Source: Candidatus Latescibacterota bacterium (GTDB lineage Bacteria > Latescibacterota > UBA2968 > GCA-2709665). Taken from it: DNA of 64,000 nucleotides. This document shows, in pieces, positions 1 to 64,000 of this stretch. Under the pieces are notes generated by a model, which ran no database searches, was not told where the DNA came from, and saw only the letters and a list, made by a program, of their open reading frames with translations. Positions within the stretch are counted from its first letter, which is position 1, and each line of letters begins with the position of its first letter. Location of the stretch: positions 2,720,001-2,784,000 of the forward strand of contig OZ244744.1 in assembly GCA_965219455.1 (NCBI GenBank), read 5' to 3'. The translations under genes and the position numbers were made by a program.

Positions 1-221
1 TGGGTATTCCGGAACCAGACCACCAAGCTCTGCGCAATGAGTTCCGGGACCGCTTTGTCGGGTTAGCTCTGGAAGCATTGAGGAGGAAGAGAATTTCGCG
101 TGCCGAACTTATCGATTTAGTAGGCATGTTGGACCTGGATGCCTGCGAAGTGGACCAGGCTGTTTCCGACCTGCAACTCGACGACGACGGTAGTACCGAC
201 GATTACGCACGTTGGACATAG
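1..221 (+). CDS. 3' end of probable XRE-HTH / ImmA-IrrE metallopeptidase fusion (truncated by window edge)
   Basis: Frame 3 is open from base 3 to TAG 219-221: GIPEPDHQALRNEFRDRFVGLALEALRRKRISRAELIDLVGML...; the RF.GLALEALRR..ISR.EL pattern resembles C-termini of ImmA/IrrE-family proteins; HEXXH not visible. Confidence 0.5.
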   Translation, partial: GIPEPDHQALRNEFRDRFVGLALEALRRKRISRAELIDLVGMLDLDACEVDQAVSDLQLDDDGSTDDYARWT

Positions 222-349
222 TGGATTATCGTCCAGACATCAAACTGAAATCTAACGTGCGAGCGAGACGCGATTTTCAGCTGGGTATATTGTCAATAAG
301 CGCACCTAAAACGGACATATCAAACACGAATCTTGTAGGAGATCTTGAA

Positions 350-1489
350 ATGCATACAATGACCTTTTTCCCGTTGGGAAACGCCGATTGCTGCCGGATT
401 GAACTGTCGTGTGACCGCATTATCCTTATTGATTTCGCGGCAACCAAAGACGAAAATGACGACTATGACCTTAGGTGTAACCTTCCGGAACTTCTCAAGG
501 ACGGCTTGAAGAAGAAGAATCGTGATTATTTCGATGTGGTAGCGTTCAGCCATCTGGATAAAGATCACTTCAAGGGGGCCTCCGACTTCTTCTACCTTGA
601 ACATGCGAGGAAGTACCAAGTCGGAGAACGTATAAAGATGAACGTAATGTGGGTACCTGCTGCGTTTATCACGGAGGTGGGTCCAGACGACGACGAAGCG
701 CGCGTCTTGCAGAGGGAGGCCCGACACAGATTCCGTCAGAGTAAGGGGATCCGCGTCTTTTCCCGGCCCGAACGGTTGAAGAAGTGGTGCGAAAAAAACG
801 ACATCAAGCTTGAAGACCGGCTTCACTTGATAACCGATGCGGGAAAGACCGCGCCGGAGTTTTCCCTGAGAAAACATCAGATCGAGTTTTTCGCTCACTC
901 TCCATTTGCGATCCGTCAGAACGAAAACACTGTCGAGGACCGCAACGAGGACTCGCTTGTGCTGCATGCAACTTTCCGTGTCGCAGGCGTACATACCAAA
1001 GCGCTGATGCTGGCTGATTCCACCCATGAAGTGCTTTCACAGATCGTAGACATCACCGAGTCCAAGGGTAACGAAAAATACCTTGAGTGGGATATCGTGA
1101 AGATTCCCCACCACTGCAGCTATCTTTCCATAGGATCCGAAAAGGGGACAAACAAAACCACGCCCGTTTCTCAGGTGGCGCGGCTATACGAAAAAGAGGG
1201 ACAGCATGGGGCGATCGCTGTGTCAACAAGCAAGCCAATTCCCCACGCAGGTAGCGACGACGACAAGGACTCGCAGCCACCCCACCGACAGGCCGCGAAT
1301 TATTACAAGGACGTCACGCGTGCCCTCAATGGCCAATTCGTCGTAACGATGGAACATCCATCGAGTAACTCTCCTAAGCCGTTGGTGATTGAAATCGGAC
1401 AAAGCAAAGCGACACTGAAAAAGAGTGTAGCGAGCACGGGAATAATCGCTACATCAGGTCGTGCAACGAGGGCAGGTTGGCAACGATGA
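350..1489 (+). CDS. MBL-fold metallo-hydrolase (ComEC/Rec2-like) with flexible C-terminal tail; first gene of ubiquitin-like operon
   Basis: ATG 350 after AGGAG (337-341); motifs FFPLGNADC, IDF, SHLDKDH, NEDS, ADS, KIPHHCS; ends ...TSGRATRAGWQR. Confidence 0.85.
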   Translation: MHTMTFFPLGNADCCRIELSCDRIILIDFAATKDENDDYDLRCNLPELLKDGLKKKNRDYFDVVAFSHLDKDHFKGASDFFYLEHARKYQVGERIKMNVMWVPAAFITEVGPDDDEARVLQREARHRFRQSKGIRVFSRPERLKKWCEKNDIKLEDRLHLITDAGKTAPEFSLRKHQIEFFAHSPFAIRQNENTVEDRNEDSLVLHATFRVAGVHTKALMLADSTHEVLSQIVDITESKGNEKYLEWDIVKIPHHCSYLSIGSEKGTNKTTPVSQVARLYEKEGQHGAIAVSTSKPIPHAGSDDDKDSQPPHRQAANYYKDVTRALNGQFVVTMEHPSSNSPKPLVIEIGQSKATLKKSVASTGIIATSGRATRAGWQR

Positions 1490-3729
1490 GTTATTTCGAT
1501 GTCTCAGGGGACCAGGTACGGCCAGACGCCCTTGAGATCCCAAAGGCCGAAGATCTTGCGCTCAGTCTGTCGGCTGAGCGCATTGATTTCGCCCGGTTCG
1601 TCGAATGTCGCCGGCAGGATGAAATTGAGGTCGTGGTGTTCGACGTCGATGTCGAAATCGCACAAGTGCAGCGTCATCCGATCAAGGCAAGAGAACGTAT
1701 TTCCGCGGCATTTACTCGAAATGACGAAAACGTACCTGTCGTCCACGCCCTACGGAAGGACTTCCCGCGAGTGCCGCATCTCAACCTGCATCGGCAAGAG
1801 TACCCACGCAACCTCTGTATATATGCTGAACCATATGAGGAGATTAAACGCCGCTGGACATCACCGAGATTCGTACATGAAATCCGGCAATGGCTCGCGT
1901 TAACCAGCAAGGGGAAACTCCACCAGGACGACCAACCCCTTGAACCCCTTCTTGTGGATTTCCACGGGCACATTGTCCTTCCTTCTACCCAACAATTGGA
2001 GGAGCACCTACCAACCCCGCTAGTCGTAGCGCCGGTGAAATCGGACTATAGTAAAGGCCTTTTTCTGATCGCACTAACAGGTGAACCGCAGGAAGGACCG
2101 CCGTCGCTACTTGCTAGTGTACATCGTTGCGAACCTCAGACACATGGGGTTATTCATCAAATTCCGTCGACACTTGCGGACCTTGCTGCCATCACGAAAG
2201 ACGCTAAGTTCGACCTCATTTCTGACCTTCAGCAACGACTGGAGACTTGGCGTGACCAAGGCAGGCCGGTACTCGACTCCTGTCTTCTCCTCGTTCTTTT
2301 ATTTCCCAAAAAACGGGATGAAACAGACGTGATCGAAACAGTCGATAGTTGGGCGTTTTTCCTGTTGGACACTGAAGGAGACAAGGTTGGTGAGGGACTG
2401 GAAATTCGACGACTCGGCACCGAGATCGGCCTTTGGGATCTTCAGGACAATCACGTTGGTTTTCTCATGCAACCCGACACATCGAAAAACGGTCGAAATG
2501 TCGGAGTCGCAGTGCTGAATGTGGTTCGTCACTTCGATCGCTCAATGGCAGCAAGGCTAAATGGTGAGAACGAGGTGGGGGATGTTCGTGTTGTTGCAAT
2601 CGGGATGGGCGCACTGGGTTCACATGTCGCAATCAATCTTGCGAGAACAGGGTTTGGAACTTGGACACTGATCGATCACGACATACTATTGCCGCATAAT
2701 TTGGCGCGGCATGCCCTCGACGGTAGTTTTGTGGGCTGGAACAAGGCAGATGGCGTTGCACGCTTAGCGAATACGATAGTTTTCCGTTCCGATATGTTCA
2801 GCTCACTTCCAGTAAACGTACTTTCACCTGGACGGCAAACTCAAGAATTATCCAATTCGCTGGCTGAGGCCAATGTGATACTGGACATGTCGGCATCTGT
2901 TGGAGTTTCACGGATGCTTGCGCACGAATGCAATGGCACGGCCCGCAGGATCTCGTTGTTCCTTTCCCCGTCTGGGCAGGATCTCGTTCTACTCGCTGAA
3001 GATAAGCAACGAAACAGCACCCTGGATTCTCTTGAAATGCAGTACTACAGGGCCATCCTAAACGACCCTAGCTTGACCGGGCATATGATTAGGCCACCTA
3101 GCCGGTATCGCTATGCCCAATCCTGTCGCGATATCACAAGCCAACTGCCACAGCAAATGGTAGTGAGCCATGCGAGCACGGGAGGACGAGCGGTTCGTGA
3201 CGCTGTTCGGTGTAATAAAGCACAAATAACGATCTGGCGGACAAACGAAAACGGTGTCGCAAAACGCGTCACAGTTTCCGCCGCTCCAGTTGTGCGGAAA
3301 ACTACGGACAACTGGGCAATTATCACTGACAGGGAATTGATTGAAACCCTGGCGAGTTTGCGTAAATCTAAACTTCCAAATGAGACTGGAGGCGTTCTCC
3401 TGGGTTCTTTCGATATGGAGAGAAGAATCGTCTACATCGTCGATGTGTTGCCTTCACCACCCGATAGCGAAGAGTGGCCCACATTGTATATCCGCGGATG
3501 TGAGGGTCTTCGGAAGAAAATCACAGAAATTGAAAAGAAAGTGGACGGGATGATTGAGTACGTCGGAGAATGGCATTCTCATCCAGATGGCGCTGGCACG
3601 TCTCCCAGCGAGGATGATGGAAACGTACTCGCGTGGTTGCGGAAATTGAGACAAGCAGACGGTTACCCTGCCACGATGGCAATTGTCGCAGAATCAGGCA
3701 ACGTGGGATTTTATGTAGAGCAAATATAA
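1486..3729 (+). CDS. Prokaryotic E2 + ThiF/E1 + JAB (JAMM) triple fusion
   Basis: ATGA overlap with upstream stop; E2-like FPRVPHLN...RNLCIY; E1 nucleotide loop IGMGALGS and IDHDILLPHNLARH, candidate catalytic Cys in QSCRD; JAB motifs ETGGVLLG and GEWHSHP...PSEDD. Confidence 0.92.
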   Translation: MSYFDVSGDQVRPDALEIPKAEDLALSLSAERIDFARFVECRRQDEIEVVVFDVDVEIAQVQRHPIKARERISAAFTRNDENVPVVHALRKDFPRVPHLNLHRQEYPRNLCIYAEPYEEIKRRWTSPRFVHEIRQWLALTSKGKLHQDDQPLEPLLVDFHGHIVLPSTQQLEEHLPTPLVVAPVKSDYSKGLFLIALTGEPQEGPPSLLASVHRCEPQTHGVIHQIPSTLADLAAITKDAKFDLISDLQQRLETWRDQGRPVLDSCLLLVLLFPKKRDETDVIETVDSWAFFLLDTEGDKVGEGLEIRRLGTEIGLWDLQDNHVGFLMQPDTSKNGRNVGVAVLNVVRHFDRSMAARLNGENEVGDVRVVAIGMGALGSHVAINLARTGFGTWTLIDHDILLPHNLARHALDGSFVGWNKADGVARLANTIVFRSDMFSSLPVNVLSPGRQTQELSNSLAEANVILDMSASVGVSRMLAHECNGTARRISLFLSPSGQDLVLLAEDKQRNSTLDSLEMQYYRAILNDPSLTGHMIRPPSRYRYAQSCRDITSQLPQQMVVSHASTGGRAVRDAVRCNKAQITIWRTNENGVAKRVTVSAAPVVRKTTDNWAIITDRELIETLASLRKSKLPNETGGVLLGSFDMERRIVYIVDVLPSPPDSEEWPTLYIRGCEGLRKKITEIEKKVDGMIEYVGEWHSHPDGAGTSPSEDDGNVLAWLRKLRQADGYPATMAIVAESGNVGFYVEQI

Positions 3730-3757
3730 AGAAACCCTTCAAGACAAGGACAACAGA

Positions 3758-4459
3758 ATGAAAAACTGGTTTCCCTTCACCGATTATGACTTCTATGCCT
3801 ACTTGTCATCGGGTATGATTGTCCTGTTCGCCCTCGACTACGGCATCAACGACGGCGCCGTAATGTTTAGGAATAGTTGGCCTTTTGTTCAGGTCGTTTT
3901 CTTAATAGCAACGGCGTACATCGTTGGGCACATAATCGCCGGATTCGCGTCGGTTCTCCTCGAACAATGGTTGGGTCGCAGATTCTTGCGTTCTCCTGTT
4001 TCTGTGATGATGGATATGGGTGCCTCCCGATTTCGTGAGAGGGTCATTAGGTGTTTCTTCGCTGTGCGGTATTACGAGCCGCAATCTGAACATATCCGAT
4101 CAAAAATTCTGCAGAATGTAGCCGAAAGGTTAGGAAAGGAACCTGAGAGGATCGACAACCCCGAGGAAGTGTTTCAAGTCGCGTTTCCCGTAGCGCGAGC
4201 AGTTCCGGACGCCGCCGCACGTTTAGATGAATTTCGTAGGATGTACGGATTCTCAAGGAATGTCGCATTGTCGGGAGTGGTGGGGGCAGGCGCTTTGGTT
4301 TACAAGGCTGCGACGTCTAATGAGGTTACGCTATATTTGTGGGCGGCAGTTGTCGCCATTCTCTCAATCTGCATGTTTGGCCGCTTCGTGAAATTCTATG
4401 CCGCCTTTGGTTCTGAGGTATTGCGAACATATGCTTCAAAAGCCGAGGAGAAGAGCTAA
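3758..4459 (+). CDS. Membrane protein with about four TM segments, putative effector
   Basis: Two hydrophobic helices near the N-terminus, a soluble middle and two near the C-terminus; stop overlaps next start (TAATG). Confidence 0.75.
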   Translation: MKNWFPFTDYDFYAYLSSGMIVLFALDYGINDGAVMFRNSWPFVQVVFLIATAYIVGHIIAGFASVLLEQWLGRRFLRSPVSVMMDMGASRFRERVIRCFFAVRYYEPQSEHIRSKILQNVAERLGKEPERIDNPEEVFQVAFPVARAVPDAAARLDEFRRMYGFSRNVALSGVVGAGALVYKAATSNEVTLYLWAAVVAILSICMFGRFVKFYAAFGSEVLRTYASKAEEKS

Positions 4460-5289
4460 TGAAGGTTGAAATCTTCGACGTTGAACATGGTGGTTGTGCG
4501 TTGATAACGGCCGACTCAGGCGCACGTATGCTTATCGATTGTGGTTCGAACTCATCAACCGGTTGGAGACCATCTCTTCATCTGCCGAGAAATGGGGTAG
4601 AAAACGTCGAAATGTTCGTGGTGACGAATTATGACGATGACCATGTGAACGACTTGCCAAACCTGCGGCGAGTTTCTGGTGGCCGCAGAACGGTAAATCT
4701 CAAGGCGCTTCTTAGGAACAGGACAATCTCGCCAGCGGCGCTCGTACGAATGAAAACGGATGGAGGTATGGGTCCTGGCATTCGGGAGCTCTTGGCGATG
4801 TTCAAGGAATATACAGGAGGGCCTCTTAAGGCTGACTGGGGGTCGCTGGAATACATTGTATTCTATAATTCCTATCCCGGTGACTTTAAGGACACGAACA
4901 ACCTCAGTCTCGTTATCTTTCTTCATTGCCACAATATGCATCTGGTGTTTCCGGGAGATTTGGAAAAGGCAGGATGGGAGAAGCTACTTGGAAACCCGGA
5001 ATTCGTTAAGGAACTAAAGACCGTGAATATCTTTGTTGCATCACACCATGGTCGCGAGAGTGGATGTTGTGAAGGAGTGTTTGAAATTCTTGGTGTAAAA
5101 CCATACGTTGTGATTTTTTCCGACGCAGGAATGCAATACGAAAGCCAGCGTACGGCGGACTGGTATCGTTCTCGAACCTACGGAATGAACTACAATGGGA
5201 AGAAGCGGCACGTTTTCACGACACGCCGTGACGGGAAAATCACTATCCAGGCGACACCGCGCCAAACGACAATTAGTACTGCTCGTTGA
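4459..5289 (+). CDS. ComEC/Rec2-like MBL-fold hydrolase with atypical metal motif
   Basis: FDVEHGGC, IDCG, TNYDDDH (replaces HxHxDH), NNLS, FPGDLE, SHHGR, TTRRDG. Confidence 0.85.
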   Translation: MKVEIFDVEHGGCALITADSGARMLIDCGSNSSTGWRPSLHLPRNGVENVEMFVVTNYDDDHVNDLPNLRRVSGGRRTVNLKALLRNRTISPAALVRMKTDGGMGPGIRELLAMFKEYTGGPLKADWGSLEYIVFYNSYPGDFKDTNNLSLVIFLHCHNMHLVFPGDLEKAGWEKLLGNPEFVKELKTVNIFVASHHGRESGCCEGVFEILGVKPYVVIFSDAGMQYESQRTADWYRSRTYGMNYNGKKRHVFTTRRDGKITIQATPRQTTISTAR

Positions 5290-5474
5290 CCTGTCACACT
5301 GTGTGAATCAAACTTAAGAAAATCCCTGCCAATAAAGGTCTTTCACAGCCCGCCCAACGCTCCTCTCCAATGGTCCTTGCATATCTACGCGGAATCGGCC
5401 GGATTCGTGGTACCCTCGGGATTTCCCTTTATTTTTCACCGAACGGTTGATAGCAGGCTTGGTTCACGATCGCA

Positions 5475-6884
5475 TCAAACGGCCTCCCGCACGTCGATCT
5501 TTCCTGTCACCGCCGCGGATATGAGGGCTTGTCGGAGTTCCTTCAGGCGGTCGATAGCTTCTCGGACCTTCTCGACAAGAGCATCGATTTTGGCCGTCTC
5601 ACGGTCAAGGAAAGCGGCTATGGCGCGTTGTTCGGGAAGTGGTGGAAGCGCAAATACCCCCACACGAATAGAATCGCCAGTAAGCCCAAAACGTGTGATA
5701 CCGTTAGCTGCAATATGATACTGATCTCGCGGTCCGATTGCGGAAAATAATCTTCCAATGAACCCGCCGTAAGAATGAGCGTCAGGCTTGATGTGAGCCA
5801 AATGGTAACCGCACAAAACGCCAATAAGGTCTTCAGAGACTACCGATGGAACAGCAATGTCTGCCCAGGTCTCAGAATCCTTTGTTATTAAAACGTCCCC
5901 TGCCCGAAGGGAAAAACGACGCACCTGCTCCGACGTCGCAGTCGCAGGCATAAAATCAACGCGTTTGTCTATTAGTTCGTTGTAATACACGTCGACGTAA
6001 TTGCAAAGTCGGATATTATCTTCACGTTCCTTAGACTTCTTGTCCACATTGCTGAGTTGGACAGTGGCAAAGAATTTCAGTCGCTTAACCTCCCAATGCG
6101 CCGGAATCTCGCCGAGCCACTCGATACCCGAGTCCTGCATAGGCACGTCGGTATCGAGGCCTGCCTGCGCCGCAGCGTCGGCAGGCAGGCTCCGCGTGAC
6201 GGTGTGGCTGATGAGCGCGGCGCGCTTCTCCTGCAGCAACTCGATCAGCCGCTCCTTTTTCGCGACGAGGGCGTCGATCCTGGCCGTCTCGCGGTCAAGG
6301 AAAGCGGCAATGGCGCATTGTTCGGGGAGAGAAGGAACGGAGATTCTGAGGCTAGCGTAGCGTTCTGCACTCACATTTTGGATCGTTGCTTGAATGAAAG
6401 TGCTTTGAAGCCAGTCAGTGTAGCCCTGAGATTGCGTAAAGTATTCAACAAAGTTTGACAAGGCTTGAATATTGTCAAGACGCGCTCGAATCAGATACCC
6501 AGCATATGCTGCCTTGCCCCAACTGGGGTGGTACCGAAAAGTCTTTCCTACGGTTGCCCCGCTACGCGCGAATAAAATGTCGCCAGCGACAAGAAGATAG
6601 GGTTTTGCGATGTTCTCGGGAAGCGACCTGAAACTATCGTCCCTCAATGTTCCGTCTTCTCGAATGTCCGTGATTCGAATATAGCGCGGAAGATTGTTTT
6701 CAGTGTGTTCAGCGGGCTCGTTGGCACCATACTTCAAGGGTTCAGCCAGGAGATGTTTAAGGCGCTTTACCTCCCAATGCGCCGGAATTCGCCCAAGCCA
6801 CTCGACGCCGGAGTCCTTGTAGTCCGGGTACGGACTAATTCCATCATTAACGAAGTTCTGAACGTCAGACTGCCGGTGATTCAC
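5475..6884 (-). CDS. hsdS: Type I restriction-modification specificity subunit
   Basis: Duplicated conserved regions DSG(V/I)EWLG.IPAHWEVKRLK and PEQ.AIAAFLDRETA.IDALV, C-terminal ALISAAVTGKIDVR; GTG 6884 after GGAGG. Confidence 0.93.
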   Translation of the reverse strand: MNHRQSDVQNFVNDGISPYPDYKDSGVEWLGRIPAHWEVKRLKHLLAEPLKYGANEPAEHTENNLPRYIRITDIREDGTLRDDSFRSLPENIAKPYLLVAGDILFARSGATVGKTFRYHPSWGKAAYAGYLIRARLDNIQALSNFVEYFTQSQGYTDWLQSTFIQATIQNVSAERYASLRISVPSLPEQCAIAAFLDRETARIDALVAKKERLIELLQEKRAALISHTVTRSLPADAAAQAGLDTDVPMQDSGIEWLGEIPAHWEVKRLKFFATVQLSNVDKKSKEREDNIRLCNYVDVYYNELIDKRVDFMPATATSEQVRRFSLRAGDVLITKDSETWADIAVPSVVSEDLIGVLCGYHLAHIKPDAHSYGGFIGRLFSAIGPRDQYHIAANGITRFGLTGDSIRVGVFALPPLPEQRAIAAFLDRETAKIDALVEKVREAIDRLKELRQALISAAVTGKIDVREAV

Positions 6885-7004
6885 ATAGCCTCCGTGTACC
6901 TGGCTAAAACCTCTAACATCGTCTTGGTGCCCAAACGCCCGCTGCCAGATCATCGACCATCGTTTGCCCGTTCCACCGCGTCACAAAAGACCCTGAAAAA
7001 CCGT

Positions 7005-7300
7005 TCAATCCACCTCGTCTCGCAGAATCTTTCGAATTTGATCGACAGGCAGGAATTTCTCCTCGCACGATTGGAAAAGATAAAGTGCTGGAGCTTCGTC
7101 CAGGTTGCGGAGGAGCGCAGCCGCCCTTTTTGGCCATTCCTCTTTATTGGTATCGCCAATCAACGCCCGGAACACCAGGTCTGTTGTCTTAAGCGTTCTG
7201 GAATCGACAGGAATATCTTCGATCCAAACAATGGAAGCGGCGTTTTCCCAGATCTTGTTAATTCTGACGGACCGAGCGACGTATGTGACTGAAGATCTGC
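7005..7300 (-). pseudogene. Start-less protein-like reading frame (gene remnant)
   Basis: ...INKIWENAASIVWIEDIPVDSRTLKTTDLVFRALIGDTNKEEWPKRAAALLRNLDEAPALYLFQSCEEKFLPVDQIRKILRDEVD* with TGA at 7007-7005 and an in-frame stop just upstream. Confidence 0.35.
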
Positions 7301-7400
7301 GCCCTTATCGCCGATATACGTACGTTAGATTCTTACAGTAAGGCTTCTACGCAAGATGCGTACATGTTTAATCATGCTGCTTGCATACGGTAAGGTGTTG

Positions 7401-7493
7401 AAATCCCCCCACCGCATCAGCCGTCGCCGGCCCTTCGACAAGCTCAGGGGACGGGCTCGGCTTCTGCGACTCCCCCTCAAGGGGGGAGTGATT
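7401..7493. repeat. Composite REP-like palindromic element
   Basis: CTTCGACAAGCTCAG at 7433-7447 (related copies at 45428 and 45460) and hairpin ACTCCCCCTCAAGGGGGGAGT at 7469-7489. Confidence 0.55.
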
Positions 7494-7654
7494 GAACCTT
7501 CAAACGGGCTCGCCCGATAATTGCCACCTGTTTGGTTGCGGCTGAGCATGGCGAAGCCGCGCTTGGCCTATAGATCAAACAAGCCATTTGTCTCGTCGCG
7601 TTCGAATGCAGAAAGGTGGAGTTGCCGGTTTCGAGTTGAGCGACCCGCCCGGTG

Positions 7655-7996
7655 CTATCCGTCGAATTCGTACAAGAGGTTGTCACCGGACACGCCCGCG
7701 ATTCGAAGGTCGACCTTGCCCGGACCGGGTCCGTATAACTGCTGATAGCGCGTCCTGACCAGGGCGAGGTCGAAGACATGGGACTCGGTCAGCCATGCCT
7801 CGCAGAGATCGCCGTTCGCATTATGGGCGAGCACGGCCGGAAGCTGCACCGGATCCGACTCTCTGAACGATTTCGAGATTACCAGCGTGAAGTCGTGTCT
7901 CCGGCAGCCGGTCGCGGCGAGCACGGCGAGCAGTAGCGCGACCGAGGCCGCGCCCCTCTCGGCGGAAACCAGGGAACCGGCGGATCCGGATGTCAT
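7655..7996 (-). CDS. Small putative lipoprotein, possibly internally deleted
   Basis: ATG 7996 after GGAGGG; hydrophobic stretch ending LAATGC followed directly by RRHDFTLVISKSFRESDPVQL...HNANGDLCEA. Confidence 0.5.
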   Translation of the reverse strand: MTSGSAGSLVSAERGAASVALLLAVLAATGCRRHDFTLVISKSFRESDPVQLPAVLAHNANGDLCEAWLTESHVFDLALVRTRYQQLYGPGPGKVDLRIAGVSGDNLLYEFDG

Positions 7997-8179
7997 TGAT
8001 CCCTCCAGCGTTGGATTTCGAGTTGTCCCGCAAGACCGCAAAAGCAATATAGCACCGATTCGGCGCTTCAAGGCCGCCGATCGGGCCAGCCGGGCAGCTT
8101 TGTCCCGGTTGGCTGGCGCTTCACTTGAAGATATCGTATTCTTGCTGTGGTTCGTCAGGTAGAGAGACCAGAAAGACAA

Positions 8180-8215
8180 CAAATGTCGGCACTTAATAGT
8201 AACTGCCGACATTTG
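8180..8215. promoter_or_regulatory. Palindrome, second copy of the putative AbiEi operator
   Basis: CAAATGTCGGCACTTA-ATAG-TAACTGCCGACATTTG; 8181-8214 matches 10034-10067 at 29 of 34 positions. Confidence 0.55.
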
Positions 8216-8492
8216 ATGCTGATTGCCGATCCAATATATAATGAAGTTCGACATTTCAACATCGTTAAATTTATCGCCCGATCATCGTCTGTATTTTCTA
8301 CGAGTAAGCTGGCGCTTGGCCGTCCACGTACGCCCCACATTCCAAATCGAACGAACGCCTGCGGCGGACAATGATCAGGTAGGTACTTTGGACATTCGCG
8401 AATTTAGACAGATGAACCGTACCAAGGGGCCAACCCGCGGAGAGCCCAGTTCCAGCCGTGCACGGAGCGTACTCGGCTTTCATCAGAAAGGC

Positions 8493-9416
8493 CTATTCAT
8501 GTCGCCAGGGTCCACCTGCCTTCCAACTCCCCGTGAAACCGGCTCCGCGCGCCACAGCATCCCATGGTTCTCTGAAAAACGATATAAGACGGTCGCCCAA
8601 AGAACCGAAATCTGCGGGCGCACCCGCAAGCGCGTTCCGTTCCAGATAGGTACGCCACTGACCGGCACGCTCTCCATCAGCATAAAAGCGGGCCGTCAGA
8701 GCAACGGGTAGAGCCTGTGAGAAAGTTGTACGTCGTCGTTCGAAGGTCGCGCGCAAAGCTCTCAAGAGTTGATTGCCCTCGAAAGCAAAGTGCTGTATAA
8801 GGGCATAAAGATCGTAAAAGTCCTTGTTTCGACTGTTCCGTTCGCCCAACACAACCATCGCATGAAGCTTTTCCGCAACGACGGCCTCCCGCGGGTAGAC
8901 TCGGATATCCGGACTGGGATTGTCGAGCAAGGTCTTGTAAAGTGTGTCGGTCGGTGGCGGTTCGACGGCATTTCCAAAGCCAATATCGATCTGCATACGT
9001 ATACGTGCGTTATCCAGCGTCGCACTGAAACTTACGCGGAGACTATCATACATGTCCTGATCGCGAATGGTTTCGATCGCGATGTTGCTGATATCGAAGA
9101 CAAGTCCATCGTCGTCCACCGGAGTCTGACAGATTTCCCGGACCGTGGACCTTACTTCGTTCAATAACGAACTGCCGTAACCGGTAAAGTCTAGATCGCG
9201 GGTCGGGCGGTAGACTGCTTCAACCCAATGGACAAGAAGCATAGCGCCTTTCAAGATATAGCGATTGCGATACGGCGACTCTCCCAGCCGGTAGAGGAAT
9301 CGTTCTGCCGCGTATCGCTCCAGCAGGAACTGGAAATCCTCACCGGTTTGACGGCTCCGGTTCAACAATCTTGCGCGCACTGATGCGCCGACATTACGGC
9401 GCCCTCCGCGAGTCAT
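8493..9416 (-). CDS. abiEii: AbiEii-family nucleotidyltransferase toxin (type IV TA / abortive infection)
   Basis: SVRARLLN, ERFLYRL, LKGA, RPTRDLDF, QIDIGFG, EKLHAM, NSRNKDFYDL; ATGA-coupled to abiEi. Confidence 0.92.
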   Translation of the reverse strand: MTRGGRRNVGASVRARLLNRSRQTGEDFQFLLERYAAERFLYRLGESPYRNRYILKGAMLLVHWVEAVYRPTRDLDFTGYGSSLLNEVRSTVREICQTPVDDDGLVFDISNIAIETIRDQDMYDSLRVSFSATLDNARIRMQIDIGFGNAVEPPPTDTLYKTLLDNPSPDIRVYPREAVVAEKLHAMVVLGERNSRNKDFYDLYALIQHFAFEGNQLLRALRATFERRRTTFSQALPVALTARFYADGERAGQWRTYLERNALAGAPADFGSLGDRLISFFREPWDAVARGAGFTGSWKAGGPWRHE

Positions 9417-10006
9417 GTTTGAAGCGCCTCCAGGTAACTCCGCATAACCGTCTGCGCGCGGCAAACTTCTGCCGCTCGCATAATCTCGTCCACGGTCGCA
9501 GCACGCGATCGCAGAACATCATGCAGCGCCTCAAGCGCTATATCGAGTCCAAGCTTGTTGCGATACCGAAAACAATCCACGACGGTTCGGGCTGGCGAAG
9601 TGATGCGAAACGGTACCCCCAGCGCCGAATGGTGGGTTACCCCATAGGTTAGCATCGCACCTGAGAAACGGACCATGCGTACCCGAGCGGGCGGGCGAGC
9701 GGGTTTGCGAGCCTTGCGGTCCAGAGCGATCCAGATCTCGTGAGGCGACTGCGTGCCGATTTCGTGGAAACGAAGCGCCGTCAGCAGGCACATGACGGCA
9801 TTCGGTATGGCCGCAGCTACCATCGCGATCGTCTCTACCTCTGTCGCTTCGACCTCGGAGAGTCGATAAAGGCCATTTCCCAGACTATCGACGAGTCCTT
9901 CGGCGACGAGACCCATGAGTCGCCGATGTGAGATCCCGAACGGTGCGAGGTCTTTAGGTCGAAAATAGACACCCAGGCCCGCTTCTTGAAGTTGAGCAAT
10001 ATCCAT
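9413..10006 (-). CDS. abiEi: AbiEi-family antitoxin / transcriptional regulator
   Basis: N-terminal wHTH-like GNGLYRL; CLLTALRFHEIGTQSPHEIWIA; TSPARTVVDCFRYRNKLGLDIALEAL; alternative start 10018. Confidence 0.9.
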   Translation of the reverse strand: MDIAQLQEAGLGVYFRPKDLAPFGISHRRLMGLVAEGLVDSLGNGLYRLSEVEATEVETIAMVAAAIPNAVMCLLTALRFHEIGTQSPHEIWIALDRKARKPARPPARVRMVRFSGAMLTYGVTHHSALGVPFRITSPARTVVDCFRYRNKLGLDIALEALHDVLRSRAATVDEIMRAAEVCRAQTVMRSYLEALQT

Positions 10007-10033
10007 TGGGTGAACCATTTGCGAAATGATACT

Positions 10034-10075
10034 AAATGTCGTCACTTTATCGTAACTGCCGATAATTGTTGTCAA
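10034..10075 (-). promoter_or_regulatory. abiE promoter with overlapping inverted-repeat operator
   Basis: TTGACA at 10075-10070 and TACGAT at 10054-10049 (15-nt spacer, short); imperfect palindrome 10034-10067. Confidence 0.55.
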
Positions 10076-10103
10076 TCTGCTGGTCAAATAAGGGCGCGGG
10101 ATG

Positions 10104-10391
10104 TTATCGAAAACCTCTGAGCCGGGCCAGGAGACTCTTTGCGTGCCGGCAAGCGTCTTCGACGAGACCCGGGTCGATTTGCGCCAGGAGGATTGGAACG
10201 GCACCTCCCTTCGAATCGTCGAGTGCCGTAGTAAAACGGTTGAATGTCTGTTGACGCGTGCCTCCCCGCACCACTCTCGGCATTCGACCGCCGAGTCCAG
10301 CCTTTGCAAGGAAAGCCTTCCAAGCCTCGCGGAACTGCGCACCAAGGCGGCGATTGTCGCCCCCGCCCTCAATATATAGTACGGCTGTCAC
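10104..10391 (-). pseudogene. DUF4276-family protein with large in-frame internal deletion
   Basis: Typical N-terminus (LYIEGGG...FREAW..FL.KAG) joined at ILL|AQIDP to a typical C-terminus; only 95 aa and central acidic motifs missing. Confidence 0.65.
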
Positions 10392-11605
10392 CAGCGATTT
10401 CCTCCGATTTGTCCGGAACTCCAGAGATTACCCAGTGTGTAATCCTTCAGCCATTTGGCGAGATCGGCTTTGTCGAGCCGACCCATCTCGGTCTGTCCAT
10501 CGTGCTTTTCGCAGACTATCACGCTCTCGGGTGTGTCGGTTAGCGCATCCACCAACGCGTCGGAATGAGTCGTTACGACCAATTGACTGCGTTCCGACGC
10601 TGAGACAAGCAAGTCGGCCACAGTGGGTAAAAGGTCCGGATGCAAGCCTAGTTCCGGTTCCTCGATCACCACCAGGGGAGGCGGTTCAGGATGGAGCAGA
10701 ATGGCCAACAGACACAGATAACGCGATGTGCCGTCTGAAATGCGTGTGGCCGGAATCTGGCGGTTGTCCGCTTCTACCAGAAATAGTGCCATGTTACCAC
10801 CGTCTACTGAAAAAGTGATGTCGACGATGCCGTCAAAGAGTTTCTGCAGAGCTGTGACGAGTTGCCCTTTGTTTTCGCCACGGAAGTGCGACAACACAAG
10901 CGCGAGGTTTGTGCTGTCCTCATCCAGAAAATCGGCGCGGTCGTGGGCGCTCTGGTTCCTGCGGCACGCTGCCGAGGGACCGAGAAACCAATCGCGGTAA
11001 AGACGAAGTTGCCCGTATTGTTCCTTCAGATGCCACAGAATCGGATACTCAGGACTTGCAAAGTAAACGAGAGAATGTTCCGGACGATAGTAGCTTTGAA
11101 ACCCTATACTCCGGGTTCCTTTTACAATGGCTGGTGGCGGTCCCAAAGGGGCGGACGAATAATGCGGCGTCGACCTGTCAGCTGACGAATCGACATCTGG
11201 CTCTTCCTTTCTGGGTGGTCGATAGTAGGAAAGCGGGGGAAGTAATTCGACATAGGCGCCCAAAGGCTCGACCTGCTCGTCGATCACTTCGGGACGATCG
11301 TTACTGTGGCCAAGTGTCAACGAATGGCGCGCGATGCGGTCCGCACCATATTCGACAAACACTTCCAATGCGAATGAGTCCAGCGCATCTCGCCCGTTCC
11401 ACAACCACGACTCAACGCCCCCCATACGCGAGATCGGATCTGTTATGCAACTCGGCGCCGCCCTAAGCAAGGCAATTGCTTCCAGAAAGTTCGACTTTCC
11501 TGAGCCGTTCGGGCCAATGAGGACGTTCAGCGGTTCCATGGGCAAGTCAACTCCATCGGGTCCGAACGACAGGAGGCCGGAAATTTTCAATTTATGAATC
11601 AACAT
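10388..11605 (-). CDS. ABC-like AAA ATPase (AAA_21/AAA_15 type)
   Basis: Walker A GPNGSGKS, signature ISDGT, Walker B IEEPELGLHP, TTHS H-loop. Confidence 0.9.
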   Translation of the reverse strand: MLIHKLKISGLLSFGPDGVDLPMEPLNVLIGPNGSGKSNFLEAIALLRAAPSCITDPISRMGGVESWLWNGRDALDSFALEVFVEYGADRIARHSLTLGHSNDRPEVIDEQVEPLGAYVELLPPLSYYRPPRKEEPDVDSSADRSTPHYSSAPLGPPPAIVKGTRSIGFQSYYRPEHSLVYFASPEYPILWHLKEQYGQLRLYRDWFLGPSAACRRNQSAHDRADFLDEDSTNLALVLSHFRGENKGQLVTALQKLFDGIVDITFSVDGGNMALFLVEADNRQIPATRISDGTSRYLCLLAILLHPEPPPLVVIEEPELGLHPDLLPTVADLLVSASERSQLVVTTHSDALVDALTDTPESVIVCEKHDGQTEMGRLDKADLAKWLKDYTLGNLWSSGQIGGNRW

Positions 11606-11753
11606 ATCGGCTCCTCAAGCATGCGTAGCGGTTATTTTGCCGTGCAAACACACCCGTCAGTTTTTCAGGCCGCTTATGACGTGTTCCTAGTAAGCAGTCC
11701 TTCCAGGCTGAAGTCAACTCTATCATCAATTGATGAGCCTTCTGCCGTTCTCG

Positions 11754-12068
11754 TCATACGCTAAGTTCGATGTCGCGTGGCGCAATCGCTTCCAGTTCCT
11801 CTGCCTCAGACCGGGTGGCGTGATACAGATCCCAACGTAGCTGCAGATTCAGCCAAAACGCGGCCGAAACGTTGAAATATCTCCCCAGGCGCAGGGCCGT
11901 GCTAGGAGTAATACCTCGTCGACCGTTTACCAGTTCGTTGACCCATTGACAGGGCACATGAATGGCGGTAGCCAATTCCCGTTGTGTTAAATTCAACGAA
12001 TTCAGAAACTCCTCAAGCAACATCACGCCCGGATGAGTGGGGACACGATTGGTTGGAATACGTACCAT
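11754..12068 (-). CDS. higA: HigA-family addiction module antitoxin
   Basis: THPG.ML.EEFL, TQRELA, NELVNGRRGITPSTALRL, FWLNLQ..WDL. Confidence 0.9.
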   Translation of the reverse strand: MVRIPTNRVPTHPGVMLLEEFLNSLNLTQRELATAIHVPCQWVNELVNGRRGITPSTALRLGRYFNVSAAFWLNLQLRWDLYHATRSEAEELEAIAPRDIELSV

Positions 12069-12090
12069 GATCCAAACCTTTGGTTAATCG

Positions 12091-12150
12091 TTAGTGATAG
12101 TCGAAGATCTCCACATCAGTGGGACCGGCAATCCGGCCACGCAAAGCAGT
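12091..12150 (-). pseudogene. higB: C-terminal remnant of HigB toxin
   Basis: CFAWPD(frameshift)AGPTDVEIFDYH* directly upstream of higA, matching the typical HigB ending CF.W..AGP.DVEI.DYH. Confidence 0.7.
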
Positions 12151-12172
12151 TGCCATAGATACTTTTGGTGGC

Positions 12173-14326
12173 TCAGACCGTTGCGCCGGACATTTCCTTC
12201 AACATCTCCATTATGTCCTTTTCGATATGCTGAATATCGGCCTCGATCTCCGGAAGTGGCCGCGGCGGCTTATACTGGTAGAAATAACGGTTGAAGTTGA
12301 TCTCGTAGCCCACAAAACCGACCTTTCCGTCCCGATGATCGCGCTTCGATGTATCTATCCACGCTTCCGGAACATGAGGTTTGACCTCCCGCTCGAAAAA
12401 GGCGCGAACGCTGGCTGGGACGCCGTCGCCGTCCACGGGGTCCGCCCCATCGGCGAGCGGTACGCGCTCGGTGTCACGCAACTCCGGGTCGGGTTCGGGC
12501 GCGCCGTTTTTTCCCCGGCAGATCGTGGCTGTTTCATCGCGCTCGCCAAGAGCCGTGAGGATTGCCTTCTGCACCGGCGCCGCGAGTTTAAGACCGGCTC
12601 TCCGCGCCGCTTCCGCGAGTTCTGCCAGAAATACCTCGCGGTCTTTGTGAAGGGTGTCGGGCAGCTTCTCGAGCGTGGTCAAAATTTCCTGCTGCAGAGC
12701 GCGGCCATCGGCCTTTTCCCTGAGGCCGGCGTCGCCCCGTTTCTTCGATTTGGCCAGATTCTGAAATCCTGTCTGTTCGCTCAGCCGTGCGATGCGTTCC
12801 GCGCTTGCCTGAAAATTGAGTCGCAGCGGTCGTTCAACCGTAATTCTCCGATATCCGAATCGCTTCGTAGAGAAGACACGGCTGACGACTTTGTCTTCTT
12901 CCTCGCCGTCTTCAGAGACCTTCCGCGTCTCGCCATCGTGAAAGCCCCGCAGGAGACCCAGCACGTCGTCTGCTTTCCCAGGTGGTATCTCCCGCCGCTT
13001 GTCGCCCAGGCTCCGGCGCATCGGCTTCCAGAAGGTCGTGGCGTCGATAAGCTGCACCTTGCCCTTGCGTTCCGGAGCCTTGCGGTTGCTCAAAACCCAC
13101 ACATAGGTTGCAATGCCGGTGTTGTAGAAAAGCTGCTCGGGCAGCGCAATCAACGCCTCCAGCAGGTCGTTTTCCATAATATATCGGCGAATTTCACTTT
13201 CGCCGCTGCCCGCGTCACCCGTAAACAAGGGCGAACCGTTCATGATGATCGCAATGCGTGCGCCTCCCTGGTCCGGCGCCCGGGCGTGAGCGAGCATGTG
13301 CAGCAGGAACAGTGTTTGACCGTCGCTGATGCGCGGGAGCCCAGGGCCGAAGCGCCCGGCCGCGCCCCGTTCATGTTCGGACTCGACCGAGGTCTTGTCG
13401 CGTTTCCAGTCCTTTCCATAGGGCGGATTCGCGATCAGGTAATCAAAATGGTGGGCGGCATGCCGATCGTTTGAGAGCGTGCTGCCAAAAACGACCTTGT
13501 CCGCGTCGCGGCCCGTCGGATCCTTCATATACATGTCAGACTTTGAGACCGCCCACGTCTCCGGGTTCACTTCCTGGCCGAAGAGATGGATCTCCGCCTC
13601 CGGTTTGATAGCGGGGCGAGGGATTTCGCCGTTGCTTCGCATGCCCCTCGTAATGTGTTCCTTGGCGATGGTCAACATGCCGCCGGAGCCGCAGCACGGG
13701 TCGTAAACACTGCGCACAACGCCGGGTCGGGCGATGCGGTCTTTCTCACCGGCGAGCATGAGGTCCACCATCAGGTGGACCACGTCCCTCGGTGTGAAGT
13801 GCTCCCCGGGATTCTCATCCAGGGCTTCGTTGAATCTGCGGATCAACTCTTCAAAGACCGTCCCCATGGTCGCGTTGTCGATCCGATCCGGATGCAGGTC
13901 GACGTTCTTGAACCGCTCCAGCACCTGGAACAGCAGCCCCGCTTCATCGAGCTTGCTGATCGTGTTGTCGAGGTCGAATCGTTCCAACACCTCGCGCATG
14001 TTATCGCTGAAACCGGCGATGTAGTTTCTCAGGTTGGCGGCAAGTTGGGGCGCATCGGCCAGCAACGTGTCGAAGTCATAGCGTGAAGTGTTGTAGAATG
14101 CGAAGCCGGATGTTTCGCGCAGTTGCCCCTTCAGATCTTCAAGGCCGCGACCTCTCAACTCCGCCTGGCGTTTGAGCACTTGTTGCTTGGTCGGCGCAAG
14201 AACGCAGTCAAGGCGGCGCAGCACGGTCAGAGGAAGAATGACGTCCTGGTATTTGCCGCGCTTGAAGCTGTCGCGGATGAGATCCGCAACGCCCCAGATG
14301 AAGCTGACGATCTCACTGTGATTCAT
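12173..14326 (-). CDS. hsdM: Type I RM N6-adenine methyltransferase subunit
   Basis: FIWGVADLIR, GEHFTPRDVV, YDPCCGSGGML, NPPY, GSPLFTGDAGSGESEIR, GYEINFNRYFY. Confidence 0.95.
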   Translation of the reverse strand: MNHSEIVSFIWGVADLIRDSFKRGKYQDVILPLTVLRRLDCVLAPTKQQVLKRQAELRGRGLEDLKGQLRETSGFAFYNTSRYDFDTLLADAPQLAANLRNYIAGFSDNMREVLERFDLDNTISKLDEAGLLFQVLERFKNVDLHPDRIDNATMGTVFEELIRRFNEALDENPGEHFTPRDVVHLMVDLMLAGEKDRIARPGVVRSVYDPCCGSGGMLTIAKEHITRGMRSNGEIPRPAIKPEAEIHLFGQEVNPETWAVSKSDMYMKDPTGRDADKVVFGSTLSNDRHAAHHFDYLIANPPYGKDWKRDKTSVESEHERGAAGRFGPGLPRISDGQTLFLLHMLAHARAPDQGGARIAIIMNGSPLFTGDAGSGESEIRRYIMENDLLEALIALPEQLFYNTGIATYVWVLSNRKAPERKGKVQLIDATTFWKPMRRSLGDKRREIPPGKADDVLGLLRGFHDGETRKVSEDGEEEDKVVSRVFSTKRFGYRRITVERPLRLNFQASAERIARLSEQTGFQNLAKSKKRGDAGLREKADGRALQQEILTTLEKLPDTLHKDREVFLAELAEAARRAGLKLAAPVQKAILTALGERDETATICRGKNGAPEPDPELRDTERVPLADGADPVDGDGVPASVRAFFEREVKPHVPEAWIDTSKRDHRDGKVGFVGYEINFNRYFYQYKPPRPLPEIEADIQHIEKDIMEMLKEMSGATV

Positions 14327-14469
14327 CGGTTCGCTCCACGATTTCGATTGGGGAAATAACGACGACCCCTTTACGCGTTTCCCGTTCAGTTCGCTAACAA
14401 TATAACACAAAATGGCAATAAAACAGAGAATGGCCTTTTCGCGTTCTAAACAGTGCCCGGTAGACGCAT

Positions 14470-14498
14470 GTAGGGGCAGGTTTGAAACCTGCCCCGAC
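14470..14498. repeat. GTAG-type REP palindrome
   Basis: GTAGGGGCAGGTTTGAAACCTGCCCCGAC. Confidence 0.75.
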
Positions 14499-14690
14499 TG
14501 GAGAGGCATCGGCAGGCGCGAAGGCCTTGTCTTGTTTTCGCATGTGAAGATAAGGAGGTTTCTTATTAGCGAAAACGGTTTAAATCGATAATAATAAACG
14601 CACGTAGACGAAAAAAGAACTGACTTGCATTATACAAGCCAGTTCAGGGTAGATGGGATAGCTGAAAAGGGGTTTCTGAATCAGCGCCGC

Positions 14691-14879
14691 TTATTCGCCC
14701 CGTTGTGCAAGGAACCGTGCCAGGGCGCCCGGTCGACGCGCCACCGGCTGAAGCGTCTGGCCTGGCGCTCCCGATCGCACCAGGATCCCACGCCGTCGAA
14801 GATCATCCAGTCGCTCTTGGATCGTCTGCTGCTTCTGACGCTTTATCGCGCGGTTCTCAGCCACGGGTTCTCCTCTCAC
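14691..14879 (-). pseudogene. C-terminal fragment of Phd/YefM-like antitoxin
   Basis: Begins at RGEPVAE (Phd core motif ITRRG.PVA.L) and ends GALARFLAQRGE; N-terminus missing and no PIN toxin follows. Confidence 0.5.
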
Positions 14880-14884
14880 AAACT

Positions 14885-15313
14885 TTACGCCGGGCGGAAC
14901 TCCACGATCAGTTCCCGTCCGAGCGACCGAAGGGCCTTGTGAATGCGGTTGGCGGCGGTGTGGTGTCGGGGGTCAAGCATGCGGCGCACCACTTTCTCGT
15001 TTACGCCGAGGCGTCGAGCAAAGGCAAGGCGAGACAGACCGCTGTCCCGCAACGCAAGGGCGAACGCGGCCTTCGCCGCCATATCGGGTGGAACGGCAAT
15101 GTACTGCTCGCCGGCGCGTCGGCGACTGGGCGCCGGGATGGGCTCGTCATCGTCAATGCGGCCGGCGACCGCTTCCTCGAGCGCGTCGCGGGCCTCCGCG
15201 AGGGCCGCCGACTCGTCGGCGCCGGACGTTAGGCATTCCGGAAAATCCCGGAATGAGACGGTGATCTCGCCGGAGCGGTCTGGATGAAACCGGGCGGGAT
15301 AGCGAAACTGCAT
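14885..15313 (-). CDS. hicB: HicB-family antitoxin (no adjacent hicA)
   Basis: YPARF, VSFRDFPECLTSG, ARDAL, IPAPS plus C-terminal HTH FARRLGVNEKVVRRMLDP. Confidence 0.88.
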   Translation of the reverse strand: MQFRYPARFHPDRSGEITVSFRDFPECLTSGADESAALAEARDALEEAVAGRIDDDEPIPAPSRRRAGEQYIAVPPDMAAKAAFALALRDSGLSRLAFARRLGVNEKVVRRMLDPRHHTAANRIHKALRSLGRELIVEFRPA

Positions 15314-15353
15314 GACGGTTTCCTCTAACCTGTTTCCAAAAACACCCTTGAAT

Positions 15354-15382
15354 GTAGGGGCAGGTTTCAAACCTGCCCCTAC
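15354..15382. repeat. GTAG-type REP palindrome
   Basis: Perfect 14-bp arms GTAGGGGCAGGTTT-C-AAACCTGCCCCTAC. Confidence 0.8.
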
Positions 15383-15400
15383 GTAACGGATGACCGATAC

Positions 15401-15438
15401 GACAAGACCCCGGCGGGATTGTCCATCGGGGTCTTGTC
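15401..15438. terminator. Hairpin downstream of tRNA
   Basis: 12-bp arms GACAAGACCCCG / CGGGGTCTTGTC. Confidence 0.45.
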
Positions 15439-15474
15439 TTCGCCGTCAGACCGTCGGAACAGACGGCTGAAAAT

Positions 15475-15550
15475 TGGTGCGCCCACAGGGAATCGAACCC
15501 CGAACCTTCTGATTAAGAGTCAGCTGCTCTGCCTATTGAGCTATGGGCGC
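15475..15550 (-). tRNA. tRNA-Lys (anticodon CTT)
   Basis: GCGCCCATAGCTCAATAGGCAGAGCAGCTGACTCTTAATCAGAAGGTTCGGGGTTCGATTCCCTGTGGGCGCACCA; 76 nt, TTCGA T-loop, encoded CCA. Confidence 0.97.
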
Positions 15551-15635
15551 ATTGACGTGCGTGGCGCAACCTTCGGTTGATCTGCGCCAATTGATTCCAA
15601 ATAAATATATATCAGCAATGCGTTTGAATCTATTC

Positions 15636-16106
15636 CTACGTTCGAACATAGTCCTCGCTGCGGCCGCCGGTTTTCCGCAGGAGGCGGATATTCCGGATCG
15701 CCATGTCCTTGTCCACGGCCTTGCACATATCGTAGACCGTCAGCAGCGCCGCGCTCACGGCCGTCAACGCTTCCATCTCCACACCGGTTTTGCCCGTCAC
15801 GCGCACGCTGGCTTCCGCTTCGATACGGTCATGTCCCACGGCAAAGCTGAGTTCGATGCCCGTGGGATCCACGGGATGGCAAAGCGGAATCAGTTCCCAC
15901 GTACGTTTCGCCGCCATTATCCCCGCTATCCGGGCGGTCTCCAACACGTTTCCCTTGGGCAGCGCGCCCCCTGAAACCAGGCGCGCCGTCTCCGGCGACA
16001 TGGCAATCTCACCGCCGGCAACCGCCACGCGGTCGGTCACGTCCTTTTCAGTGACGTCCACCATCCGCACCGTTCCGTCTTCGGCAATGTGGGTCAGATT
16101 CGCCAT
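15636..16106 (-). CDS. moaC: Cyclic pyranopterin monophosphate synthase
   Basis: LTH...MVDV, AGIMAAK.T.ELIPLCHP, TGVEMEALT, YDMCKAVD. Confidence 0.95.
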   Translation of the reverse strand: MANLTHIAEDGTVRMVDVTEKDVTDRVAVAGGEIAMSPETARLVSGGALPKGNVLETARIAGIMAAKRTWELIPLCHPVDPTGIELSFAVGHDRIEAEASVRVTGKTGVEMEALTAVSAALLTVYDMCKAVDKDMAIRNIRLLRKTGGRSEDYVRT

Positions 16107-16176
16107 GTTAACTGCCCGATCGATTCTGGAAGCGCGGGACACATCAGGTCGCGGACGAAGGAAGCTCCGCTTCGCA

Positions 16177-17403
16177 CTACCATTCCTCCAGCAACACGAT
16201 GTCCACTTCCGCGCCCGCGTCGAGCGCCTCCACCTCGGCCTCGACCACGAAGAGGCTATTCGCTCGCGAAAGAGAAAAGAGATCCGCCGATCCGTGGTGG
16301 CCCACCCAGCGGCTCTCCCAGCATCCGTTGACTTCGTCGGACCGGGCCGGCACGAACTGCTTGCGCCCGGGCGACTGCCGGAACCCCTGCGCCAGTTTTC
16401 CCCGGGCCATCGGCCGGTGGACCTCCGACATGCACTGCATTTTCCGGACCGCCGGGCGGACCAGCAGTTCCAGACCCACCACCGCCGAGACGGGGTTGCC
16501 CGGCAACCCGAAGACGAGTTTCTTTCCCAGTGCGCCAAAGGTGAGTGGTTTGCCCGGCTTCATCCGGATCCGATCGAAGTAGATCTCCACGCCGCAATCC
16601 CGCATCGCGCCCTGAACCAGATCATAAATGCCGGCCGATACGCCTCCTGAAAGGAGAACCACGTCGCACTCGTCGAGACCCCGTGAAATCACGGCATTCA
16701 GCGCGGCTTCGTCGTCTTCCACGATGCCCAGATACCGCGTCTCGGCGCCGGACCGCAGCGCCTGTGCCATCATCGAATACCCGTTGCTGTTCCGGATCTG
16801 CCCGGCCGCCGGGTGGTTTCCCGGTTCCACGATTTCGCTGCCGGTCGCGACCACACCGACGATCGGCCTGCGATAGACGGGTACGCTGACCACGCCCACC
16901 GTCGCCAGAATCCCGATTTCCGGCGGGCGAATGAGCGTTCCGGCCTCGAGCACGATCTGATTGCATCTCACATCTTCGCCGAGAGGGACAACATTGCGTC
17001 CCTCCTCCGTCACGGCCAGCACCCGTACGCCCAGGCCATCCCGCTCGGCAACGGTGTCTTCCACCATCACCACCGTGTCCGCGCCATCCGGCATGGGCGC
17101 ACCCGTCATGATTCGCGAGGCTTGACCGTTCGAAACCACCTTCCCGGGAACCGATCCGGCCGGAATCTCTTCGATCACCTCGAGAACGGCGGGATTCTCC
17201 GGGCGTGCGTCCGCGACGTCTTCCCCAACCACCGCGTACCCGTCCATGGTCGCTTTGTCGAACGGCGGCATGTCGATGTCCGATCGTACGTCTTCCCTCA
17301 GCGTGCACCCGAGGGCGTCCATCAGATCGACGTTTGTTCCGTCGATCGCGGACGTATGTTGCAGGACAATGCGAATGGCCTCGTCCATGCTGATCATGTC
17401 CAT
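16177..17403 (-). CDS. moeA: Molybdopterin molybdotransferase
   Basis: PPFDKATMDGYA, IMTGAPMPDGAD, SGGVSAG, MKPGKP, GLPGNPVS. Confidence 0.95.
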   Translation of the reverse strand: MDMISMDEAIRIVLQHTSAIDGTNVDLMDALGCTLREDVRSDIDMPPFDKATMDGYAVVGEDVADARPENPAVLEVIEEIPAGSVPGKVVSNGQASRIMTGAPMPDGADTVVMVEDTVAERDGLGVRVLAVTEEGRNVVPLGEDVRCNQIVLEAGTLIRPPEIGILATVGVVSVPVYRRPIVGVVATGSEIVEPGNHPAAGQIRNSNGYSMMAQALRSGAETRYLGIVEDDEAALNAVISRGLDECDVVLLSGGVSAGIYDLVQGAMRDCGVEIYFDRIRMKPGKPLTFGALGKKLVFGLPGNPVSAVVGLELLVRPAVRKMQCMSEVHRPMARGKLAQGFRQSPGRKQFVPARSDEVNGCWESRWVGHHGSADLFSLSRANSLFVVEAEVEALDAGAEVDIVLLEEW

Positions 17404-17683
17404 CGGTGATCCCCTCCATTACGCCGGATTCTTCGGACTCAGGCAGTAAATATATAAAAACCCGGTGCAAATGTCACTTCCAAATGCAATCCTTCCATAC
17501 ATATCCGGATCGGGATCAAGCGGCATCCGAACGTACGTCCCGGATCCGCGCGATTTGACGGGAAAGCGCTACCGCCACCCGTGAACACCGCAGAAACCGC
17601 AGTGCCGGGCGATCGCTTGCCCGCGGGTTCCGTCAATTGCGCTAACCCATTCCGCGATAACCTCGTTCTTCGGGGTCGGTGAT

Positions 17684-17712
17684 TTGACATTCCCGCATCG
17701 AATGCCTACATT
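17684..17712 (+). promoter_or_regulatory. Sigma70-type promoter
   Basis: TTGACA-17 nt-TACATT. Confidence 0.55.
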
Positions 17713-17867
17713 AGCCACGTGCGCGAAGCGTTGAAAACGAAGGATCAGCGCTGCCGCCATACCGCCGATGCGCTCCAACACGGGGCGGGCCGCAAAACGC
17801 AACCCTCATCGGCCTCGTTCCTGTCTCTCAGTCCCGATCCCATATCTCTTCCGGAGTTCAAAACCAC

Positions 17868-18605
17868 ATGACAGGCACCGACGTCAAAACCGCCATTATC
17901 ACGGGTGCAGGCACGGGCATCGGCCGCGCCATCGCCGTCGCTTTTTCCAATGCAGGTATGAATTGCGTCCTTGCCGGACGCCGCGCCGAAGCCCTGGAAG
18001 AAACCGCAGAATCAGCGCGCAATCCCCGGACAGGGACGCTGAGTGTGCCGGCCGACGTCACCTGCCGGGAGTCCGTCAAGATGCTTTCAGATTGTACCAT
18101 CGAGCATTTCGGGCGGATCGACATCCTGGTGAACAACGCCGGCATCAACACCCTGAAGCGCGGCCTTAGAGATATATCCGACGAGGACTGGGATCGCGTG
18201 GTTGATATCAATCTGACCGGCGCATTCAACGCATTTCGGGCCGTCATGCCGCACATGGAGACACAGGGCGACGGCCTGGTTATCAATATCTCCTCAATGG
18301 CCGGCAAACGGTCCGGCATGGTCGCAGGGGCGGCTTACTGCGCATCCAAATTCGGAATGGCCGCCCTGAACCAGTCCATCAACGCCGAGTTTCGCGAGAC
18401 CGGTATCCGGGCGTGTTGCATCTTTCCCGGCGAGGTCGATACGCCCATCCTGGATCTTCGCCCCAACCCTGTCTCCGACGAAAAACGAGCCGCCGCGCTC
18501 CCGCCGGAAGACATTGCCGCCGCCGCGCTGATGGTCGCGCAGCTACCCGGCCGGGCGATCGTTGAAGAAATCACCATCTTCCCAAGACGGGTTGTCGCAA
18601 AGTAG
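17868..18605 (+). CDS. SDR family oxidoreductase
   Basis: TGAGTGIG, NNAG, YCASK. Confidence 0.92.
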   Translation: MTGTDVKTAIITGAGTGIGRAIAVAFSNAGMNCVLAGRRAEALEETAESARNPRTGTLSVPADVTCRESVKMLSDCTIEHFGRIDILVNNAGINTLKRGLRDISDEDWDRVVDINLTGAFNAFRAVMPHMETQGDGLVINISSMAGKRSGMVAGAAYCASKFGMAALNQSINAEFRETGIRACCIFPGEVDTPILDLRPNPVSDEKRAAALPPEDIAAAALMVAQLPGRAIVEEITIFPRRVVAK

Positions 18606-18670
18606 GGTTTCCTATCCGCAGATCGAACGACCTGCCCGGGCATTCATGCTGTCGCGTCGGAATAATCTCC

Positions 18671-18708
18671 TTGTCTATGGTTCGGATTTTTGTTACATTT
18701 TTGTAACA
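18671..18708 (+). promoter_or_regulatory. Promoter with overlapping palindrome upstream of rne/rng
   Basis: TTGTCT-17 nt-TACATT with extended TG; TGTTACA-N4-TGTAACA at 18691-18708. Confidence 0.45.
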
Positions 18709-18747
18709 TATAATAATACCAGATGTTTATTTGTGAAGAAGGGTTAG

Positions 18748-20295
18748 GTGCGAGTGAAGAACGAAATCGTAATCAATGTAGGGTCCCACGAATCTCGAAT
18801 TGCTGTGCTGGAAGATGGAAAGCTGGTTGAAATTCTCGTAGAATGCGCCGAGAACGAGCGCATGGTCGGCGATATCTACAAAGGATCCGTTTCCGCTGTG
18901 CTCCCCGGAATGCAGGCCGCCTTCGTGGATATCGGCCTTGAGAAAAGCGCTTTTCTTCATGCCTCCGATATGCCCGGTTCGCCCGGGTCGATGGTGGGGC
19001 TGGATGAAGACATCCTCGAGGAAATCGACGCGCGAACCCGCGTAAACGGCAAATCGGTCATTCCCATACAAGAACTCATCCGGAAGGGCCAGGAGGTTCT
19101 TGTTCAGGTCAAGAAAGAACCCATCGGCACGAAAGGGCCCCGGGTTACGGCGGTGCCCTCACTGCCCGGGCGGTTTATGGTGCTGGTGCCCAACGGGGAG
19201 AAGGTGGGCGTTTCCCGGAAGATCACCAACGTATCCGAAAAACGAAGGCTGAAGGAACTCGGCCACGACATACGCCCCGCCGGTTTTGGCATTATCGTAC
19301 GGACCGAAGCCTCAGGCAAGGGCGACCGGGAGATGATGCGAGACCTGAAGCAATTGATGAATGTCTGGTCGCGCATCCAGAAGCAGTACCGTGACGCCGA
19401 CGCGGAAAGCATTCTGCATAAAGAAATGGGTATGACGTCGAGTCTGATCCGCGACCTGTTTACCGACGACGTCGACCGCCTGGTGGTCGACACAAAACAG
19501 GAATACAAGAAGATACTGGCTTATCTCAAATCCACTTCGCCGCACCTCCGCGGCCGGGTGGAATACCACAGAGACAGCACGCCCATCTTCGACGCCTTCG
19601 GTATCGAAAATGAAATCGAGAAATGCTCGGACCGCAAGGTCTGGCTGAAGGGCGGCGGTTACCTGGTTCTGGACCACACCGAGGCTTTATTTGCCATCGA
19701 CGTGAACAGCGGGCGCTTCGTAGGCCGGTCGAACCAGGAAGAAAACGTCTTGAAAATCAACCTCGAGGCCGCCGGTGAAATTCCGCGCCAGCTTCGCCTG
19801 CGCGACATCGGCGGCATCATCGTGATCGATTTCATCGACATGGCCATCGCCCAGAACCGCAGAAAGGTGGAGTCCGAATTCCGGCAGGCCGTCCGGCGGG
19901 ACCGGTCCAAGCCCCGCTTTTCGGAGATCAGCGAGTTCGGCCTTATGGAAATGACCCGGCAGAGGGTACGCCCGAGCCTTATGTTCATGTTCAGCGAATC
20001 CTGTCCCAACTGCCACGGCAGCGGGCGCGTGCCCAGCCGGGAGTCCACCGTTGCCCGCATCGAGCGGTGGCTCAAGCGGTCCCGGGCCGCCTCGGTTGAA
20101 CGCAGGCTTACCGTGCACGTCAACCCTACGGTGGGAGATTTCATCCTGGAAAACCGTCGCGAACGCCTGAAGAGGCTGCGTCGGTCCACCCGGGTCTGGC
20201 TGAACGTGGAGAATGACCCCGACCTGCGCGTTGACGCCTACCGGATGTATTCCCGGAAACGAGACCTGGACATTACGGACAAATTTAAAACTTGA
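18748..20295 (+). CDS. Rne/Rng family ribonuclease
   Basis: GDIYKG, LPGMQAAFVDIG, KEPIGTKGP, IDVNSG, RLRDIGGIIVIDFIDM, CPNCHG. Confidence 0.95.
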   Translation: MRVKNEIVINVGSHESRIAVLEDGKLVEILVECAENERMVGDIYKGSVSAVLPGMQAAFVDIGLEKSAFLHASDMPGSPGSMVGLDEDILEEIDARTRVNGKSVIPIQELIRKGQEVLVQVKKEPIGTKGPRVTAVPSLPGRFMVLVPNGEKVGVSRKITNVSEKRRLKELGHDIRPAGFGIIVRTEASGKGDREMMRDLKQLMNVWSRIQKQYRDADAESILHKEMGMTSSLIRDLFTDDVDRLVVDTKQEYKKILAYLKSTSPHLRGRVEYHRDSTPIFDAFGIENEIEKCSDRKVWLKGGGYLVLDHTEALFAIDVNSGRFVGRSNQEENVLKINLEAAGEIPRQLRLRDIGGIIVIDFIDMAIAQNRRKVESEFRQAVRRDRSKPRFSEISEFGLMEMTRQRVRPSLMFMFSESCPNCHGSGRVPSRESTVARIERWLKRSRAASVERRLTVHVNPTVGDFILENRRERLKRLRRSTRVWLNVENDPDLRVDAYRMYSRKRDLDITDKFKT

Positions 20296-20320
20296 CAAAC
20301 CCCCCCGTCTTTGTTACCGT
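20292..20320 (+). promoter_or_regulatory. Promoter of rplU-rpmA
   Basis: TTGACA-17 nt-TACCGT with extended TG. Confidence 0.5.
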
Positions 20321-20382
20321 TTTCGGCCCGTTACGCGGTTGAAACGGCCGGTTGCGCCAAATTGTATTCTGGAGGTTTTTTC

Positions 20383-20694
20383 ATGTACGCCGTTGTAGTA
20401 ATCGCCGGTCAACAGTTCAAAGTTCAGGAAGGAGACCGCATCCGGGTCTCCCGGCTGAAGGCAAAAGCCGGAGAGTCACTCACCCTGGATCGGGTTCTGC
20501 TGGTATCGAAAGACGACGAGACCAGCATCGGCCGGCCGCAGGTTGACGGGGCCGCCGTGGAGGCCAGTGTCCTGGAGCACGGAAAGCACGACAAGATCAC
20601 GATCTTCAAAATGAAACGTCGAAAGGGCTACCGGCGGAAAAACGGCCATCGGCAGCCCTATACGGAACTCCGGATCGACGGCATTTCAGCATAA
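20383..20694 (+). CDS. rplU: 50S ribosomal protein L21
   Basis: MYAVV..AGQQFKV, FKMKRRKGYRRKNGHRQPYT; GGAGG RBS. Confidence 0.97.
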   Translation: MYAVVVIAGQQFKVQEGDRIRVSRLKAKAGESLTLDRVLLVSKDDETSIGRPQVDGAAVEASVLEHGKHDKITIFKMKRRKGYRRKNGHRQPYTELRIDGISA

Positions 20695-20766
20695 GCCCGC
20701 TCCTGTTTTTCGCCCGGTCTCAGGAAATCCGAAATCCGGCGGAGACAGGGGGAGGAGGTCAACGGT

Positions 20767-21027
20767 ATGGCCCACAAAAAAGGGGTCGGAAGCTCCCGGA
20801 ACGGCCGCGACAGCCGGGGACGGCGCCTGGGCGTCAAAGTCTTCGGCGGTCAGTTTGTCACCGCGGGCAGCATCATTGTCCGGCAGCGCGGCACCCGGAT
20901 CCATCCCGGAGACGAGGTGAGGCGCGGCAAAGACGATTCGCTTTTTGCGCTGGTCGACGGCGTTGTGACCTTCCAGAACCTGAACAAACGCCGTAAAAAG
21001 GTCAGCGTTTACCCCAAGGCGGAGTAG
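20767..21027 (+). CDS. rpmA: 50S ribosomal protein L27
   Basis: [24 protein letters not shown]. Confidence 0.98.
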
Positions 21028-21034
21028 CCCCGCA

Positions 21035-21958
21035 TTGAAGATCGCAGTGGTTGGCGCCGGCAACGTGGGAGCGACCGCCGCTCAGCATATTGCGGAACGG
21101 GAACTCGCCCGCGAACTGATCCTGCTGGACGTCGCCGAGGGCATTCCACAGGGCAAAGCCCTGGACCTGGCCGAGGCGTCGCCGGTTGACCGATTCGATA
21201 CCCGCATTGCGGGTACGAGCGACTCCGGCAGCCTGTCCGGATCCGACGTCGTCGTCATCACCGCCGGTCTGGCGCGCAAGCCCGGCATGACCCGGGACGA
21301 CCTGCTGTCCACAAACGCGGACATCGTCGGCTCGGTTTGCGCTCACGTCAAAGAAATAGCGCCTGATGCCATTGTTATCGTCGTAACGAATCCCCTCGAC
21401 GCAATGGCTTACGTGGCGCTGAAAGTTACGGAGTTTTCGCCCGCACGTGTCGTTGGCATGGCGGGCATTTTGGATTCCGCGCGTTTTCGTTACTTCATCG
21501 CGAGTGAACTGGACGTTTCCGTGGAAGACGTTACCGCCTTCGTTCTGGGCGGCCACGGCGATTCCATGCTGCCCCTGCCCCGTTACTCATCCGTCGCCGG
21601 CATTCCGATCTCAGAACTGCTCGATCAGGCCGCCATCGAGCGGCTGGTTGAACGCACCCGGAATGGCGGCGCCGAGATTGTCGGACACCTCAAAACGGGC
21701 AGCGCCTATTATGCGCCTGCTTCCGCCATTGCCGAAATGGTTACGGCCATTGTGCGGGATAAAAAACGCATCCTTCCATGCGCTGCATGGCTTACCGGCC
21801 AATACGGCATCCAGGACCTGTTCATGGGTGTGCCGGTGAAGCTGGGTGCTTCCGGCGTGGAGGAAATCATCGAAATCGGCCTTACGCCGGAAGAACAGAA
21901 TGCGTTCCAGGCATCCGCCGAGGCCGTTCGATCAAGCGTTCGGAAACTGAAATTCTGA
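21035..21958 (+). CDS. mdh: Malate dehydrogenase (LDH-like)
   Basis: [34 protein letters not shown]. Confidence 0.95.
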
Positions 21959-22000
21959 GAACAGGCTTCGATTCACTCTACATCCCGAAATTTCGCACGG

Positions 22001-22029
22001 CCGGGGTCCGAAGGACCCGGTCTTTTTTT
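22001..22029 (+). terminator. Rho-independent terminator
   Basis: CCGGGGTCC-GAA-GGACCCGG followed by a T tract. Confidence 0.7.
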
Positions 22030-22094
22030 GGGGTTTTGAAAGAGACGCCCGGCCGGAAACCTGCGCTTCTCCGCGGCCGGTTGTAAGCCGGGAA

Positions 22095-24794
22095 TCAGGC
22101 TTCTTTCAGATAGTTTCTCAGTACCGAGTGCAGAATGCCTCCGTTCCGATAGTAGTCAATTTCCACGGGCGTATCGATGCGGACCGTTGCGGTAAACGTC
22201 GTTACGGTTCCATCCGGGGCGGTCGCCGTGACCGTTGCGTCCTGAAGCGGGCGCAGATCGTCGCCGATGCCGGTGGTATCGAAGACCTCTCGTCCCGTGA
22301 GTCCCAGAGAAGCCGCGGTTTCGCCCTGTTTGAACTGCAGCGGCAGCACGCCCATACCCACCAGATTGCTGCGATGGATCCGTTCGTAACTCTCCGCGAT
22401 CACGGCCCGAACCCCCTGCAGCGCCGGCCCTTTGGCCGCCCAGTCCCGCGATGACCCCGTACCGTATTCCTTGCCGGCCAGGACGATCAGCGGTACGCCC
22501 TCCCCTGTGTATCGTATCGCCGCATCGTAGATTTCCATCTGCTCGCCGCCCGGCAGATGAACGGTGACGCCGCCCTCCGTCCCCGGCGCCAGCAGATTTA
22601 GGATGCGGATATTCGCAAACGTGCCGCGCACCATTACTTCGTGATTGCCCCGTCGGGATCCGTACGAATTGAAATCCTTGGGCGCCACGCCGCTTTCAAT
22701 CAGATACCGTCCCGCCGGGCTGTCCACGGCGATACTGCCTGCCGGCGAAATGTGGTCGGTTGTCACGGAATCTCCCAACATCACAAGCACCCGGGCGCCG
22801 CGAATTTCCCGGATCGGCGCCGGTTCTTCCGAGAGATCCTGGAAGAACGGCGGCTCCTGCACGTAGGTGCTGTCCGCATTCCAGGAATACAGCGCCGTTT
22901 CCTGCCCGGCAATGGCGTTCCAGGTCTCATTGCCGTCGTATACGTTGCTGTACTGCGTTTCGAACATCTCGGGTCTCAGAGCCTGTGCGATGGTATCGGC
23001 GATTTCATCCTGGGTGGGCCAGAGGTCCCTCAGGGTTACCGGATTTCCATCGGCATCCTCGCCCAGCGGCTCTTTCGCCAGGTCCACGTCAACCGTGCCC
23101 GCCAGGGCGTAGGCGACCACCAGGGGAGGAGACGCAAGGTAATTCGCCTTTACGTGCGGGTTCACCCGGCCCTCGAAATTCCGGTTGCCAGACAGGACCG
23201 ATGCCGCCACCAGGTCGCCTTCGTCGATAGCGGCCACCACCGGCTCCGGCAGCGGACCGCTGTTGCCGATGCAGGTCGTGCACCCGTATCCGACCGTGTG
23301 AAATCCAAGTCGTTCCAGGTAGGGCGTCAACCCGGCCGCGTTCAGGTAGTCCGTGACCACACGCGACCCCGGCGCCAGGCTTGTTTTCACGTGGGAGGGC
23401 ACCGTCAGCCCCCGTTCCACCGCCTTCCTGGCCAGGAGCCCCGCGCCCACCATCACGGAGGGATTGCTCGTGTTCGTACAACTCGTAATCGCCGCGATCA
23501 CCACCGCGCCGTGTCCAATCTGAGACCGGCCGTTGGCCGCCACGGTCAATTTTTTCCCGCGAACCGCGTCATCCACTCCAAAACCGCTGTGACCGACGGG
23601 TGATGTCAACGCCTGCTCAAAACCCTGCTTCATGGCGTCCAGCGGCACGCGGTCCTGTGGCCGCTTCGGCCCGGCCAGACTCGGTTCCACGGCGCCCAGG
23701 TCCATTTCGAGCGTTTCCGTAAACGCGGGTTCCGGCGTTTCGTCCGTACGGTACAGACCCTGCGCCCGGGTGTACCGGTCCACCAGGTCGATCTCGTCCG
23801 CCGACCTCGCGGTGCGCTCCAGGTAACGCAACGTCTCCGCGTCTACAGGAAAGAACCCCACGGTAGCGCCGTATTCCGGCGCCATATTCGCGATGGTTGC
23901 GCGGTCGGCAAGGCTGATGCTCGACAGCCCCGTGCCGTAGAACTCCACGAACTTGCCGACCACCCCTTTTGCGCGCAACATCTGCGTAACGGTCAAGGCC
24001 AGATCCGTAGCGGTCGCTCCGTCGGGAAGGCTGCCGTGCAGCTTGAAGCCCACCACCTCGGGCGTGGCCATATAGATTGGCTGCCCCAGCATGACCGCCT
24101 CGGCCTCGATCCCGCCGACGCCCCAACCCAGCACGCCCAGGCCGTTGATCATTGTGGTATGGGAATCCGTTCCCACCAGGCTGTCCGGAAACGCCACGCC
24201 TCGCTGGCGCACAACGCCCTTCGCCAGGTATTCCAGGTTCACCTGGTGCACGATTCCCGTGGCAGGCGGAACCACCTGAAATTTCTCGAACGCGTTTGCC
24301 CCCCACCTCAGGAATTCGTACCGCTCCCGGTTTCGTTCAAATTCGATCTCCGCGTTGATACGCAGCGCGTCATGGCGGGCGAACCGGTCGACCTGCACGG
24401 AATGGTCGATTACCAGGTCGGCAGGAATCCGCGGCTCGATCCGCCGCGGATCCTTGCCCATCCGGGCCATGGCGGAACGGAGCGCGGCCAGGTCGACAAG
24501 GGAGGGCACGCCGGTGAAATCCTGCAATACCACCCGCGCCGGCATGAAAGGGACTTCCGCCCGGGTCGGCGTCGCCGCATTCCATCCGGCCAGCCCCGCC
24601 GCATCGTCTTCGGTTACCAGATAGCCGTCCAGATTCCGCAGCGCGGCTTCCAGCAGCACCTTTATGGTGAAGGGCAATCGAGAAATTGCGCCGACGCCGG
24701 CCGCTTCCAATCGATCCAGGCGATAGATGTGCACCTCGCCGCCGGCCGTGGACAACCTGTCGCGCAGTCCGAAGGGATCCTTAACGTTGCTCAT
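22095..24794 (-). CDS. acnA: Aconitate hydratase A
   Basis: [51 protein letters not shown]. Confidence 0.97.
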
Positions 24795-24909
24795 AACGAA
24801 AATCCTCAAAAAACAGTAAAAAGGGAGACGTAAGACGTGAGAAGGCCACCCTCCGCCCCCCGGACATCGATACGGCATTGTGATATCAATTCGCGGATGT
24901 CCGATTTTT

Positions 24910-25036
24910 GTAGGGGCGGTTCGCGAACCGCCCGCCTGTCAGCCAAACCCGGTTACCGATACGGCCCGGTGAAATCAATTAACAGATGGCGACGCCGACG
25001 TTGCATTCGCAGGGGCGACCGGCCGGTCGCCCCTGC
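24910..25036. repeat. Two GTAG-type REP-like palindromes
   Basis: GTAGGGGCGGTTCGCGAACCGCCC (24910-24933) and perfect 28-bp GCAGGGGCGACCGGCCGGTCGCCCCTGC (25009-25036). Confidence 0.7.
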
Positions 25037-25320
25037 ATATACCGTGCGTCCGGTCTAATCGAATCAAAGGGCTACTTACGCAAGATATAATATTTCCTTA
25101 ACTTCGCAAGGCCGGAATCCATTGCCCTATCACAGAATCAAGTCACCATTCCCTACTTTTGCGACCAGCGGGTTACCACTTTACATCCGGATCAAATTTA
25201 GCTAAATTCAATACAATACAAAAGCGAATCGTTGTTATAGATTATATTCCTAAATGGAATAGGTTTTAGCGGTCGGGCCGGATGTCGCGGGAGGATCCCC
25301 CATACTGAGGACGTCGTGTT

Positions 25321-26208
25321 ATGATCGAAAATATAGAAACCCTGGCCGCGCTTTCCGAAGCCGGCACCATGACAAAGGCGGGCACACGCCTGCGTATCTC
25401 CCAGTCGGCCGTAAGCAAACGCATCGACGCACTCGAGAATGCGCTGGGGCGGACACTCGTCGAACCCGTTGGCAGGCGTGTCCGGCTCACCGCCGCGGGC
25501 ATCCAACTGCTGGAAAAAACCGCGCCGTTCATGGCCGCTTTACGGGAGGCCGTGGCGGACGAGTCCCCCGTTCAGGGCAGCCGCCTCGTGATCGGTATCT
25601 CCGAATCCATTTTGTCCTCCTGGGGTTCGCGCGTCCTGGCCGACGTTGTTCAGGCCATCCCGCAGCTTGAACTCGTCATCAATGCCCACAGAAGCCCGGT
25701 CGCCATTGACAATGTCCGCTCGGGCGAATACATGCTCGCGCTGTGCGCGGACCTGGGGGAATACAGCGCCGACGTGACGTCGGAGCCCCTCGTTGACGAG
25801 CCAATGGTCCTGGTGCCCTCCGGTCTGAAGCCGTTTCGACTGCGCCCCGATACAACGCTTCCCGTCATCACCATCGAACCCCATGCCGCGACCTGGCGTC
25901 ACCTGGAACAGCGGATCAGGGCCCTCTCAGGGAAATGGAACATACATATCGAAACCGTACAGACCCTTCAGTCCTTTGCGGGCATCGCCCAGATGGCCCG
26001 GTGCGGATTCGGCCACGGGCTGGTGCCGCTGGGTATCGCCAGGGCGCTGGGCATTCCCGAACGGGGGCTTATTCGTTTCCCCGATCCCGGGCTCTCACGA
26101 CCGATCGCGCTTGTAGGCCGCAGCACCGCTTTCGCCCGTCCCATCGTAAGATCTTTCCACCGGATGCTCAGGAAAACCATACCCTCGAACCTTTGCGGCC
26201 GGGGCTGA
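25321..26208 (+). CDS. LysR family transcriptional regulator
   Basis: HTH TMTKAGTRLRISQSAVSKRIDALE, LTAAG; T-N11-A palindrome ATTCC-N5-GGAAT at 25246-25260. Confidence 0.92.
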   Translation: MIENIETLAALSEAGTMTKAGTRLRISQSAVSKRIDALENALGRTLVEPVGRRVRLTAAGIQLLEKTAPFMAALREAVADESPVQGSRLVIGISESILSSWGSRVLADVVQAIPQLELVINAHRSPVAIDNVRSGEYMLALCADLGEYSADVTSEPLVDEPMVLVPSGLKPFRLRPDTTLPVITIEPHAATWRHLEQRIRALSGKWNIHIETVQTLQSFAGIAQMARCGFGHGLVPLGIARALGIPERGLIRFPDPGLSRPIALVGRSTAFARPIVRSFHRMLRKTIPSNLCGRG

Positions 26209-26263
26209 TTCTATTCCCGTTTCAACTTGCCTTTCTTACGCCAAACCCGTATTTTCCGACTCC

Positions 26264-27841
26264 GTGATGACCTGTCCAGAACGACGTTTTGTCGCCCTGA
26301 TCATTCTCGACGGTTGGGGCCTGGCTTCCAATGAGGACCACAACGCGGTCGCGCTGGCCGATACACCCGCGATGGACCGGATCGGCGCGACGTTCCCGTC
26401 CACGACCCTCCAGACCTGCGGGGGCAGCGTGGGCCTGCCCGATGGATTGTTCGGCAACTCCGAAGTCGGGCATCTCAACCTTGGCGCGGGACGTGTGGTC
26501 ATGCAGGCCGTCACCCGGATCGACGACAGGGTGAAGGACGGCGGCTTTCCGCGGAACGAAGCGTTGATCGCATCGATGGACCGGGTCGCCGGTACGAACC
26601 GGCGCCTTCACCTGATCGGGCTGGTGTCCGACGGCGGGGTACATTCCTGGCCCAACCACTACAGCGGTCTGCTCAAAATGGCCGCCGGCCGCAGGTTGAG
26701 ACCGGATCAGGTTTACATCCACGCGTGGCTCGACGGGCGTGACACGCCGCCCAGAAGCGGTATCCGTCATCTGGCAGCCCTGCGGGAGATGTGCGCGTCG
26801 GCCGGAGTGGGTAAAATCGCCACCGTTTGCGGCCGCTACTTCGCCATGGACAGGGACCGGCGCTGGGACCGCGTGCGCGTGGCATACGACGCCATGATAC
26901 TCGGCGAGGGCATACGCGCAGAGGATCCGCTCGAGGCCCTGCGGGACGCCTACGATCGAAACGAGACCGACGAGTTTGTAAAGCCGATCGTCATCGCCGG
27001 CTCCAATGCGGACCCGTTGGCGACCGTCGGGAACGACGACTCCGTGCTTTGTTTCAATTTTCGCAGCGACCGGGGCAGGCAGATCACCCGCGCCTTCGTG
27101 CTGCCGGGCTTCGACGGCTTTGAGCGGACAATCCACCCCAGGGTTCACTATACATGTCTCACGCGTTACGAAGCCGGCCTGCCCGTGGACGCGGTCGCGT
27201 TTTCGCCCGAAGATCTGGCCCAGGAGTTGCCGGACGTGTGCGGGAAGACGTTGAGCGAGGCCGGGCTCCGGCAGCTACGCATTGCCGAAACGGAGAAATA
27301 CGCGCACGTCACCTATTTCTTCAACGGCCAGCGGGAGGAACCCTTTGAAGGCGAAGCGCGCATTCTGGTCCCTTCTCCCAGGGACGTGCCCACGTACGAT
27401 CACAAGCCCGAAATGAGCGCGCGGGCCATCGCACGAAAATTCGTCGATGCGATCCGCTCGCGGAGCTTCGACACCGCCATCTGTAATTTCGCAAACCCCG
27501 ATATGGTCGGCCACACCGGTGTGCTCGACGCGGCCGTCAAAGCCGTGGCGACGGTCGACAAGTGTCTGGAGCAGGTTCTGGCGGCCATCGGCGACGTCGG
27601 CGGCGCCGCCATCGTCACCGCGGACCACGGCAACGCCGAACAGATGATTCACCACGGTACCCGCGAACCCCGCACCGCCCATACGGCCAATCCCGTGCCC
27701 CTGATTCTTGTCGATCCGGCGTTCCGCGGCAGGCTCAGAAAGGGCGGCAGCCTCTGCGACGTGGCGCCCACGTTTCTGGGCATGCTCGGCCTCCACAAAC
27801 CGGAAGCCATGACGGGAGAAGACCTCAGAGTGATGAACTGA
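26264..27841 (+). CDS. gpmI: 2,3-bisphosphoglycerate-independent phosphoglycerate mutase
   Basis: [52 protein letters not shown]. Confidence 0.97.
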
Positions 27842-27875
27842 AACCCGCTCCGCGACGCTCCCACGAGGAGACCCC

Positions 27876-29045
27876 ATGAAAATCCACGAATACCAGGCCA
27901 AAGAAATCCTCAAGTCGTATGACGTTCCCGTACCCGACGGACGTCTGGCCACAACGGCAGACGAGGCCAGAAGCGCGGCGGCCGAACTCGGCGGCGCCGT
28001 CGTCGTCAAGGCCCAGGTCCACGCCGGCGGCCGGGGCAAGGGCGGCGGGATCAAACTCGCCAGGGATCCGGACGAGGCCTACGGATATGCCGGGGACATG
28101 ATCGGACGGAAACTCGTCACCCCTCAGACCGGTCCTGAGGGGCAGAACGTCAAACAGGTGTGGATCGAAAACGCCACCGATATCGCCCGCGAACTCTACC
28201 TGGGCGTGGTCCTGGACCGGGATCGGTCCAGGCTGGTCATCATGGCTTCCAGCGAGGGTGGGATGGACATCGAAGAAGTGGCCGCCGAAACGCCCGAAAA
28301 AATCCTGAGGGAAACCGTCGACCCGGCGGTCGGGCTTCAGCCCTTCCAGGCACGCCGGCTGGCATTCGGCCTCGGCCTGGAATCCGGAGCGTACAAACAG
28401 GGGGTGCGGTTCATCGACCGGCTCTACGCAGCCTACGTGGGCACCGACTGTTCCCTGGCCGAAATCAACCCCCTTGTGGTCACCGCCGACGACAACCTCG
28501 TGGCCCTGGACGCCAAAATGAATTTCGACGACAACGCGCTCTTCCGCCACGGAGACATCCGGGAACGGCGCGACACCGACGAGGAAGACCCTCTGGAAGT
28601 GGATGCCTCCAAATTCGACCTCAACTACATCAAACTCGACGGCGAGGTCGGCTGCATGGTCAACGGCGCCGGTCTGGCCATGGCCACCATGGATATTGTG
28701 AAACATGCGGGATCGTCCCCCGCGAATTTCCTGGACGTAGGTGGGGGCGCCAACGTGGAACGGGTTGAGAACGCCTTCCGTATCCTTCTGTCCGACGCCG
28801 GCGTCAAGGCCGTGCTCATCAACATTTTCGGTGGTATCGTGCGTTGCGACCGGGTCGCCGAGGGTGTCGTCCAGGCGCTCGAGAAGTTTTCCGTAGACCT
28901 GCCGATCGTGGTACGCCTGCAGGGTACAAACGCCGAAGAGGGCGCGCGGATTCTGGAGAACTCGGATCTGAAATTCACGGTAGCCCGCGAGTTGAAAGAG
29001 GCGGCGGAAGCGGTTGTGGCAGCGGTTCGCGGCGATAGCCGATAG
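27876..29045 (+). CDS. sucC: Succinyl-CoA synthetase beta subunit
   Basis: [44 protein letters not shown]. Confidence 0.97.
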
Positions 29046-29085
29046 TGTGCAGTAGCGACTGACAGTGCCCCACCCCCTTTAACGT

Positions 29086-29212
29086 CCCCTATTCCCTCGG
29101 GAGAGGGGGTTGGGGGGAGAGGTCCTCCCCCTTTCCTTTAGGAGAGGGGGCCGGGGGGAGAGGTCCCGCGCCGTCGCTGTTGAATTTGTAGGGGCAACCC
29201 TTGTGGTTGCCC
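29086..29212. repeat. Tandem GGAGAGGGGG...GGGGGGAGAGGTCC repeats plus a GTAG REP
   Basis: Two units of GGAGAGGGGGyyGGGGGGAGAGGTCC; GTAGGGGCAACCCTTGTGGTTGCCC at 29188-29212. Confidence 0.65.
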
Positions 29213-29243
29213 ACGGGGCGGTACGGATATCGGCCGTACACAA

Positions 29244-29275
29244 GGATGGCTGCAAAGAATGCAGCCATCCCTTTT
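29244..29275 (+). terminator. Probable terminator after sucC
   Basis: GGATGGCTGCA-AAGAA-TGCAGCCATCC then CTTTT. Confidence 0.55.
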
Positions 29276-29392
29276 GGCATATGACACAATAGCATATTTA
29301 TGCAGATATGACAGTATCTTAGTAGATCGAGGATGGATGTCGTATTCGATATCTACTTATATTCCATATATTTAAGTAAATTTCTAACGCCT

Positions 29393-29408
29393 TGGTACTC
29401 TTGTTGCT
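29393..29408 (+). promoter_or_regulatory. Sigma-54 (-24/-12) promoter candidate
   Basis: TGGTAC-TCTTG-TTGCT with exact GG-N10-GC spacing and an AT-rich upstream tract. Confidence 0.6.
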
Positions 29409-29466
29409 TTTAATGGAACCGTCGATACTTTTATCAATCCGAGGCTCAAAGAAAAGGAAGCCGTTT

Positions 29467-29760
29467 ATGCCCACATATGACTACGTTTGTGAAGCGTGTA
29501 GCCATGAATTCGAGCATTTTCAGAGCATTACGTCGTCTTCACTGCGCAAATGTCCGGAATGCGGCGAACGAAAGCTGAAGCGGCTCATCGGCGCCGGCGC
29601 CGGGCTCCTCTTCAAAGGATCGGGATTCTATATCACCGACTACCGGAGCGACGGATATAAAGAGGCCGCAAAAAAAGACGCCCCGAAAGACAAGAAACAG
29701 GATTCAAAAGACAAGAGCGGCAGCGGCGCCAAGTCCAAGAACAAGGAAAAAGCGGCATAA
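29467..29760 (+). CDS. FmdB-family zinc-ribbon protein
   Basis: MPTYDYVCEAC...CPECG...FKGSGFYITDY. Confidence 0.9.
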   Translation: MPTYDYVCEACSHEFEHFQSITSSSLRKCPECGERKLKRLIGAGAGLLFKGSGFYITDYRSDGYKEAAKKDAPKDKKQDSKDKSGSGAKSKNKEKAA

Positions 29761-29794
29761 AACACGTCGGATTCTATAGAAAGGAATTCAACCA

Positions 29795-31714
29795 ATGGGC
29801 AAAGTTATCGGAATCGACCTGGGAACGACCAACTCGTGTGTGGCCGTTATGGAGGGGGGCGATCCCGTCGTGATTCCCAATGCCGAGGGCGGGCGTACCA
29901 CGCCTTCGGTGATCGCGTTCACCAAAGACGACGAACGCCTCGTAGGGCAGGTGGCGAAACGACAGGCGGTGACGAATCCGCAGAACACCGTCTATTCCAT
30001 TAAACGATTCATGGGCAGGCGCTACGAGGAAGTGCCCACTGAAATTGGAGAAGTGCCCTACGAAGTCAAGAGAGAGAGTAACGGCCTCGCTACCGCAAAA
30101 CTGGGTGACAAGACGTATACGCCTCCCGAGATCTCGGCCATGGTCCTCCAGAAAATGAAGCAGACGGCCGAAGAATACCTCGGCGAAACCGTTACGGAAG
30201 CCGTGATCACGGTCCCGGCTTACTTCAACGACGCTCAGCGCAAAGCCACCACGGACGCGGGGAAAATTGCCGGCCTGGACGTGAAGCGCATCGTCAACGA
30301 ACCCACGGCCGCGTCATTGGCCTACGGCCTGGACAAGAAGACAGATGAGATCATCGCCGTCTACGATCTGGGCGGCGGCACGTTCGACATTTCCATTCTG
30401 GAACTGGGCGACGGCGTTTTCGAAGTCAAATCCACCAACGGGGATACCCACCTGGGCGGCGATGACTTCGATCAGCGCATCATCGACTGGCTCGCGGCGG
30501 AATTCCAGCGGGAGAACCGCATCGACCTGCGTAACGACCCGATGGCGCTGCAGCGCCTGAAGGAAGCAGCCGAAAAAGCCAAATGCGAGCTTTCCAGTTC
30601 CCTGCAGACGGATGTCAATCTGCCTTTTGTCACGGCCGATGCGTCCGGTCCCAAGCATATGAACCTGACCCTGTCGAGGGCCAAATTCGAGCAACTCGTG
30701 GAAGACCTGGTCGAACGCACCAGGAGGCCCTGTATCCAGGCGATCAAAGACGCGGGTGTTTCCCCGTCAGAGATCAACGAGGTCATTCTGGTTGGCGGCA
30801 GCACCCGCATTCCCAAAGTTCAGGAGGCGGTCAAGGAACTCTTCGGCAGAGAGCCGCACCGGGGAGTAAATCCCGACGAAGTGGTCGCGGTGGGCGCCGC
30901 CATCCAGGCCGGTGTGCTTTCGGGCGACGTCAAAGACGTGGTGCTGCTGGATGTGACCCCCCTGTCTCTGGGTATTGAAACACTGGGGGGTGTGATGACC
31001 AAGCTCATCGACCGTAACACCACCATTCCCACGAAGAAGTCGCAGGTATTCACAACCGCGGCCGACAGCCAGCCTTCGGTCGAGGTGCACGTGCTTCAGG
31101 GCGAACGGGATATGGCGGTTGACAACCGTACCATCGGTCGATTCCACCTGGACGGCATTCCGCCCGCGCCCCGCGGCACCCCACAGGTCGAAGTCGGCTT
31201 CGACATCGACGCCAACGGGATTATGAATGTTTCCGCCAAAGACATGGGCACGAACAAGGAACAGAGCATTCGCATCGAAGCCTCCTCGGGCCTGTCCGAC
31301 ACGGAAATCGACCGGATGGTCAGCGACGCCAAGGAGAACGCCGCCGAAGACAAGACGAGGCGCGAGGGCATCGAAGTTCGCAACCAGGCGGACCAGCAGG
31401 TTTACCAGACCGAAAAGCAACTCGGCGAAATGGGCGACAAAATCAGCGAAGATGCCAAGGCCAAGGTGCAGGCCGCGGTGGACCGGGTGAAGGAAACGCT
31501 CAAAGGCGAGAACGTGGACGAAATCAAATCCGCCACAGAAGCGCTCACCCAGGAATGGCACCAGGTGGCCAGCGAACTCTATTCGCAGGCATCGCAGGCG
31601 GGTCCCGAGGCCGGAGCTCCGGGCGATGCGGGACAGGCCGCCGGCGAACAGAAGAAAGACGACGGCGTCGTCGACGCCGAGTACGAAGTCGTGGATGACG
31701 ACAAACCGAAGTAA
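29795..31714 (+). CDS. dnaK: Chaperone DnaK (Hsp70)
   Basis: [36 protein letters not shown]. Confidence 0.98.
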
Positions 31715-31733
31715 TCCACAATCGCAAATGAAC

Positions 31734-31772
31734 AGCGGAGGCGATTCCCTCGGGAATGGCCTCCGCTTTTTT
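31734..31772 (+). terminator. Rho-independent terminator
   Basis: AGCGGAGGC...GCCTCCGCT followed by a T run. Confidence 0.75.
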
Positions 31773-32156
31773 GTCTGGGATACACTCTCCCCCACCCCAT
31801 AACGTCCCCTATTTCCCTGCCCTTTTTCTTGCATCGCCCAAGAAAAAGGGCGAAAAAGAAGGGCGCCGCTCAGACGCCGCGGGGCTGCTTTTCCGCGAAT
31901 CGCCTCACGGGCTCACACGAACGGTAATGCCCTCCAAACGCTAGCGGTGAATATAGGCCAAGATGCTGGACGGAATAACGCGGAAAAACCCCTTCCCCAC
32001 CGGGCGGACAAATGGTAGTCCAGGGAGGTCATTCTCGTAGATTCGCGGTGGTTTCCGCCGTTTGCATTTTTTTGTTTGTGTTTCGTCTTTGATTCAAGCT
32101 GAAAACTGATAGCTGACTGCTGTTTTGCTGCTTTTCGACGGCCGAATTTTTGGAAT

Positions 32157-32366
32157 CTATCTCCGTGACCGATCCTCAAGGTTCCGTGCCGAAAAGAGTT
32201 CCCACGCCCGTAGGCGGGCCGCCGCTTCATCCGCCGGGGTGTTCAATTTGTACTCAAACCGCAGACGCCGTTGCCCATCCACATTCTCAAATACCCCGAC
32301 AATCCAGAAGTCGCCGTCATATCTGGCATTCAGGATAAATTCACGGTTTTCATGGCGAAACACCAT
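32157..32366 (-). CDS. Small hypothetical protein
   Basis: 69-aa ORF with globular-protein-like composition, co-oriented downstream of the PhyH gene. Confidence 0.45.
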   Translation of the reverse strand: MVFRHENREFILNARYDGDFWIVGVFENVDGQRRLRFEYKLNTPADEAAARLRAWELFSARNLEDRSRR

Positions 32367-32445
32367 AGATCGCCCCGGTTTCGAGTGCGCCGCCGGCCAC
32401 TGCGCCTGCCTGTGCGTGCTGTCTCACGCACGCAGACAGGCGGCG

Positions 32446-33264
32446 CTACCAGCGATCCAGGCCCAGGAGCTTTCGTCCGAGCGGCGTCAACTGCGCCGTT
32501 TCGCCCTCGAAGTGTTCCTTTTCCTTCTGGTTTTTCCCCAACCCGGTCAGGCGTTCCCGCCAGCCCTCAATACGGCTCTCCCGATGCGATTCGTCGTCAT
32601 CTCTCGCCGGAGTCATCGTGATGTATTGCGCAATGCGTGGCCGGTCGGCCGAGTTCGGACTGCTTCCGTGGGGCAACAGACTGTTCCAGATGACGAGATC
32701 ACCCTCCTTGCCGGCGATGGGCTTTGCCTGATGTCCGAATTCAGCCTGCATCCGGCTCCTGGAGTCGTCCGCCTCCGATAACGTCTCGAGCCAGTCCGCA
32801 ATACACCGGTGAAAGCCGGGTATGCACGTGAACGCGCCCTGATTCGCCGCTGTATCGGACAGATACAGCACGCCCTGTACCATGAAGCGAGATGGATCTT
32901 CGAGTGAAATATCCCAGTGCAGATAGGGTCCCTTGAACGCAAACCCAGGTCGTTCCGGCGGATTCAGACTCGTCCTGTCAAAACTCACCCAGAGATTTTC
33001 GGTCCCCCAGATCTGCGCAAACGCGTGATGCACCCGGGGGCGCTGCCGGTTGTCCCACAGCGCCTGGTGCTGGTACATCTCGACCATGATTCCGGGCCTT
33101 GGCGGATCCGGGTACCACGTATCCGCATCTCCGGAGTCCATGCCCAGAAACGTCCAGACGGCCCGCTCGGCCTGGCGGCAGTTTTCCGGCGGAACAGCCT
33201 CGGGCACCACAACGTATCCGTTCTCCTCCCAGAAATCCAACGCGTCGGCGTCCAGAACAGCCAT
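32446..33264 (-). CDS. Phytanoyl-CoA dioxygenase (PhyH) family protein
   Basis: FWEENGYVVV, LHWD (HxD), GDLVIWNSLLPHG, R..QY. Confidence 0.9.
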   Translation of the reverse strand: MAVLDADALDFWEENGYVVVPEAVPPENCRQAERAVWTFLGMDSGDADTWYPDPPRPGIMVEMYQHQALWDNRQRPRVHHAFAQIWGTENLWVSFDRTSLNPPERPGFAFKGPYLHWDISLEDPSRFMVQGVLYLSDTAANQGAFTCIPGFHRCIADWLETLSEADDSRSRMQAEFGHQAKPIAGKEGDLVIWNSLLPHGSSPNSADRPRIAQYITMTPARDDDESHRESRIEGWRERLTGLGKNQKEKEHFEGETAQLTPLGRKLLGLDRW

Positions 33265-33961
33265 GTCGTCCTCCCTTATCCAACTGGAACGGAATGAAAA
33301 ACGCCCGGCAATATCCCGGTGGTCCCGGGCGATCCTGAATATGGTTCCGGAAAGAACGCTGTCAAGTCATTTTGACTGTGATTAACTATGATTAAACCGC
33401 ATGAAGAGACCGTATTTGATGTGTTATTGCGAGACCTGGAGGGATTTGATGTCGATACGAAGAAATGCGATGTACATCGCTCGGCGGAGAGCACGGATGG
33501 GCGGGAGCATCGGTCCCACATTGCTCCGCGAGGATACTTCCGCAGGCAAAACGGGACGGACGGGCGATTCGTCGACTGCGCTCAGAATGACAGGGCGGCC
33601 GATCATCAGGCTATGTGAGATCCCTTCAAAAACGCCAGGACCTACCGTTGACCCCTTATCATTAACACAAATCCCTATACAAGCAGCATGAACCAACGTG
33701 TACCCTTTTTGCGTAGAAGTAACACTGCAAGACTCCGATACAGAGATGGCCTGGGACTCCTCCGGGATTGGGATCCGGATCGCCGGCGTTCTACGCAAAC
33801 TCCTTTTTTGTGTGGATAATGTGCCGATCTTTTATATATTTCGTTCGCCCTGACAACCGGTGCGGATCTCCCGAAGCGGCGTGGAACCGGGGCCGGACGC
33901 TATTGCCCGCAACGTCTCCATAGGGTTTCCTGAAGCTGAATTCTTTCCTGGGACTCCGATC

Positions 33962-34399
33962 ATGACGGTCCGAAAAATCAAATTCATCGCCGGATTCGCC
34001 GTTATTGTCGCATGCCTGGTTCTTCTGGTTGTAACCAGTTCCCGGAAGATGGCGATGTATTACCTTACCGTCTCCGAACTGGAAGCCCGTGAGACTGAAT
34101 TCGTGAACAAACGGATCAAACTCGCCGGCAAAGTCACGCCGGGCTCCATCCGGAAAAATACCGGCCGCACCGTCGAGTTCCAAATTTGGGAACCCCTGGA
34201 GGGAGAAGCCTTCTCCGCGAGACGTTCGGTGGTATATGCGGGCATTGTGCCGGACACCTTCAGAGACGAAGCCGACGTGGTCCTGGAAGGCGAAGTGGGC
34301 GCGAACGGCCAATTTCGGGCGGAAACCCTGTTGGCCAAATGTCCCTCCAAATACGAGGGCCAATCTTACGAAGACATCAAGAAAGCCTATGACAGGTAA
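33962..34399 (+). CDS. ccmE: Heme chaperone CcmE, CxxxY variant
   Basis: N-terminal TM, YYLTVSE, Y.GIVPDTF, LLAKCPSKY. Confidence 0.93.
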   Translation: MTVRKIKFIAGFAVIVACLVLLVVTSSRKMAMYYLTVSELEARETEFVNKRIKLAGKVTPGSIRKNTGRTVEFQIWEPLEGEAFSARRSVVYAGIVPDTFRDEADVVLEGEVGANGQFRAETLLAKCPSKYEGQSYEDIKKAYDR

Positions 34400-34446
34400 C
34401 ATCCAACCTGGAAAGCCGGGTCATCCGATGACCCGTGGCGCCAACA

Positions 34447-36429
34447 ATGGCTGAACTCGGCAATTTCCTCATCTGGTTCTCGGTTGCCACCTCCCTCTAC
34501 GCGGCGGTGTCCGGCGTTCTGGCCGGCAGGACCGGCAGGCTGAATCTCACTCTCAGCACGGAACGCGCGGTTGCCGCTACTTTTCTGATGGTTCTGGGGG
34601 CTTTCGGCCTGCTGGAGTCCTTTTTCCTCACCGACCGATTCGATCTCCACTACGTGGCCGGCCATTCCAGCCGCGACCTGCCGACGCCGTATAAGTTCAC
34701 CGCCGCATGGTCTGGCATGGAGGGCTCTCTCCTGCTCTGGGCCTTCATTCTCGCCGGTTTCAATTTCTTCGCCACGCGCACCACCCGCAGGTTCCGCGGG
34801 CCGCTCGCCTCCTATGCGACAGTCGTTATGTCGCTCACCCAGGTCTTCTTCCTCGTCCTGATAGGATATTACGAGAATCCTTTCCGAGAACTGGGTTTCA
34901 CGGCTGCCGACGGCCAGGGTATGAATCCGCTTCTGGTCCATCCGGCCATGGCCATTCACCCTCCCATGCTATACCTCGGTTACGTGGGATTCATCGTACC
35001 GTATGCGTTTGCGATGGCCGCGCTCTTGAGCCGACAGGTGGACGAAGCGTGGATCCGCACCACCCGGCGCTGGACCATCTGGCCCTGGTTTTTTCTGGGG
35101 ACCGGGCAGCTTCTGGGCGGCAACTGGGCTTACGTGGTTCTGGGATGGGGTGGGTACTGGGGCTGGGACCCCGTTGAAAACGCCGCCCTGCTTCCCTGGC
35201 TCACGGGCACCGCCTTTCTGCACTCGGTGATGATCCAGGAAAAGAAAGGGATGCTCAAAGTCTGGAACATGGCGCTCATCATTCTCACCTTTACGCTGTG
35301 TATCTACGGCACGTTCCTGACCCGCAGCGGCCTGGTTTCCTCCGTGCACGCGTTTGCCCAGTCGCCGATCGGCAACGTGTTCCTCTATTTTCTGGCGGCT
35401 ATCGTGGTCTTTTCCGCCGGCATCCTGTGGTGGAGGAGGCCATTGCTCAAGAGCAGGAACGAATACGAATCTCCCGTCTCCCGGGAAGGGGGCTTTCTGC
35501 TCAACAATCTTCTCTTCCTGACAGCCGCATTCGCGGTGTTCTGGGGCGTCATGTTCCCGGTGCTCTCCGAAGCCGTCACCGGCTCCAAGGTCACCGTGGG
35601 TCCGCCCTTTTTCAGCACGGTCATGACGCCCATCGGTCTGCTGCTTCTCCTGATGACGGGTGTTGGCCCGCTGTTGGCCTGGCGCAAGACGTCGGCGCGC
35701 AGTATGAAAAGACATTTCGCCGGACCGGGCATCTTCGGTCTCTTCTGTAGCGCTATCGCATTCGCCCTCGGCGCGCGCGAACTGTACGCGTTGATCTCCT
35801 TTACCCTGTGCGGATTCGTGACGGGAGCCATCGCCACTGAGTTTCACAGAGGCGCGAAGGCGCGGGGAAGCAGTTCAAATGAGCCGTATCTCAAGGCGCT
35901 CTGGTCCCTCACCGTCCGAAATCGCCGGCGTTACGGCGGTTATATCGTCCATTTCGGCGTCGTGCTCCTCTTCTTCGGGTTCACCGGCAATGCCTTCAAC
36001 CGGGAAATCGAGGCGGGATTGAAGCATGGCGAGTCCGCGACCATCGGGAAATACCGCCTCGTCTACGAAGGCTATTCCGAGAGCCGGAACCCGCTCACCA
36101 TCGTGATTCAGACCCAGCTTGGCGTGTACCAGGGAGACGAACGCCTGGGTACGATGTGGCCCGAGCAGCACGTTTATTACAAACGCAATGACCGGCAGCG
36201 AACGACCGAAGTCGCCATCCGTTCCAGCCTGCGCGAAGACCTTTACGTTCTATATGAGGGCCGGGATCCCGACGGCGCCGCCCTGTTCAGAATTTACGTC
36301 AATCCCCTGGTGATGTGGGTCTGGATTGGCGCATGGGTCCTCACCCTCGGGACTGTGATTGCCATCCTGCCGGACAGGCGGGACCGTCTCAGACGCGGAC
36401 GTACCGTTGGGCTTTCTGCCGCGTCCTGA
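34447..36429 (+). CDS. ccmF: Heme lyase CcmF
   Basis: G.EGSLLLW, HPPMLYLGY, WGGYWGWDPVEN, SVHAF; possible GTG start at 34435. Confidence 0.96.
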   Translation: MAELGNFLIWFSVATSLYAAVSGVLAGRTGRLNLTLSTERAVAATFLMVLGAFGLLESFFLTDRFDLHYVAGHSSRDLPTPYKFTAAWSGMEGSLLLWAFILAGFNFFATRTTRRFRGPLASYATVVMSLTQVFFLVLIGYYENPFRELGFTAADGQGMNPLLVHPAMAIHPPMLYLGYVGFIVPYAFAMAALLSRQVDEAWIRTTRRWTIWPWFFLGTGQLLGGNWAYVVLGWGGYWGWDPVENAALLPWLTGTAFLHSVMIQEKKGMLKVWNMALIILTFTLCIYGTFLTRSGLVSSVHAFAQSPIGNVFLYFLAAIVVFSAGILWWRRPLLKSRNEYESPVSREGGFLLNNLLFLTAAFAVFWGVMFPVLSEAVTGSKVTVGPPFFSTVMTPIGLLLLLMTGVGPLLAWRKTSARSMKRHFAGPGIFGLFCSAIAFALGARELYALISFTLCGFVTGAIATEFHRGAKARGSSSNEPYLKALWSLTVRNRRRYGGYIVHFGVVLLFFGFTGNAFNREIEAGLKHGESATIGKYRLVYEGYSESRNPLTIVIQTQLGVYQGDERLGTMWPEQHVYYKRNDRQRTTEVAIRSSLREDLYVLYEGRDPDGAALFRIYVNPLVMWVWIGAWVLTLGTVIAILPDRRDRLRRGRTVGLSAAS

Positions 36430-36464
36430 AAGGCGACGGCCTGAAAAACAAAAGAGTATCATCG

Positions 36465-36986
36465 ATGAATGGAAAGCGGAAGAAAACCGGTATGGTCATT
36501 TCACGGCGCGTCGTTCTCCTGGCGGGGATGATCGTCCCGGCACTTCTGCTTCTCTCGCTTGCGTACCCCGTATCCGCCGAAGTTACGCAGGAAAAGGTGA
36601 AAGAAGTGGCGAAGGGCCTCGCCTGTCTCTGCGGCGACTGCCCTCGCCGGCCGCTGGATGAGTGCGCTTGCGGTTGGGCGGATCGAAAAAGATCACGCAT
36701 TGCCGAAGCGCTGGAAGCGGGACAGGACAAGGAAACCATCGTTGCCGGCTTTGTTGCAGAATTCGGACAGGAAGCGTATGTGACGCCCCCGGCCGAGGGC
36801 TTCAACCTCACCGCCTGGATCATGCCCATTGTGGTCCTGCTGCTCGGCGCCATTGCGGTGCGTTTGGTGTTACGCAACTGGTCGCGGCAACGCGTCGCTC
36901 CCGCCGCCAGCCAGGTCCCGGATACAAAACCGGACGACCCGTACAGATTAAGGCTGGAACAGGAACTCAGGGAGCGAGATCTGTGA
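36465..36986 (+). CDS. ccmH: CcmH/NrfF-like protein
   Basis: Signal peptide, LACLCGDC...ECAC, G.D.ETI...FV.EFG, PP..GFN..AWIMP; start uncertain (36465 or 36492). Confidence 0.8.
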   Translation: MNGKRKKTGMVISRRVVLLAGMIVPALLLLSLAYPVSAEVTQEKVKEVAKGLACLCGDCPRRPLDECACGWADRKRSRIAEALEAGQDKETIVAGFVAEFGQEAYVTPPAEGFNLTAWIMPIVVLLLGAIAVRLVLRNWSRQRVAPAASQVPDTKPDDPYRLRLEQELRERDL

Positions 36987-37411
36987 GCGTCGCGTTCTGC
37001 ATCGTTATTGTCGCGGTCGTCTTCATCTTTGTGTTTCGCCCGTTCATTACCACGCGAGGTCGGATTGGAGAGGCGGATGCGGGATCCGGTCGTGGAAACC
37101 AGCTCCTTGTGGATAGAGAAGCCCTTTATGACGCCATCCGCGAACTGGACTTCGACTACCGCATGGGGAAGGTCGAAGAGGACGATTATCGCGCGACCCG
37201 CTCGCGTTACGAGAGCCGGGCCGTGGAACTGATGAGGGCCATCGAAGAAACCACCGGCCCCCCGGTGGGAATCGAGGATCGCATCGAACAGGAAATCGCC
37301 GCGCTCAGAGAAAGAGATACCGGCGCGTGTGCCGGATGCGGCGATTCAACTCCCGAGGGCGCCCGCTTTTGTCCTCGATGCGGCAAAGCCCTATCGGAAC
37401 CACGTCTATGA
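36983..37411 (+). CDS. CcmI-like membrane protein with C-terminal zinc ribbon
   Basis: GTGA overlap; TM, IRELDFDYRMGK..EDDY, CAGCG...ARFCPRCG. Confidence 0.75.
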   Translation: MSVAFCIVIVAVVFIFVFRPFITTRGRIGEADAGSGRGNQLLVDREALYDAIRELDFDYRMGKVEEDDYRATRSRYESRAVELMRAIEETTGPPVGIEDRIEQEIAALRERDTGACAGCGDSTPEGARFCPRCGKALSEPRL

Positions 37412-38502
37412 GCAAACGTCTCGGCTGCTTCGCCTTCCTGCTGATCGGTGTTTTGGACGCTTCCCCTGCTGCTGGCCTCGTCGTTGGTCGTGTCACGAAT
37501 GGGACGCTTTCTCAACCCCAGCCGGACTGCGTGGTGTTCCTGATTCGTCAGGGCGCCGAACCCGAAGTTTTCCTCCAGGATACCACCGGTACACACGGGC
37601 GATTCTCGTTCCAGGCCCAGGCCGGCGGTGACGCGCTCTGGTTTATTTCCGCGGCCCATGCGGGCGTCAATTATGGCCAGCGGGTCGTGGACGGCCCCAA
37701 CGAAATTGCCGTCTTCGAAACCACCGACTCGGACACGTCCGTTTCCGTCGTTTCACACCACATCATCGTCGACGCGGCCGAAAAGCGGGTCGAACAGATC
37801 CTGATCGTACAGAACGATGGCAACCGCACGTTCAAGACCGGCGAGGGGCATGGACATGGCCTGGAGGTTTTCCTTCCCGACGGCGTGACGGAAGTCAGGG
37901 AAGGCCCGCAGGGTCTTCACACCCACGGCGACATCCTCGTGAATCCGGATCCCGTTCGTCCGGGTCATAGCCAGCTTTTGTTTGCCTTCGACATGCCCGC
38001 CTCCGGGCGTCTGTCGCAAACCGTGAGCTACCCAACCGGAACCGTGGACGTCTTCGTCCATCCGCCGGGAGCGGCCATCACCGCGGGCGCGCTTCAGGAC
38101 CAGGGCGAAAACACTTTTGAACAGCACAGCTTTCGCAGGTTTTCGGGCGCCGCCTTTAACCGGGGAGACCGGATCGACCTGGAAATCAACGCGTCGCCGT
38201 GGTCTATTTCGGGCGTGTTCACCGGGTTCGATCTCAAATGGGCGTTGCTTGGCCTGGCGATCGGTTTTGCTCTGCTGGCCATCTTCTTTCGGCCCTTCGG
38301 AAAGACCGGCTCCCCGGCGTTGAAAACAGCCGAAGGCCGGCCCGGCCTTCGGGACCGAAGAAACGCCCTGGTCCACCAGATTGCGGACATGGACGACCGA
38401 TACGAGCAGGGCCGCCTTGCGGAAGAAGATTACCAGGCCCGGCGAAATGCCTTTAAAGCGGAGCTTGTCGATATGTCCCGCGTCCTTGATGGGGAAGCGT
38501 AG
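37408..38502 (+). CDS. Exported beta-rich membrane-anchored protein of the ccm operon
   Basis: Signal peptide, GRVTNGT start of a carboxypeptidase-regulatory-like domain, His-rich GEGHGHG, C-terminal TM and IADMDDRYEQGRLAEEDY. Confidence 0.7.
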   Translation: MSKRLGCFAFLLIGVLDASPAAGLVVGRVTNGTLSQPQPDCVVFLIRQGAEPEVFLQDTTGTHGRFSFQAQAGGDALWFISAAHAGVNYGQRVVDGPNEIAVFETTDSDTSVSVVSHHIIVDAAEKRVEQILIVQNDGNRTFKTGEGHGHGLEVFLPDGVTEVREGPQGLHTHGDILVNPDPVRPGHSQLLFAFDMPASGRLSQTVSYPTGTVDVFVHPPGAAITAGALQDQGENTFEQHSFRRFSGAAFNRGDRIDLEINASPWSISGVFTGFDLKWALLGLAIGFALLAIFFRPFGKTGSPALKTAEGRPGLRDRRNALVHQIADMDDRYEQGRLAEEDYQARRNAFKAELVDMSRVLDGEA

Positions 38503-38507
38503 GCGTT

Positions 38508-39224
38508 ATGGCCCCGCCCGTTCCGGCCATCGTTCTCGAGAACGTGGAAAAACGGTTCGGCCGTCTCGCCGCCCTGGAGGGTATCGACCTCATCGTTCCA
38601 GGTGGCGCCCTTGCTCTTCTCGGCCCGAACGGGGCCGGCAAGTCGACGCTCCTGCGGCTTGTTGCGACCCTGTCCAAACCCACGCACGGGCGGATCTTTG
38701 TCAGGGGCGTGGACGCCCGTAAGGAACCGGAACGCGTGCGGGCGGACATCGGGCTGATCTCCCACCAGACCCTTCTCTACGAAGAGCTGACCGCAGGTGA
38801 AAACCTGCGTTTCTATGGCCGCCTTTACGGTCTGCACGACCTGAAAGAACGTGTGCGAGCGGCGCTGGAGGGCGTCGGTCTTTTCGGCAGGGAACACGAC
38901 CGTGTCCGCGGGTTTTCCAGGGGCATGAAACAACGCCTCGCCATTGCCCGGGCCACGCTCCACCATCCCACGGTTCTCCTTCTCGACGAGCCGTTCGCCG
39001 GCCTGGACGCCGCCGCATGCGCCATGTTGAGCGACCGGCTGCGCCAGCTTCGCCGGGACGGTCGTACGGTCATCCTGGTTACTCACGATCTGCATCGGGG
39101 TCTGGCTCTCACGGATCGGTTCGCGATCCTGAACGGGGGGCGGTTTGTCGCGAAGGGAGAAACCGGGGGATTGTCGCTCGAGGCGATGGAAAGTTGCTAT
39201 GAAAATGCCGTAACAGGCCGTTGA
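38508..39224 (+). CDS. ccmA: Heme ABC exporter ATPase
   Basis: GPNGAGKST, FSRGMKQRL, LLDEP; ccm operon context. Confidence 0.9.
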   Translation: MAPPVPAIVLENVEKRFGRLAALEGIDLIVPGGALALLGPNGAGKSTLLRLVATLSKPTHGRIFVRGVDARKEPERVRADIGLISHQTLLYEELTAGENLRFYGRLYGLHDLKERVRAALEGVGLFGREHDRVRGFSRGMKQRLAIARATLHHPTVLLLDEPFAGLDAAACAMLSDRLRQLRRDGRTVILVTHDLHRGLALTDRFAILNGGRFVAKGETGGLSLEAMESCYENAVTGR

Positions 39225-39373
39225 TAAAGTCGCTCTGCAGGCGAGGCCGAGTCATTGTGGCCGAAGACAAGGCGCGCGACCGCGTCGAATCGGGGGATTC
39301 GGGGAGGGAGTGCAACGCAGTCATTCGGCCACAAGGGCCGGACGCAGCCCGGATGGACTTTTTCAACGGGCTG
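39214..39373. mobile_element. MITE-like non-autonomous element (160 bp)
   Basis: Terminal IRs CAGGCCGTTGATAAAGTC / GACTTTTTCAACGGGCTG (16 of 18 match) and internal IR TTGTGGCCGAA / TTCGGCCACAA. Confidence 0.7.
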
Positions 39374-39472
39374 ATAAACCAATATCCTCCCGAAATCCGG
39401 GCGTCAGGATAAGGCCGGAACAGGTTTCCGCCGAGTTCTGAAGTCCGATGCAACGCGGGAACGGGAGCGCCT

Positions 39473-40153
39473 TTGGGCCTCTTCTTCAGTCAGATTTCAG
39501 CTGTTTTCTGGAAAGATATCAAGACCGAAGTACGCACCAAAGAACGGCTGAGCGCAATGTGCTTTTTTGCGTTTCTGGTGCTCCTCGTCTTTAATTTCGC
39601 ATTCACACCCGGCTCGGAAACCATTAGAAACGCGGCGCCCGGCATCTTCTGGATCGCCGTTACGTTCTCCGGTTTCATGGGCCTGACGCGCTCCTTCGTC
39701 TCGGAACGCGACAACGACTGCCTGACGGGCCTCCTGCTTTCACCCGCCGACAGTGGCGCCATCTACCTGGGTAAAATGCTGGCGAACCTCTGCGCCATGC
39801 TGTTGGTGGAAGCCCTGATTCTCCCGCTTATGGTTGTCTTTCTGAATATCGCCGTCTGGCAACACCTGCCCCGCCTGCTTCCCGGGCTTCTGCTGGGTAC
39901 CCTCGGATTCGCGGCCGTCGGCACCCTCTTCGCCGCGATGTCGCTCAAGACCCGGCTCCAGGAGGCCCTGTTGCCAATGCTTACCCTTCCGGTGCTGGTT
40001 CCGGCCCTTCTGGCGGCCGTCGAGTCGTTCCGGGCGGTGCTGGCGGGTGATTCTCTCTCCGATATATCCGCATGGATCAACATCGGCGGTGCATTCGCGC
40101 TGCTGTTCGTGGCGGCCTGCGTGCTTTTGTTCGATTATGTGATCGAGGAGTGA
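39473..40153 (+). CDS. ccmB: Heme exporter permease
   Basis: KDIKTE.R, PGIFWIA..F, F..ERDN.CL.GLLL, LLP.L.LP. Confidence 0.9.
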   Translation: MGLFFSQISAVFWKDIKTEVRTKERLSAMCFFAFLVLLVFNFAFTPGSETIRNAAPGIFWIAVTFSGFMGLTRSFVSERDNDCLTGLLLSPADSGAIYLGKMLANLCAMLLVEALILPLMVVFLNIAVWQHLPRLLPGLLLGTLGFAAVGTLFAAMSLKTRLQEALLPMLTLPVLVPALLAAVESFRAVLAGDSLSDISAWINIGGAFALLFVAACVLLFDYVIEE

Positions 40154-40154
40154 T

Positions 40155-40868
40155 ATGGGGAAACGACTGTACCTTTGGTCCCGTATCTTCGGCGTCTTGG
40201 CGCTGATTGGCATGCTGGTTGCGCCCTACCTTGCCCTCGTGCACGCAAGCATGGAAAGGCAAATGGGCCTCGCCCAGAAAATCTTCTATTTTCACGTGCC
40301 TTCGGCCTTCTCGATGTACGCCGCCTTTTTCCTCGTTTTCGTCTTCAGCATTCTGTATCTCGTTCGAAGGGAAAAACGGTGGGACATATGGGCTGCGTGC
40401 GCCGCCGAAGTCGGTCTCCTCTTCTGCACGCTCGTGCTTCTCACCGGCCCCATCTGGGCGAAACCCGTCTGGGGCGCCTGGTGGGTGTGGGACGCTCAGT
40501 TGACCCTCACCCTGGTCCTCTGGCTAATTTTTGTCGCGTACATGATGTTGAAGAGTTACAGTGAAGACCCCTTGCAGAGCGCCAGGTTCCGGGCTGTACT
40601 GGGTATCATCGGCTTTCTTGACGCCCCACTCATCCATTACTCCACGCGGCTGTGGCGCACCCAGCATCCCGAGGTCGTACGGGCTGAGAAAATTGGACTC
40701 CCGACAGACATGCTGTTCGCGTTCGTCTTCTGCGCCGCCGTGTTCATTGTGCTCTTCGCCGCCATTCTGGCCAGACGCGTCTCGCTCGAACTTGCCCGGG
40801 ACGAACTCGAATCCCTGAAGGCCGAGGCGCGCGTTACGTCAACGCAGGTTCAGCATATCTCGGGCTGA
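40155..40868 (+). CDS. ccmC: Heme transfer protein
   Basis: IFYFHVP, WAKPVWGAWWVWD, WRTQHP. Confidence 0.93.
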   Translation: MGKRLYLWSRIFGVLALIGMLVAPYLALVHASMERQMGLAQKIFYFHVPSAFSMYAAFFLVFVFSILYLVRREKRWDIWAACAAEVGLLFCTLVLLTGPIWAKPVWGAWWVWDAQLTLTLVLWLIFVAYMMLKSYSEDPLQSARFRAVLGIIGFLDAPLIHYSTRLWRTQHPEVVRAEKIGLPTDMLFAFVFCAAVFIVLFAAILARRVSLELARDELESLKAEARVTSTQVQHISG

Positions 40869-40895
40869 CCTGTCCGGAGCTTCCGGAGGATTGTT

Positions 40896-41066
40896 ATGCA
40901 ACACCTCGGTTACATGGCCGCCGCCTACGCCATTATATGGGCGGCGATACTCATCTATTTCCTGGGCCTCGGCCGTCGCGAACGTGAGATATGGACCGAA
41001 CTCCAGGCACTACGCGAATCCATCGGCAACCGGGAAGCCGAGTCCGATTCGGGCGAACGCCAATAG
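40896..41066 (+). CDS. ccmD: CcmD-family small membrane protein (absent from ORF track)
   Basis: GGAGGA RBS; MQHLGYMAAAYAIIWAAILIYFLGLGRREREIWTELQALRES...* directly after ccmC. Confidence 0.8.
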   Translation: MQHLGYMAAAYAIIWAAILIYFLGLGRREREIWTELQALRESIGNREAESDSGERQ

Positions 41067-41105
41067 ACGGTACGTCGATCCGAAGTCCGTCGTCTCAAAC
41101 TACCT

Positions 41106-41882
41106 ATGCCCGTAAAAAACGCCCGCAAGATCCTTGCGCTAATCAGGAACCGCAAGGCGCGAGACCGCGAAGGTCAATTCGTTATCGAAGGCATTCGCCT
41201 TGTCGAAGAAGCCCTCCTGTCAGACGCTCCGATCGAGCAACTGATCTTCGACCGGGATACCCTCAAGGTCGACAGACGCCTGCAGCAGTTTCGCCGCGAG
41301 GCGACGTTCCGGGATATATCCGTCCAGCAGACAGATCGTCGCGCGATCAGAAATATGGGCGAACACCAGAATCCCGAAGGCGTGCTGGGCGTCGTGCGAT
41401 TTCTTGCGAGAAAACGGGATGAGGCTCTGGACGGGAGCGGACCTCTCCTTCTTTTCGACCGGTTGCGCGACCCCAACAACCTCGGCCTGGTTCTTCGCAC
41501 CGCCGAGGCCGCCGGCGCGGCCGCCATTTTCCTGTCTCCCGGTTCCGTCGAACTCTACAATTCCAAAGTTGTGCGCGCCTCCCGGGGGTCCATTTTTCGC
41601 TTTCCCGTCTTTGGAAACGAAGATCTGCCCACGCTGATCAGGGAACTGCGGCATCGTGATGTCCGCATTCTCTCCACCCAACTTCGGGGCACGCCATTCT
41701 ACAAGGTCAAACAGAAAGGCCGCATCGCCTTTCTGTTCGGCAACGAGACCTTTGGCGTCGACCCGGATCTCCAGAGCCGCGTTCACCAGACCATCTCCAT
41801 ACCCATGGCTGAAGGCACGAATTCTCTCAACGTGGCCGTTGCCGCGGGCATTCTGTTGTTCAAACATAGAGAACCGGCCTGA
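41106..41882 (+). CDS. TrmH/SpoU family RNA methyltransferase
   Basis: DPNNLG..LRTA.A, FGNE.FG, IPM...NSLNVAVA. Confidence 0.92.
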   Translation: MPVKNARKILALIRNRKARDREGQFVIEGIRLVEEALLSDAPIEQLIFDRDTLKVDRRLQQFRREATFRDISVQQTDRRAIRNMGEHQNPEGVLGVVRFLARKRDEALDGSGPLLLFDRLRDPNNLGLVLRTAEAAGAAAIFLSPGSVELYNSKVVRASRGSIFRFPVFGNEDLPTLIRELRHRDVRILSTQLRGTPFYKVKQKGRIAFLFGNETFGVDPDLQSRVHQTISIPMAEGTNSLNVAVAAGILLFKHREPA

Positions 41883-41887
41883 CACCG

Positions 41888-41920
41888 GAAGCGCCCGGCG
41901 GATGTCCCGCCGGGCGCTTC
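41888..41920. terminator. Hairpin between convergent genes
   Basis: 14-bp arms GAAGCGCCCGGCGG / CCGCCGGGCGCTTC. Confidence 0.55.
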
Positions 41921-41970
41921 AACTTCCTGTGCCATTCCCTGTTGAGAAGAAGGGCGATGGGGGCGACGTC

Positions 41971-43305
41971 TTAATATACCGCGGATGTCAAGGACCCCCG
42001 GTTTGACTCGTCACGGTATGCCTCGTACAGATGCGGACGGCGCTGCATCCAGTTCACCTCCCTGAAGCACCCCCCATTCCAGGTCCGAAACCCGTCCGCC
42101 AGATCCACCATTGCCAGAATATGGTCGCAATCTCCCTCGTTCCACGCCAGGATGTCGCCTTTTCTATCCACGACACAGCTGCCCTGCGTCGTATTCCGTG
42201 CAACCACCATACACACCTGATTGTCCATTGCTCGGGTTCGCATGATGGCCTTCCAGCGGTCCTCGCTGAAGATCGGCGATCCCGGACTCCACCTGCTGGC
42301 GCGGTGATCGCCCATGATTGGCAACAGGAGGAAGTCGGCCCCGCTCAATCCCACCATCCGTGAGGATTCCGCGGCCGAGCTGTCCATACAGATATTGCAT
42401 CCGATGCGTCCGATTACCGTATCGAACATTGGAAACCCGTCACCGGGAAGAATCCCGGACTCGCTCTCGCCACCCACGGCCAGATGCACCTTTCGATACC
42501 TGCCATCCACCGCGCCGTCCGGGCCGAACAGCGCCGCCGTATTGTGAACCGCGTCGCCATCTCGCTCAATCAGGCCCAGCAGCAGGTACAGCCCGTGTTG
42601 GCGGGCAAGATCCGCAAACGGCTCCGTTTCCGGGCCTGGCAACGGTACCGCCAGATCGATGGGACTCCCTGAAATCCCCCACTGCAGGGCGATTTCCGGC
42701 AAAACAATCAGGTCCGGCCCCGTTTCACACGCCGCCTCGCACAGCGGCAGATAATAGTCGATATTTTCGGCAACGGCGGTAAAGGGTCCCTTCCGCGATC
42801 CCGCCTTGCCGGTTACCACCGCCACCTTTACCGTAGCGGGCATTTCCGGCGCCTCTACGGCCTTTACCTCGGGCAGATGCCACTCGGACTCACCTGCGGT
42901 TGTCCACCGGAACGTGCAGCGCAACGTCAACCGGCTGGCCCCTTCGGGAGCAGTGAACGTCCGGGAAAACCGGATCGTTCCCGTTCCGACCGGCTCCGGC
43001 AGCAGGTAGTCCCAACCCTGAATTTCACCTGTACGCACCGTCGCGTCGTCCGGAGGCATCTCTCCCCAATAGGATTTGCAACGCAGCGTGTCCCTGGGGT
43101 GTTCCAGAGCCCTGTAGTCCACTTCCCAGGTCGCCCGGAGCGTTCGACCCGGTTCGACCCCCGAGAATACCGCCTGCCACCCACCCACGCACGTCCGCGT
43201 TCCGTTGGCAGCCGCCGCGAACGTATCTCCGCCCCGCTCGGTCAACGGCGCGGCAGAAGGATGCGGTGCCCAGGACTCAATCCTTTCCAGTTTCAGATCG
43301 GCCAT
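41971..43305 (-). CDS. Carbon-nitrogen hydrolase (nitrilase superfamily) with extra N-terminal domain
   Basis: Triad LPE, YRKVHL, NICMD; about 155-aa beta-rich N-terminal extension. Confidence 0.88.
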   Translation of the reverse strand: MADLKLERIESWAPHPSAAPLTERGGDTFAAAANGTRTCVGGWQAVFSGVEPGRTLRATWEVDYRALEHPRDTLRCKSYWGEMPPDDATVRTGEIQGWDYLLPEPVGTGTIRFSRTFTAPEGASRLTLRCTFRWTTAGESEWHLPEVKAVEAPEMPATVKVAVVTGKAGSRKGPFTAVAENIDYYLPLCEAACETGPDLIVLPEIALQWGISGSPIDLAVPLPGPETEPFADLARQHGLYLLLGLIERDGDAVHNTAALFGPDGAVDGRYRKVHLAVGGESESGILPGDGFPMFDTVIGRIGCNICMDSSAAESSRMVGLSGADFLLLPIMGDHRASRWSPGSPIFSEDRWKAIMRTRAMDNQVCMVVARNTTQGSCVVDRKGDILAWNEGDCDHILAMVDLADGFRTWNGGCFREVNWMQRRPHLYEAYRDESNRGSLTSAVY

Positions 43306-43358
43306 TTTTTTCTCCCCACCGGTTAACAGCAGTTCAGTTCCCGATGATTGTGGGCCCC

Positions 43359-44462
43359 CTACCGCTGATCACCGGCTTTCAATACTTCATCCACAAACGC
43401 ATATGCCTGCTCGCGGATATCCGGCGGAAACGCGTGTTCCGCGTCGGGATGTACCGCAAGCAGGCGGTCGGAGGCGCCCAGCAGCGCGTAGACAGGCGCG
43501 GCCGCCCGGACACAGTCTTTCACACCGGATACTTCAAAATTCCCGTCTCGCACGGGGGCGTTGATGAAAAAGCCCCGCGGCGCGAGGGCGGCAACCACCT
43601 CTGTAAAGTCGAACGGCATCTGCTTCGGGTCTTTGCCGTACCGTTCTGAAATAAGGGGCATATAACCCCGATGGCTCCAGCCCGTCAGGTTGCCATTGTA
43701 ATATTTGAAGAATGAATTAAAACCGCAACTGGATACGACGACCTTTAACCGCGGATCGAATGCGGACAGAAACATGGAATTGTGACCGCCCAGGGAATGC
43801 CCGATACTTCCGACCCGCCGGGCGTCCACTTCCGGCAGCGCCTGCAGCAGGTCGACGGCCCGCATGTGGTTCCAGATTCCCTTCATCGTGGCGCTGGCAT
43901 ATCCATTTTTATATGGGTCGAATTCGTACTCTCCAAAATTCACATAGTCCGGTGCCAGCGTTACGTACCCTCTCCGGGCAAGTTCCAGCGCATAGTGCAG
44001 ATCGGGGTTGCCACCGGCTCCCGCGGGTTCTCCCTTGCCGATCTTCGTTGTCTGATGCAAGCACAACATTGCCGGCGTCTTGCCAGTCAAGCCCTTCGGG
44101 ACCAGCAGGTACGCCGGCACGCGATCCCCCGGTTCCGACACGAACGTGATCTTCTTCCGCATCACGTCGCCCAGGTCTTCGGTACCCACCACGTCCATCT
44201 CCAGAGCAGGAAGGTTGGAACGGTCGGGAAGGGGTCCCATCACCATTTCCATATTCGCAAGAATATGCGCCCGCCGATTCTTCCAGTCCTCCGCGTTCGT
44301 TACCGACTGCTCCGTGCCCTCTCCATCCACGTAGACCAGCATCTTCATCTTATCCTCGTCGAACGGCGGCCCCTGCCCGGCGTTCGGGACGCCAACCAAT
44401 ATCACGCCCCCAAAAACGAGCCGGACCGCCCATCGTGAAAACTTCGTCAGAAAAATTGGCAT
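43359..44462 (-). CDS. Alpha/beta hydrolase (dienelactone-hydrolase-like), probably exported
   Basis: GHSLGG elbow, VPAYLLVP, ELARRGYVTLAPD, H.FP. Confidence 0.88.
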   Translation of the reverse strand: MPIFLTKFSRWAVRLVFGGVILVGVPNAGQGPPFDEDKMKMLVYVDGEGTEQSVTNAEDWKNRRAHILANMEMVMGPLPDRSNLPALEMDVVGTEDLGDVMRKKITFVSEPGDRVPAYLLVPKGLTGKTPAMLCLHQTTKIGKGEPAGAGGNPDLHYALELARRGYVTLAPDYVNFGEYEFDPYKNGYASATMKGIWNHMRAVDLLQALPEVDARRVGSIGHSLGGHNSMFLSAFDPRLKVVVSSCGFNSFFKYYNGNLTGWSHRGYMPLISERYGKDPKQMPFDFTEVVAALAPRGFFINAPVRDGNFEVSGVKDCVRAAAPVYALLGASDRLLAVHPDAEHAFPPDIREQAYAFVDEVLKAGDQR

Positions 44463-44530
44463 TGACTATCAGATCCTCCATCCGACTGTTGAAAATCACC
44501 ATGTCCGATTCCGGATTCCCCACGCACGTT

Positions 44531-45310
44531 TCAGCGGGCCGTCCATCCCCCGTCTACAAACAACGACGTTCCCGTCACGTAGGTCGAAGCGTCACTGGCG
44601 AGGAACAGCGCCGCACCTCGAATCTCGCGCAATTCGCCCCAGCGATTGAACGCCGTCTGGCTGAGCAGACTCTTTACCTTGTCGGGTGTCTTCAAAAGCG
44701 GCCTATTGATCTCTGTCAGAAACGGCCCGGGGCAAAGCGCGTTGCACCGCACCCCGAACGGCGCCCATTCCAGCGCGAGCGCCCGCGTCAGTCCGGCGAT
44801 CCCGGCCTTGGACGAACAGTATGCCGAGCGTTCGGCCAGGCCTACGGCGCTCAGCGTCGACCCCACGTTAATCACCGATCCGCTTTTCTGAGACGTCATT
44901 ATCGGTCCCGCGGCCCTGCAGCAGAGCCAGGAACCGGTAAGATTGGTATCGATGACCTGCTTGAATTCATCGACCGGAAAACGACTTATGGGATGCCGGA
45001 TGTTGATTCCCGCGCAGTTGACGAGAACATCCAGCCGCCCAAAGCGATCCGTAACGACTTGCATCAGGCGGGCCACGTCCTCTTCCACCGTCACGTCGAC
45101 GGCCAGCCCCAGGATCTCCCGCCCCGTCTGCGCCGCGATCTCCACCGCAACCGATTCGCAGTCCGCCCCGTTTCTCGAACAGACCACGGTTGCGGCGCCC
45201 GCCTCGGCCAGCGCCAGCGCCATCTCCCTTCCCAGGCCCTTCGATCCTCCGGTAGTCAGGGCCACGCGCCCATCCAGCCGAAAAAGATCAAGCGTTTTTG
45301 GCTCTTCCAT
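44531..45310 (-). CDS. SDR family oxidoreductase
   Basis: TGGSKGLG, NCAG, YCSSK, VDGGWTA. Confidence 0.92.
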   Translation of the reverse strand: MEEPKTLDLFRLDGRVALTTGGSKGLGREMALALAEAGAATVVCSRNGADCESVAVEIAAQTGREILGLAVDVTVEEDVARLMQVVTDRFGRLDVLVNCAGINIRHPISRFPVDEFKQVIDTNLTGSWLCCRAAGPIMTSQKSGSVINVGSTLSAVGLAERSAYCSSKAGIAGLTRALALEWAPFGVRCNALCPGPFLTEINRPLLKTPDKVKSLLSQTAFNRWGELREIRGAALFLASDASTYVTGTSLFVDGGWTAR

Positions 45311-45427
45311 ATCCGCCTCCGCAGCTGGTGTTCTGTCCCGGAAATAGGTCACCATTCGTCCGCCTGTCTGCGTGCAGGTCTTCCGCACGGGCAGGCCGGT
45401 TCATCCCATCTCGCAGCGTTGTTTACA

Positions 45428-45474
45428 CTGAGCCTGTCGAAGTGCTTGCGCTGCCTGTGCTGAGCCTGTCGAAG
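45428..45474. repeat. Two direct copies of CTGAGCCTGTCGAAG (REP-like family)
   Basis: 45428-45442 and 45460-45474; the reverse complement differs from 7433-7447 at one base. Confidence 0.65.
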
Positions 45475-45509
45475 GATGCGAGCCGGGCGGCTCGTCGGTT
45501 CGAAGGCGA

Positions 45510-46631
45510 TCACAGGGATTGCTCCGGCGACAGTTCGCCGAGGACCGACCTCAATATCCCGGCAAACGACCTCCGCTCCGCAGGTGTCCCCACCGTTACC
45601 CTGAAACACCTGTCCAGAGGCGCCGCCGCCGGTTTGCGCACAAATGCGCCGTGTTTTTGCAGTGTCTCCAGAATCGTATTCGCGCGTGCCGCGGTTCCCG
45701 CATCGAATGCCACAAAATTCGTGGCCGAGGGCAACGTGGGCAAGCCGAGACTCTCCCCAAGCCGCGCATAGTCGGACCGTCCTTCAACAACCGAATTCAC
45801 CACGTGCGCCACGAAATCCGAATCTTCAAGCGAGGCCAGCGCCCCCGCCTGTGCGACGCGATTCACGCCATAGTGGTGCCGCACCTTCTCAAGCGCCTCC
45901 ACAACGACTGCGTCTGCAACTGCATATCCGATCCGCGCCCCTGCCATTCCGTGCGCCTTGGAGAACGTGCGCATGCGAATGATACGTGGCTGGATCGGCA
46001 CCATTGGCAGTGGCGGGTCCTGGATGGCGAACTCCGAATACGCTTCGTCCAGAATCAGCAGACACCGCTCCGGAAGTGTTTTTTCAAATGCCCTGATGTT
46101 CGCCGCCGTATGCCACGTGCCCGCCGGGTTGTCCGGATTGGACAGATACACCAACCGCGCTTCGGTCTTTTTGGCCACTCCGGCCAGTCTCTCCAGGTCG
46201 TTTCGGTCGTCCCGGTAAGGCACGAAATGCAAGAGGCCGCCGAACCCCTTTACGTGGTAGTTGAATGTCGGATAAGCCCCCAGAGACGTCACGACCGTCT
46301 CGCCAGGCTCCACAAAAACCCGCACGACAAGCCCCAGCAGGTCGTCGATTCCGCTGCCCACGCTGACATTTTCAAACGGAACTCCGTGAAATCCGGCAAT
46401 TGCGGCGCGAATTTCGTAATTTTCCGGATCGTTGTACCAGCTCACCCGCTCGACCGCCCGGAACATCGCCTCACGCGCCCGCGGGGAAGTACCAAACGCG
46501 CTTTCGTTGGCCCCGACCCTCATCCTGAAAACCTCTCCGCGTCGACGCTCCAGCGCTTCAGGCCCTACGAAGGGCACGGTTACGGGCAAACCGCGCACAA
46601 TTCGGGTAAGTGGAAACCCGCCATCCATCAT
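45510..46631 (-). CDS. PLP-dependent aminotransferase class I/II (HisC-like)
   Basis: GANE, NPDNPAG, DEAY, RTFSKAHGMAGARIGY. Confidence 0.9.
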   Translation of the reverse strand: MMDGGFPLTRIVRGLPVTVPFVGPEALERRRGEVFRMRVGANESAFGTSPRAREAMFRAVERVSWYNDPENYEIRAAIAGFHGVPFENVSVGSGIDDLLGLVVRVFVEPGETVVTSLGAYPTFNYHVKGFGGLLHFVPYRDDRNDLERLAGVAKKTEARLVYLSNPDNPAGTWHTAANIRAFEKTLPERCLLILDEAYSEFAIQDPPLPMVPIQPRIIRMRTFSKAHGMAGARIGYAVADAVVVEALEKVRHHYGVNRVAQAGALASLEDSDFVAHVVNSVVEGRSDYARLGESLGLPTLPSATNFVAFDAGTAARANTILETLQKHGAFVRKPAAAPLDRCFRVTVGTPAERRSFAGILRSVLGELSPEQSL

Positions 46632-46667
46632 CCGGTCTCCGTTGCCAGAAAGTCTCCGTCGTACCGC

Positions 46668-47165
46668 TCAAAACTCGATACGGAAACGCATGCGGAATTC
46701 CATTCCTTCCTCGCCGGGTTCGATTTGTACTTCCCCCCAGTCAACCTGGTCCAGGTGCGCATCCACATACGCGTCGCCCATACTGAATAGGATAAGGCCA
46801 ATGGTGGTATACAGAAAGATATTTCGTTCCGGGGATGCATCGACCGATGGGCGCTGATTCAACTGTCCCCGGCGAACAAAAAACGCCACCGTGGAACTCA
46901 CCTGCGCGGTGGCGATCAAGCTTCCCTTTAAGGGGCGGCGGTTATAAAACTGCCCCCATCCCGGCAGCGCCAGCGACCGCAACATGGCCCCCCGCGCGGA
47001 CCGGGCCTCGCTCACACTGTCCACCGCGGTCGAATCCGGACCTTCGGCGGCAGCTGGAACGACCCATGCGAAAATTGCCATTCCCGCCACGAACGCCAGA
47101 ATCTTTGCGGAAGAACTTCCACAATCCGGCTTCGGGGGTTTCCGGTTCCAGGCCTCGCGCTTCAC
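46668..47165 (-). CDS. DUF5683-like membrane/exported protein
   Basis: AMLRSLALPGWGQFYN..P.KG, DAYVDAHL. Confidence 0.75.
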   Translation of the reverse strand: MKREAWNRKPPKPDCGSSSAKILAFVAGMAIFAWVVPAAAEGPDSTAVDSVSEARSARGAMLRSLALPGWGQFYNRRPLKGSLIATAQVSSTVAFFVRRGQLNQRPSVDASPERNIFLYTTIGLILFSMGDAYVDAHLDQVDWGEVQIEPGEEGMEFRMRFRIEF

Positions 47166-47168
47166 GAT

Positions 47169-48107
47169 TCATGCTCCACTCGCCAATCTTGCCGCGCCCA
47201 GAATCCCCGCGTCGTCTCCCAGCTTACCCGCCACGATTTGCACGCTCTCCTTCACGCCGACCGTACCGCGCTCCTGAAAGGTCCTTCTGACAGGCTCAAA
47301 CAGCCGTTCTCCGGCGCGCGCGAGCCCACCGCACAACGCCACCACTTCCACGTTCGTCACACTCACAAGACTCACGAGCCCTATTCCCAGCAACTTGCCC
47401 GTCTCTTCAAACATGGCGCGGGCAAACCCGTCACCCGCCTCCGCTGCCTCGAAAATCGCCTGTGTGGTCAGGCCGTCTGCGACCAGCACGGTATCCGGCG
47501 TTTCCGTTTCAAGTCGCTCACGGGCCCGTCTCACCATCGCCGTCGCGGAAACGTAGAGCTCCAGGCAGCCATAATTTCCGCAAGGACAACGGGGTCCGTT
47601 CCAATTGATCGTTATGTGGCCCACCTCCGCCGCATTGCCGTTGAACCCGTGCATCAATTCGCCGTTGCACACCCAGCCACCGCCAACTCCGGTGCCCAGC
47701 GTCACACACAAAAAATGAGGCGCCTTCCTGCCGGCGCCCTGCCACTGCTCGCCAAAAGCCGCGAGATTTGCATCGTTGTCCACGACCACCGGCATTTCGA
47801 GCGCCGTCTCCAACCGGTCTCTCAGACGTACCCCGTGCATGCACGGCATGTTCTCGGGAGAAATGATAACGCCATTAAACGGATCCAACGGACCCGGGGC
47901 CCCAACGCCCACGCCGCGCACTTCCAGTCCGCCCGCCTGGAGCAGCACCTGCCGGACGCACCTCGCGATACCTGCAATCACACGATCACTGCCCAGGTCG
48001 GGCCGGGTGGGACATCGGAAACGCGCCACGATTTTGCCCGTGTCCGTCACCAGACCCGCGCGGGTGTTGGTTCCGCCCAGGTCGACGCCGACGGTCAGTG
48101 CGTTCAC
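47169..48107 (-). CDS. ROK family sugar kinase (glucokinase-like)
   Basis: GVDLGGT, NDAN.AA.GE, TLGTGVGGG, EVGH, CPCGNYGCLE. Confidence 0.92.
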   Translation of the reverse strand: MNALTVGVDLGGTNTRAGLVTDTGKIVARFRCPTRPDLGSDRVIAGIARCVRQVLLQAGGLEVRGVGVGAPGPLDPFNGVIISPENMPCMHGVRLRDRLETALEMPVVVDNDANLAAFGEQWQGAGRKAPHFLCVTLGTGVGGGWVCNGELMHGFNGNAAEVGHITINWNGPRCPCGNYGCLELYVSATAMVRRARERLETETPDTVLVADGLTTQAIFEAAEAGDGFARAMFEETGKLLGIGLVSLVSVTNVEVVALCGGLARAGERLFEPVRRTFQERGTVGVKESVQIVAGKLGDDAGILGAARLASGA

Positions 48108-48745
48108 ATCTCTGCCCGCGCCTGTTTCACGGCGTCCACAAACGCCCGGGCGGTCGCCGTCAACGTGGCCCAATCCCTGTCTGCCACCGCCCGTTTATCC
48201 ACCATCGCGCTTCCGGCCCCCACGGCGCACGCACCCGCCTTGATAAATTCCGGGGTCGTCCTGGCGTCGACCCCGCCTGTCGGCATCAACCGCACCTGGG
48301 GCAGCGGACCCTTCACATCTTTAAAATAGGACGGGCCGCCGACACCCGCAGGGAACACCTTCACCACGTCGGCCCCGGCCTGCCATGCGGCAAGAATCTC
48401 CGTAGGCGTGAACCCCGCCGGCATCACCACCTTTCCGTAACGCCTGGCCATCGTGATGACATCCAGGTTCAACGTGGGCCCGACCACGTACTCCGCGCCT
48501 GCCAGGATGGCAGCGCGCGCCGTCTCCGGGTCCAGGACGGATCCGACACCCACAATCGTATCTTCCATTTTCGCCGACGCTTCCTCAATGACCTTGAGCG
48601 CCCCGGGAACCGTCATCGTTACTTCAATGGCAACCACGCCGCCTTCCCGCAACGCTTTGGATACATCCATCAGTTCCGCGGGCGAATCCGCCCTCAGCAC
48701 CGCCACCACACCACAGTCTATAATTCGATCCAGCACACCGGCCAT
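48104..48745 (-). CDS. eda: KDPG/KHG aldolase
   Basis: IEVT, GVGSVLD, TPTEI, VKVFPA, MPTGGV. Confidence 0.92.
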   Translation of the reverse strand: MAGVLDRIIDCGVVAVLRADSPAELMDVSKALREGGVVAIEVTMTVPGALKVIEEASAKMEDTIVGVGSVLDPETARAAILAGAEYVVGPTLNLDVITMARRYGKVVMPAGFTPTEILAAWQAGADVVKVFPAGVGGPSYFKDVKGPLPQVRLMPTGGVDARTTPEFIKAGACAVGAGSAMVDKRAVADRDWATLTATARAFVDAVKQARAEM

Positions 48746-48775
48746 GGGATACTCTCCTCTGTCTGTCCGATCGAC

Positions 48776-49819
48776 CTACCGCCTGATTCTGGCTGCCGCG
48801 CCCTTCATGGCGGATTCCGCCTCCGCCCGGGTCGCCCAGTTTACGTCGCCCGGGAAGGTATGGGCAAGCGCTGAATACGCGCCGGCGAAATCCACCGCCG
48901 CCTGGGGACCCGCCCCCTCGATCAATCCGGCAATCAGACCGGCTGAGAAACTATCGCCCCCACCCACGCGGTCGACCATCTCCAGATCCTCGTAGATTCG
49001 AGACAGGTAGAACGCGTCACCGTCGAACAAAAGGGTACGCCAGTCGTTCAGCAGTCCGGTCTTCGCAACCCTCAGCGTTGTGCCCACGTAGTCCACGTTG
49101 GGATACCGTTCGACCGCCCGCCGCGCCACGTCCTTGTAGTTATCGGGATCCAGGCGACTGTAGTCATCCTTCGATCCCTCCGCCTTCAACCCCAGCACCT
49201 TCTCAAAGTCCTCCTCGTTGCCAATCAGTACTTTGACCAGCGGAATAATCCTGCTGGTGGTTTCCTGGGCTTTTTCGGAACTCCACAGCTTCGACCGGAA
49301 GTTCAAGTCATAGCTCGTGGTTACCCCCGCTTCGCCGGCGGCCGCCAGGGCTTCCAGCGTCGTATCCGCGGCACTGTCCGAAAGCGCCGGCGTGATGCCG
49401 CTGACGTGAAACCATTTCGCGCCATCAAAATTGGACCTCCAGTCCACCATGCCCGGTTCGATTTTAGAAATCGCCGAATGCGCCCGGTCGTAGGTCACCG
49501 CGCTGGCCCGGGGCCCGACGCCCAGTTCGACATGGTAAAATCCATTCCGTTCGATACCGACACCATCAAAATCCACCCAGTGTATATTGGACATGTCCAC
49601 GCCGTGTTCTCGACCCCTGTTCCGGATGATCCATCCCGTCCAATTGTCCACCAACCGGGATACCCACGCCGCGTTCAGCCCCAAATGAGCGCATGCTACC
49701 GCCACGTTGTATTCGCCTCCGCCTACCTCAACATCCAAACGGGTGGAATTCTCCATCCGGCGGTATCCCGGCGACGACAACCGGATCATCGCCTCCCCGA
49801 AGGTTACCACGTCGTACAT
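48776..49819 (-). CDS. kdgK: 2-keto-3-deoxygluconate kinase (PfkB family)
   Basis: FGEAMIRL, GGGEYNVA, HVSGITPA, DLNFR, DRVGGGDSF; adjacent to eda. Confidence 0.85.
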   Translation of the reverse strand: MYDVVTFGEAMIRLSSPGYRRMENSTRLDVEVGGGEYNVAVACAHLGLNAAWVSRLVDNWTGWIIRNRGREHGVDMSNIHWVDFDGVGIERNGFYHVELGVGPRASAVTYDRAHSAISKIEPGMVDWRSNFDGAKWFHVSGITPALSDSAADTTLEALAAAGEAGVTTSYDLNFRSKLWSSEKAQETTSRIIPLVKVLIGNEEDFEKVLGLKAEGSKDDYSRLDPDNYKDVARRAVERYPNVDYVGTTLRVAKTGLLNDWRTLLFDGDAFYLSRIYEDLEMVDRVGGGDSFSAGLIAGLIEGAGPQAAVDFAGAYSALAHTFPGDVNWATRAEAESAMKGAAARIRR

Positions 49820-49966
49820 TGCTTCCCTCCTTAGAAGCTGTTTTAAAATTCCCAGCGGTCTTCCCGCCTTGACCGCCGCTTTTTCGCTCGCGCTCGGGAA
49901 CTCACCGGTAATTTAAAAACAGCTTCCTAAAAAAACCACGGCTTTGAGGGTACCAGGGCGGGGTTC

Positions 49967-50223
49967 TCATTCGTCGCTCCCGCCCAGAAGGCCGGAAAGG
50001 ATCAACAGCCGAAACAGATGAAGCACCGCCACCAGCGCCGAGGCCACATAGGTCCACGCCGCCGCAGAATGTCGCGGGCAACCTGGTCCGCGGTCCATCC
50101 GCTTCGGGAACCGAATTCATCATATCTGGCGAATGTTCGCTTGACCTTAAACTGCGCCCACAGCGCCAGGATGAACCCGGGAATCACAAGAATCAGTGTC
50201 GGGTCCCAGAAAAGAGGAAACAT
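49967..50223 (-). pseudogene. YugP-like neutral zinc metallopeptidase with internal deletion and frameshift
   Basis: N-terminus ...LWAQFKVKRTF..Y...SGWTA.QVARDIL fused out of frame to C-terminus AAAWTYVASALVAVLHLFRLL...DE*; no HEXXH core. Confidence 0.75.
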
Positions 50224-50285
50224 AAACGCAACACGTCCTTCGCTTTTTACCGAAAAGACTTGCGAAAAGGATCCTGTGATGCCTA

Positions 50286-51215
50286 TCAGGAATCCCCAAG
50301 GACCTCGCCGGCTTCAATCCGGTACCCGCGCACCCATTCGGCGCCGCTCATCCGCCCCTTGCCCGCCGGTTGCACTTCTCCGAGCGCCACGGTTCTTTCA
50401 CCGGCGGCTACCACGCATCCCTTTCTCCCATCGGCCACGACCACCTCGCCGGGGCGCCCCGATCCGTCGGTGACCGCCGCGCGATGCACCTTCAGATATT
50501 CCCCTTTCCGGGTCGTAAACGCCCCTGGAAAGGGGTTGGTTCCGCGAACCAGATTGCAGATTGAAGCCGCGCAGCATGACCAGTCGATCCGCCCGTCCTC
50601 CTTCTCCAACCGGGGTGCCCTGGTGACCCCGGTTTCCGGCTGCGGCTTCGATGCCAATTCGTCTCTTTTCAGCCCTTCGACAACGTTCGCCAGCGCATCC
50701 GCCCCCAATATCCGCAAACGCTCCGAAAGCTCTCCGGCCGTCTCGTCAGGGCCGATACACACAGCCTGCCGGAACAGCAGATCCCCCGCGTCCACCCGCC
50801 TCGTGAGGCGGAATATGCTTAACCCCGTTTCAGTTTCTCCCCGGATGATCGCCCAGTTGATCGGGGCCGCCCCCCGATACTTCGGCAACAGAGACGGATG
50901 CAGGTTTACCGAGCCGAGCCGTGGAATCCTCAACAAGACCCGTGGCAATATTACAAACGCGACCACCACGAAAAGATCGGCGTCGAGGCGCCGAAGCCGC
51001 TCCAGAAAGTCCCGGGCTTCCAGAGAGTGCGGTTGCAAAACCGGAAGACCCAATCGATGGGCGGTTATCTTCACGGGAGGGGGCACCAGCTTTCGCCCGC
51101 GCCCCCTCGGCCGATCCGGTCGGGTCACGACCGCGGAGATCTCGTGGCCGCGAGCCGCCAGCCGCTCCAAAGACGGCACCGCGAAATCGGGCGTTCCCAT
51201 AAACACCAGCTTCAC
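50286..51215 (-). CDS. fmt: Methionyl-tRNA formyltransferase
   Basis: VFMGTPDFA, PDRPRGRG, NLHPSLLPKYRGAAPI. Confidence 0.95.
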   Translation of the reverse strand: MKLVFMGTPDFAVPSLERLAARGHEISAVVTRPDRPRGRGRKLVPPPVKITAHRLGLPVLQPHSLEARDFLERLRRLDADLFVVVAFVILPRVLLRIPRLGSVNLHPSLLPKYRGAAPINWAIIRGETETGLSIFRLTRRVDAGDLLFRQAVCIGPDETAGELSERLRILGADALANVVEGLKRDELASKPQPETGVTRAPRLEKEDGRIDWSCCAASICNLVRGTNPFPGAFTTRKGEYLKVHRAAVTDGSGRPGEVVVADGRKGCVVAAGERTVALGEVQPAGKGRMSGAEWVRGYRIEAGEVLGDS

Positions 51216-51282
51216 GACCGTCTCCAATCGGGGATCCGTTTCCGCCAATATCCCGCAAGCCCCATCCGGATCCAGTCCCTGA

Positions 51283-51609
51283 TCACTTTTCTTCCATAAC
51301 CCGGGAAACCGATCCCCTCGAAACCTCGAGGCGAACTTCCCTGGCAACCTGCACGACCAGAATACCAGCCTCTTCTTTCACGCCCACAATCGTCCCGTGA
51401 ACTCCCCCGGACGTCACGATTTTATCGCCCTTTTTCAGTGCATCGATCATCGCCTTCTGCGTCTTCTGCTTTTTGATCTGCGGGCGAAAGATCAACAGAT
51501 AAACGACGATGACCATTAATAACAACGGGAAAATCTGCACAAGAAATCCCGTCTGGGACCCATCGGACGACTGGCCGCCCATTGCGAATGCTTCGCTTAC
51601 ACCAAACAA
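51283..51609 (-). CDS. yajC: Preprotein translocase subunit YajC
   Basis: YLLIFRPQ.KK, LKKGDKIVTSGGVHG. Confidence 0.93.
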   Translation of the reverse strand: MFGVSEAFAMGGQSSDGSQTGFLVQIFPLLLMVIVVYLLIFRPQIKKQKTQKAMIDALKKGDKIVTSGGVHGTIVGVKEEAGILVVQVAREVRLEVSRGSVSRVMEEK

Positions 51610-51674
51610 AGGAACCCTCCTTTAAGGAATCAGAGACATAAATTGAACGGAGAATCACTACCGTTTCCGGACTA

Positions 51675-52871
<1,197 letters not shown>

Positions 52872-53152
52872 CTACGCTACGCGATTGCCACTGAGAAACG
52901 TATTTCAGCACCCGTTCTCTCTGGTTCGCCAGTGGACGCGTCTGTTTCGATTATCGTGCCGCGTGGCGTCCGAAGCTTCCTTTATGAGAAAACGCCTGGG
53001 CATGCGACAGGGTCATGCTCAACTGACAGAGGCGGTTCCCAGCCCAGGAGCAGCCCCAATATACCAAGCGTACAGCTGCAAGTCAACGGGTAATGAGTTT
53101 TTAACAGGGTCGGATCCATGCCGTGCCCATCGTATTAATCTTTGCCGATCTC

Positions 53153-54394
53153 TCACCTGACAGCTTCCCTGGCATCGATGAATACGATTCCGCGTTTTTC
53201 CAGTTCCGGCAGCGCGCTTTCGAGCGCCGCAAGCGTGGTGGGCTTTGCGCGTGCAATGCCGATCGCAGTTCCCGCAATGCCGGCCATTTCCGCCAGGGCC
53301 TCCACGGATCGTTCGACCGACTCCCGTGTGTCCTTCCGGTCCAGAAACATCGAGTTCCGGCTGGCCGGCATTCCCATTTCCTCTGCCACCTTATGGGCGA
53401 TCGAACGCGGATTGGTGAAGCTATCCACGAAAAAGAGACCATGGCGGTCCACTTCCTTCAACACCCTGCCGATGGCCGTCCGATCCGCCGTCAGCCGCGA
53501 CCCCATATGGTTGTTCAATCCCGTTGCCTGAGGCAGGGTCGCACGCGCCATCCGAATCAACGTCCTGATTTTTTCCGGGGGATGTTCCATCAACAGGGCG
53601 TTTGGACCCGGGTCAATGTGAGGATAGTTCAAGGGTTCCATAGACAAATACACCATTACTCCGTGCCCGGCCGCTGCCGCCTTTTCGGCAATCCAGGCGG
53701 TTTTTTCGAGACCCGGAAAGATCGAGAACGTAATCGTCTGTTTCAACGCGCAGAATCCCCGAATCAATGCTTCGTTCTGATGTCCGAAATCGACCACGAT
53801 AATGGCGATTCGGCCCGGTTTTCGATCGAGTTGGGCGTTTCGTTTCAGCGTGATGAGATTGGTGCGCACGCCATCCAGGCCCACGACCATGGATAGCCTG
53901 GAACCCTTACGGTCCTCCACGGCTTCAACGACGTCGCCGCCCAGGCGCCGGGCAAGCCGGGTGAGTTCCAGATTGCAGACCGCCAACGGCAACCCGCCAG
54001 GTACGTCGAAGGTCATCACCCAGCGGGCGGTACTATCGGTCTGCGCCGCCGACCGCTTCTTTGACACGACCCCTTCCGGGACTCCGAGCCGTTGCAAAAC
54101 CTCTGGCGCCTGTGATACCACGGAATCTGCAAACGCCAGCGGCCCCGCCGGAAGCGTCCGACATTGCGCCTGTTGATTTAGAGCGATTTCCTGTTCATAT
54201 GTCGAGGCTTCCCGCGTGCGCCACCGCATCCAACCGGCCAGGCCGACCACCAACACCAGCACCAGCACGAATGCCAGGGTCCAGAGGCGTAACGACATTC
54301 GGCGGCGCCTGCGGGCCATCTTCTTTCGACGGGAACGCCTGGTCGGTCTTGGTACGCCCACGGTGCCGGAGCGCCTGCCGGGTGTCTTTGCCAT
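53153..54394 (-). CDS. Divergent polysaccharide deacetylase family protein (YibQ-like)
   Basis: N-terminal TM, IAIIVVDFG, MEP..YP, GLNNHMGS, FFVDS.T, FLD; start uncertain. Confidence 0.85.
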   Translation of the reverse strand: MAKTPGRRSGTVGVPRPTRRSRRKKMARRRRRMSLRLWTLAFVLVLVLVVGLAGWMRWRTREASTYEQEIALNQQAQCRTLPAGPLAFADSVVSQAPEVLQRLGVPEGVVSKKRSAAQTDSTARWVMTFDVPGGLPLAVCNLELTRLARRLGGDVVEAVEDRKGSRLSMVVGLDGVRTNLITLKRNAQLDRKPGRIAIIVVDFGHQNEALIRGFCALKQTITFSIFPGLEKTAWIAEKAAAAGHGVMVYLSMEPLNYPHIDPGPNALLMEHPPEKIRTLIRMARATLPQATGLNNHMGSRLTADRTAIGRVLKEVDRHGLFFVDSFTNPRSIAHKVAEEMGMPASRNSMFLDRKDTRESVERSVEALAEMAGIAGTAIGIARAKPTTLAALESALPELEKRGIVFIDAREAVR

Positions 54395-54572
54395 AGGAAA
54401 GTAAAAAAAAGAGAAACGGGTCAGGCCGACCGGAAAACGAGGCGGCACAGAGAAACGACGCCCGGTTTACTTCCTGATTGACCGGCGCGGAAATATAAAC
54501 GGATTCAATGGAGGGGAGAACTGTAGAGTCTTTATTCCGAAGATGGGGAGATGGAGCCGGTCCTTGAAATAT

Positions 54573-55625
54573 TCAAGGCGTCGCAAAACTGATGGGCCGT
54601 GGCACAAAACAAAGCAGGAAGATGACCAGAGAAACATATCCCATCAGTTTTCGAGACGGATCGAGACCCATATTGGGGTCGCCCGGCGGGGAATGCCGGC
54701 GCCCCAGCACCAACGCGATGAGTATCCAGATCAGCCATCCCGGCCACCGGGTATCGAGCCAGGTCGAAAAACCATTTTGGACGTACAGCCAGTCATAGGG
54801 CGGCCCCAGCGCCCACAAGGCGCCAAGAATGACCAGCGCCACCTTCGAAACCAGCGCGTGAACGCGCGCTCCACCGAAGGCATACACAATATGCCCGCCG
54901 TCGAACTGACCCACCGGCATCAGATTCAGCGCGGTCACGAAGAGACCCAGCCAGCCGGCCACGAAGATCGGATGATCGTAAATCGCAAATCCTTCAGGAA
55001 GGTCCCCGATAATCTGATTCGTCAGCCAGCCGCCCAGAATGGAATTGCCGAGTGAAATCCCGCCCTCGGCAAACGTTGAGACGGGCACGATTTCCGAAAG
55101 AAGCAATCCGACGACCAGGGCGAGCAGGGCAACGACAAAGCCCGCAAGCGGTCCGGACGCCCCGATGTCCATCAGCGCGCGCCGATTCGGAATGCGGGAC
55201 TTGATCTTGATTACCGCACCCATGGTACCAATCATTGACGGAAAGGGAATGAAATAGGGCAGGGTTGCCTGCACCATCCAGCGGCGTGAAGTGAGATAAT
55301 GCCCCATCTCGTGGATACCCAGGATCAGAAGCAGTGTTCCGGAAAACGGAAGTCCCAGAATCAAGTATTTCGGATTCCAGAGCAGTGCCGTCGAAAGGAA
55401 GTCCGGCGGTAAGGATTCCGGTGAAACCGCCATACGCATGGAAACCGCCATCTGCACACCCGCCGCTGTCGTCGTGTACGCGGTCAGGGCGAACAACACC
55501 ACGTTGAGCCAGATGCGGTCTTTCGGGGGCTCCGTGTTTATCTGGCGATGTATCGACGTTCCCGAATCGTCCACGCGCCAACCCCCATCGTTCGCATCGC
55601 CTGCCAATTTGCAGCCTCCGTACAA
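54573..55625 (-). CDS. Site-2 protease (M50) family
   Basis: HEMGH, PYFIP, NLMPVGQFDGGHI; true start may be GTG 55574. Confidence 0.9.
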   Translation of the reverse strand: MYGGCKLAGDANDGGWRVDDSGTSIHRQINTEPPKDRIWLNVVLFALTAYTTTAAGVQMAVSMRMAVSPESLPPDFLSTALLWNPKYLILGLPFSGTLLLILGIHEMGHYLTSRRWMVQATLPYFIPFPSMIGTMGAVIKIKSRIPNRRALMDIGASGPLAGFVVALLALVVGLLLSEIVPVSTFAEGGISLGNSILGGWLTNQIIGDLPEGFAIYDHPIFVAGWLGLFVTALNLMPVGQFDGGHIVYAFGGARVHALVSKVALVILGALWALGPPYDWLYVQNGFSTWLDTRWPGWLIWILIALVLGRRHSPPGDPNMGLDPSRKLMGYVSLVIFLLCFVPRPISFATP

Positions 55626-55696
55626 TCACGCTGAATTCACTGCGTTGTTCCGTTACGTAGCGCGCTCACCTGCAGCGCGAGTGGATTCCACGCCGG

Positions 55697-56593
55697 TCAC
55701 CTGAATCCGAATTCGAGCCGATGGGAACCGGCCAGTCCCAATGCGGCAGGGACATAGGCATATTCGATCCGCCAGCCGCCGGGCTGGATTCCGAGCCCGA
55801 AGGACCAGTCGCGGATGTCGATCCCCGAACGGTAACCGGCCCGAAGGCACAGGGCTCCTTTCAACCTGAATTCCAGGCCCGAATGCACTCCCATGGAGCC
55901 GTGCCGGGGCGCGCTCAGATCGAAAGAACCCGTCAATCGCCTGGTCTGCCAGGCAATTCCGGCTTGAAACGTCTCCGGTAAGGGCGTTCTCTCAACATCC
56001 AGCACCTCCATCCGTCCCAGGTTCCGATAGCTGGCACCCACGGTCAGGCGCTCATCATCAAAGCGGTAGAGCACCCCGAAATCCACGCTGAATCCCGAAG
56101 CCCGTTCAGGGCCGATGGCTTCGTGCAGACCCCGCACGGTTGTTCCCCCGAAAAATCCCCCTTTGATCCGCTTCGCATAGGATAACCCGGCGTTGATCTC
56201 GTAGATGCCGAATGTACCGGATGGTTGCGCGGATGGCCCCGTCCGCGCCTCGATTCCACCCACCGAATAGATCCCCAGGCTGAGGGCCACGCCGGCACGC
56301 GTATTTCCATAGGCCCACCCACCGTACGTCTGTTGGATCTCCTGGAATGAACTGTGATGTGTGACCAGAAAGTCCTTACCCTGAAGCGCACCGATGGCCG
56401 CCGGATTCCAGGCCGCCGCCGTCTGATCGCCAACAACCGCCGTATACGCGCCGCCCATTGCCTCCGCGCGAGCGCCTACCCCCTCCCGAAGCAGCACAAA
56501 TCCCGCACCCTTTCCGGATGCCTCCGCCCGGCCTGTCGATCCGAAAACCATTACGAGACCGCAGACCCACAATATCCGCCTGAAAAACCTCAC
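55697..56593 (-). CDS. PorV/PorQ-family outer-membrane beta-barrel (UPF0164-like)
   Basis: Signal peptide, GARAEAMGGAYTA, WNPAA, LRAGY, EYAY, terminal aromatic strand. Confidence 0.8.
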   Translation of the reverse strand: MRFFRRILWVCGLVMVFGSTGRAEASGKGAGFVLLREGVGARAEAMGGAYTAVVGDQTAAAWNPAAIGALQGKDFLVTHHSSFQEIQQTYGGWAYGNTRAGVALSLGIYSVGGIEARTGPSAQPSGTFGIYEINAGLSYAKRIKGGFFGGTTVRGLHEAIGPERASGFSVDFGVLYRFDDERLTVGASYRNLGRMEVLDVERTPLPETFQAGIAWQTRRLTGSFDLSAPRHGSMGVHSGLEFRLKGALCLRAGYRSGIDIRDWSFGLGIQPGGWRIEYAYVPAALGLAGSHRLEFGFR

Positions 56594-56699
56594 GACATTC
56601 TCCTTGACCCTGGTGTCCCGTCGGTTGTCAATTCTCTCAAACTTTAAACAAAGCCGGTGAAAGAGTCAATATCCAAAGGAGGGAAATTGTGCAAAACGT

Positions 56700-57716
56700 C
56701 TATTGCAAGCCCACATCGTGCCGATTTTCATCGGCGGCTTTCTGAATGCCGAGTACCGTTCTTGCGGCGCGAATCACCGATTCGGTGCACCGTTCGCCCT
56801 CTTCGGCCTCCCCCCGGATATCCTTCAGGAATGCCTGTAGATATCCTCCGGACCGATCTTCCGGTATCGAGCGCGTTTCCACCCGCTCCGAATCCTTCCA
56901 GGCAACCTGAATCGTATTCAGCGTGGTACCGGCCTCGAGCACACCCTCCCGCCCCCAGAACGTGTACCGCCAGTAGAACGGCAGTGAATACCCGCCTCTA
57001 TCAGGCATGAAATACGACACGTCTCCCAGCACACCGCATCCGTTGTCCATTGTCAACATCATCTGCGCTCCGTCTCGAAAATCCGGAAACTCCGGCGCAA
57101 AGGCATTCCAGCACCTGGCGGCGTTGACCGTTTCAAATTCCAGACCGGTTATCCACGGAAGACAGTCAATTGCGTGTATGGCGAGGTCGTTTATGGTCCC
57201 GCCGTGCTTGCCATCCTCGAAGTACCAACCCGGCCGCGACCCCAGCATCAGCGGATGCTGACCGCCAAATGAAATCGCGTGGACCTCCCCGATCGTTCCC
57301 TCCTGAATCATGTTCCGCGCCCCGATCGTCTGTCCGTGATCCCGCATCGACAGCATGCACCCGACCCTCAAATCCCGCTCGCGGGCGATTCTTTCGATTT
57401 CGTCCAACTCGTCCAACCTCGTGCAGAGCGGTTTATCCACGATGACATGCTTGCCCTCGTTCAATGCGTGAATGGCCGCGCCGCCCCGCCGGGCGAAATA
57501 GTCCCCGATCGCCACCACGTCGCAATCCACTTCGTCCAGCATCCGCGCGGGGTCCGAGTGCGTGACCTTTACACCCGCCCCCTCTGCCGCCGCACGCGCC
57601 GCGTCATCCGCTTCGCAGGCAGCCACCACCTCCATGTCCTCCCGCGCGATTGCCCGTTTGTGCAGATCGTGAATATGCGCATGTCGAAATCCTACAAAAG
57701 CAAACCGAACCGACAT
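56700..57716 (-). CDS. Gfo/Idh/MocA family oxidoreductase
   Basis: N-terminal Rossmann strand, GKHVIVDKP, GGTINDLAIHAID. Confidence 0.9.
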   Translation of the reverse strand: MSVRFAFVGFRHAHIHDLHKRAIAREDMEVVAACEADDAARAAAEGAGVKVTHSDPARMLDEVDCDVVAIGDYFARRGGAAIHALNEGKHVIVDKPLCTRLDELDEIERIARERDLRVGCMLSMRDHGQTIGARNMIQEGTIGEVHAISFGGQHPLMLGSRPGWYFEDGKHGGTINDLAIHAIDCLPWITGLEFETVNAARCWNAFAPEFPDFRDGAQMMLTMDNGCGVLGDVSYFMPDRGGYSLPFYWRYTFWGREGVLEAGTTLNTIQVAWKDSERVETRSIPEDRSGGYLQAFLKDIRGEAEEGERCTESVIRAARTVLGIQKAADENRHDVGLQ

Positions 57717-57922
57717 ATCGCCTCCCAGTATTGGCAGTGAAGATTCCCGTAGCTTATGTTTTTCGCTTTGGTGCGACCGGTTCTTGCCTTACTATTTGTA
57801 AGATACACCGTACGGATCGATCCACGACACATAAATTGATCGTTAAAGGCCGCCGAGCAAGTTATCCCCGGAAGAGGGACCGACACCAGTTCAGACCCGA
57901 ATCTTAAGATCGAGGTGCCGCT

Positions 57923-58762
57923 ATGCCGAATCAACTCACCCAACAGCAACTGGCCTTTTTCGAAACGTTCGGCTACCTGCGCCTGCCAGGGCTGATGTCC
58001 GATGTTATCGAAGACATCATCAGCGTATTCGAGCAGGTCTGGACGAACCACGGCGGCGGACACCATGGAACGCCGCACGACGAAGAACGGCGGTCCTGCA
58101 TCGTGCCGTTTCTCGACCAGCACGAGCGCCTCTGTGCCCTGCTGGACGATCCCCGCATCAACGGTCTGCTCGCCGATCTACTCGGTTCCGATTACAACTA
58201 CGTCGGTTCCGACGGCAACTACTACGCCGGCGATACCGTCTGGCATTCCGACGGTTGGGGCAAAACCGTTCGTTTTGTCAAAATCGCCTTCTACCTCGAT
58301 CCCATTACCCGGAACACCGGCTGCCTGCGCGTCATCCCCGGAAGCCATATCCTGGAAGATCGCTTTGCCCGGGCCGTCCAGGAACAGGTCCGGGAGTCCG
58401 TAAGCAACTGGGGCGTCGAAGGCAATGACCTCCTTCCGGGGGTCGCGTTGGAGACCCGACCCGGAGATATCGCCGTCTTCAACCACAACCTCAAACACGC
58501 CGCCTTCGGCGGCAGCCCCAGGAGACGCATGTTCACCATCAACTGTTCTCAGCGTTTTCCGGAGCACAGAATCGAAGATTTCAAGAATTATATATCTGGC
58601 CATGCCCGCTTCTGGATTGACCGTCTTTACGGCGAGACCATGGTTGCAACCGCCGGCCCCGAACGCAGAATCCACCTCGAACAGGGCATGGCTCACGACG
58701 GCCACCTGGCCGAACTGGCCGCCAGGGCCCGGAAGGAAATGCACGAGCCCTCTCGCGGCTGA
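57923..58762 (+). CDS. Phytanoyl-CoA dioxygenase (PhyH) family protein
   Basis: FFETFGYL, WHSD, LRVIPGSH, PGD..VFNH...H. Confidence 0.9.
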   Translation: MPNQLTQQQLAFFETFGYLRLPGLMSDVIEDIISVFEQVWTNHGGGHHGTPHDEERRSCIVPFLDQHERLCALLDDPRINGLLADLLGSDYNYVGSDGNYYAGDTVWHSDGWGKTVRFVKIAFYLDPITRNTGCLRVIPGSHILEDRFARAVQEQVRESVSNWGVEGNDLLPGVALETRPGDIAVFNHNLKHAAFGGSPRRRMFTINCSQRFPEHRIEDFKNYISGHARFWIDRLYGETMVATAGPERRIHLEQGMAHDGHLAELAARARKEMHEPSRG

Positions 58763-58805
58763 ATGGCGCGGGCGATGGTAAAGAAACGGCCGCATTTCCG
58801 TTTCT

Positions 58806-60068
58806 TTATTCGATATATCCCAGGCTTCTCAATCTTTCGGCCAAAAGATTCGCCTCGGCCTGGGTGGTTTCCTGCGCGTGAAGGTGTTTGTACTTCGACC
58901 CGTTCAGGATCTCGTTCCGAGAAGCCCTGTACGGTCCGGGATCATTGCACGGCGCGTCCGCACCGCTGAACACATCCCGCAGCACATAGTCCCCGCCGCC
59001 CGCCCGTTCTCTGTAAAACACCCGTCCGTCCGTAATAGACCACATGTGTAAACCACCGACGTCCCGCTTCAGTTCCACGCCATCCATGGCCACACGGGAC
59101 GTCACCCGTTCGTGGGCCGCCTCCAGGTTTCCCGCATTCAGAAATCCGGAGCCGTAGGAATTGTCGAGTTCCGAATACACCCAGCGGCGCCGAAGAGAAC
59201 CCTCGTTGGCAAGCAAGTCACGACCATATCCTTTATACTCTTCCGTGATTCCGGCCAGGTTCAGGATTGTCGGAAAAAGATCGATCGTGGAGAGGGGCTC
59301 CTCAGGCAATTTCAGTCTATCGTGTTCGGGAACGGAGACCAGCAGCGGAACGTGGATCACATTTTCGTGCAGGAAATCTCCGTGCGCCATCACCTCGTCG
59401 CAGAACCCCTCTCCATGATCGCCTAAAACAAACACCGCCCATTCGTCCAGTTTCACGCGCTTCAAAATCTCCACGAGTAAGAATTCCTGCACGTGCGTCA
59501 CGGCCGCATAATAAAACCGCAGCGCCTCCTCCACCCTTCCGGCGTCCACCAGCGCTTTCAAATTCGGCGTTCCGGGGATCCCCCTCGCCCCGTACCCGCC
59601 ATGTGTATACCAGAAATGCAAAAAACAAAACCGGGGCCGATCCTCTCCTTCGAACGCCGAATGCAACAGATCTTCGATTGAACCGAGGTGCTGTTCCTTC
59701 GCACGGGGATCCATGGGTCCGATAAACCGTTCATAGTCCAGAAACCGAAACACGTCCATCCGCTCCGACCGGCCATGGATTTCAAACCCCGCATCCGAGA
59801 ACAGCTGAAACAGATTCGGAATCCCGGCGAACATCTTCAGATAAGTCTGCCCGCATAATCCGTGCTCAAACGGGTACAACCCTGTAAACATGGACGTGTG
59901 AGACGGGCGCGTAGCGGGGGCCGTCACAAAAAACCGCTCTCCGAACGCGAAATCCCTGGTCAACAGGTCGAATTTGGGCGTGTTCAGCCGGTTATTGACC
60001 CGGCTTATCGCATCGTACCGAAGGCAGTCGACGGATATCAGCAGAAACTTATCGACATGACGTCCCAT
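58806..60068 (-). CDS. Sulfatase-like hydrolase/transferase (Thr at nucleophile position)
   Basis: LISVDCLRYD, TRPSHTSMFTGLYP, GDHGE, HVPL, LRSLGYIE. Confidence 0.85.
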   Translation of the reverse strand: MGRHVDKFLLISVDCLRYDAISRVNNRLNTPKFDLLTRDFAFGERFFVTAPATRPSHTSMFTGLYPFEHGLCGQTYLKMFAGIPNLFQLFSDAGFEIHGRSERMDVFRFLDYERFIGPMDPRAKEQHLGSIEDLLHSAFEGEDRPRFCFLHFWYTHGGYGARGIPGTPNLKALVDAGRVEEALRFYYAAVTHVQEFLLVEILKRVKLDEWAVFVLGDHGEGFCDEVMAHGDFLHENVIHVPLLVSVPEHDRLKLPEEPLSTIDLFPTILNLAGITEEYKGYGRDLLANEGSLRRRWVYSELDNSYGSGFLNAGNLEAAHERVTSRVAMDGVELKRDVGGLHMWSITDGRVFYRERAGGGDYVLRDVFSGADAPCNDPGPYRASRNEILNGSKYKHLHAQETTQAEANLLAERLRSLGYIE

Positions 60069-60275
60069 GGACGACTCTTTCTCGCGCAAAGAAAAACAAT
60101 TGAAACGGATCCAGGAGGCGGAATCCTTTACAGGCCTCCTCTTCTCCGGAGCCAGGATCCTAATTAAGTCCGGATTACAACATTTGGCAAGTACATCCAT
60201 CCCGTTCTATTCATACGTTGACAACCGCCGAATCCCGTTTATCATGAGCGAGGCCCTTCTAATACGAGAATCAAC

Positions 60276-61355
60276 ATGCATCAGACAGAACGCGGCTTTG
60301 ACCTGCGCGGCACCCTTGAATGCGGGTGGAACCTCTTTTGTCGCAAGGGATATTCGAATCATCCACGGGACATATCCGTCAATCGCGCTTATATGGACCA
60401 CCTTGCCGAGTCCGGCCTCAATCGCCTCGTGGTGTTCTGGGCCAACGCCAGGGGTTTTTCCGACGCCTGGTGTGAAGCGGTCGAATATGCCCATGCCGTC
60501 GGTCTCAAACTCATACGTGCCATTTACGGATTCAGCGGAGGTGGTTCCGAGTACACCATGGCGGAACCGGACGCGCCGGTGCACCTGCTCAGGCGAGGCG
60601 CCAGGGGTCCGAATACCGCCCTCTGTCCCCACGACGCCGAATCTCGCGCCTGGATGGGCGACATACTGGGGGAGCGCCTTGCGCCGGGCGTGGACGGCAT
60701 CGACATCGAACCCGCCAGGGAAATCGGGCGCAACTGTATTTGCGAACGCTGTCGTGCCCTCCGCCCCCTTCAATGGGACGCGCTTGTGATCGGCTTTCTC
60801 GCGGAACGTATCCACGCCCTCAAGCCGGACGCCGAAATTCTCCTGCACCTGAGTATGGCGCCCGATAAAACCGGAAAACAGCAGATGTCTCGGGACCTCC
60901 GGTGTCTGCCCGAATCCATCCGCCACATCTTTGCGTGGGGCGCGGACGACGAAGCAAGCCTCGTTGACTGGCTGGACGCAGATTCCAGATTCGAACACTT
61001 TGCCAAACTGGGTCGTGTCCTCCTGTTCCCGGACGGCACGCCCGCCGGCCTTCCCGTCGAGGAACGCGTCGCACGTACTTTTCGATGGTGCAGGCTGGCC
61101 GCGGACCGGGGCAAGACCGGATACCTCTTTGACTACCGCATCTTCGGTGGAAGGGAATGGCAGGGGCACGAAACCGATGTTCCCCATACCCGGCGGGGGA
61201 GTACACGACCCGCCTCCATAGCCCTTATGGGTGCGGCAATGAACAATCCCTATCTGGATGAGGACGGACGGCTTGAACTCATCGCCCGCCTGAAGTCCGA
61301 ATGCGACTGGGATCTGGAAGATCCCGCGCGCTTCTACAAATCACCCGCAGCATAA
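60276..61355 (+). CDS. Hypothetical protein, possibly glycoside-hydrolase-like TIM barrel
   Basis: 359-aa ORF with YMDHLA..GLN, A.EYAH..GLK, LCPHD, DGIDIE, CICERC. Confidence 0.6.
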   Translation: MHQTERGFDLRGTLECGWNLFCRKGYSNHPRDISVNRAYMDHLAESGLNRLVVFWANARGFSDAWCEAVEYAHAVGLKLIRAIYGFSGGGSEYTMAEPDAPVHLLRRGARGPNTALCPHDAESRAWMGDILGERLAPGVDGIDIEPAREIGRNCICERCRALRPLQWDALVIGFLAERIHALKPDAEILLHLSMAPDKTGKQQMSRDLRCLPESIRHIFAWGADDEASLVDWLDADSRFEHFAKLGRVLLFPDGTPAGLPVEERVARTFRWCRLAADRGKTGYLFDYRIFGGREWQGHETDVPHTRRGSTRPASIALMGAAMNNPYLDEDGRLELIARLKSECDWDLEDPARFYKSPAA

Positions 61356-61373
61356 ACTCTCCCATTCATTTCA

Positions 61374-63341
61374 ATGCCCGCAACGTCCAATCCTCTCGTC
61401 GCCTCCCAGGCTGCGCCCGCGCCGATTCCGGCGAACCGTGGCGTCACTCTCCGATCAGTCTTACTGGCCATTCTCGTATCCGTCGCCGCGTGCGTCTGGG
61501 TCAACTACGTCGAGTACGTCATCCACGCCTCCCGCATGACCCTCAGCCACTTTCCCATGGGTTCGCTGATGGTCTACCTCGCTCTTGCCCTGCTCCTGAA
61601 TCCACTGTGCGGAAAACCCGCCGCGAGATACGCCCTCTCTCCCACCGAACTCAAGGTTATCATGGCTGGCGGCCTGGTTGGCGGCGCCATTCCTTCGGTC
61701 GGTCTGACGGGCTACTTCCTGGGCGCGATTGCCGCGCCGTACTATTTCGCCACACCGGAAAACCAGTGGGGCGAGTTCTTCCACCCCTACATTCCCCGCT
61801 GGCTGGCGCCTCGCAATGTCAACCACGCGCTGGACCACCTGTTTGAAGGCGGCCCACCCGGAATGGATATTCCGTGGGACGTCTGGTACATCCCCCTGGC
61901 AGCGTGGATGGCTTTGATCACGGCCCTCTTCGTGGCCTCCACATGCCTGTCCGTCATCCTCCGGAAACAATGGGTGGAAAGCGAACGGCTCAGCTATCCG
62001 ATCCTGCGCCCGGTCCTGGATCTCACCGATCGGGCAAGGCCGGGTTTTTCCAGGCGTTTCTGGATCGGGTTCTCCGTTGCCCTGGGCATCATCAGTTGGA
62101 ACATGATCCACTACTTTGTGCCCGGATTTCCGCAGATTCCCAATATCCGCTGGGGACCATGGGTGCTTTTTGAACGCTACTTTCCGGGTATTTGGACCCG
62201 GATCAACATGTTCACCATCTCCTTTGCCTATTTCGCCAATATCGACGTTCTTTTCAGCCTCTGGTTCTTCTGCGTCCTCTTCATCCTGCGCAGTGGGGTG
62301 CTCAATCGATACGGCTACAACGCCAGCAGCATCTATACGACGTCGGGCGAGTTTGCCTGGCTGCAACTCGGCGGATTTGTCACGCTTGTTATCTGGGGAC
62401 TATGGATTGCGCGACACCACCTGAGATCGGTCGTGAGAATCGCTCTTGGCCGCAGTGCGCCCCTGGACGATGCCGACGAAATGATGCGATACCGCACCGC
62501 TGTGCTCGGATTCATCCTGAGCACCCTCTTTGCCGTCTTCTGGTTCTGGCGCGCCGGCATGGGGTTCGGGGTTGCCTGTCTTACCGTTATGGCAACCCTG
62601 GTCATCTTTCTTGGCGTATCCCGCATCGTGGCCGAGGTCGGCCTGGTCTTTGTCTGCACGCCGGTAGGCCAGCAGGAAATCGTCACCCGGCTGATCGGCC
62701 CCCGGAATCTCTCGGGGCCGAGCCTCACTGTACTGGCTTTTTCAAATGCCCTCACCTCGTTTGGCAAGGGCCTGTTCATGCCCTCCGTGGTTCATGCAGC
62801 CAAAATCGCGGATCTGTGTCCTCGCGAAGACCGTCCCCGAGTATTGACTGCGATCTTTCTGGCGTTTGCGGCCGGTGTAGGCGCCTCCATCGCGTACACC
62901 CTCTACCTGGGATACACCCACGGCGCCTATAATTTCAACGACTTCCCGTTCACACGATACAGCCGGGGCGGCTTCGCGAATGCGCTTTCAAAAATGAAGG
63001 ATCCCGCGGTCGAAACCACCATCCGCCCAATCCTGCTGGGCATCGGTGCAGCCCTGATGTCTGTCCTTACCTTCTTGAAATACCGCTTTCCCTGGTGGCC
63101 ACTTCACCCGGTAGGCTTCACCATTGCCGGCATTTCGTACGTCCACTTCTCCACCTTTTCAGTGTTCATCGCGTGGTGCATCAAATTCATCATCCTGCGC
63201 ATCGGCGGCGCGGCCCTGTACCGGCGTTATATCCCGTTTTTTCTGGGCGTACTGACGGGCTATACGACCGGCGTTGGGCTTTCCCTCGTCGTTGACATCA
63301 TCTGGTTCCCCGGCGCCGGCCATTCGATTCACGGATACTGA
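61374..63341 (+). CDS. Polytopic membrane protein (DUF6785/DUF6784-like)
   Basis: GVTLRS, PENQW, LRKQW...ERL.YP, WWPLHPVG; many TM helices. Confidence 0.8.
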   Translation: MPATSNPLVASQAAPAPIPANRGVTLRSVLLAILVSVAACVWVNYVEYVIHASRMTLSHFPMGSLMVYLALALLLNPLCGKPAARYALSPTELKVIMAGGLVGGAIPSVGLTGYFLGAIAAPYYFATPENQWGEFFHPYIPRWLAPRNVNHALDHLFEGGPPGMDIPWDVWYIPLAAWMALITALFVASTCLSVILRKQWVESERLSYPILRPVLDLTDRARPGFSRRFWIGFSVALGIISWNMIHYFVPGFPQIPNIRWGPWVLFERYFPGIWTRINMFTISFAYFANIDVLFSLWFFCVLFILRSGVLNRYGYNASSIYTTSGEFAWLQLGGFVTLVIWGLWIARHHLRSVVRIALGRSAPLDDADEMMRYRTAVLGFILSTLFAVFWFWRAGMGFGVACLTVMATLVIFLGVSRIVAEVGLVFVCTPVGQQEIVTRLIGPRNLSGPSLTVLAFSNALTSFGKGLFMPSVVHAAKIADLCPREDRPRVLTAIFLAFAAGVGASIAYTLYLGYTHGAYNFNDFPFTRYSRGGFANALSKMKDPAVETTIRPILLGIGAALMSVLTFLKYRFPWWPLHPVGFTIAGISYVHFSTFSVFIAWCIKFIILRIGGAALYRRYIPFFLGVLTGYTTGVGLSLVVDIIWFPGAGHSIHGY

Positions 63342-63369
63342 ACCTCTTGTCTTGCTCGCCGCCCACACC

Positions 63370-64000
63370 ATGAGTTCGGGAGAAACCGTTATGGTCGAAA
63401 TCCATCAGGCGTTCAACTGGCACGATAGCCACGGGAATCAGGATTATGTTTTCGGCGAAGACGGATACCTGAAAATGGACGGATCCAGGGCGCCGGTAGG
63501 TTGTTCCCGTCATTTGAAAGAGAAGATCACCGATCGCTACGGCTCCCTTGAACTGGCCATGAGAGTCGTGCTCGACGAGCCGGAATATCACACGCTTTAC
63601 ACCCTGCGCCTTTACGACACCGCGGGCCGCCCGGCCATCGCATGTCACATTCAGAGGGACGGCCGGCTGCTGTTCCAGGGGAGCAACGAACTGGTGGATT
63701 CCGGCCCGGTTCTCACATTCCAGGGCAACTGTCCCTTCAACGATCCTGCCCTGCGCAAGTGGTACGTCGTGGAATCCGATGAACACGTCTACACATTCAA
63801 AGGATTCGATTTTACAAACCAGACAGCTATCTTTCTTCTGGACGGCGAACGATCCGTCACCGTACCTTTCCAGAACCCCGTCAGGGATATCGCGAGGCTG
63901 GAACTCCAGACGGGCGGCATCGATATTGGCCGGTATATCCGTGTGAAGCATGTAAAACAGTTCGTCGGAGGCGAACAGATCGACCACGAAGACTACCCGC
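63370..64000 (+). CDS. Hypothetical protein, runs off the window end
   Basis: Frame open from ATG 63370 (or 63391) to the last base: MSSGETVMVEIHQAFNWHDSHG... Confidence 0.65.
   Translation, partial: MSSGETVMVEIHQAFNWHDSHGNQDYVFGEDGYLKMDGSRAPVGCSRHLKEKITDRYGSLELAMRVVLDEPEYHTLYTLRLYDTAGRPAIACHIQRDGRLLFQGSNELVDSGPVLTFQGNCPFNDPALRKWYVVESDEHVYTFKGFDFTNQTAIFLLDGERSVTVPFQNPVRDIARLELQTGGIDIGRYIRVKHVKQFVGGEQIDHEDYP

Follow-up and report, generated by a model that had tools for sequence, protein, structure and literature searches.

6A-MBL is an anti-phage system whose curated definitions comprise two proteins only. It corresponds to operon type 6a in passages of Iyer, Burroughs and Aravind (2006; PMC1779556). 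In later papers, van den Berg et al. (2024) are credited with naming it and with testing it against phage in Pseudomonas aeruginosa. An MBL-fold gene stands directly upstream of, and overlaps, a gene for an E2-E1-JAB triple fusion; the MBL has a Gly-containing C-terminal tail, and neither a Ubl nor a CD-NTase is present.

Type II CBASS is built along similar lines: it has an enzyme whose C-terminus can be conjugated (here a CD-NTase), the E2-E1 ligase Cap2, the JAB peptidase Cap3 and a variable patatin or membrane-protein gene. Bil and Bub have a separate gene for a ubiquitin-like protein. PADLOC-DB v2.0.0 lists PDC-M48, a name in which PDC presumably stands for ‘phage defence candidate’, as a candidate system of two genes; our literature search found no paper on it.

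We describe a locus within a window of 64,000 nucleotides from a Candidatus Latescibacterota genome (contig OZ244744.1), which shares the features of 6A-MBL given above and carries two further genes. We consider it fairly probable that this is an anti-phage system of the 6A-MBL kind in which genes 3 and 4 form an exchangeable, membrane-directed cassette that works with the core as an accessory or effector arm.

Layout of the locus

Four plus-strand ORFs lie where an earlier note on this DNA had placed them (Table 1), and the tight coupling that it reported is present in the sequence: genes 1 and 2 share an ATGA overlap (1486-1489), genes 3 and 4 a TAATG overlap (4457-4461). AGGAG is found 10 nt 5′ of the MBL1 ATG and AAGGA before the ATG of gene 3. 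Genes 2 and 3 are separated by 28 nt, with no terminator-like site between them.

The operon contains no ORF for a ubiquitin-like protein, unlike Bil and Bub, and its intergenic gaps of only 128, 28 and 185 nt are too small to hold one. A Pfam search found no CD-NTase among the four genes and the upstream gene, and the sole SMODS match of the genome is ~0.8 Mb from the locus; the absence of both, as first read from the letters, is thus upheld. Lacking a CD-NTase, the locus has no known nucleotide signal, which distinguishes it from type II CBASS.

Table 1. Features of the locus (window positions, except those prefixed L178)
Feature	Position	Strand	Remarks
HsdR, upstream	L178:5827-9354	-	
HTH + Peptidase_M78 (IrrE/ImmA-type) gene, 3′ end	3..221	+	460 aa; start upstream of the window; full ORF L178:10839-12221
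MBL1 (6A-MBL MBL-fold, ComEC-like enzyme)	350..1489	+	379 aa from ATG; NF058524
MBL1 disordered C-terminal tail, putative conjugation end	1430..1486	+	residues 361-379
R374-A375-G376	1469-1477	+	
Extension W-Q-R	1478-1486	+	3 residues
Cap2_3, E2-E1-JAB triple fusion	1486..3729	+	747 aa; NF058523
Cap2_3 E2 domain	~1633-2007	+	C111 codon 1816-1818
Cap2_3 E1 adenylation domain	~2482-3285	+	GxGxxG 2602-2619; C547 codon 3124-3126
Cap2_3 JAB domain	~3295-3690	+	E633 3382-3384; H697/H699 3574-3582; D711 3616-3618
Cassette differing from closest related locus	3687..5488	.	blastn versus L001
Membrane protein, TM-A family (gene 3)	3758..4459	+	233 aa
MBL2, ComEC-like MBL-fold hydrolase, PDC-M48B type (gene 4)	4459..5289	+	276 aa
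HsdS, type I restriction specificity subunit	5475..6953	-	Pfam Methylase_S
HsdM	12173-14509	-	

The core genes

By sequence, genes 1 and 2 are the known, already named 6A-MBL anti-phage system. MBL1 scores 390.8 bits against NF058524 (6A-MBL_enzyme; cut-off 220; model positions 1-344 of 346) and Cap2_3 scores 630.9 bits against NF058523 (6A-MBL_cap2_3; cut-off 320; model positions 2-665 of 665), both about twice the curated NCBIfam equivalog cut-offs. The ‘family 6A’ identity suggested in the earlier note was therefore correct, although the locus is not the distant member that the note thought it might be. A high-scoring match had been foreseen there as removing the novelty, and most of it is indeed gone, the core adding only one more lineage that holds 6A-MBL. 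This host lineage is far from Pseudomonas; further differences from the curated system are the membrane protein and second MBL after the core, the HTH-M78 regulator before it and the three residues past the Gly of the tail.

Cap2_3, the ligase, matches the Pfam families Prok-E2_A (E 9e-23), ThiF (2e-12) and Prok-JAB (1e-9). Residue conservation was taken from 12 homologues of 33-76% identity, with codons verified in the DNA. The E2 Cys, the E1 motifs with their Cys and the JAMM motif, all said earlier to be retained in this protein, are invariant in the 12-sequence alignment: C111 (‘NLCIY’), G373/G375/G378, C547 (‘SCRD’), E633, H697, H699 and D711. CBASS Cap2 (7tsq/7to3) is the nearest solved structure for the E1 domain (E ~1e-14), and the JAB domain matches Cap3 models. 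In contrast to type II CBASS, Cap2 and Cap3 are here fused in one chain, and an MBL-fold hydrolase takes the position of the cyclase.

MBL1 belongs to the ComEC-like metallo-hydrolases, and its disordered tail bears a conserved R-A-G. Its metal motif, H68-x-D70-x-D72-H73 with H254-H255 (codons verified), is invariant or nearly so among 62 sequences. The top PDB structural match of its predicted model (pLDDT 91) is the beta-lactamase-like domain of ComEC (9ic4; E 2e-14), which is also its best match at the sequence level (E 9.5e-7).

The membrane protein and second MBL

Gene 4 matches the PADLOC model PDLC04674 (PDC-M48B) from end to end (E 7.4e-85; residues 1-272 on model positions 1-266 of 270). 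Its motif is N57-x-D59-x-D61-H62 with H196-H197. This subfamily typically has Asn where the first His would stand: among 70 sequences N57 is conserved in 90% or more, and D59, D61, H62 and H197 are invariant. The predicted model (pLDDT 92) again has 9ic4 as its top PDB match (TM 0.74). MBL2 has no RAG tail, and the C-termini of its family are not conserved.

Hydropathy of the gene 3 protein indicates two strong hydrophobic stretches (~41-73 and ~187-218) and two less marked ones, with ~100 aa in the middle that are soluble. No match was found in Pfam, NCBIfam or PADLOC, the last, with its PDC-M48A models, giving none even at E up to 10. The homologues form 124 clusters, every one ‘hypothetical’, and a profile made without close relatives recovers the protein at E 8e-18. 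This TM-A protein is a partner of MBL-fold enzymes; in P0241 (452 aa) the TM-A family is fused to an MBL domain in a single protein. Compared by hhalign, the family profile gives 95% probability to a subgroup matching the Csx27 model and 7% to a subgroup matching PDC-M48A. The gene 3 protein is thus a membrane partner analogous to PDC-M48A, from a family that is related to it but distinct. The pair resembles PDC-M48 in that a small membrane-protein gene precedes and overlaps gene 4, as in two loci (L004 and L005) where the PDC-M48A and PDC-M48B models both match; it differs in having no PDC-M48A match and in being attached to a 6A-MBL core.

The slot downstream of the ligase

Related loci were collected as the 80 best-scoring of at least 519, a sample that leans towards relatives of this locus, and the census drew on 79 non-redundant 6A-MBL loci for which 2 kb or more of downstream sequence was available. 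At least one of four partner classes lies within 3 kb downstream of the ligase in 62 of these 79, as counted with TM-A, TM-B, patatin and MBL2 profiles that were seeded from these very loci. TM-B is present in 25, a patatin phospholipase in 21, a PDC-M48B-like MBL in 21 and TM-A in 15; PADLOC confirms PDC-M48B in 16 loci, and a membrane protein and an MBL occur together in 15 of the 79. None of the four classes was found in 17, which include one entire 7-row clade. It is common for a partner gene to overlap the stop codon of the ligase gene, as the patatin gene does in G. oxydans pGOX1, the founding 2006 example; in 7 of the 79 loci the adjoining partner runs on the opposite strand. The class of the third gene undergoes at least 24 changes over 66 rows of the ligase tree, against a mean of 36.7 and a minimum of 32 after shuffling, and the seven nearest rows in the clade that holds this locus (L001, L016, L017, L009, L025, L018 and L026) all have TM-B.

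Alignment by blastn with the closest related locus, L001, gives 82% DNA identity over 321-3686. Similarity is absent from 3687 and is back at 5489, the 3′ end of hsdS. The ~1.8-kb cassette between these points, which comprises the last 14 codons of gene 2, gene 3, MBL2 and the spacer, is replaced in L001 by another membrane protein (TM-B) and another MBL, the swap point falling at the very end of gene 2.

We favour the reading of genes 3 and 4 as an accessory cassette because the slot is so often filled, because it is swapped relative to a locus of such high identity, and because of the 28-nt spacer and the gene overlaps. The two genes would occupy a variable slot behind the ligase that related loci fill with a patatin, with a membrane protein from either of two related families, or with a membrane protein and an MBL together. 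The cassette is not obligatory, since 17 cores are without a partner, since the reverse census found a ligase within 6 kb in 15 of 54 eligible MBL2-family loci and none in the other 39 (19 of which have an adjacent membrane protein), and since the pair stands alone in L014 between housekeeping (propionyl-CoA carboxylase) genes. The membrane protein and MBL may be able to act alone elsewhere too. The description of all four genes as one operon therefore needs qualification: the overlaps and short spacer stand, while genes 3 and 4 are separable, occurring alone elsewhere and being swapped in the closest relative.

Co-occurrence of 27-28% in both directions (21/79; 15/54) is high for unrelated systems, and the 82%-identical relative refills the slot behind the ligase with the same kind of pair. 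Overlap of partner genes with the ligase stop codon points the same way, as do the alternative fillings (patatin, membrane proteins), which resemble CBASS effector sets. These observations weigh against two independent systems lying side by side, a reading we regard as possible though doubtful, in which genes 3 and 4 would be a separate PDC-M48-type candidate, co-transcribed or co-located, with no biochemical link to the ligase. It gains from the solitary pair in L014, from the MBL2-family loci without a ligase, from the modelling of PDC-M48 by PADLOC as a two-gene candidate of its own and from the missing RAG tail of MBL2. It gains too from the position of some partner genes on the opposite strand, from the setting in a defence island within a type I R-M system and from two-gene forms of 6A-MBL, found on plasmids of Enterobacter and Hymenobacter with a WYL regulator as their sole companion. 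A passage of Iyer et al. (2006; PMC1779556) describes the operon as ‘usually with two genes’.

Returning to the cassette reading, we tentatively put forward a more specific form of it, in which 6A-MBL has three parts much as type II CBASS does: a RAG-primed MBL for the cyclase, Cap2_3, and interchangeable membrane-directed effectors (patatin, TM-A/TM-B, or membrane protein plus MBL). On this view the PDC-M48 pair would count as one such arm, able to run alone as well. The core might reach its effector through a small molecule made by the MBL or by conjugating the membrane partner directly, and in either case the link would add a new step in signalling. A slot that is variable, mostly filled, swapped and CBASS-like suggests that the two curated genes leave out a working component of the system, and that 6A-MBL has a mechanistic relationship to PDC-M48, an unstudied candidate. 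Were this the case, annotation tools would be under-calling 6A-MBL, and the slot would offer a handle on what a Cap2-type ligase achieves with no nucleotide signal to boost.

The MBL1 tail as a proposed conjugation end

The motif [RK][AVM]G occurs in the last 14 residues of 72 of 74 MBL1 homologues; the Gly is the final residue in 41 of these, and in 31 it is followed by 1-6 more. In the predicted model of MBL1 the tail has pLDDT <50 at residues 361-373 and 375-379. Sequence and model together indicate that the ‘missing ubiquitin’ is most likely MBL1 itself, by way of its own tail. The conjugated substrate, which the earlier note left unresolved, thus has a likely candidate end in the RAG+WQR tail; passages of PMC11601596 on ‘MBL pathways’ likewise take the MBL as the conjugated enzyme. 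Trimming would be required, because WQR follows the RAG.

The ligase might instead conjugate some other substrate (a small peptide, a Ubl encoded elsewhere or a phage protein), with MBL1 merely a downstream effector. Such a scheme would suit an MBL1 that ends three residues past the Gly rather than at it, and no report of a conjugate for the 6A-MBL family was found in the literature covered; we nevertheless judge it very improbable, given the prevalence of RAG at or near the C-terminus on a disordered tail, the placing of the MBL1 gene just before that of the ligase in all 72 loci where the upstream sequence is long enough, an operon without space for another gene, and the treatment of the MBL as the conjugated enzyme in the source just cited.

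With MBL1 as the conjugated protein, the steps can be proposed by analogy with Cap2/Cap3 of type II CBASS and with the literature on ‘MBL pathways’. MBL1 would replace ubiquitin or the cyclase. The JAB domain would remove WQR after Gly376, the E1 domain would adenylate Gly376, and the Gly376 thioester would form onto Cys547 and next to E2 Cys111, so that Gly376 may end up joined to a lysine of some target. Conjugation could prime or position the nuclease-like MBL1 against phage DNA, and the JAB domain might also undo the conjugate link.

Neighbourhood and role

A type I R-M locus, marked by HsdS, HsdM and HsdR, surrounds the operon. Within ~12 kb on either side, HsdS, AbiEii, an AAA_21 ATPase, HsdM, Fic and HsdR are all long open frames with clear Pfam matches; the statement that neighbouring defence genes decay does not hold for these six.

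ComEC differs from MBL1 and MBL2 in that they are free-standing, without its channel and OB domains, and the membrane part is here a separate small protein. A role outside defence, as conjugation-regulated DNA uptake of the ComEC kind or membrane-lipid or phosphodiester housekeeping, is scarcely credible: both MBLs are closest to the ComEC nuclease domain, with phosphorylcholine esterase next, and relatives of MBL2 carry the database name ‘ComEC/Rec2 family competence protein’, but the NCBIfam family name comes from a phage-tested system, the locus sits beside AbiEii and Fic within the R-M locus, and the patchy spread of 6A-MBL across many phyla and on plasmids, with shuffling cassettes, is typical of defence genes.

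The gene upstream of the operon matches HTH_31/HTH_19/HTH_3 and Peptidase_M78 (E 3.5e-14) in Pfam. It is likely the regulator of the operon, which it probably controls. An HTH-M78 gene is likewise upstream in L001, with 88% aa identity. The nearest locus belongs to a MAG of Candidatus Latescibacterota.

The 6A-MBL core

The four genes lie in one operon, in which MBL1 and the E2-E1-JAB fusion (the ligase) make up the core, and the membrane protein and MBL2 the downstream cassette. The earlier note's description of the four genes was confirmed. All four ORFs were found on the plus strand where it had placed them, the ATGA and TAATG overlaps are both present, and there is neither space for a Ubl gene nor a CD-NTase within the operon. 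A gap of 28 nt separates genes 2 and 3; it contains a Shine-Dalgarno-like AAGGA and no terminator-like site. Pfam matched Prok-E2_A, ThiF and Prok-JAB in the fusion. The catalytic motifs that the note had read in it proved invariant in an alignment of the window protein with 11 homologues (33-76% identity; codons checked): the E2 Cys (C111), the adenylation loop (G373/G375/G378), the E1 Cys (C547) and the JAMM residues (E633, H697, H699 and D711).

The suggested likeness to 6A-MBL was borne out, since both core proteins exceed the cut-offs of NCBIfam equivalog models named for the 'anti-phage 6A-MBL system' (MBL1, 390.8 bits against 220; fusion, 630.9 against 320). The core is thus an already known system in a new lineage. 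This operon type is traced to Iyer, Burroughs and Aravind 2006 (PMC1779556); a 2025 preprint includes 6A-MBL among known Pseudomonas aeruginosa jumbo-phage defences (10.1101/2025.09.30.679545), and a 2026 review credits it to van den Berg 2024 (PMC13276650). Scanning species-representative genomes with a profile revealed at least 519 loci, which belong to many phyla; plasmids also carry full-length copies, and the window's genome has one copy. The note had counted non-conserved gene order in homologous loci as a refutation; within the core the order is conserved, the ligase gene being immediately preceded by MBL1 in all 72 loci with sufficient upstream sequence.

Features of the operon and its surroundings (window positions unless prefixed; L178 is a locus extending upstream of the window)
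Feature	Location	Strand	Length	Remark
MBL1	350-1489	+	379 aa	
E2-E1-JAB fusion	1486-3729	+	747 aa	
Membrane protein	3758-4459	+	233 aa	
MBL2	4459-5289	+	276 aa	
HTH + Peptidase_M78 (IrrE/ImmA) gene	L178:10839-12221, ending at window 221	same as operon	460 aa	directly upstream of MBL1
HsdR fused to AlbA_2/Schlafen domain, with Fic	L178:5827-9354 (HsdR)	-		upstream
HsdS, AbiEii, 319-aa ORF, AAA_21 ATPase, HsdM	5475-14509	-		downstream

The slot behind the ligase gene

The position directly behind the ligase gene was surveyed in the best 80 of the at least 519 profile-scan loci plus the first 13. Four duplicates and loci with a ligase gene cut off by the contig end were excluded and at least 2 kb of downstream sequence was required, leaving 79 loci. 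The classes sought were patatin, an MBL like PDC-M48B, and two membrane-protein families, TM-A (to which gene 3 belongs) and TM-B. PDC-M48 is a two-gene candidate system in PADLOC, with a small membrane protein (A) and an MBL-fold protein (B); a literature search did not return the name. At least one class lies within 3 kb downstream of the ligase in 62 of the 79 loci, in a sample skewed towards relatives of the window and with class profiles seeded from the same loci as were counted.

Gene classes found within 3 kb downstream of the ligase gene
Class	Loci
TM-B membrane protein	25/79
TM-A membrane protein	15/79
Patatin	21/79
PDC-M48B-like MBL	21/79
Membrane protein + MBL	15/79
Patatin + MBL	4/79
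None of the four classes	17/79

PADLOC, which is independent of our profiles, recognised PDC-M48B at 16 loci, and at two (L004 and L005) the A component as well; Pfam confirmed patatin in both loci submitted. In seven of the 79, core and adjacent partner gene lie on opposite strands. On plasmid pGOX1 of G. oxydans, one of the founding examples of 2006 (PMC1779556), an annotated patatin gene overlaps the ligase stop. A plain two-gene form with a WYL regulator was found on Enterobacter and Hymenobacter plasmids.

Exchange of the cassette

The closest locus, L001, comes from a Candidatus Latescibacterota MAG and shares 82% DNA identity with window 321-3686. The similarity ends 43 nt short of the ligase stop codon and resumes at 5489, inside hsdS; between these breakpoints L001 encodes TM-B and an MBL other than MBL2. 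In a FastTree phylogeny of 66 ligase proteins, which left out rows lacking a full-length stop-free match or 2 kb of downstream sequence, the window and L001 ligases are sisters, and the seven rows nearest the window in its clade (L001, L016, L017, L009, L025, L018 and L026) all have TM-B. The class of the third gene changes at least 24 times on this tree, against a mean of 36.7 and a minimum of 32 when shuffled. At L044 and L045 the ligases are almost alike (branch lengths about 0.06) but the downstream partners differ, being an opposite-strand patatin in one and an MBL with TM-B in the other; the cassette seems to have been exchanged very recently.

The slot has been refilled repeatedly by the same few kinds of gene, and genes 3 and 4 are a PDC-M48-type cassette occupying it. 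Such refilling fits an exchangeable working part, and a chance neighbourhood explains it less well; on balance we favour functional coupling of genes 3 and 4 with the core. The competing reading, that core and cassette are two independent neighbours, we regard as less likely, though quite possible. The gene 3-4 pair is itself autonomous: the same two genes stand alone in locus L014, flanked by propionyl-CoA carboxylase genes and with an MBL2 66% identical to that of the window.

Loci of the MBL2 family were collected by searching with a five-sequence alignment (a single MBL2 query gave one locus). Among the 54 with enough flank, a ligase lies within 6 kb of the MBL2-family gene in 15, and an adjacent membrane protein is the only partner in 19. 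The other 20 have neither a ligase nor an adjacent membrane protein as sole partner, and many of these are triples of TM-B, a longer MBL of about 335 aa and an MBL2-type MBL. The ligase-free triple recurs in L127, L129, L130, L131, L134, L135, L138, L142, L144 and L161, and may represent a separate PDC-M48-like subtype that has two hydrolases.

Proteins of the cassette

PADLOC, which the earlier note had proposed running on the four proteins, identified gene 4 as PDC-M48B, matched end to end (E 7e-85). The MBL2 model has a pLDDT of 92. In its metal motif the first His is replaced by Asn; decay was considered and rejected, because 70 relatives show Asn at that position with at least 90% conservation, so that the substitution is a trait of the subfamily.

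The membrane protein has no match in Pfam, NCBIfam or PADLOC, none of its 124 homologue clusters is named, and in the ESM Atlas it meets solely unnamed 'hypothetical protein' clusters. A profile built without its close relatives still finds it (E 8e-18). Profile comparison, in which scores of membrane proteins may be inflated, gave a probability of 95% against the subgroup matching the CRISPR-associated Csx27 model, 7% against the PDC-M48A subgroup, and 98% for the whole TM-A family against TM-B. TM-A-type proteins adjoin 6A-MBL cores at three related loci (L027:7378-8157, L029:7390-8139 and L042:8214-8909). PADLOC matches these three (E 1e-9 to 1e-13) to its models of Csx27/tm_4, the membrane protein that accompanies type VI-B CRISPR. 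The profile matches suggest one membrane-protein superfamily common to Cas13b loci and MBL modules.

Structure prediction of the membrane protein with MBL2 gave no answer (score 0.00), which speaks neither for nor against binding. Among longer proteins, one was found to contain the membrane protein: P0241, a 452-aa protein on one contig in which TM-A (57% identical to gene 3 along its full length) continues into a PDC-M48B-like MBL domain. Either the fusion is natural or a stop codon has been lost, and as a single contig it lends weak support to the TM-MBL pairing.

The MBL1 tail

The structural search that the note had advised placed both MBLs closest to the ComEC nuclease-type beta-lactamase-like domain (PDB 9ic4). 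The MBL1 model (pLDDT 91) is disordered only at residues 361-379, which include R374-A375-G376 followed by W-Q-R. In 72 of the 74 homologues whose C-terminus is complete, [RK][AVM]G falls inside the final 14 residues, the exceptions being L037 and L042; its Gly is the exact C-terminal end in 41 and is followed by one to six residues in 31. Such a pattern is that of a ubiquitin-like C-terminus, synthesised in some cases as a precursor, and the substrate of the ligase is probably MBL1's own tail. By analogy with Cap2/Cap3, the JAB domain would trim the tail, which would then be adenylated and passed as a thioester from C547 to C111, and MBL1 would finally be ligated to a lysine. MBL2 was considered as a further substrate and rejected, its C-terminus being unconserved and lacking RAG.

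Genomic surroundings

The whole 6A-MBL cassette is embedded in a type I R-M locus. Decay of the neighbouring defence genes, claimed earlier, was not seen: HsdR, Fic, HsdS, AbiEii, AAA_21 and HsdM are long open frames. The 319-aa ORF downstream has no Pfam match. The HTH-Peptidase_M78 gene is conserved in L001 and likely encodes a damage- or phage-responsive regulator, and it resembles the CapH/CapP regulators of CBASS; other 6A-MBL loci instead have WYL regulators. A CBASS-like system is probably present elsewhere in the genome, since its sole SMODS (CD-NTase) match is some distance from the operon, about 0.8 Mb away (G000:C1:1907612-1907992, in the window's own genome). Window 7591-8071 (GC 0.61) is 95-98% identical to L001, against about 70-83% in the flanking homologous DNA. 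This stretch has no convincing ORF, a search of 6900-8600 gave no Rfam match, and it may represent a mobile fragment or a conserved element without coding function.

What the first reader, a model, noticed from the sequence alone, without database searches (positions are those of the whole stretch)
1420..1489. First MBL ends in a flexible tail ...GRATRAG-WQR: candidate pro-form conjugation substrate
Seen: after the MBL fold comes a small-residue tail KKSVASTGIIATSGRATRAG plus three extra residues WQR. Established: in type II CBASS the CD-NTase's flexible C-terminus is adenylated by Cap2 and cleaved by the Cap3 JAB. Inference: the MBL enzyme itself is the 'ubiquitin' here, and the fused JAB must clip WQR to expose Gly before E1/E2 ligate the MBL to host or phage proteins. 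Alternatively the TGG after GGT is a mutated stop codon.
Basis: inference. Interest (0 to 1): 0.75.

Follow-up and report, generated by a model that had tools for sequence, protein, structure and literature searches.

The report
6A-MBL defence enzyme with pro-form tail
This is one more copy of an already named two-gene anti-phage system (6A-MBL), whose nuclease-like enzyme carries a floppy tail ending in a conserved Arg-Ala-Gly that the neighbouring ubiquitin-type ligase/protease most likely trims and then attaches to other molecules.

Summary
The first MBL-fold protein (350..1489, +) ends ...SGRATRAG-WQR, and the last 20 residues are predicted disordered. Its stop overlaps the start of an E2-E1-JAB fusion gene.

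All 120 closest homologues have RAG within the last 13 residues. 91 end exactly at that Gly and 29 carry 1-10 extra, variable residues. The Gly persists down to about 25% identity, and every locus checked has the E2-E1-JAB gene next door (15 of 15 and 8 of 8).

The pair is not new. NCBIfam names both proteins as the "anti-phage 6A-MBL system". It is operon type 6a of Iyer et al. 2006. A 2024 preprint already states that MBL pathways conjugate their enzyme as type II CBASS does. This scan also filed the same reading on other DNA.

What this work adds is modest: pro-form extensions are common and evolutionarily labile, which implies trimming by the JAB domain. No biochemistry was tested, and the complex prediction never ran because the queue was full.

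The parts
350..1489 (+). 6A-MBL enzyme: ComEC-like MBL-fold metallo-hydrolase, 379 aa, probably made as a pro-form
   Evidence: NCBIfam NF058524 scores 390.8 bits against a cut-off of 220. AF2 pLDDT is 92.9. The top Foldseek match is ComEC MBL domain 9ic4. Metal ligands H68/D72/H183/D223/H255 are invariant.
1427..1477 (+). Disordered Ala/Ser/Thr-rich tail (residues 360-376) ending in T-R-A-G; Gly376 is the proposed conjugation residue
   Evidence: pLDDT is below 50 for residues 360-379. RAG is found in 120 of 120 homologues. The G column is 86 of 88, R 79 of 88 and P 74 of 88. The codons for R, A and G vary synonymously among loci.
1478..1486 (+). Three-residue extension W-Q-R after the conserved Gly (proposed pro-peptide)
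   Evidence: 91 of 120 homologues stop directly after RAG, 19 of 120 have 3 extra residues and 10 of 120 have 1, 2, 4, 5 or 10. The extensions vary in sequence (SQR, RRS, KES, RQI, RYI, WHR, WRS ...) in proteins 75-92% identical. 9 of 15 related loci have a stop codon where the window has TGG.
1486..3729 (+). E2-E1-JAB fusion ('cap2_3'), 747 aa; its start ATG overlaps the MBL stop (ATGA)
   Evidence: Pfam Prok-E2_A, ThiF and Prok-JAB. NCBIfam NF058523 scores 630.9 bits against a cut-off of 320. The top Foldseek match is Cap2 7to3_A, E 5e-25. C111, C547 and H697/H699/D711 are invariant.
3..221 (+). 3' end of an HTH (XRE) + Peptidase_M78/IrrE fusion gene directly upstream; a possible regulator whose membership in the system is uncertain
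   Evidence: Pfam on the whole gene, L018:12839-14218. An 88% identical stretch lies upstream of the pair in L006.

Best explanation
The two genes at 350..3729 are a member of the 6A-MBL anti-phage system. The MBL-fold enzyme is a ComEC-like metallo-phosphodiesterase or nuclease with an intact metal site, and it plays the part that ubiquitin, or cGAS in type II CBASS, plays elsewhere. Its about 20-residue disordered tail presents Arg-Ala-Gly376. In this copy the protein is translated with three extra residues (WQR), because the stop that most relatives have after the Gly has been lost and reading continues to the TGA inside the ATGA junction with the next gene. Inferred steps follow. The JAB domain of the neighbouring fusion protein cuts after Gly376. 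The E1 domain adenylates the freed carboxylate and takes it as a thioester on C547. It then passes to the E2 cysteine C111 and on to an amino group of a still unknown target, or of the system's own proteins. The same JAB can reverse the link. Conjugation would prime or localise the nuclease-like enzyme during phage infection. What is shown here: the sequence features, their conservation, the gene linkage and the fold similarities. What is inferred: every chemical step, the target and the biological outcome. Confidence differs by part: about 0.95 that this is a 6A-MBL member, and about 0.65 that Gly376 is conjugated after JAB-dependent removal of WQR.
For: Family membership: both NCBIfam 6A-MBL models score above their cut-offs, and only one copy exists in the 5.84 Mb genome.

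Gene linkage: 15 of 15 genome loci have the MBL immediately followed by the E2-E1-JAB gene. So do 8 of 8 fetched plasmid loci and the metagenome locus L019.

Tail conservation:
- RAG is present in 120 of 120 close homologues and is terminal in 91.
- Of 77 representatives of 50%-identity clusters whose match reaches the tail, 42 end in G, 3 end in A, 23 have R/K/Q-x-G plus a short extension, 7 carry a long extra domain and 2 are other.
- Distant plasmid copies end ...PRAG-VSNQ (Klebsiella, E. coli)...TYG-K (C. perfringens)...PHG-AS (A. baumannii)...PRAG-RWR (Gluconobacter)...GYG-AEAI (Hymenobacter) and PRAG-stop (Polaromonas, Nostoc).

Controls: terminal G occurs in 13 of 120 members of the MBL2 family and 12 of 120 members of the fusion family.

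The conservation is at the protein level. R is encoded by agg, cgg, cgc, cgt or cga; A by gca, gct or gcg; G by ggt, ggc, gga or ggg.

The extension is tolerated and labile. There are at least 24 state changes on a tree of 86 scored sequences, against a shuffled mean of 26.8 with range 18-32.

The tail is disordered. The ligase and peptidase active sites are invariant. Cap2 is the nearest solved relative.

Literature:
- In Jenson et al. 2023, the C-terminal Gly/Ala of cGAS is thioestered by Cap2 and conserved only in operons with Cap2 and Cap3 (PMC10097602, passages).
- In the Ledvina et al. preprint, Cap3 cuts a cGAS-GFP fusion after the last cGAS residue (passages).
- The Ye et al. preprint Discussion says MBL pathways conjugate their enzymes and that JAB peptidases can cleave pre-proteins (PMC11601596, section 12 read).
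Against: Nothing biochemical was tested. The window has Thr where 74 of 88 relatives have Pro before RAG, so this tail is slightly atypical. In type II CBASS the JAB (Cap3) is described mainly as an antagonist that removes conjugates. A maturing role is documented for Bil, not for Cap3-like domains. The primary paper on 6A-MBL (van den Berg et al. 2024, Cell Host Microbe 32:1427) is not held. I therefore do not know whether it tested the tail, or whether its results agree. Seven of 77 family representatives have a long extra C-terminal domain and no terminal Gly, so a conjugatable tail is not universal in the wider MBL family.
Confidence: 0.7

Rival explanations
1. The extension is a lesion. 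The lost stop leaves a tail that the E1 cannot adenylate, so in this clade the MBL works unconjugated, or the system is decaying, and WQR is never removed.
For: 9 of 15 related loci have a stop where the window has TGG. The extension sequences look unconstrained. In CBASS, conjugation is needed against only some phages (PMC10097602 passages). The window also has T instead of the usual P before RAG.
Against: RAG stays intact behind the extension in all 29 of 29 extended close homologues. It also stays intact in Klebsiella/E. coli plasmid copies at about 25% identity, which is not expected if the tail had lost its use. All E2, E1 and JAB catalytic residues of the window's fusion are intact. The extension state flips at least 24 times on the tree without loss of the motif.
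Confidence: 0.15
2. The E1 domain activates the tail for a chemistry other than protein conjugation, as ThiF/MoeB or MccB do with their substrates. Examples would be thiocarboxylation or a nucleotide/peptide adduct.
For: The E1 domain also matches MoeB, ThiF and MccB. Jenson et al. themselves leave open that the target need not be a protein.
Against: An E2 domain with invariant H98/N100/C111 and a JAB isopeptidase domain are fused to the E1 in 69 of 69 sequences. Iyer et al. note that JAB is absent from the sulfur-transfer operons (PMC1779556, section 16). The whole-protein fold is closest to Cap2 and then Atg7.
Confidence: 0.1
3. RAG is conserved for a reason unrelated to the protein end, for example because its codons serve as the ribosome-binding site of the overlapping downstream gene.
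For: The purine-rich codons (agg gca ggt) lie 9-17 nt upstream of the next ATG, and the genes are tightly coupled.
Against: The three codons vary synonymously among loci while the amino acids do not. The motif sits exactly at the protein end in 91 of 120 homologues. Distant members keep only x-G.
Confidence: 0.03

Closest known systems
6A-MBL anti-phage system (operon type 6a of Iyer, Burroughs & Aravind 2006; NCBIfam NF058524 + NF058523)
   Same: The two genes, their order and their domain content are the same: a specialised MBL followed by an E2-E1-JAB 'triple module' protein. Both family models score above their cut-offs, which matches the description in PMC1779556 section 14 and Table 1 row 6a.
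   Different: This copy is translated with a 3-residue extension after the conserved Gly, as are 29 of 120 close homologues. It sits next to an extra membrane-protein + second-MBL pair that 15 of 15 related loci lack. I could not read the paper that named and tested the system.
Type II CBASS: CD-NTase (cGAS-like) + Cap2 (E2-E1) + Cap3 (JAB)
   Same: The ligase is Cap2-like by sequence (7tsq, E 3e-11) and by fold (7to3_A, E 5e-25). The peptidase is Cap3-like (NF050170, 1e-8). In both, a non-ubiquitin enzyme has a disordered tail ending in a conserved Gly/Ala (one search compared).
   Different: There is no CD-NTase and no cyclic-nucleotide effector. The conjugated enzyme is an MBL-fold hydrolase. 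The JAB is fused to the ligase. Many members need trimming before the Gly is exposed.
Bil (BilABCD) systems and ubiquitin/Ubl precursors
   Same: A pre-protein with residues beyond the reactive Gly is matured by a JAB peptidase (stated for Bil in PMC10557695 and PMC11601596). Short variable C-terminal pro-peptides on ubiquitin, NEDD8, SUMO and Atg8 are recalled, not checked here. The R-A-G register resembles ubiquitin's R-G-G (also recalled).
   Different: The conjugated unit here is a 376-residue enzyme, not a beta-grasp protein.

Membership tests
6A-MBL anti-phage system | MBL-fold protein of the 6A-MBL enzyme family | tested here: met
   NF058524 gives E 5.4e-117 and 390.8 bits against a cut-off of 220. 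The profile covers residues 6-351, so it does not include the tail.
6A-MBL anti-phage system | E2-E1-JAB fusion ('cap2_3') protein | tested here: met
   NF058523 scores 630.9 bits against a cut-off of 320. Pfam finds Prok-E2_A, ThiF and Prok-JAB.
6A-MBL anti-phage system | The two genes are adjacent on one strand, MBL first | tested here: met
   The genes share an ATGA overlap at 1486-1489. The same order is found in 15 of 15 genome loci.
6A-MBL anti-phage system | Protects against phage | not testable with these tools
   Known to me only through citing papers. The context is a defence island: type I RM, AbiE and Fic.
Ubiquitin-like conjugation substrate (as cGAS in type II CBASS) | Flexible C-terminal tail with conserved terminal Gly/Ala, specific to proteins paired with E1/E2 | tested here: met
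   The Gly is internal by 3 residues in this copy. Two control families show 10-11% terminal Gly.
Ubiquitin-like conjugation substrate (as cGAS in type II CBASS) | Thioester with E1/E2 cysteines and isopeptide conjugates | not testable with these tools
   This needs biochemistry. The complex prediction did not run.
Type II CBASS | CD-NTase and a cyclic-nucleotide-activated effector in the operon | tested here: not met
   None of the four operon proteins matched a CD-NTase or CBASS effector model in Pfam or PADLOC. Only the E1-E2 and JAB models hit.
Beta-grasp ubiquitin-like proteins | Beta-grasp fold | tested here: not met
   The model is an MBL alpha-beta/beta-alpha sandwich. The top matches are ComEC, Pce and CPSF73-type MBLs.
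PADLOC candidate PDC-M48 (genes 3758..5289) | Protein B plus its partner protein A | tested here: inconclusive
   The second MBL matches PDC-M48B at 7.4e-85, and the membrane protein matches nothing. In 3 genomes of the same phylum the B homologue follows a 333-336 aa MBL-like protein instead.

The most novel reading that the evidence does not exclude
In the sizeable fraction of 6A-MBL systems made as pro-forms, the fused JAB is an obligatory activator (a zymogen-style safety catch) rather than only the brake that Cap3 is in CBASS. That fraction is 29 of 120 close homologues and 6 of 8 sampled plasmid copies, including the common Klebsiella/E. coli ones. The frequent gain and loss of the extension would then tune how tightly the nuclease-like enzyme is held back. 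A bolder but less likely reading is that, in this clade, the adjacent membrane protein and second MBL work with the conjugation pair as one four-gene system.
Probability: 0.4. Interest if true: 0.45.

Novelty: new member of a known kind. Interest (0 to 1): 0.3.

Why it matters
It gives comparative support, from several hundred sequences, for the idea that a whole enzyme rather than a ubiquitin-like domain is the conjugated unit in a second bacterial defence family besides CBASS. It also shows that many members, including those on widespread Klebsiella and E. coli plasmids, must be trimmed first, which predicts a positive role for the JAB domain. For genome annotation it means that residues beyond ...RAG in these proteins are not errors. 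The system and the general idea are already known, so the value is confirmatory.

Tried and rejected
Eight answers were 'queue full' and five were not sent on. It never ran, so there is no result of any kind.

- No held paper combines 'lactamase' with Cap2+Cap3+ubiquitin or with ubiquitin-like+CBASS+thioester.
- '6A-MBL' occurs in only 2 relevant held papers, each a one-line mention.
- The primary paper (van den Berg 2024) and the Nature version of Ledvina 2023 are not held. Whether the RAG tail, or mutants of it, are already in print remains open.

AGS_C-fused MBL relatives were wanted as a natural 'no-tail' control.
- The metagenome scan with P0153 returned only one locus, an ordinary tailed 6A-MBL pair plus a patatin gene.
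- No plasmid record covers 80% or more of P0153.
- Their gene context therefore stays unknown.

The idea that genes 3 and 4 belong to the system is rejected as a general feature, because they are absent from 15 of 15 related loci. By matching contig lengths, two close relatives seem to carry a close MBL2 homologue on the same contig as the pair (13,823 and 40,329 bases). That match is not proof.

The search of this scan's notes with the membrane protein sequence found nothing. The Atlas look-up gave only unnamed clusters.

Full report
**What is there**

On the + strand, an ORF listed as 212..1489 encodes a protein ending ...KKSVASTGIIATSGRATRAGWQR. Its stop TGA (1487-1489) overlaps the ATG (1486-1488) of the next gene. 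The homologues start at the position of ATG 350, so the protein is most likely 379 aa.

Pfam finds nothing in this protein. NCBIfam places it in NF058524, 'anti-phage 6A-MBL system MBL-fold protein', at 390.8 bits against a cut-off of 220. An AlphaFold2 model built on 88 sequences is confident (pLDDT 92.9, pTM 0.90), except for residues 360-379, which are all below 50. The closest solved fold is the nuclease-type beta-lactamase-like domain of ComEC, 9ic4, E 3e-13. The metal-binding residues H68, D72, H183, D223 and H255 are invariant. The 'MBL fold followed by a flexible small-residue tail' is therefore real.

**The neighbour**

Gene 1486..3729 encodes 747 aa with Prok-E2_A, ThiF and Prok-JAB domains. 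It matches NF058523, '6A-MBL system cap2_3 protein', at 630.9 bits against a cut-off of 320.

- Its model (pLDDT 86) is closest to Cap2 of Enterobacter cloacae in complex with its CD-NTase (7to3_A, E 5e-25, 645 aligned columns), and then to Atg7.
- By sequence, Cap2 is also the best solved relative, at 3e-11.
- In 69 aligned homologues the E2 residues H98, N100 and C111 are invariant. So are the E1 glycine loop 373-378, D397, N405, R408, K420 and C547, and the JAB residues E633, H697, H699 and D711. The same holds in 14 sequences taken from loci.

Yes.

- All 120 best database homologues (59-92% identical, out of 4,224 hits) have RAG within the last 13 residues. 91 end exactly with it and 29 continue for 1-10 residues.
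- Of 15 loci found in species-representative genomes, 9 end at RAG and 6 continue (SQR, SRG, RA, WTRKA, CARNQ, CTCNQ).
- Among representatives of 50%-identity clusters, 77 have a match reaching the tail region. Of those, 42 end in G, 3 end in A, 23 have R/K/Q-x-G followed by a short extension, 7 have a long extra C-terminal domain and 2 are otherwise.
- In the 88-row alignment the Gly column is G in 86, the Arg column R in 79, the Pro column P in 74 and the Ala column A in 62. The window is one of two rows with Thr instead of Pro.
- Eight plasmid copies at 25-51% identity end PRAG-VSNQ (K. pneumoniae, E. coli), TYG-K (C. perfringens), PHG-AS (A. baumannii), PRAG-RWR (Gluconobacter), GYG-AEAI (Hymenobacter) and PRAG-stop (Polaromonas, Nostoc).
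- As controls, Gly is the last residue in 13 of 120 homologues of the window's second MBL and in 12 of 120 homologues of the fusion protein.
- The three codons vary synonymously among loci, so the constraint is on the protein, not on a ribosome-binding site.

**Linkage**

The MBL gene is followed directly by the E2-E1-JAB gene in 15 of 15 genome loci and in 8 of 8 plasmid loci by their annotation and my translation. The same holds in metagenome locus L019.

**The extension**

Where the window reads ggt TGG caa cga TGA, relatives read ggt TGA agc gaA TGg. The spacing to the next ATG is the same. The window's form is what results when the stop is lost and reading continues to the TGA of the ATGA junction.

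It is not a private mutation, though. All nine nearest relatives (84-92% identical) also have three extra residues, and they differ in sequence: SQR, RRS, KES, RQI, RYI, WHR.

On a FastTree of the 88 sequences, built without their last 25 residues, the state 'extended or not' needs at least 24 changes. There were 52 sequences without an extension, 34 with one and 2 unscored. Shuffled labels give a mean of 26.8 with range 18-32. The trait is thus gained and lost almost freely while RAG stays. I read that as evidence that the extension does no harm, which is what a built-in trimming peptidase would allow. The tree is a quick one and the sequences are sparse, so the count is rough.

**Mechanism proposed (all inferred)**

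- The JAB domain trims WQR.
- The E1 domain adenylates Gly376 and carries it on C547.
- It is transferred to C111 of the E2 domain.
- It is ligated to an unknown amino group.
- The JAB can reverse the link.

This follows what was shown for cGAS, Cap2 and Cap3. Those findings are a thioester through the C-terminal Gly, and conservation of Gly/Ala only in operons with Cap2 and Cap3 (PMC10097602, passages). A further one is Cap3 cleavage directly after the last cGAS residue of a fusion (preprint 10.1101/2022.03.31.486616, passages). It also follows what is stated for Bil pre-proteins (PMC10557695, passages).

**What is known already**

[quoted passage not shown] They guessed that ThiS/MoaD or an operon-encoded Ubl would be the modifier, not the MBL (PMC1779556, sections 14 and 16 and Table 1 read).

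NCBIfam release 20 names the system. A 2025 preprint lists 6A-MBL among defences against jumbo phages (10.1101/2025.09.30.679545, passage). A 2026 review credits van den Berg et al. 2024 with its discovery (PMC13276650, passage).

[quoted passage not shown] The idea is therefore in print. I saw no printed data on the RAG motif or on extensions, but I could not read the primary paper. This scan's own notes already hold the same reading for other genomes (e1-2497644, e1-1020609, e1-3071259, e1-5219680). I re-derived it from this window's data rather than relying on them.

**Surroundings**

The pair lies in a defence island, inside a split type I restriction locus:

- Upstream: an HsdR fused to a Schlafen/AlbA_2 domain, and a Fic gene.
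- Downstream: HsdS, an AbiEii/AbiEi pair, an AAA_21 ATPase and HsdM.

Directly upstream on the same strand is an HTH + Peptidase_M78 fusion gene, also seen upstream in the 87% identical locus L006. Genes 3758..4459 (membrane protein, no family) and 4459..5289 (second MBL, PADLOC PDC-M48B, 7.4e-85) are absent from all 15 related loci. I treat them as a neighbouring module.

**Verdict**

This is a new member of a known kind. The one modest addition is that pro-form tails are common and labile. Interest 0.3.

Noticed in passing
window 3758-5289 (+): A 233-aa membrane protein with no family match is followed, with overlapping stop and start, by a second MBL-fold protein (276 aa) that matches PADLOC candidate PDC-M48B at 7.4e-85. 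Neither occurs in 15 of 15 related 6A-MBL loci. Homologues of the second MBL in 3 genomes of the same phylum follow a 333-336 aa MBL-like protein instead of a membrane protein. Two close relatives may carry all four genes on one contig, judged only by equal contig lengths.
   Followed up: partly
L018:12839-14221 (+), ending at window 221: An HTH (XRE-type) + Peptidase_M78/IrrE fusion gene of 460 aa lies directly upstream of the pair on the same strand. It is also upstream in L006. It recalls the CapH/CapP regulators of CBASS, a resemblance I recall rather than tested. The Klebsiella, E. coli and Acinetobacter plasmid copies instead have a divergent WYL-domain gene upstream.
   Followed up: no
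L019:4298-5437 and L024 (Gluconobacter pGOX1) 7325-8473: A patatin-like phospholipase gene follows the E2-E1-JAB gene as a tightly packed third gene in two unrelated 6A-MBL loci. This is the kind of effector that CBASS uses (CapV). The window has no such gene.
   Followed up: partly
proteins P0145, P0153, P0165, P0204: Four relatives of the MBL (36-45% identical) lack the Gly tail and instead carry a C-terminal AGS_C domain (PF18134), the sensor domain otherwise found on nucleotide cyclases and SMODS enzymes. Their gene context could not be found.
   Followed up: partly
L018:7827-11351 (-) and window 5475-14509: The 6A-MBL pair is inserted in a split type I restriction-modification locus. HsdR carries a C-terminal Schlafen/AlbA_2 domain. 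HsdS and HsdM lie downstream, with an AbiEii/AbiEi pair and an AAA_21 ATPase between them, and a Fic/DOC gene lies upstream.
   Followed up: no
plasmid collection: Relatives of the MBL occur on 277 plasmid records (Klebsiella 122, Clostridium 31, Escherichia 25, Acinetobacter 17), 137 of them on conjugative plasmids. They are annotated only as 'hypothetical protein' next to 'ThiF family adenylyltransferase'.
   Followed up: partly
proteins P0122 and P0124: P0122 ends ...APRAGRGPSRAG, with two copies of the motif seven residues apart. P0124 (725 aa) has about 350 extra N-terminal residues with no Pfam match, before an MBL that still ends in PRAG.
   Followed up: no
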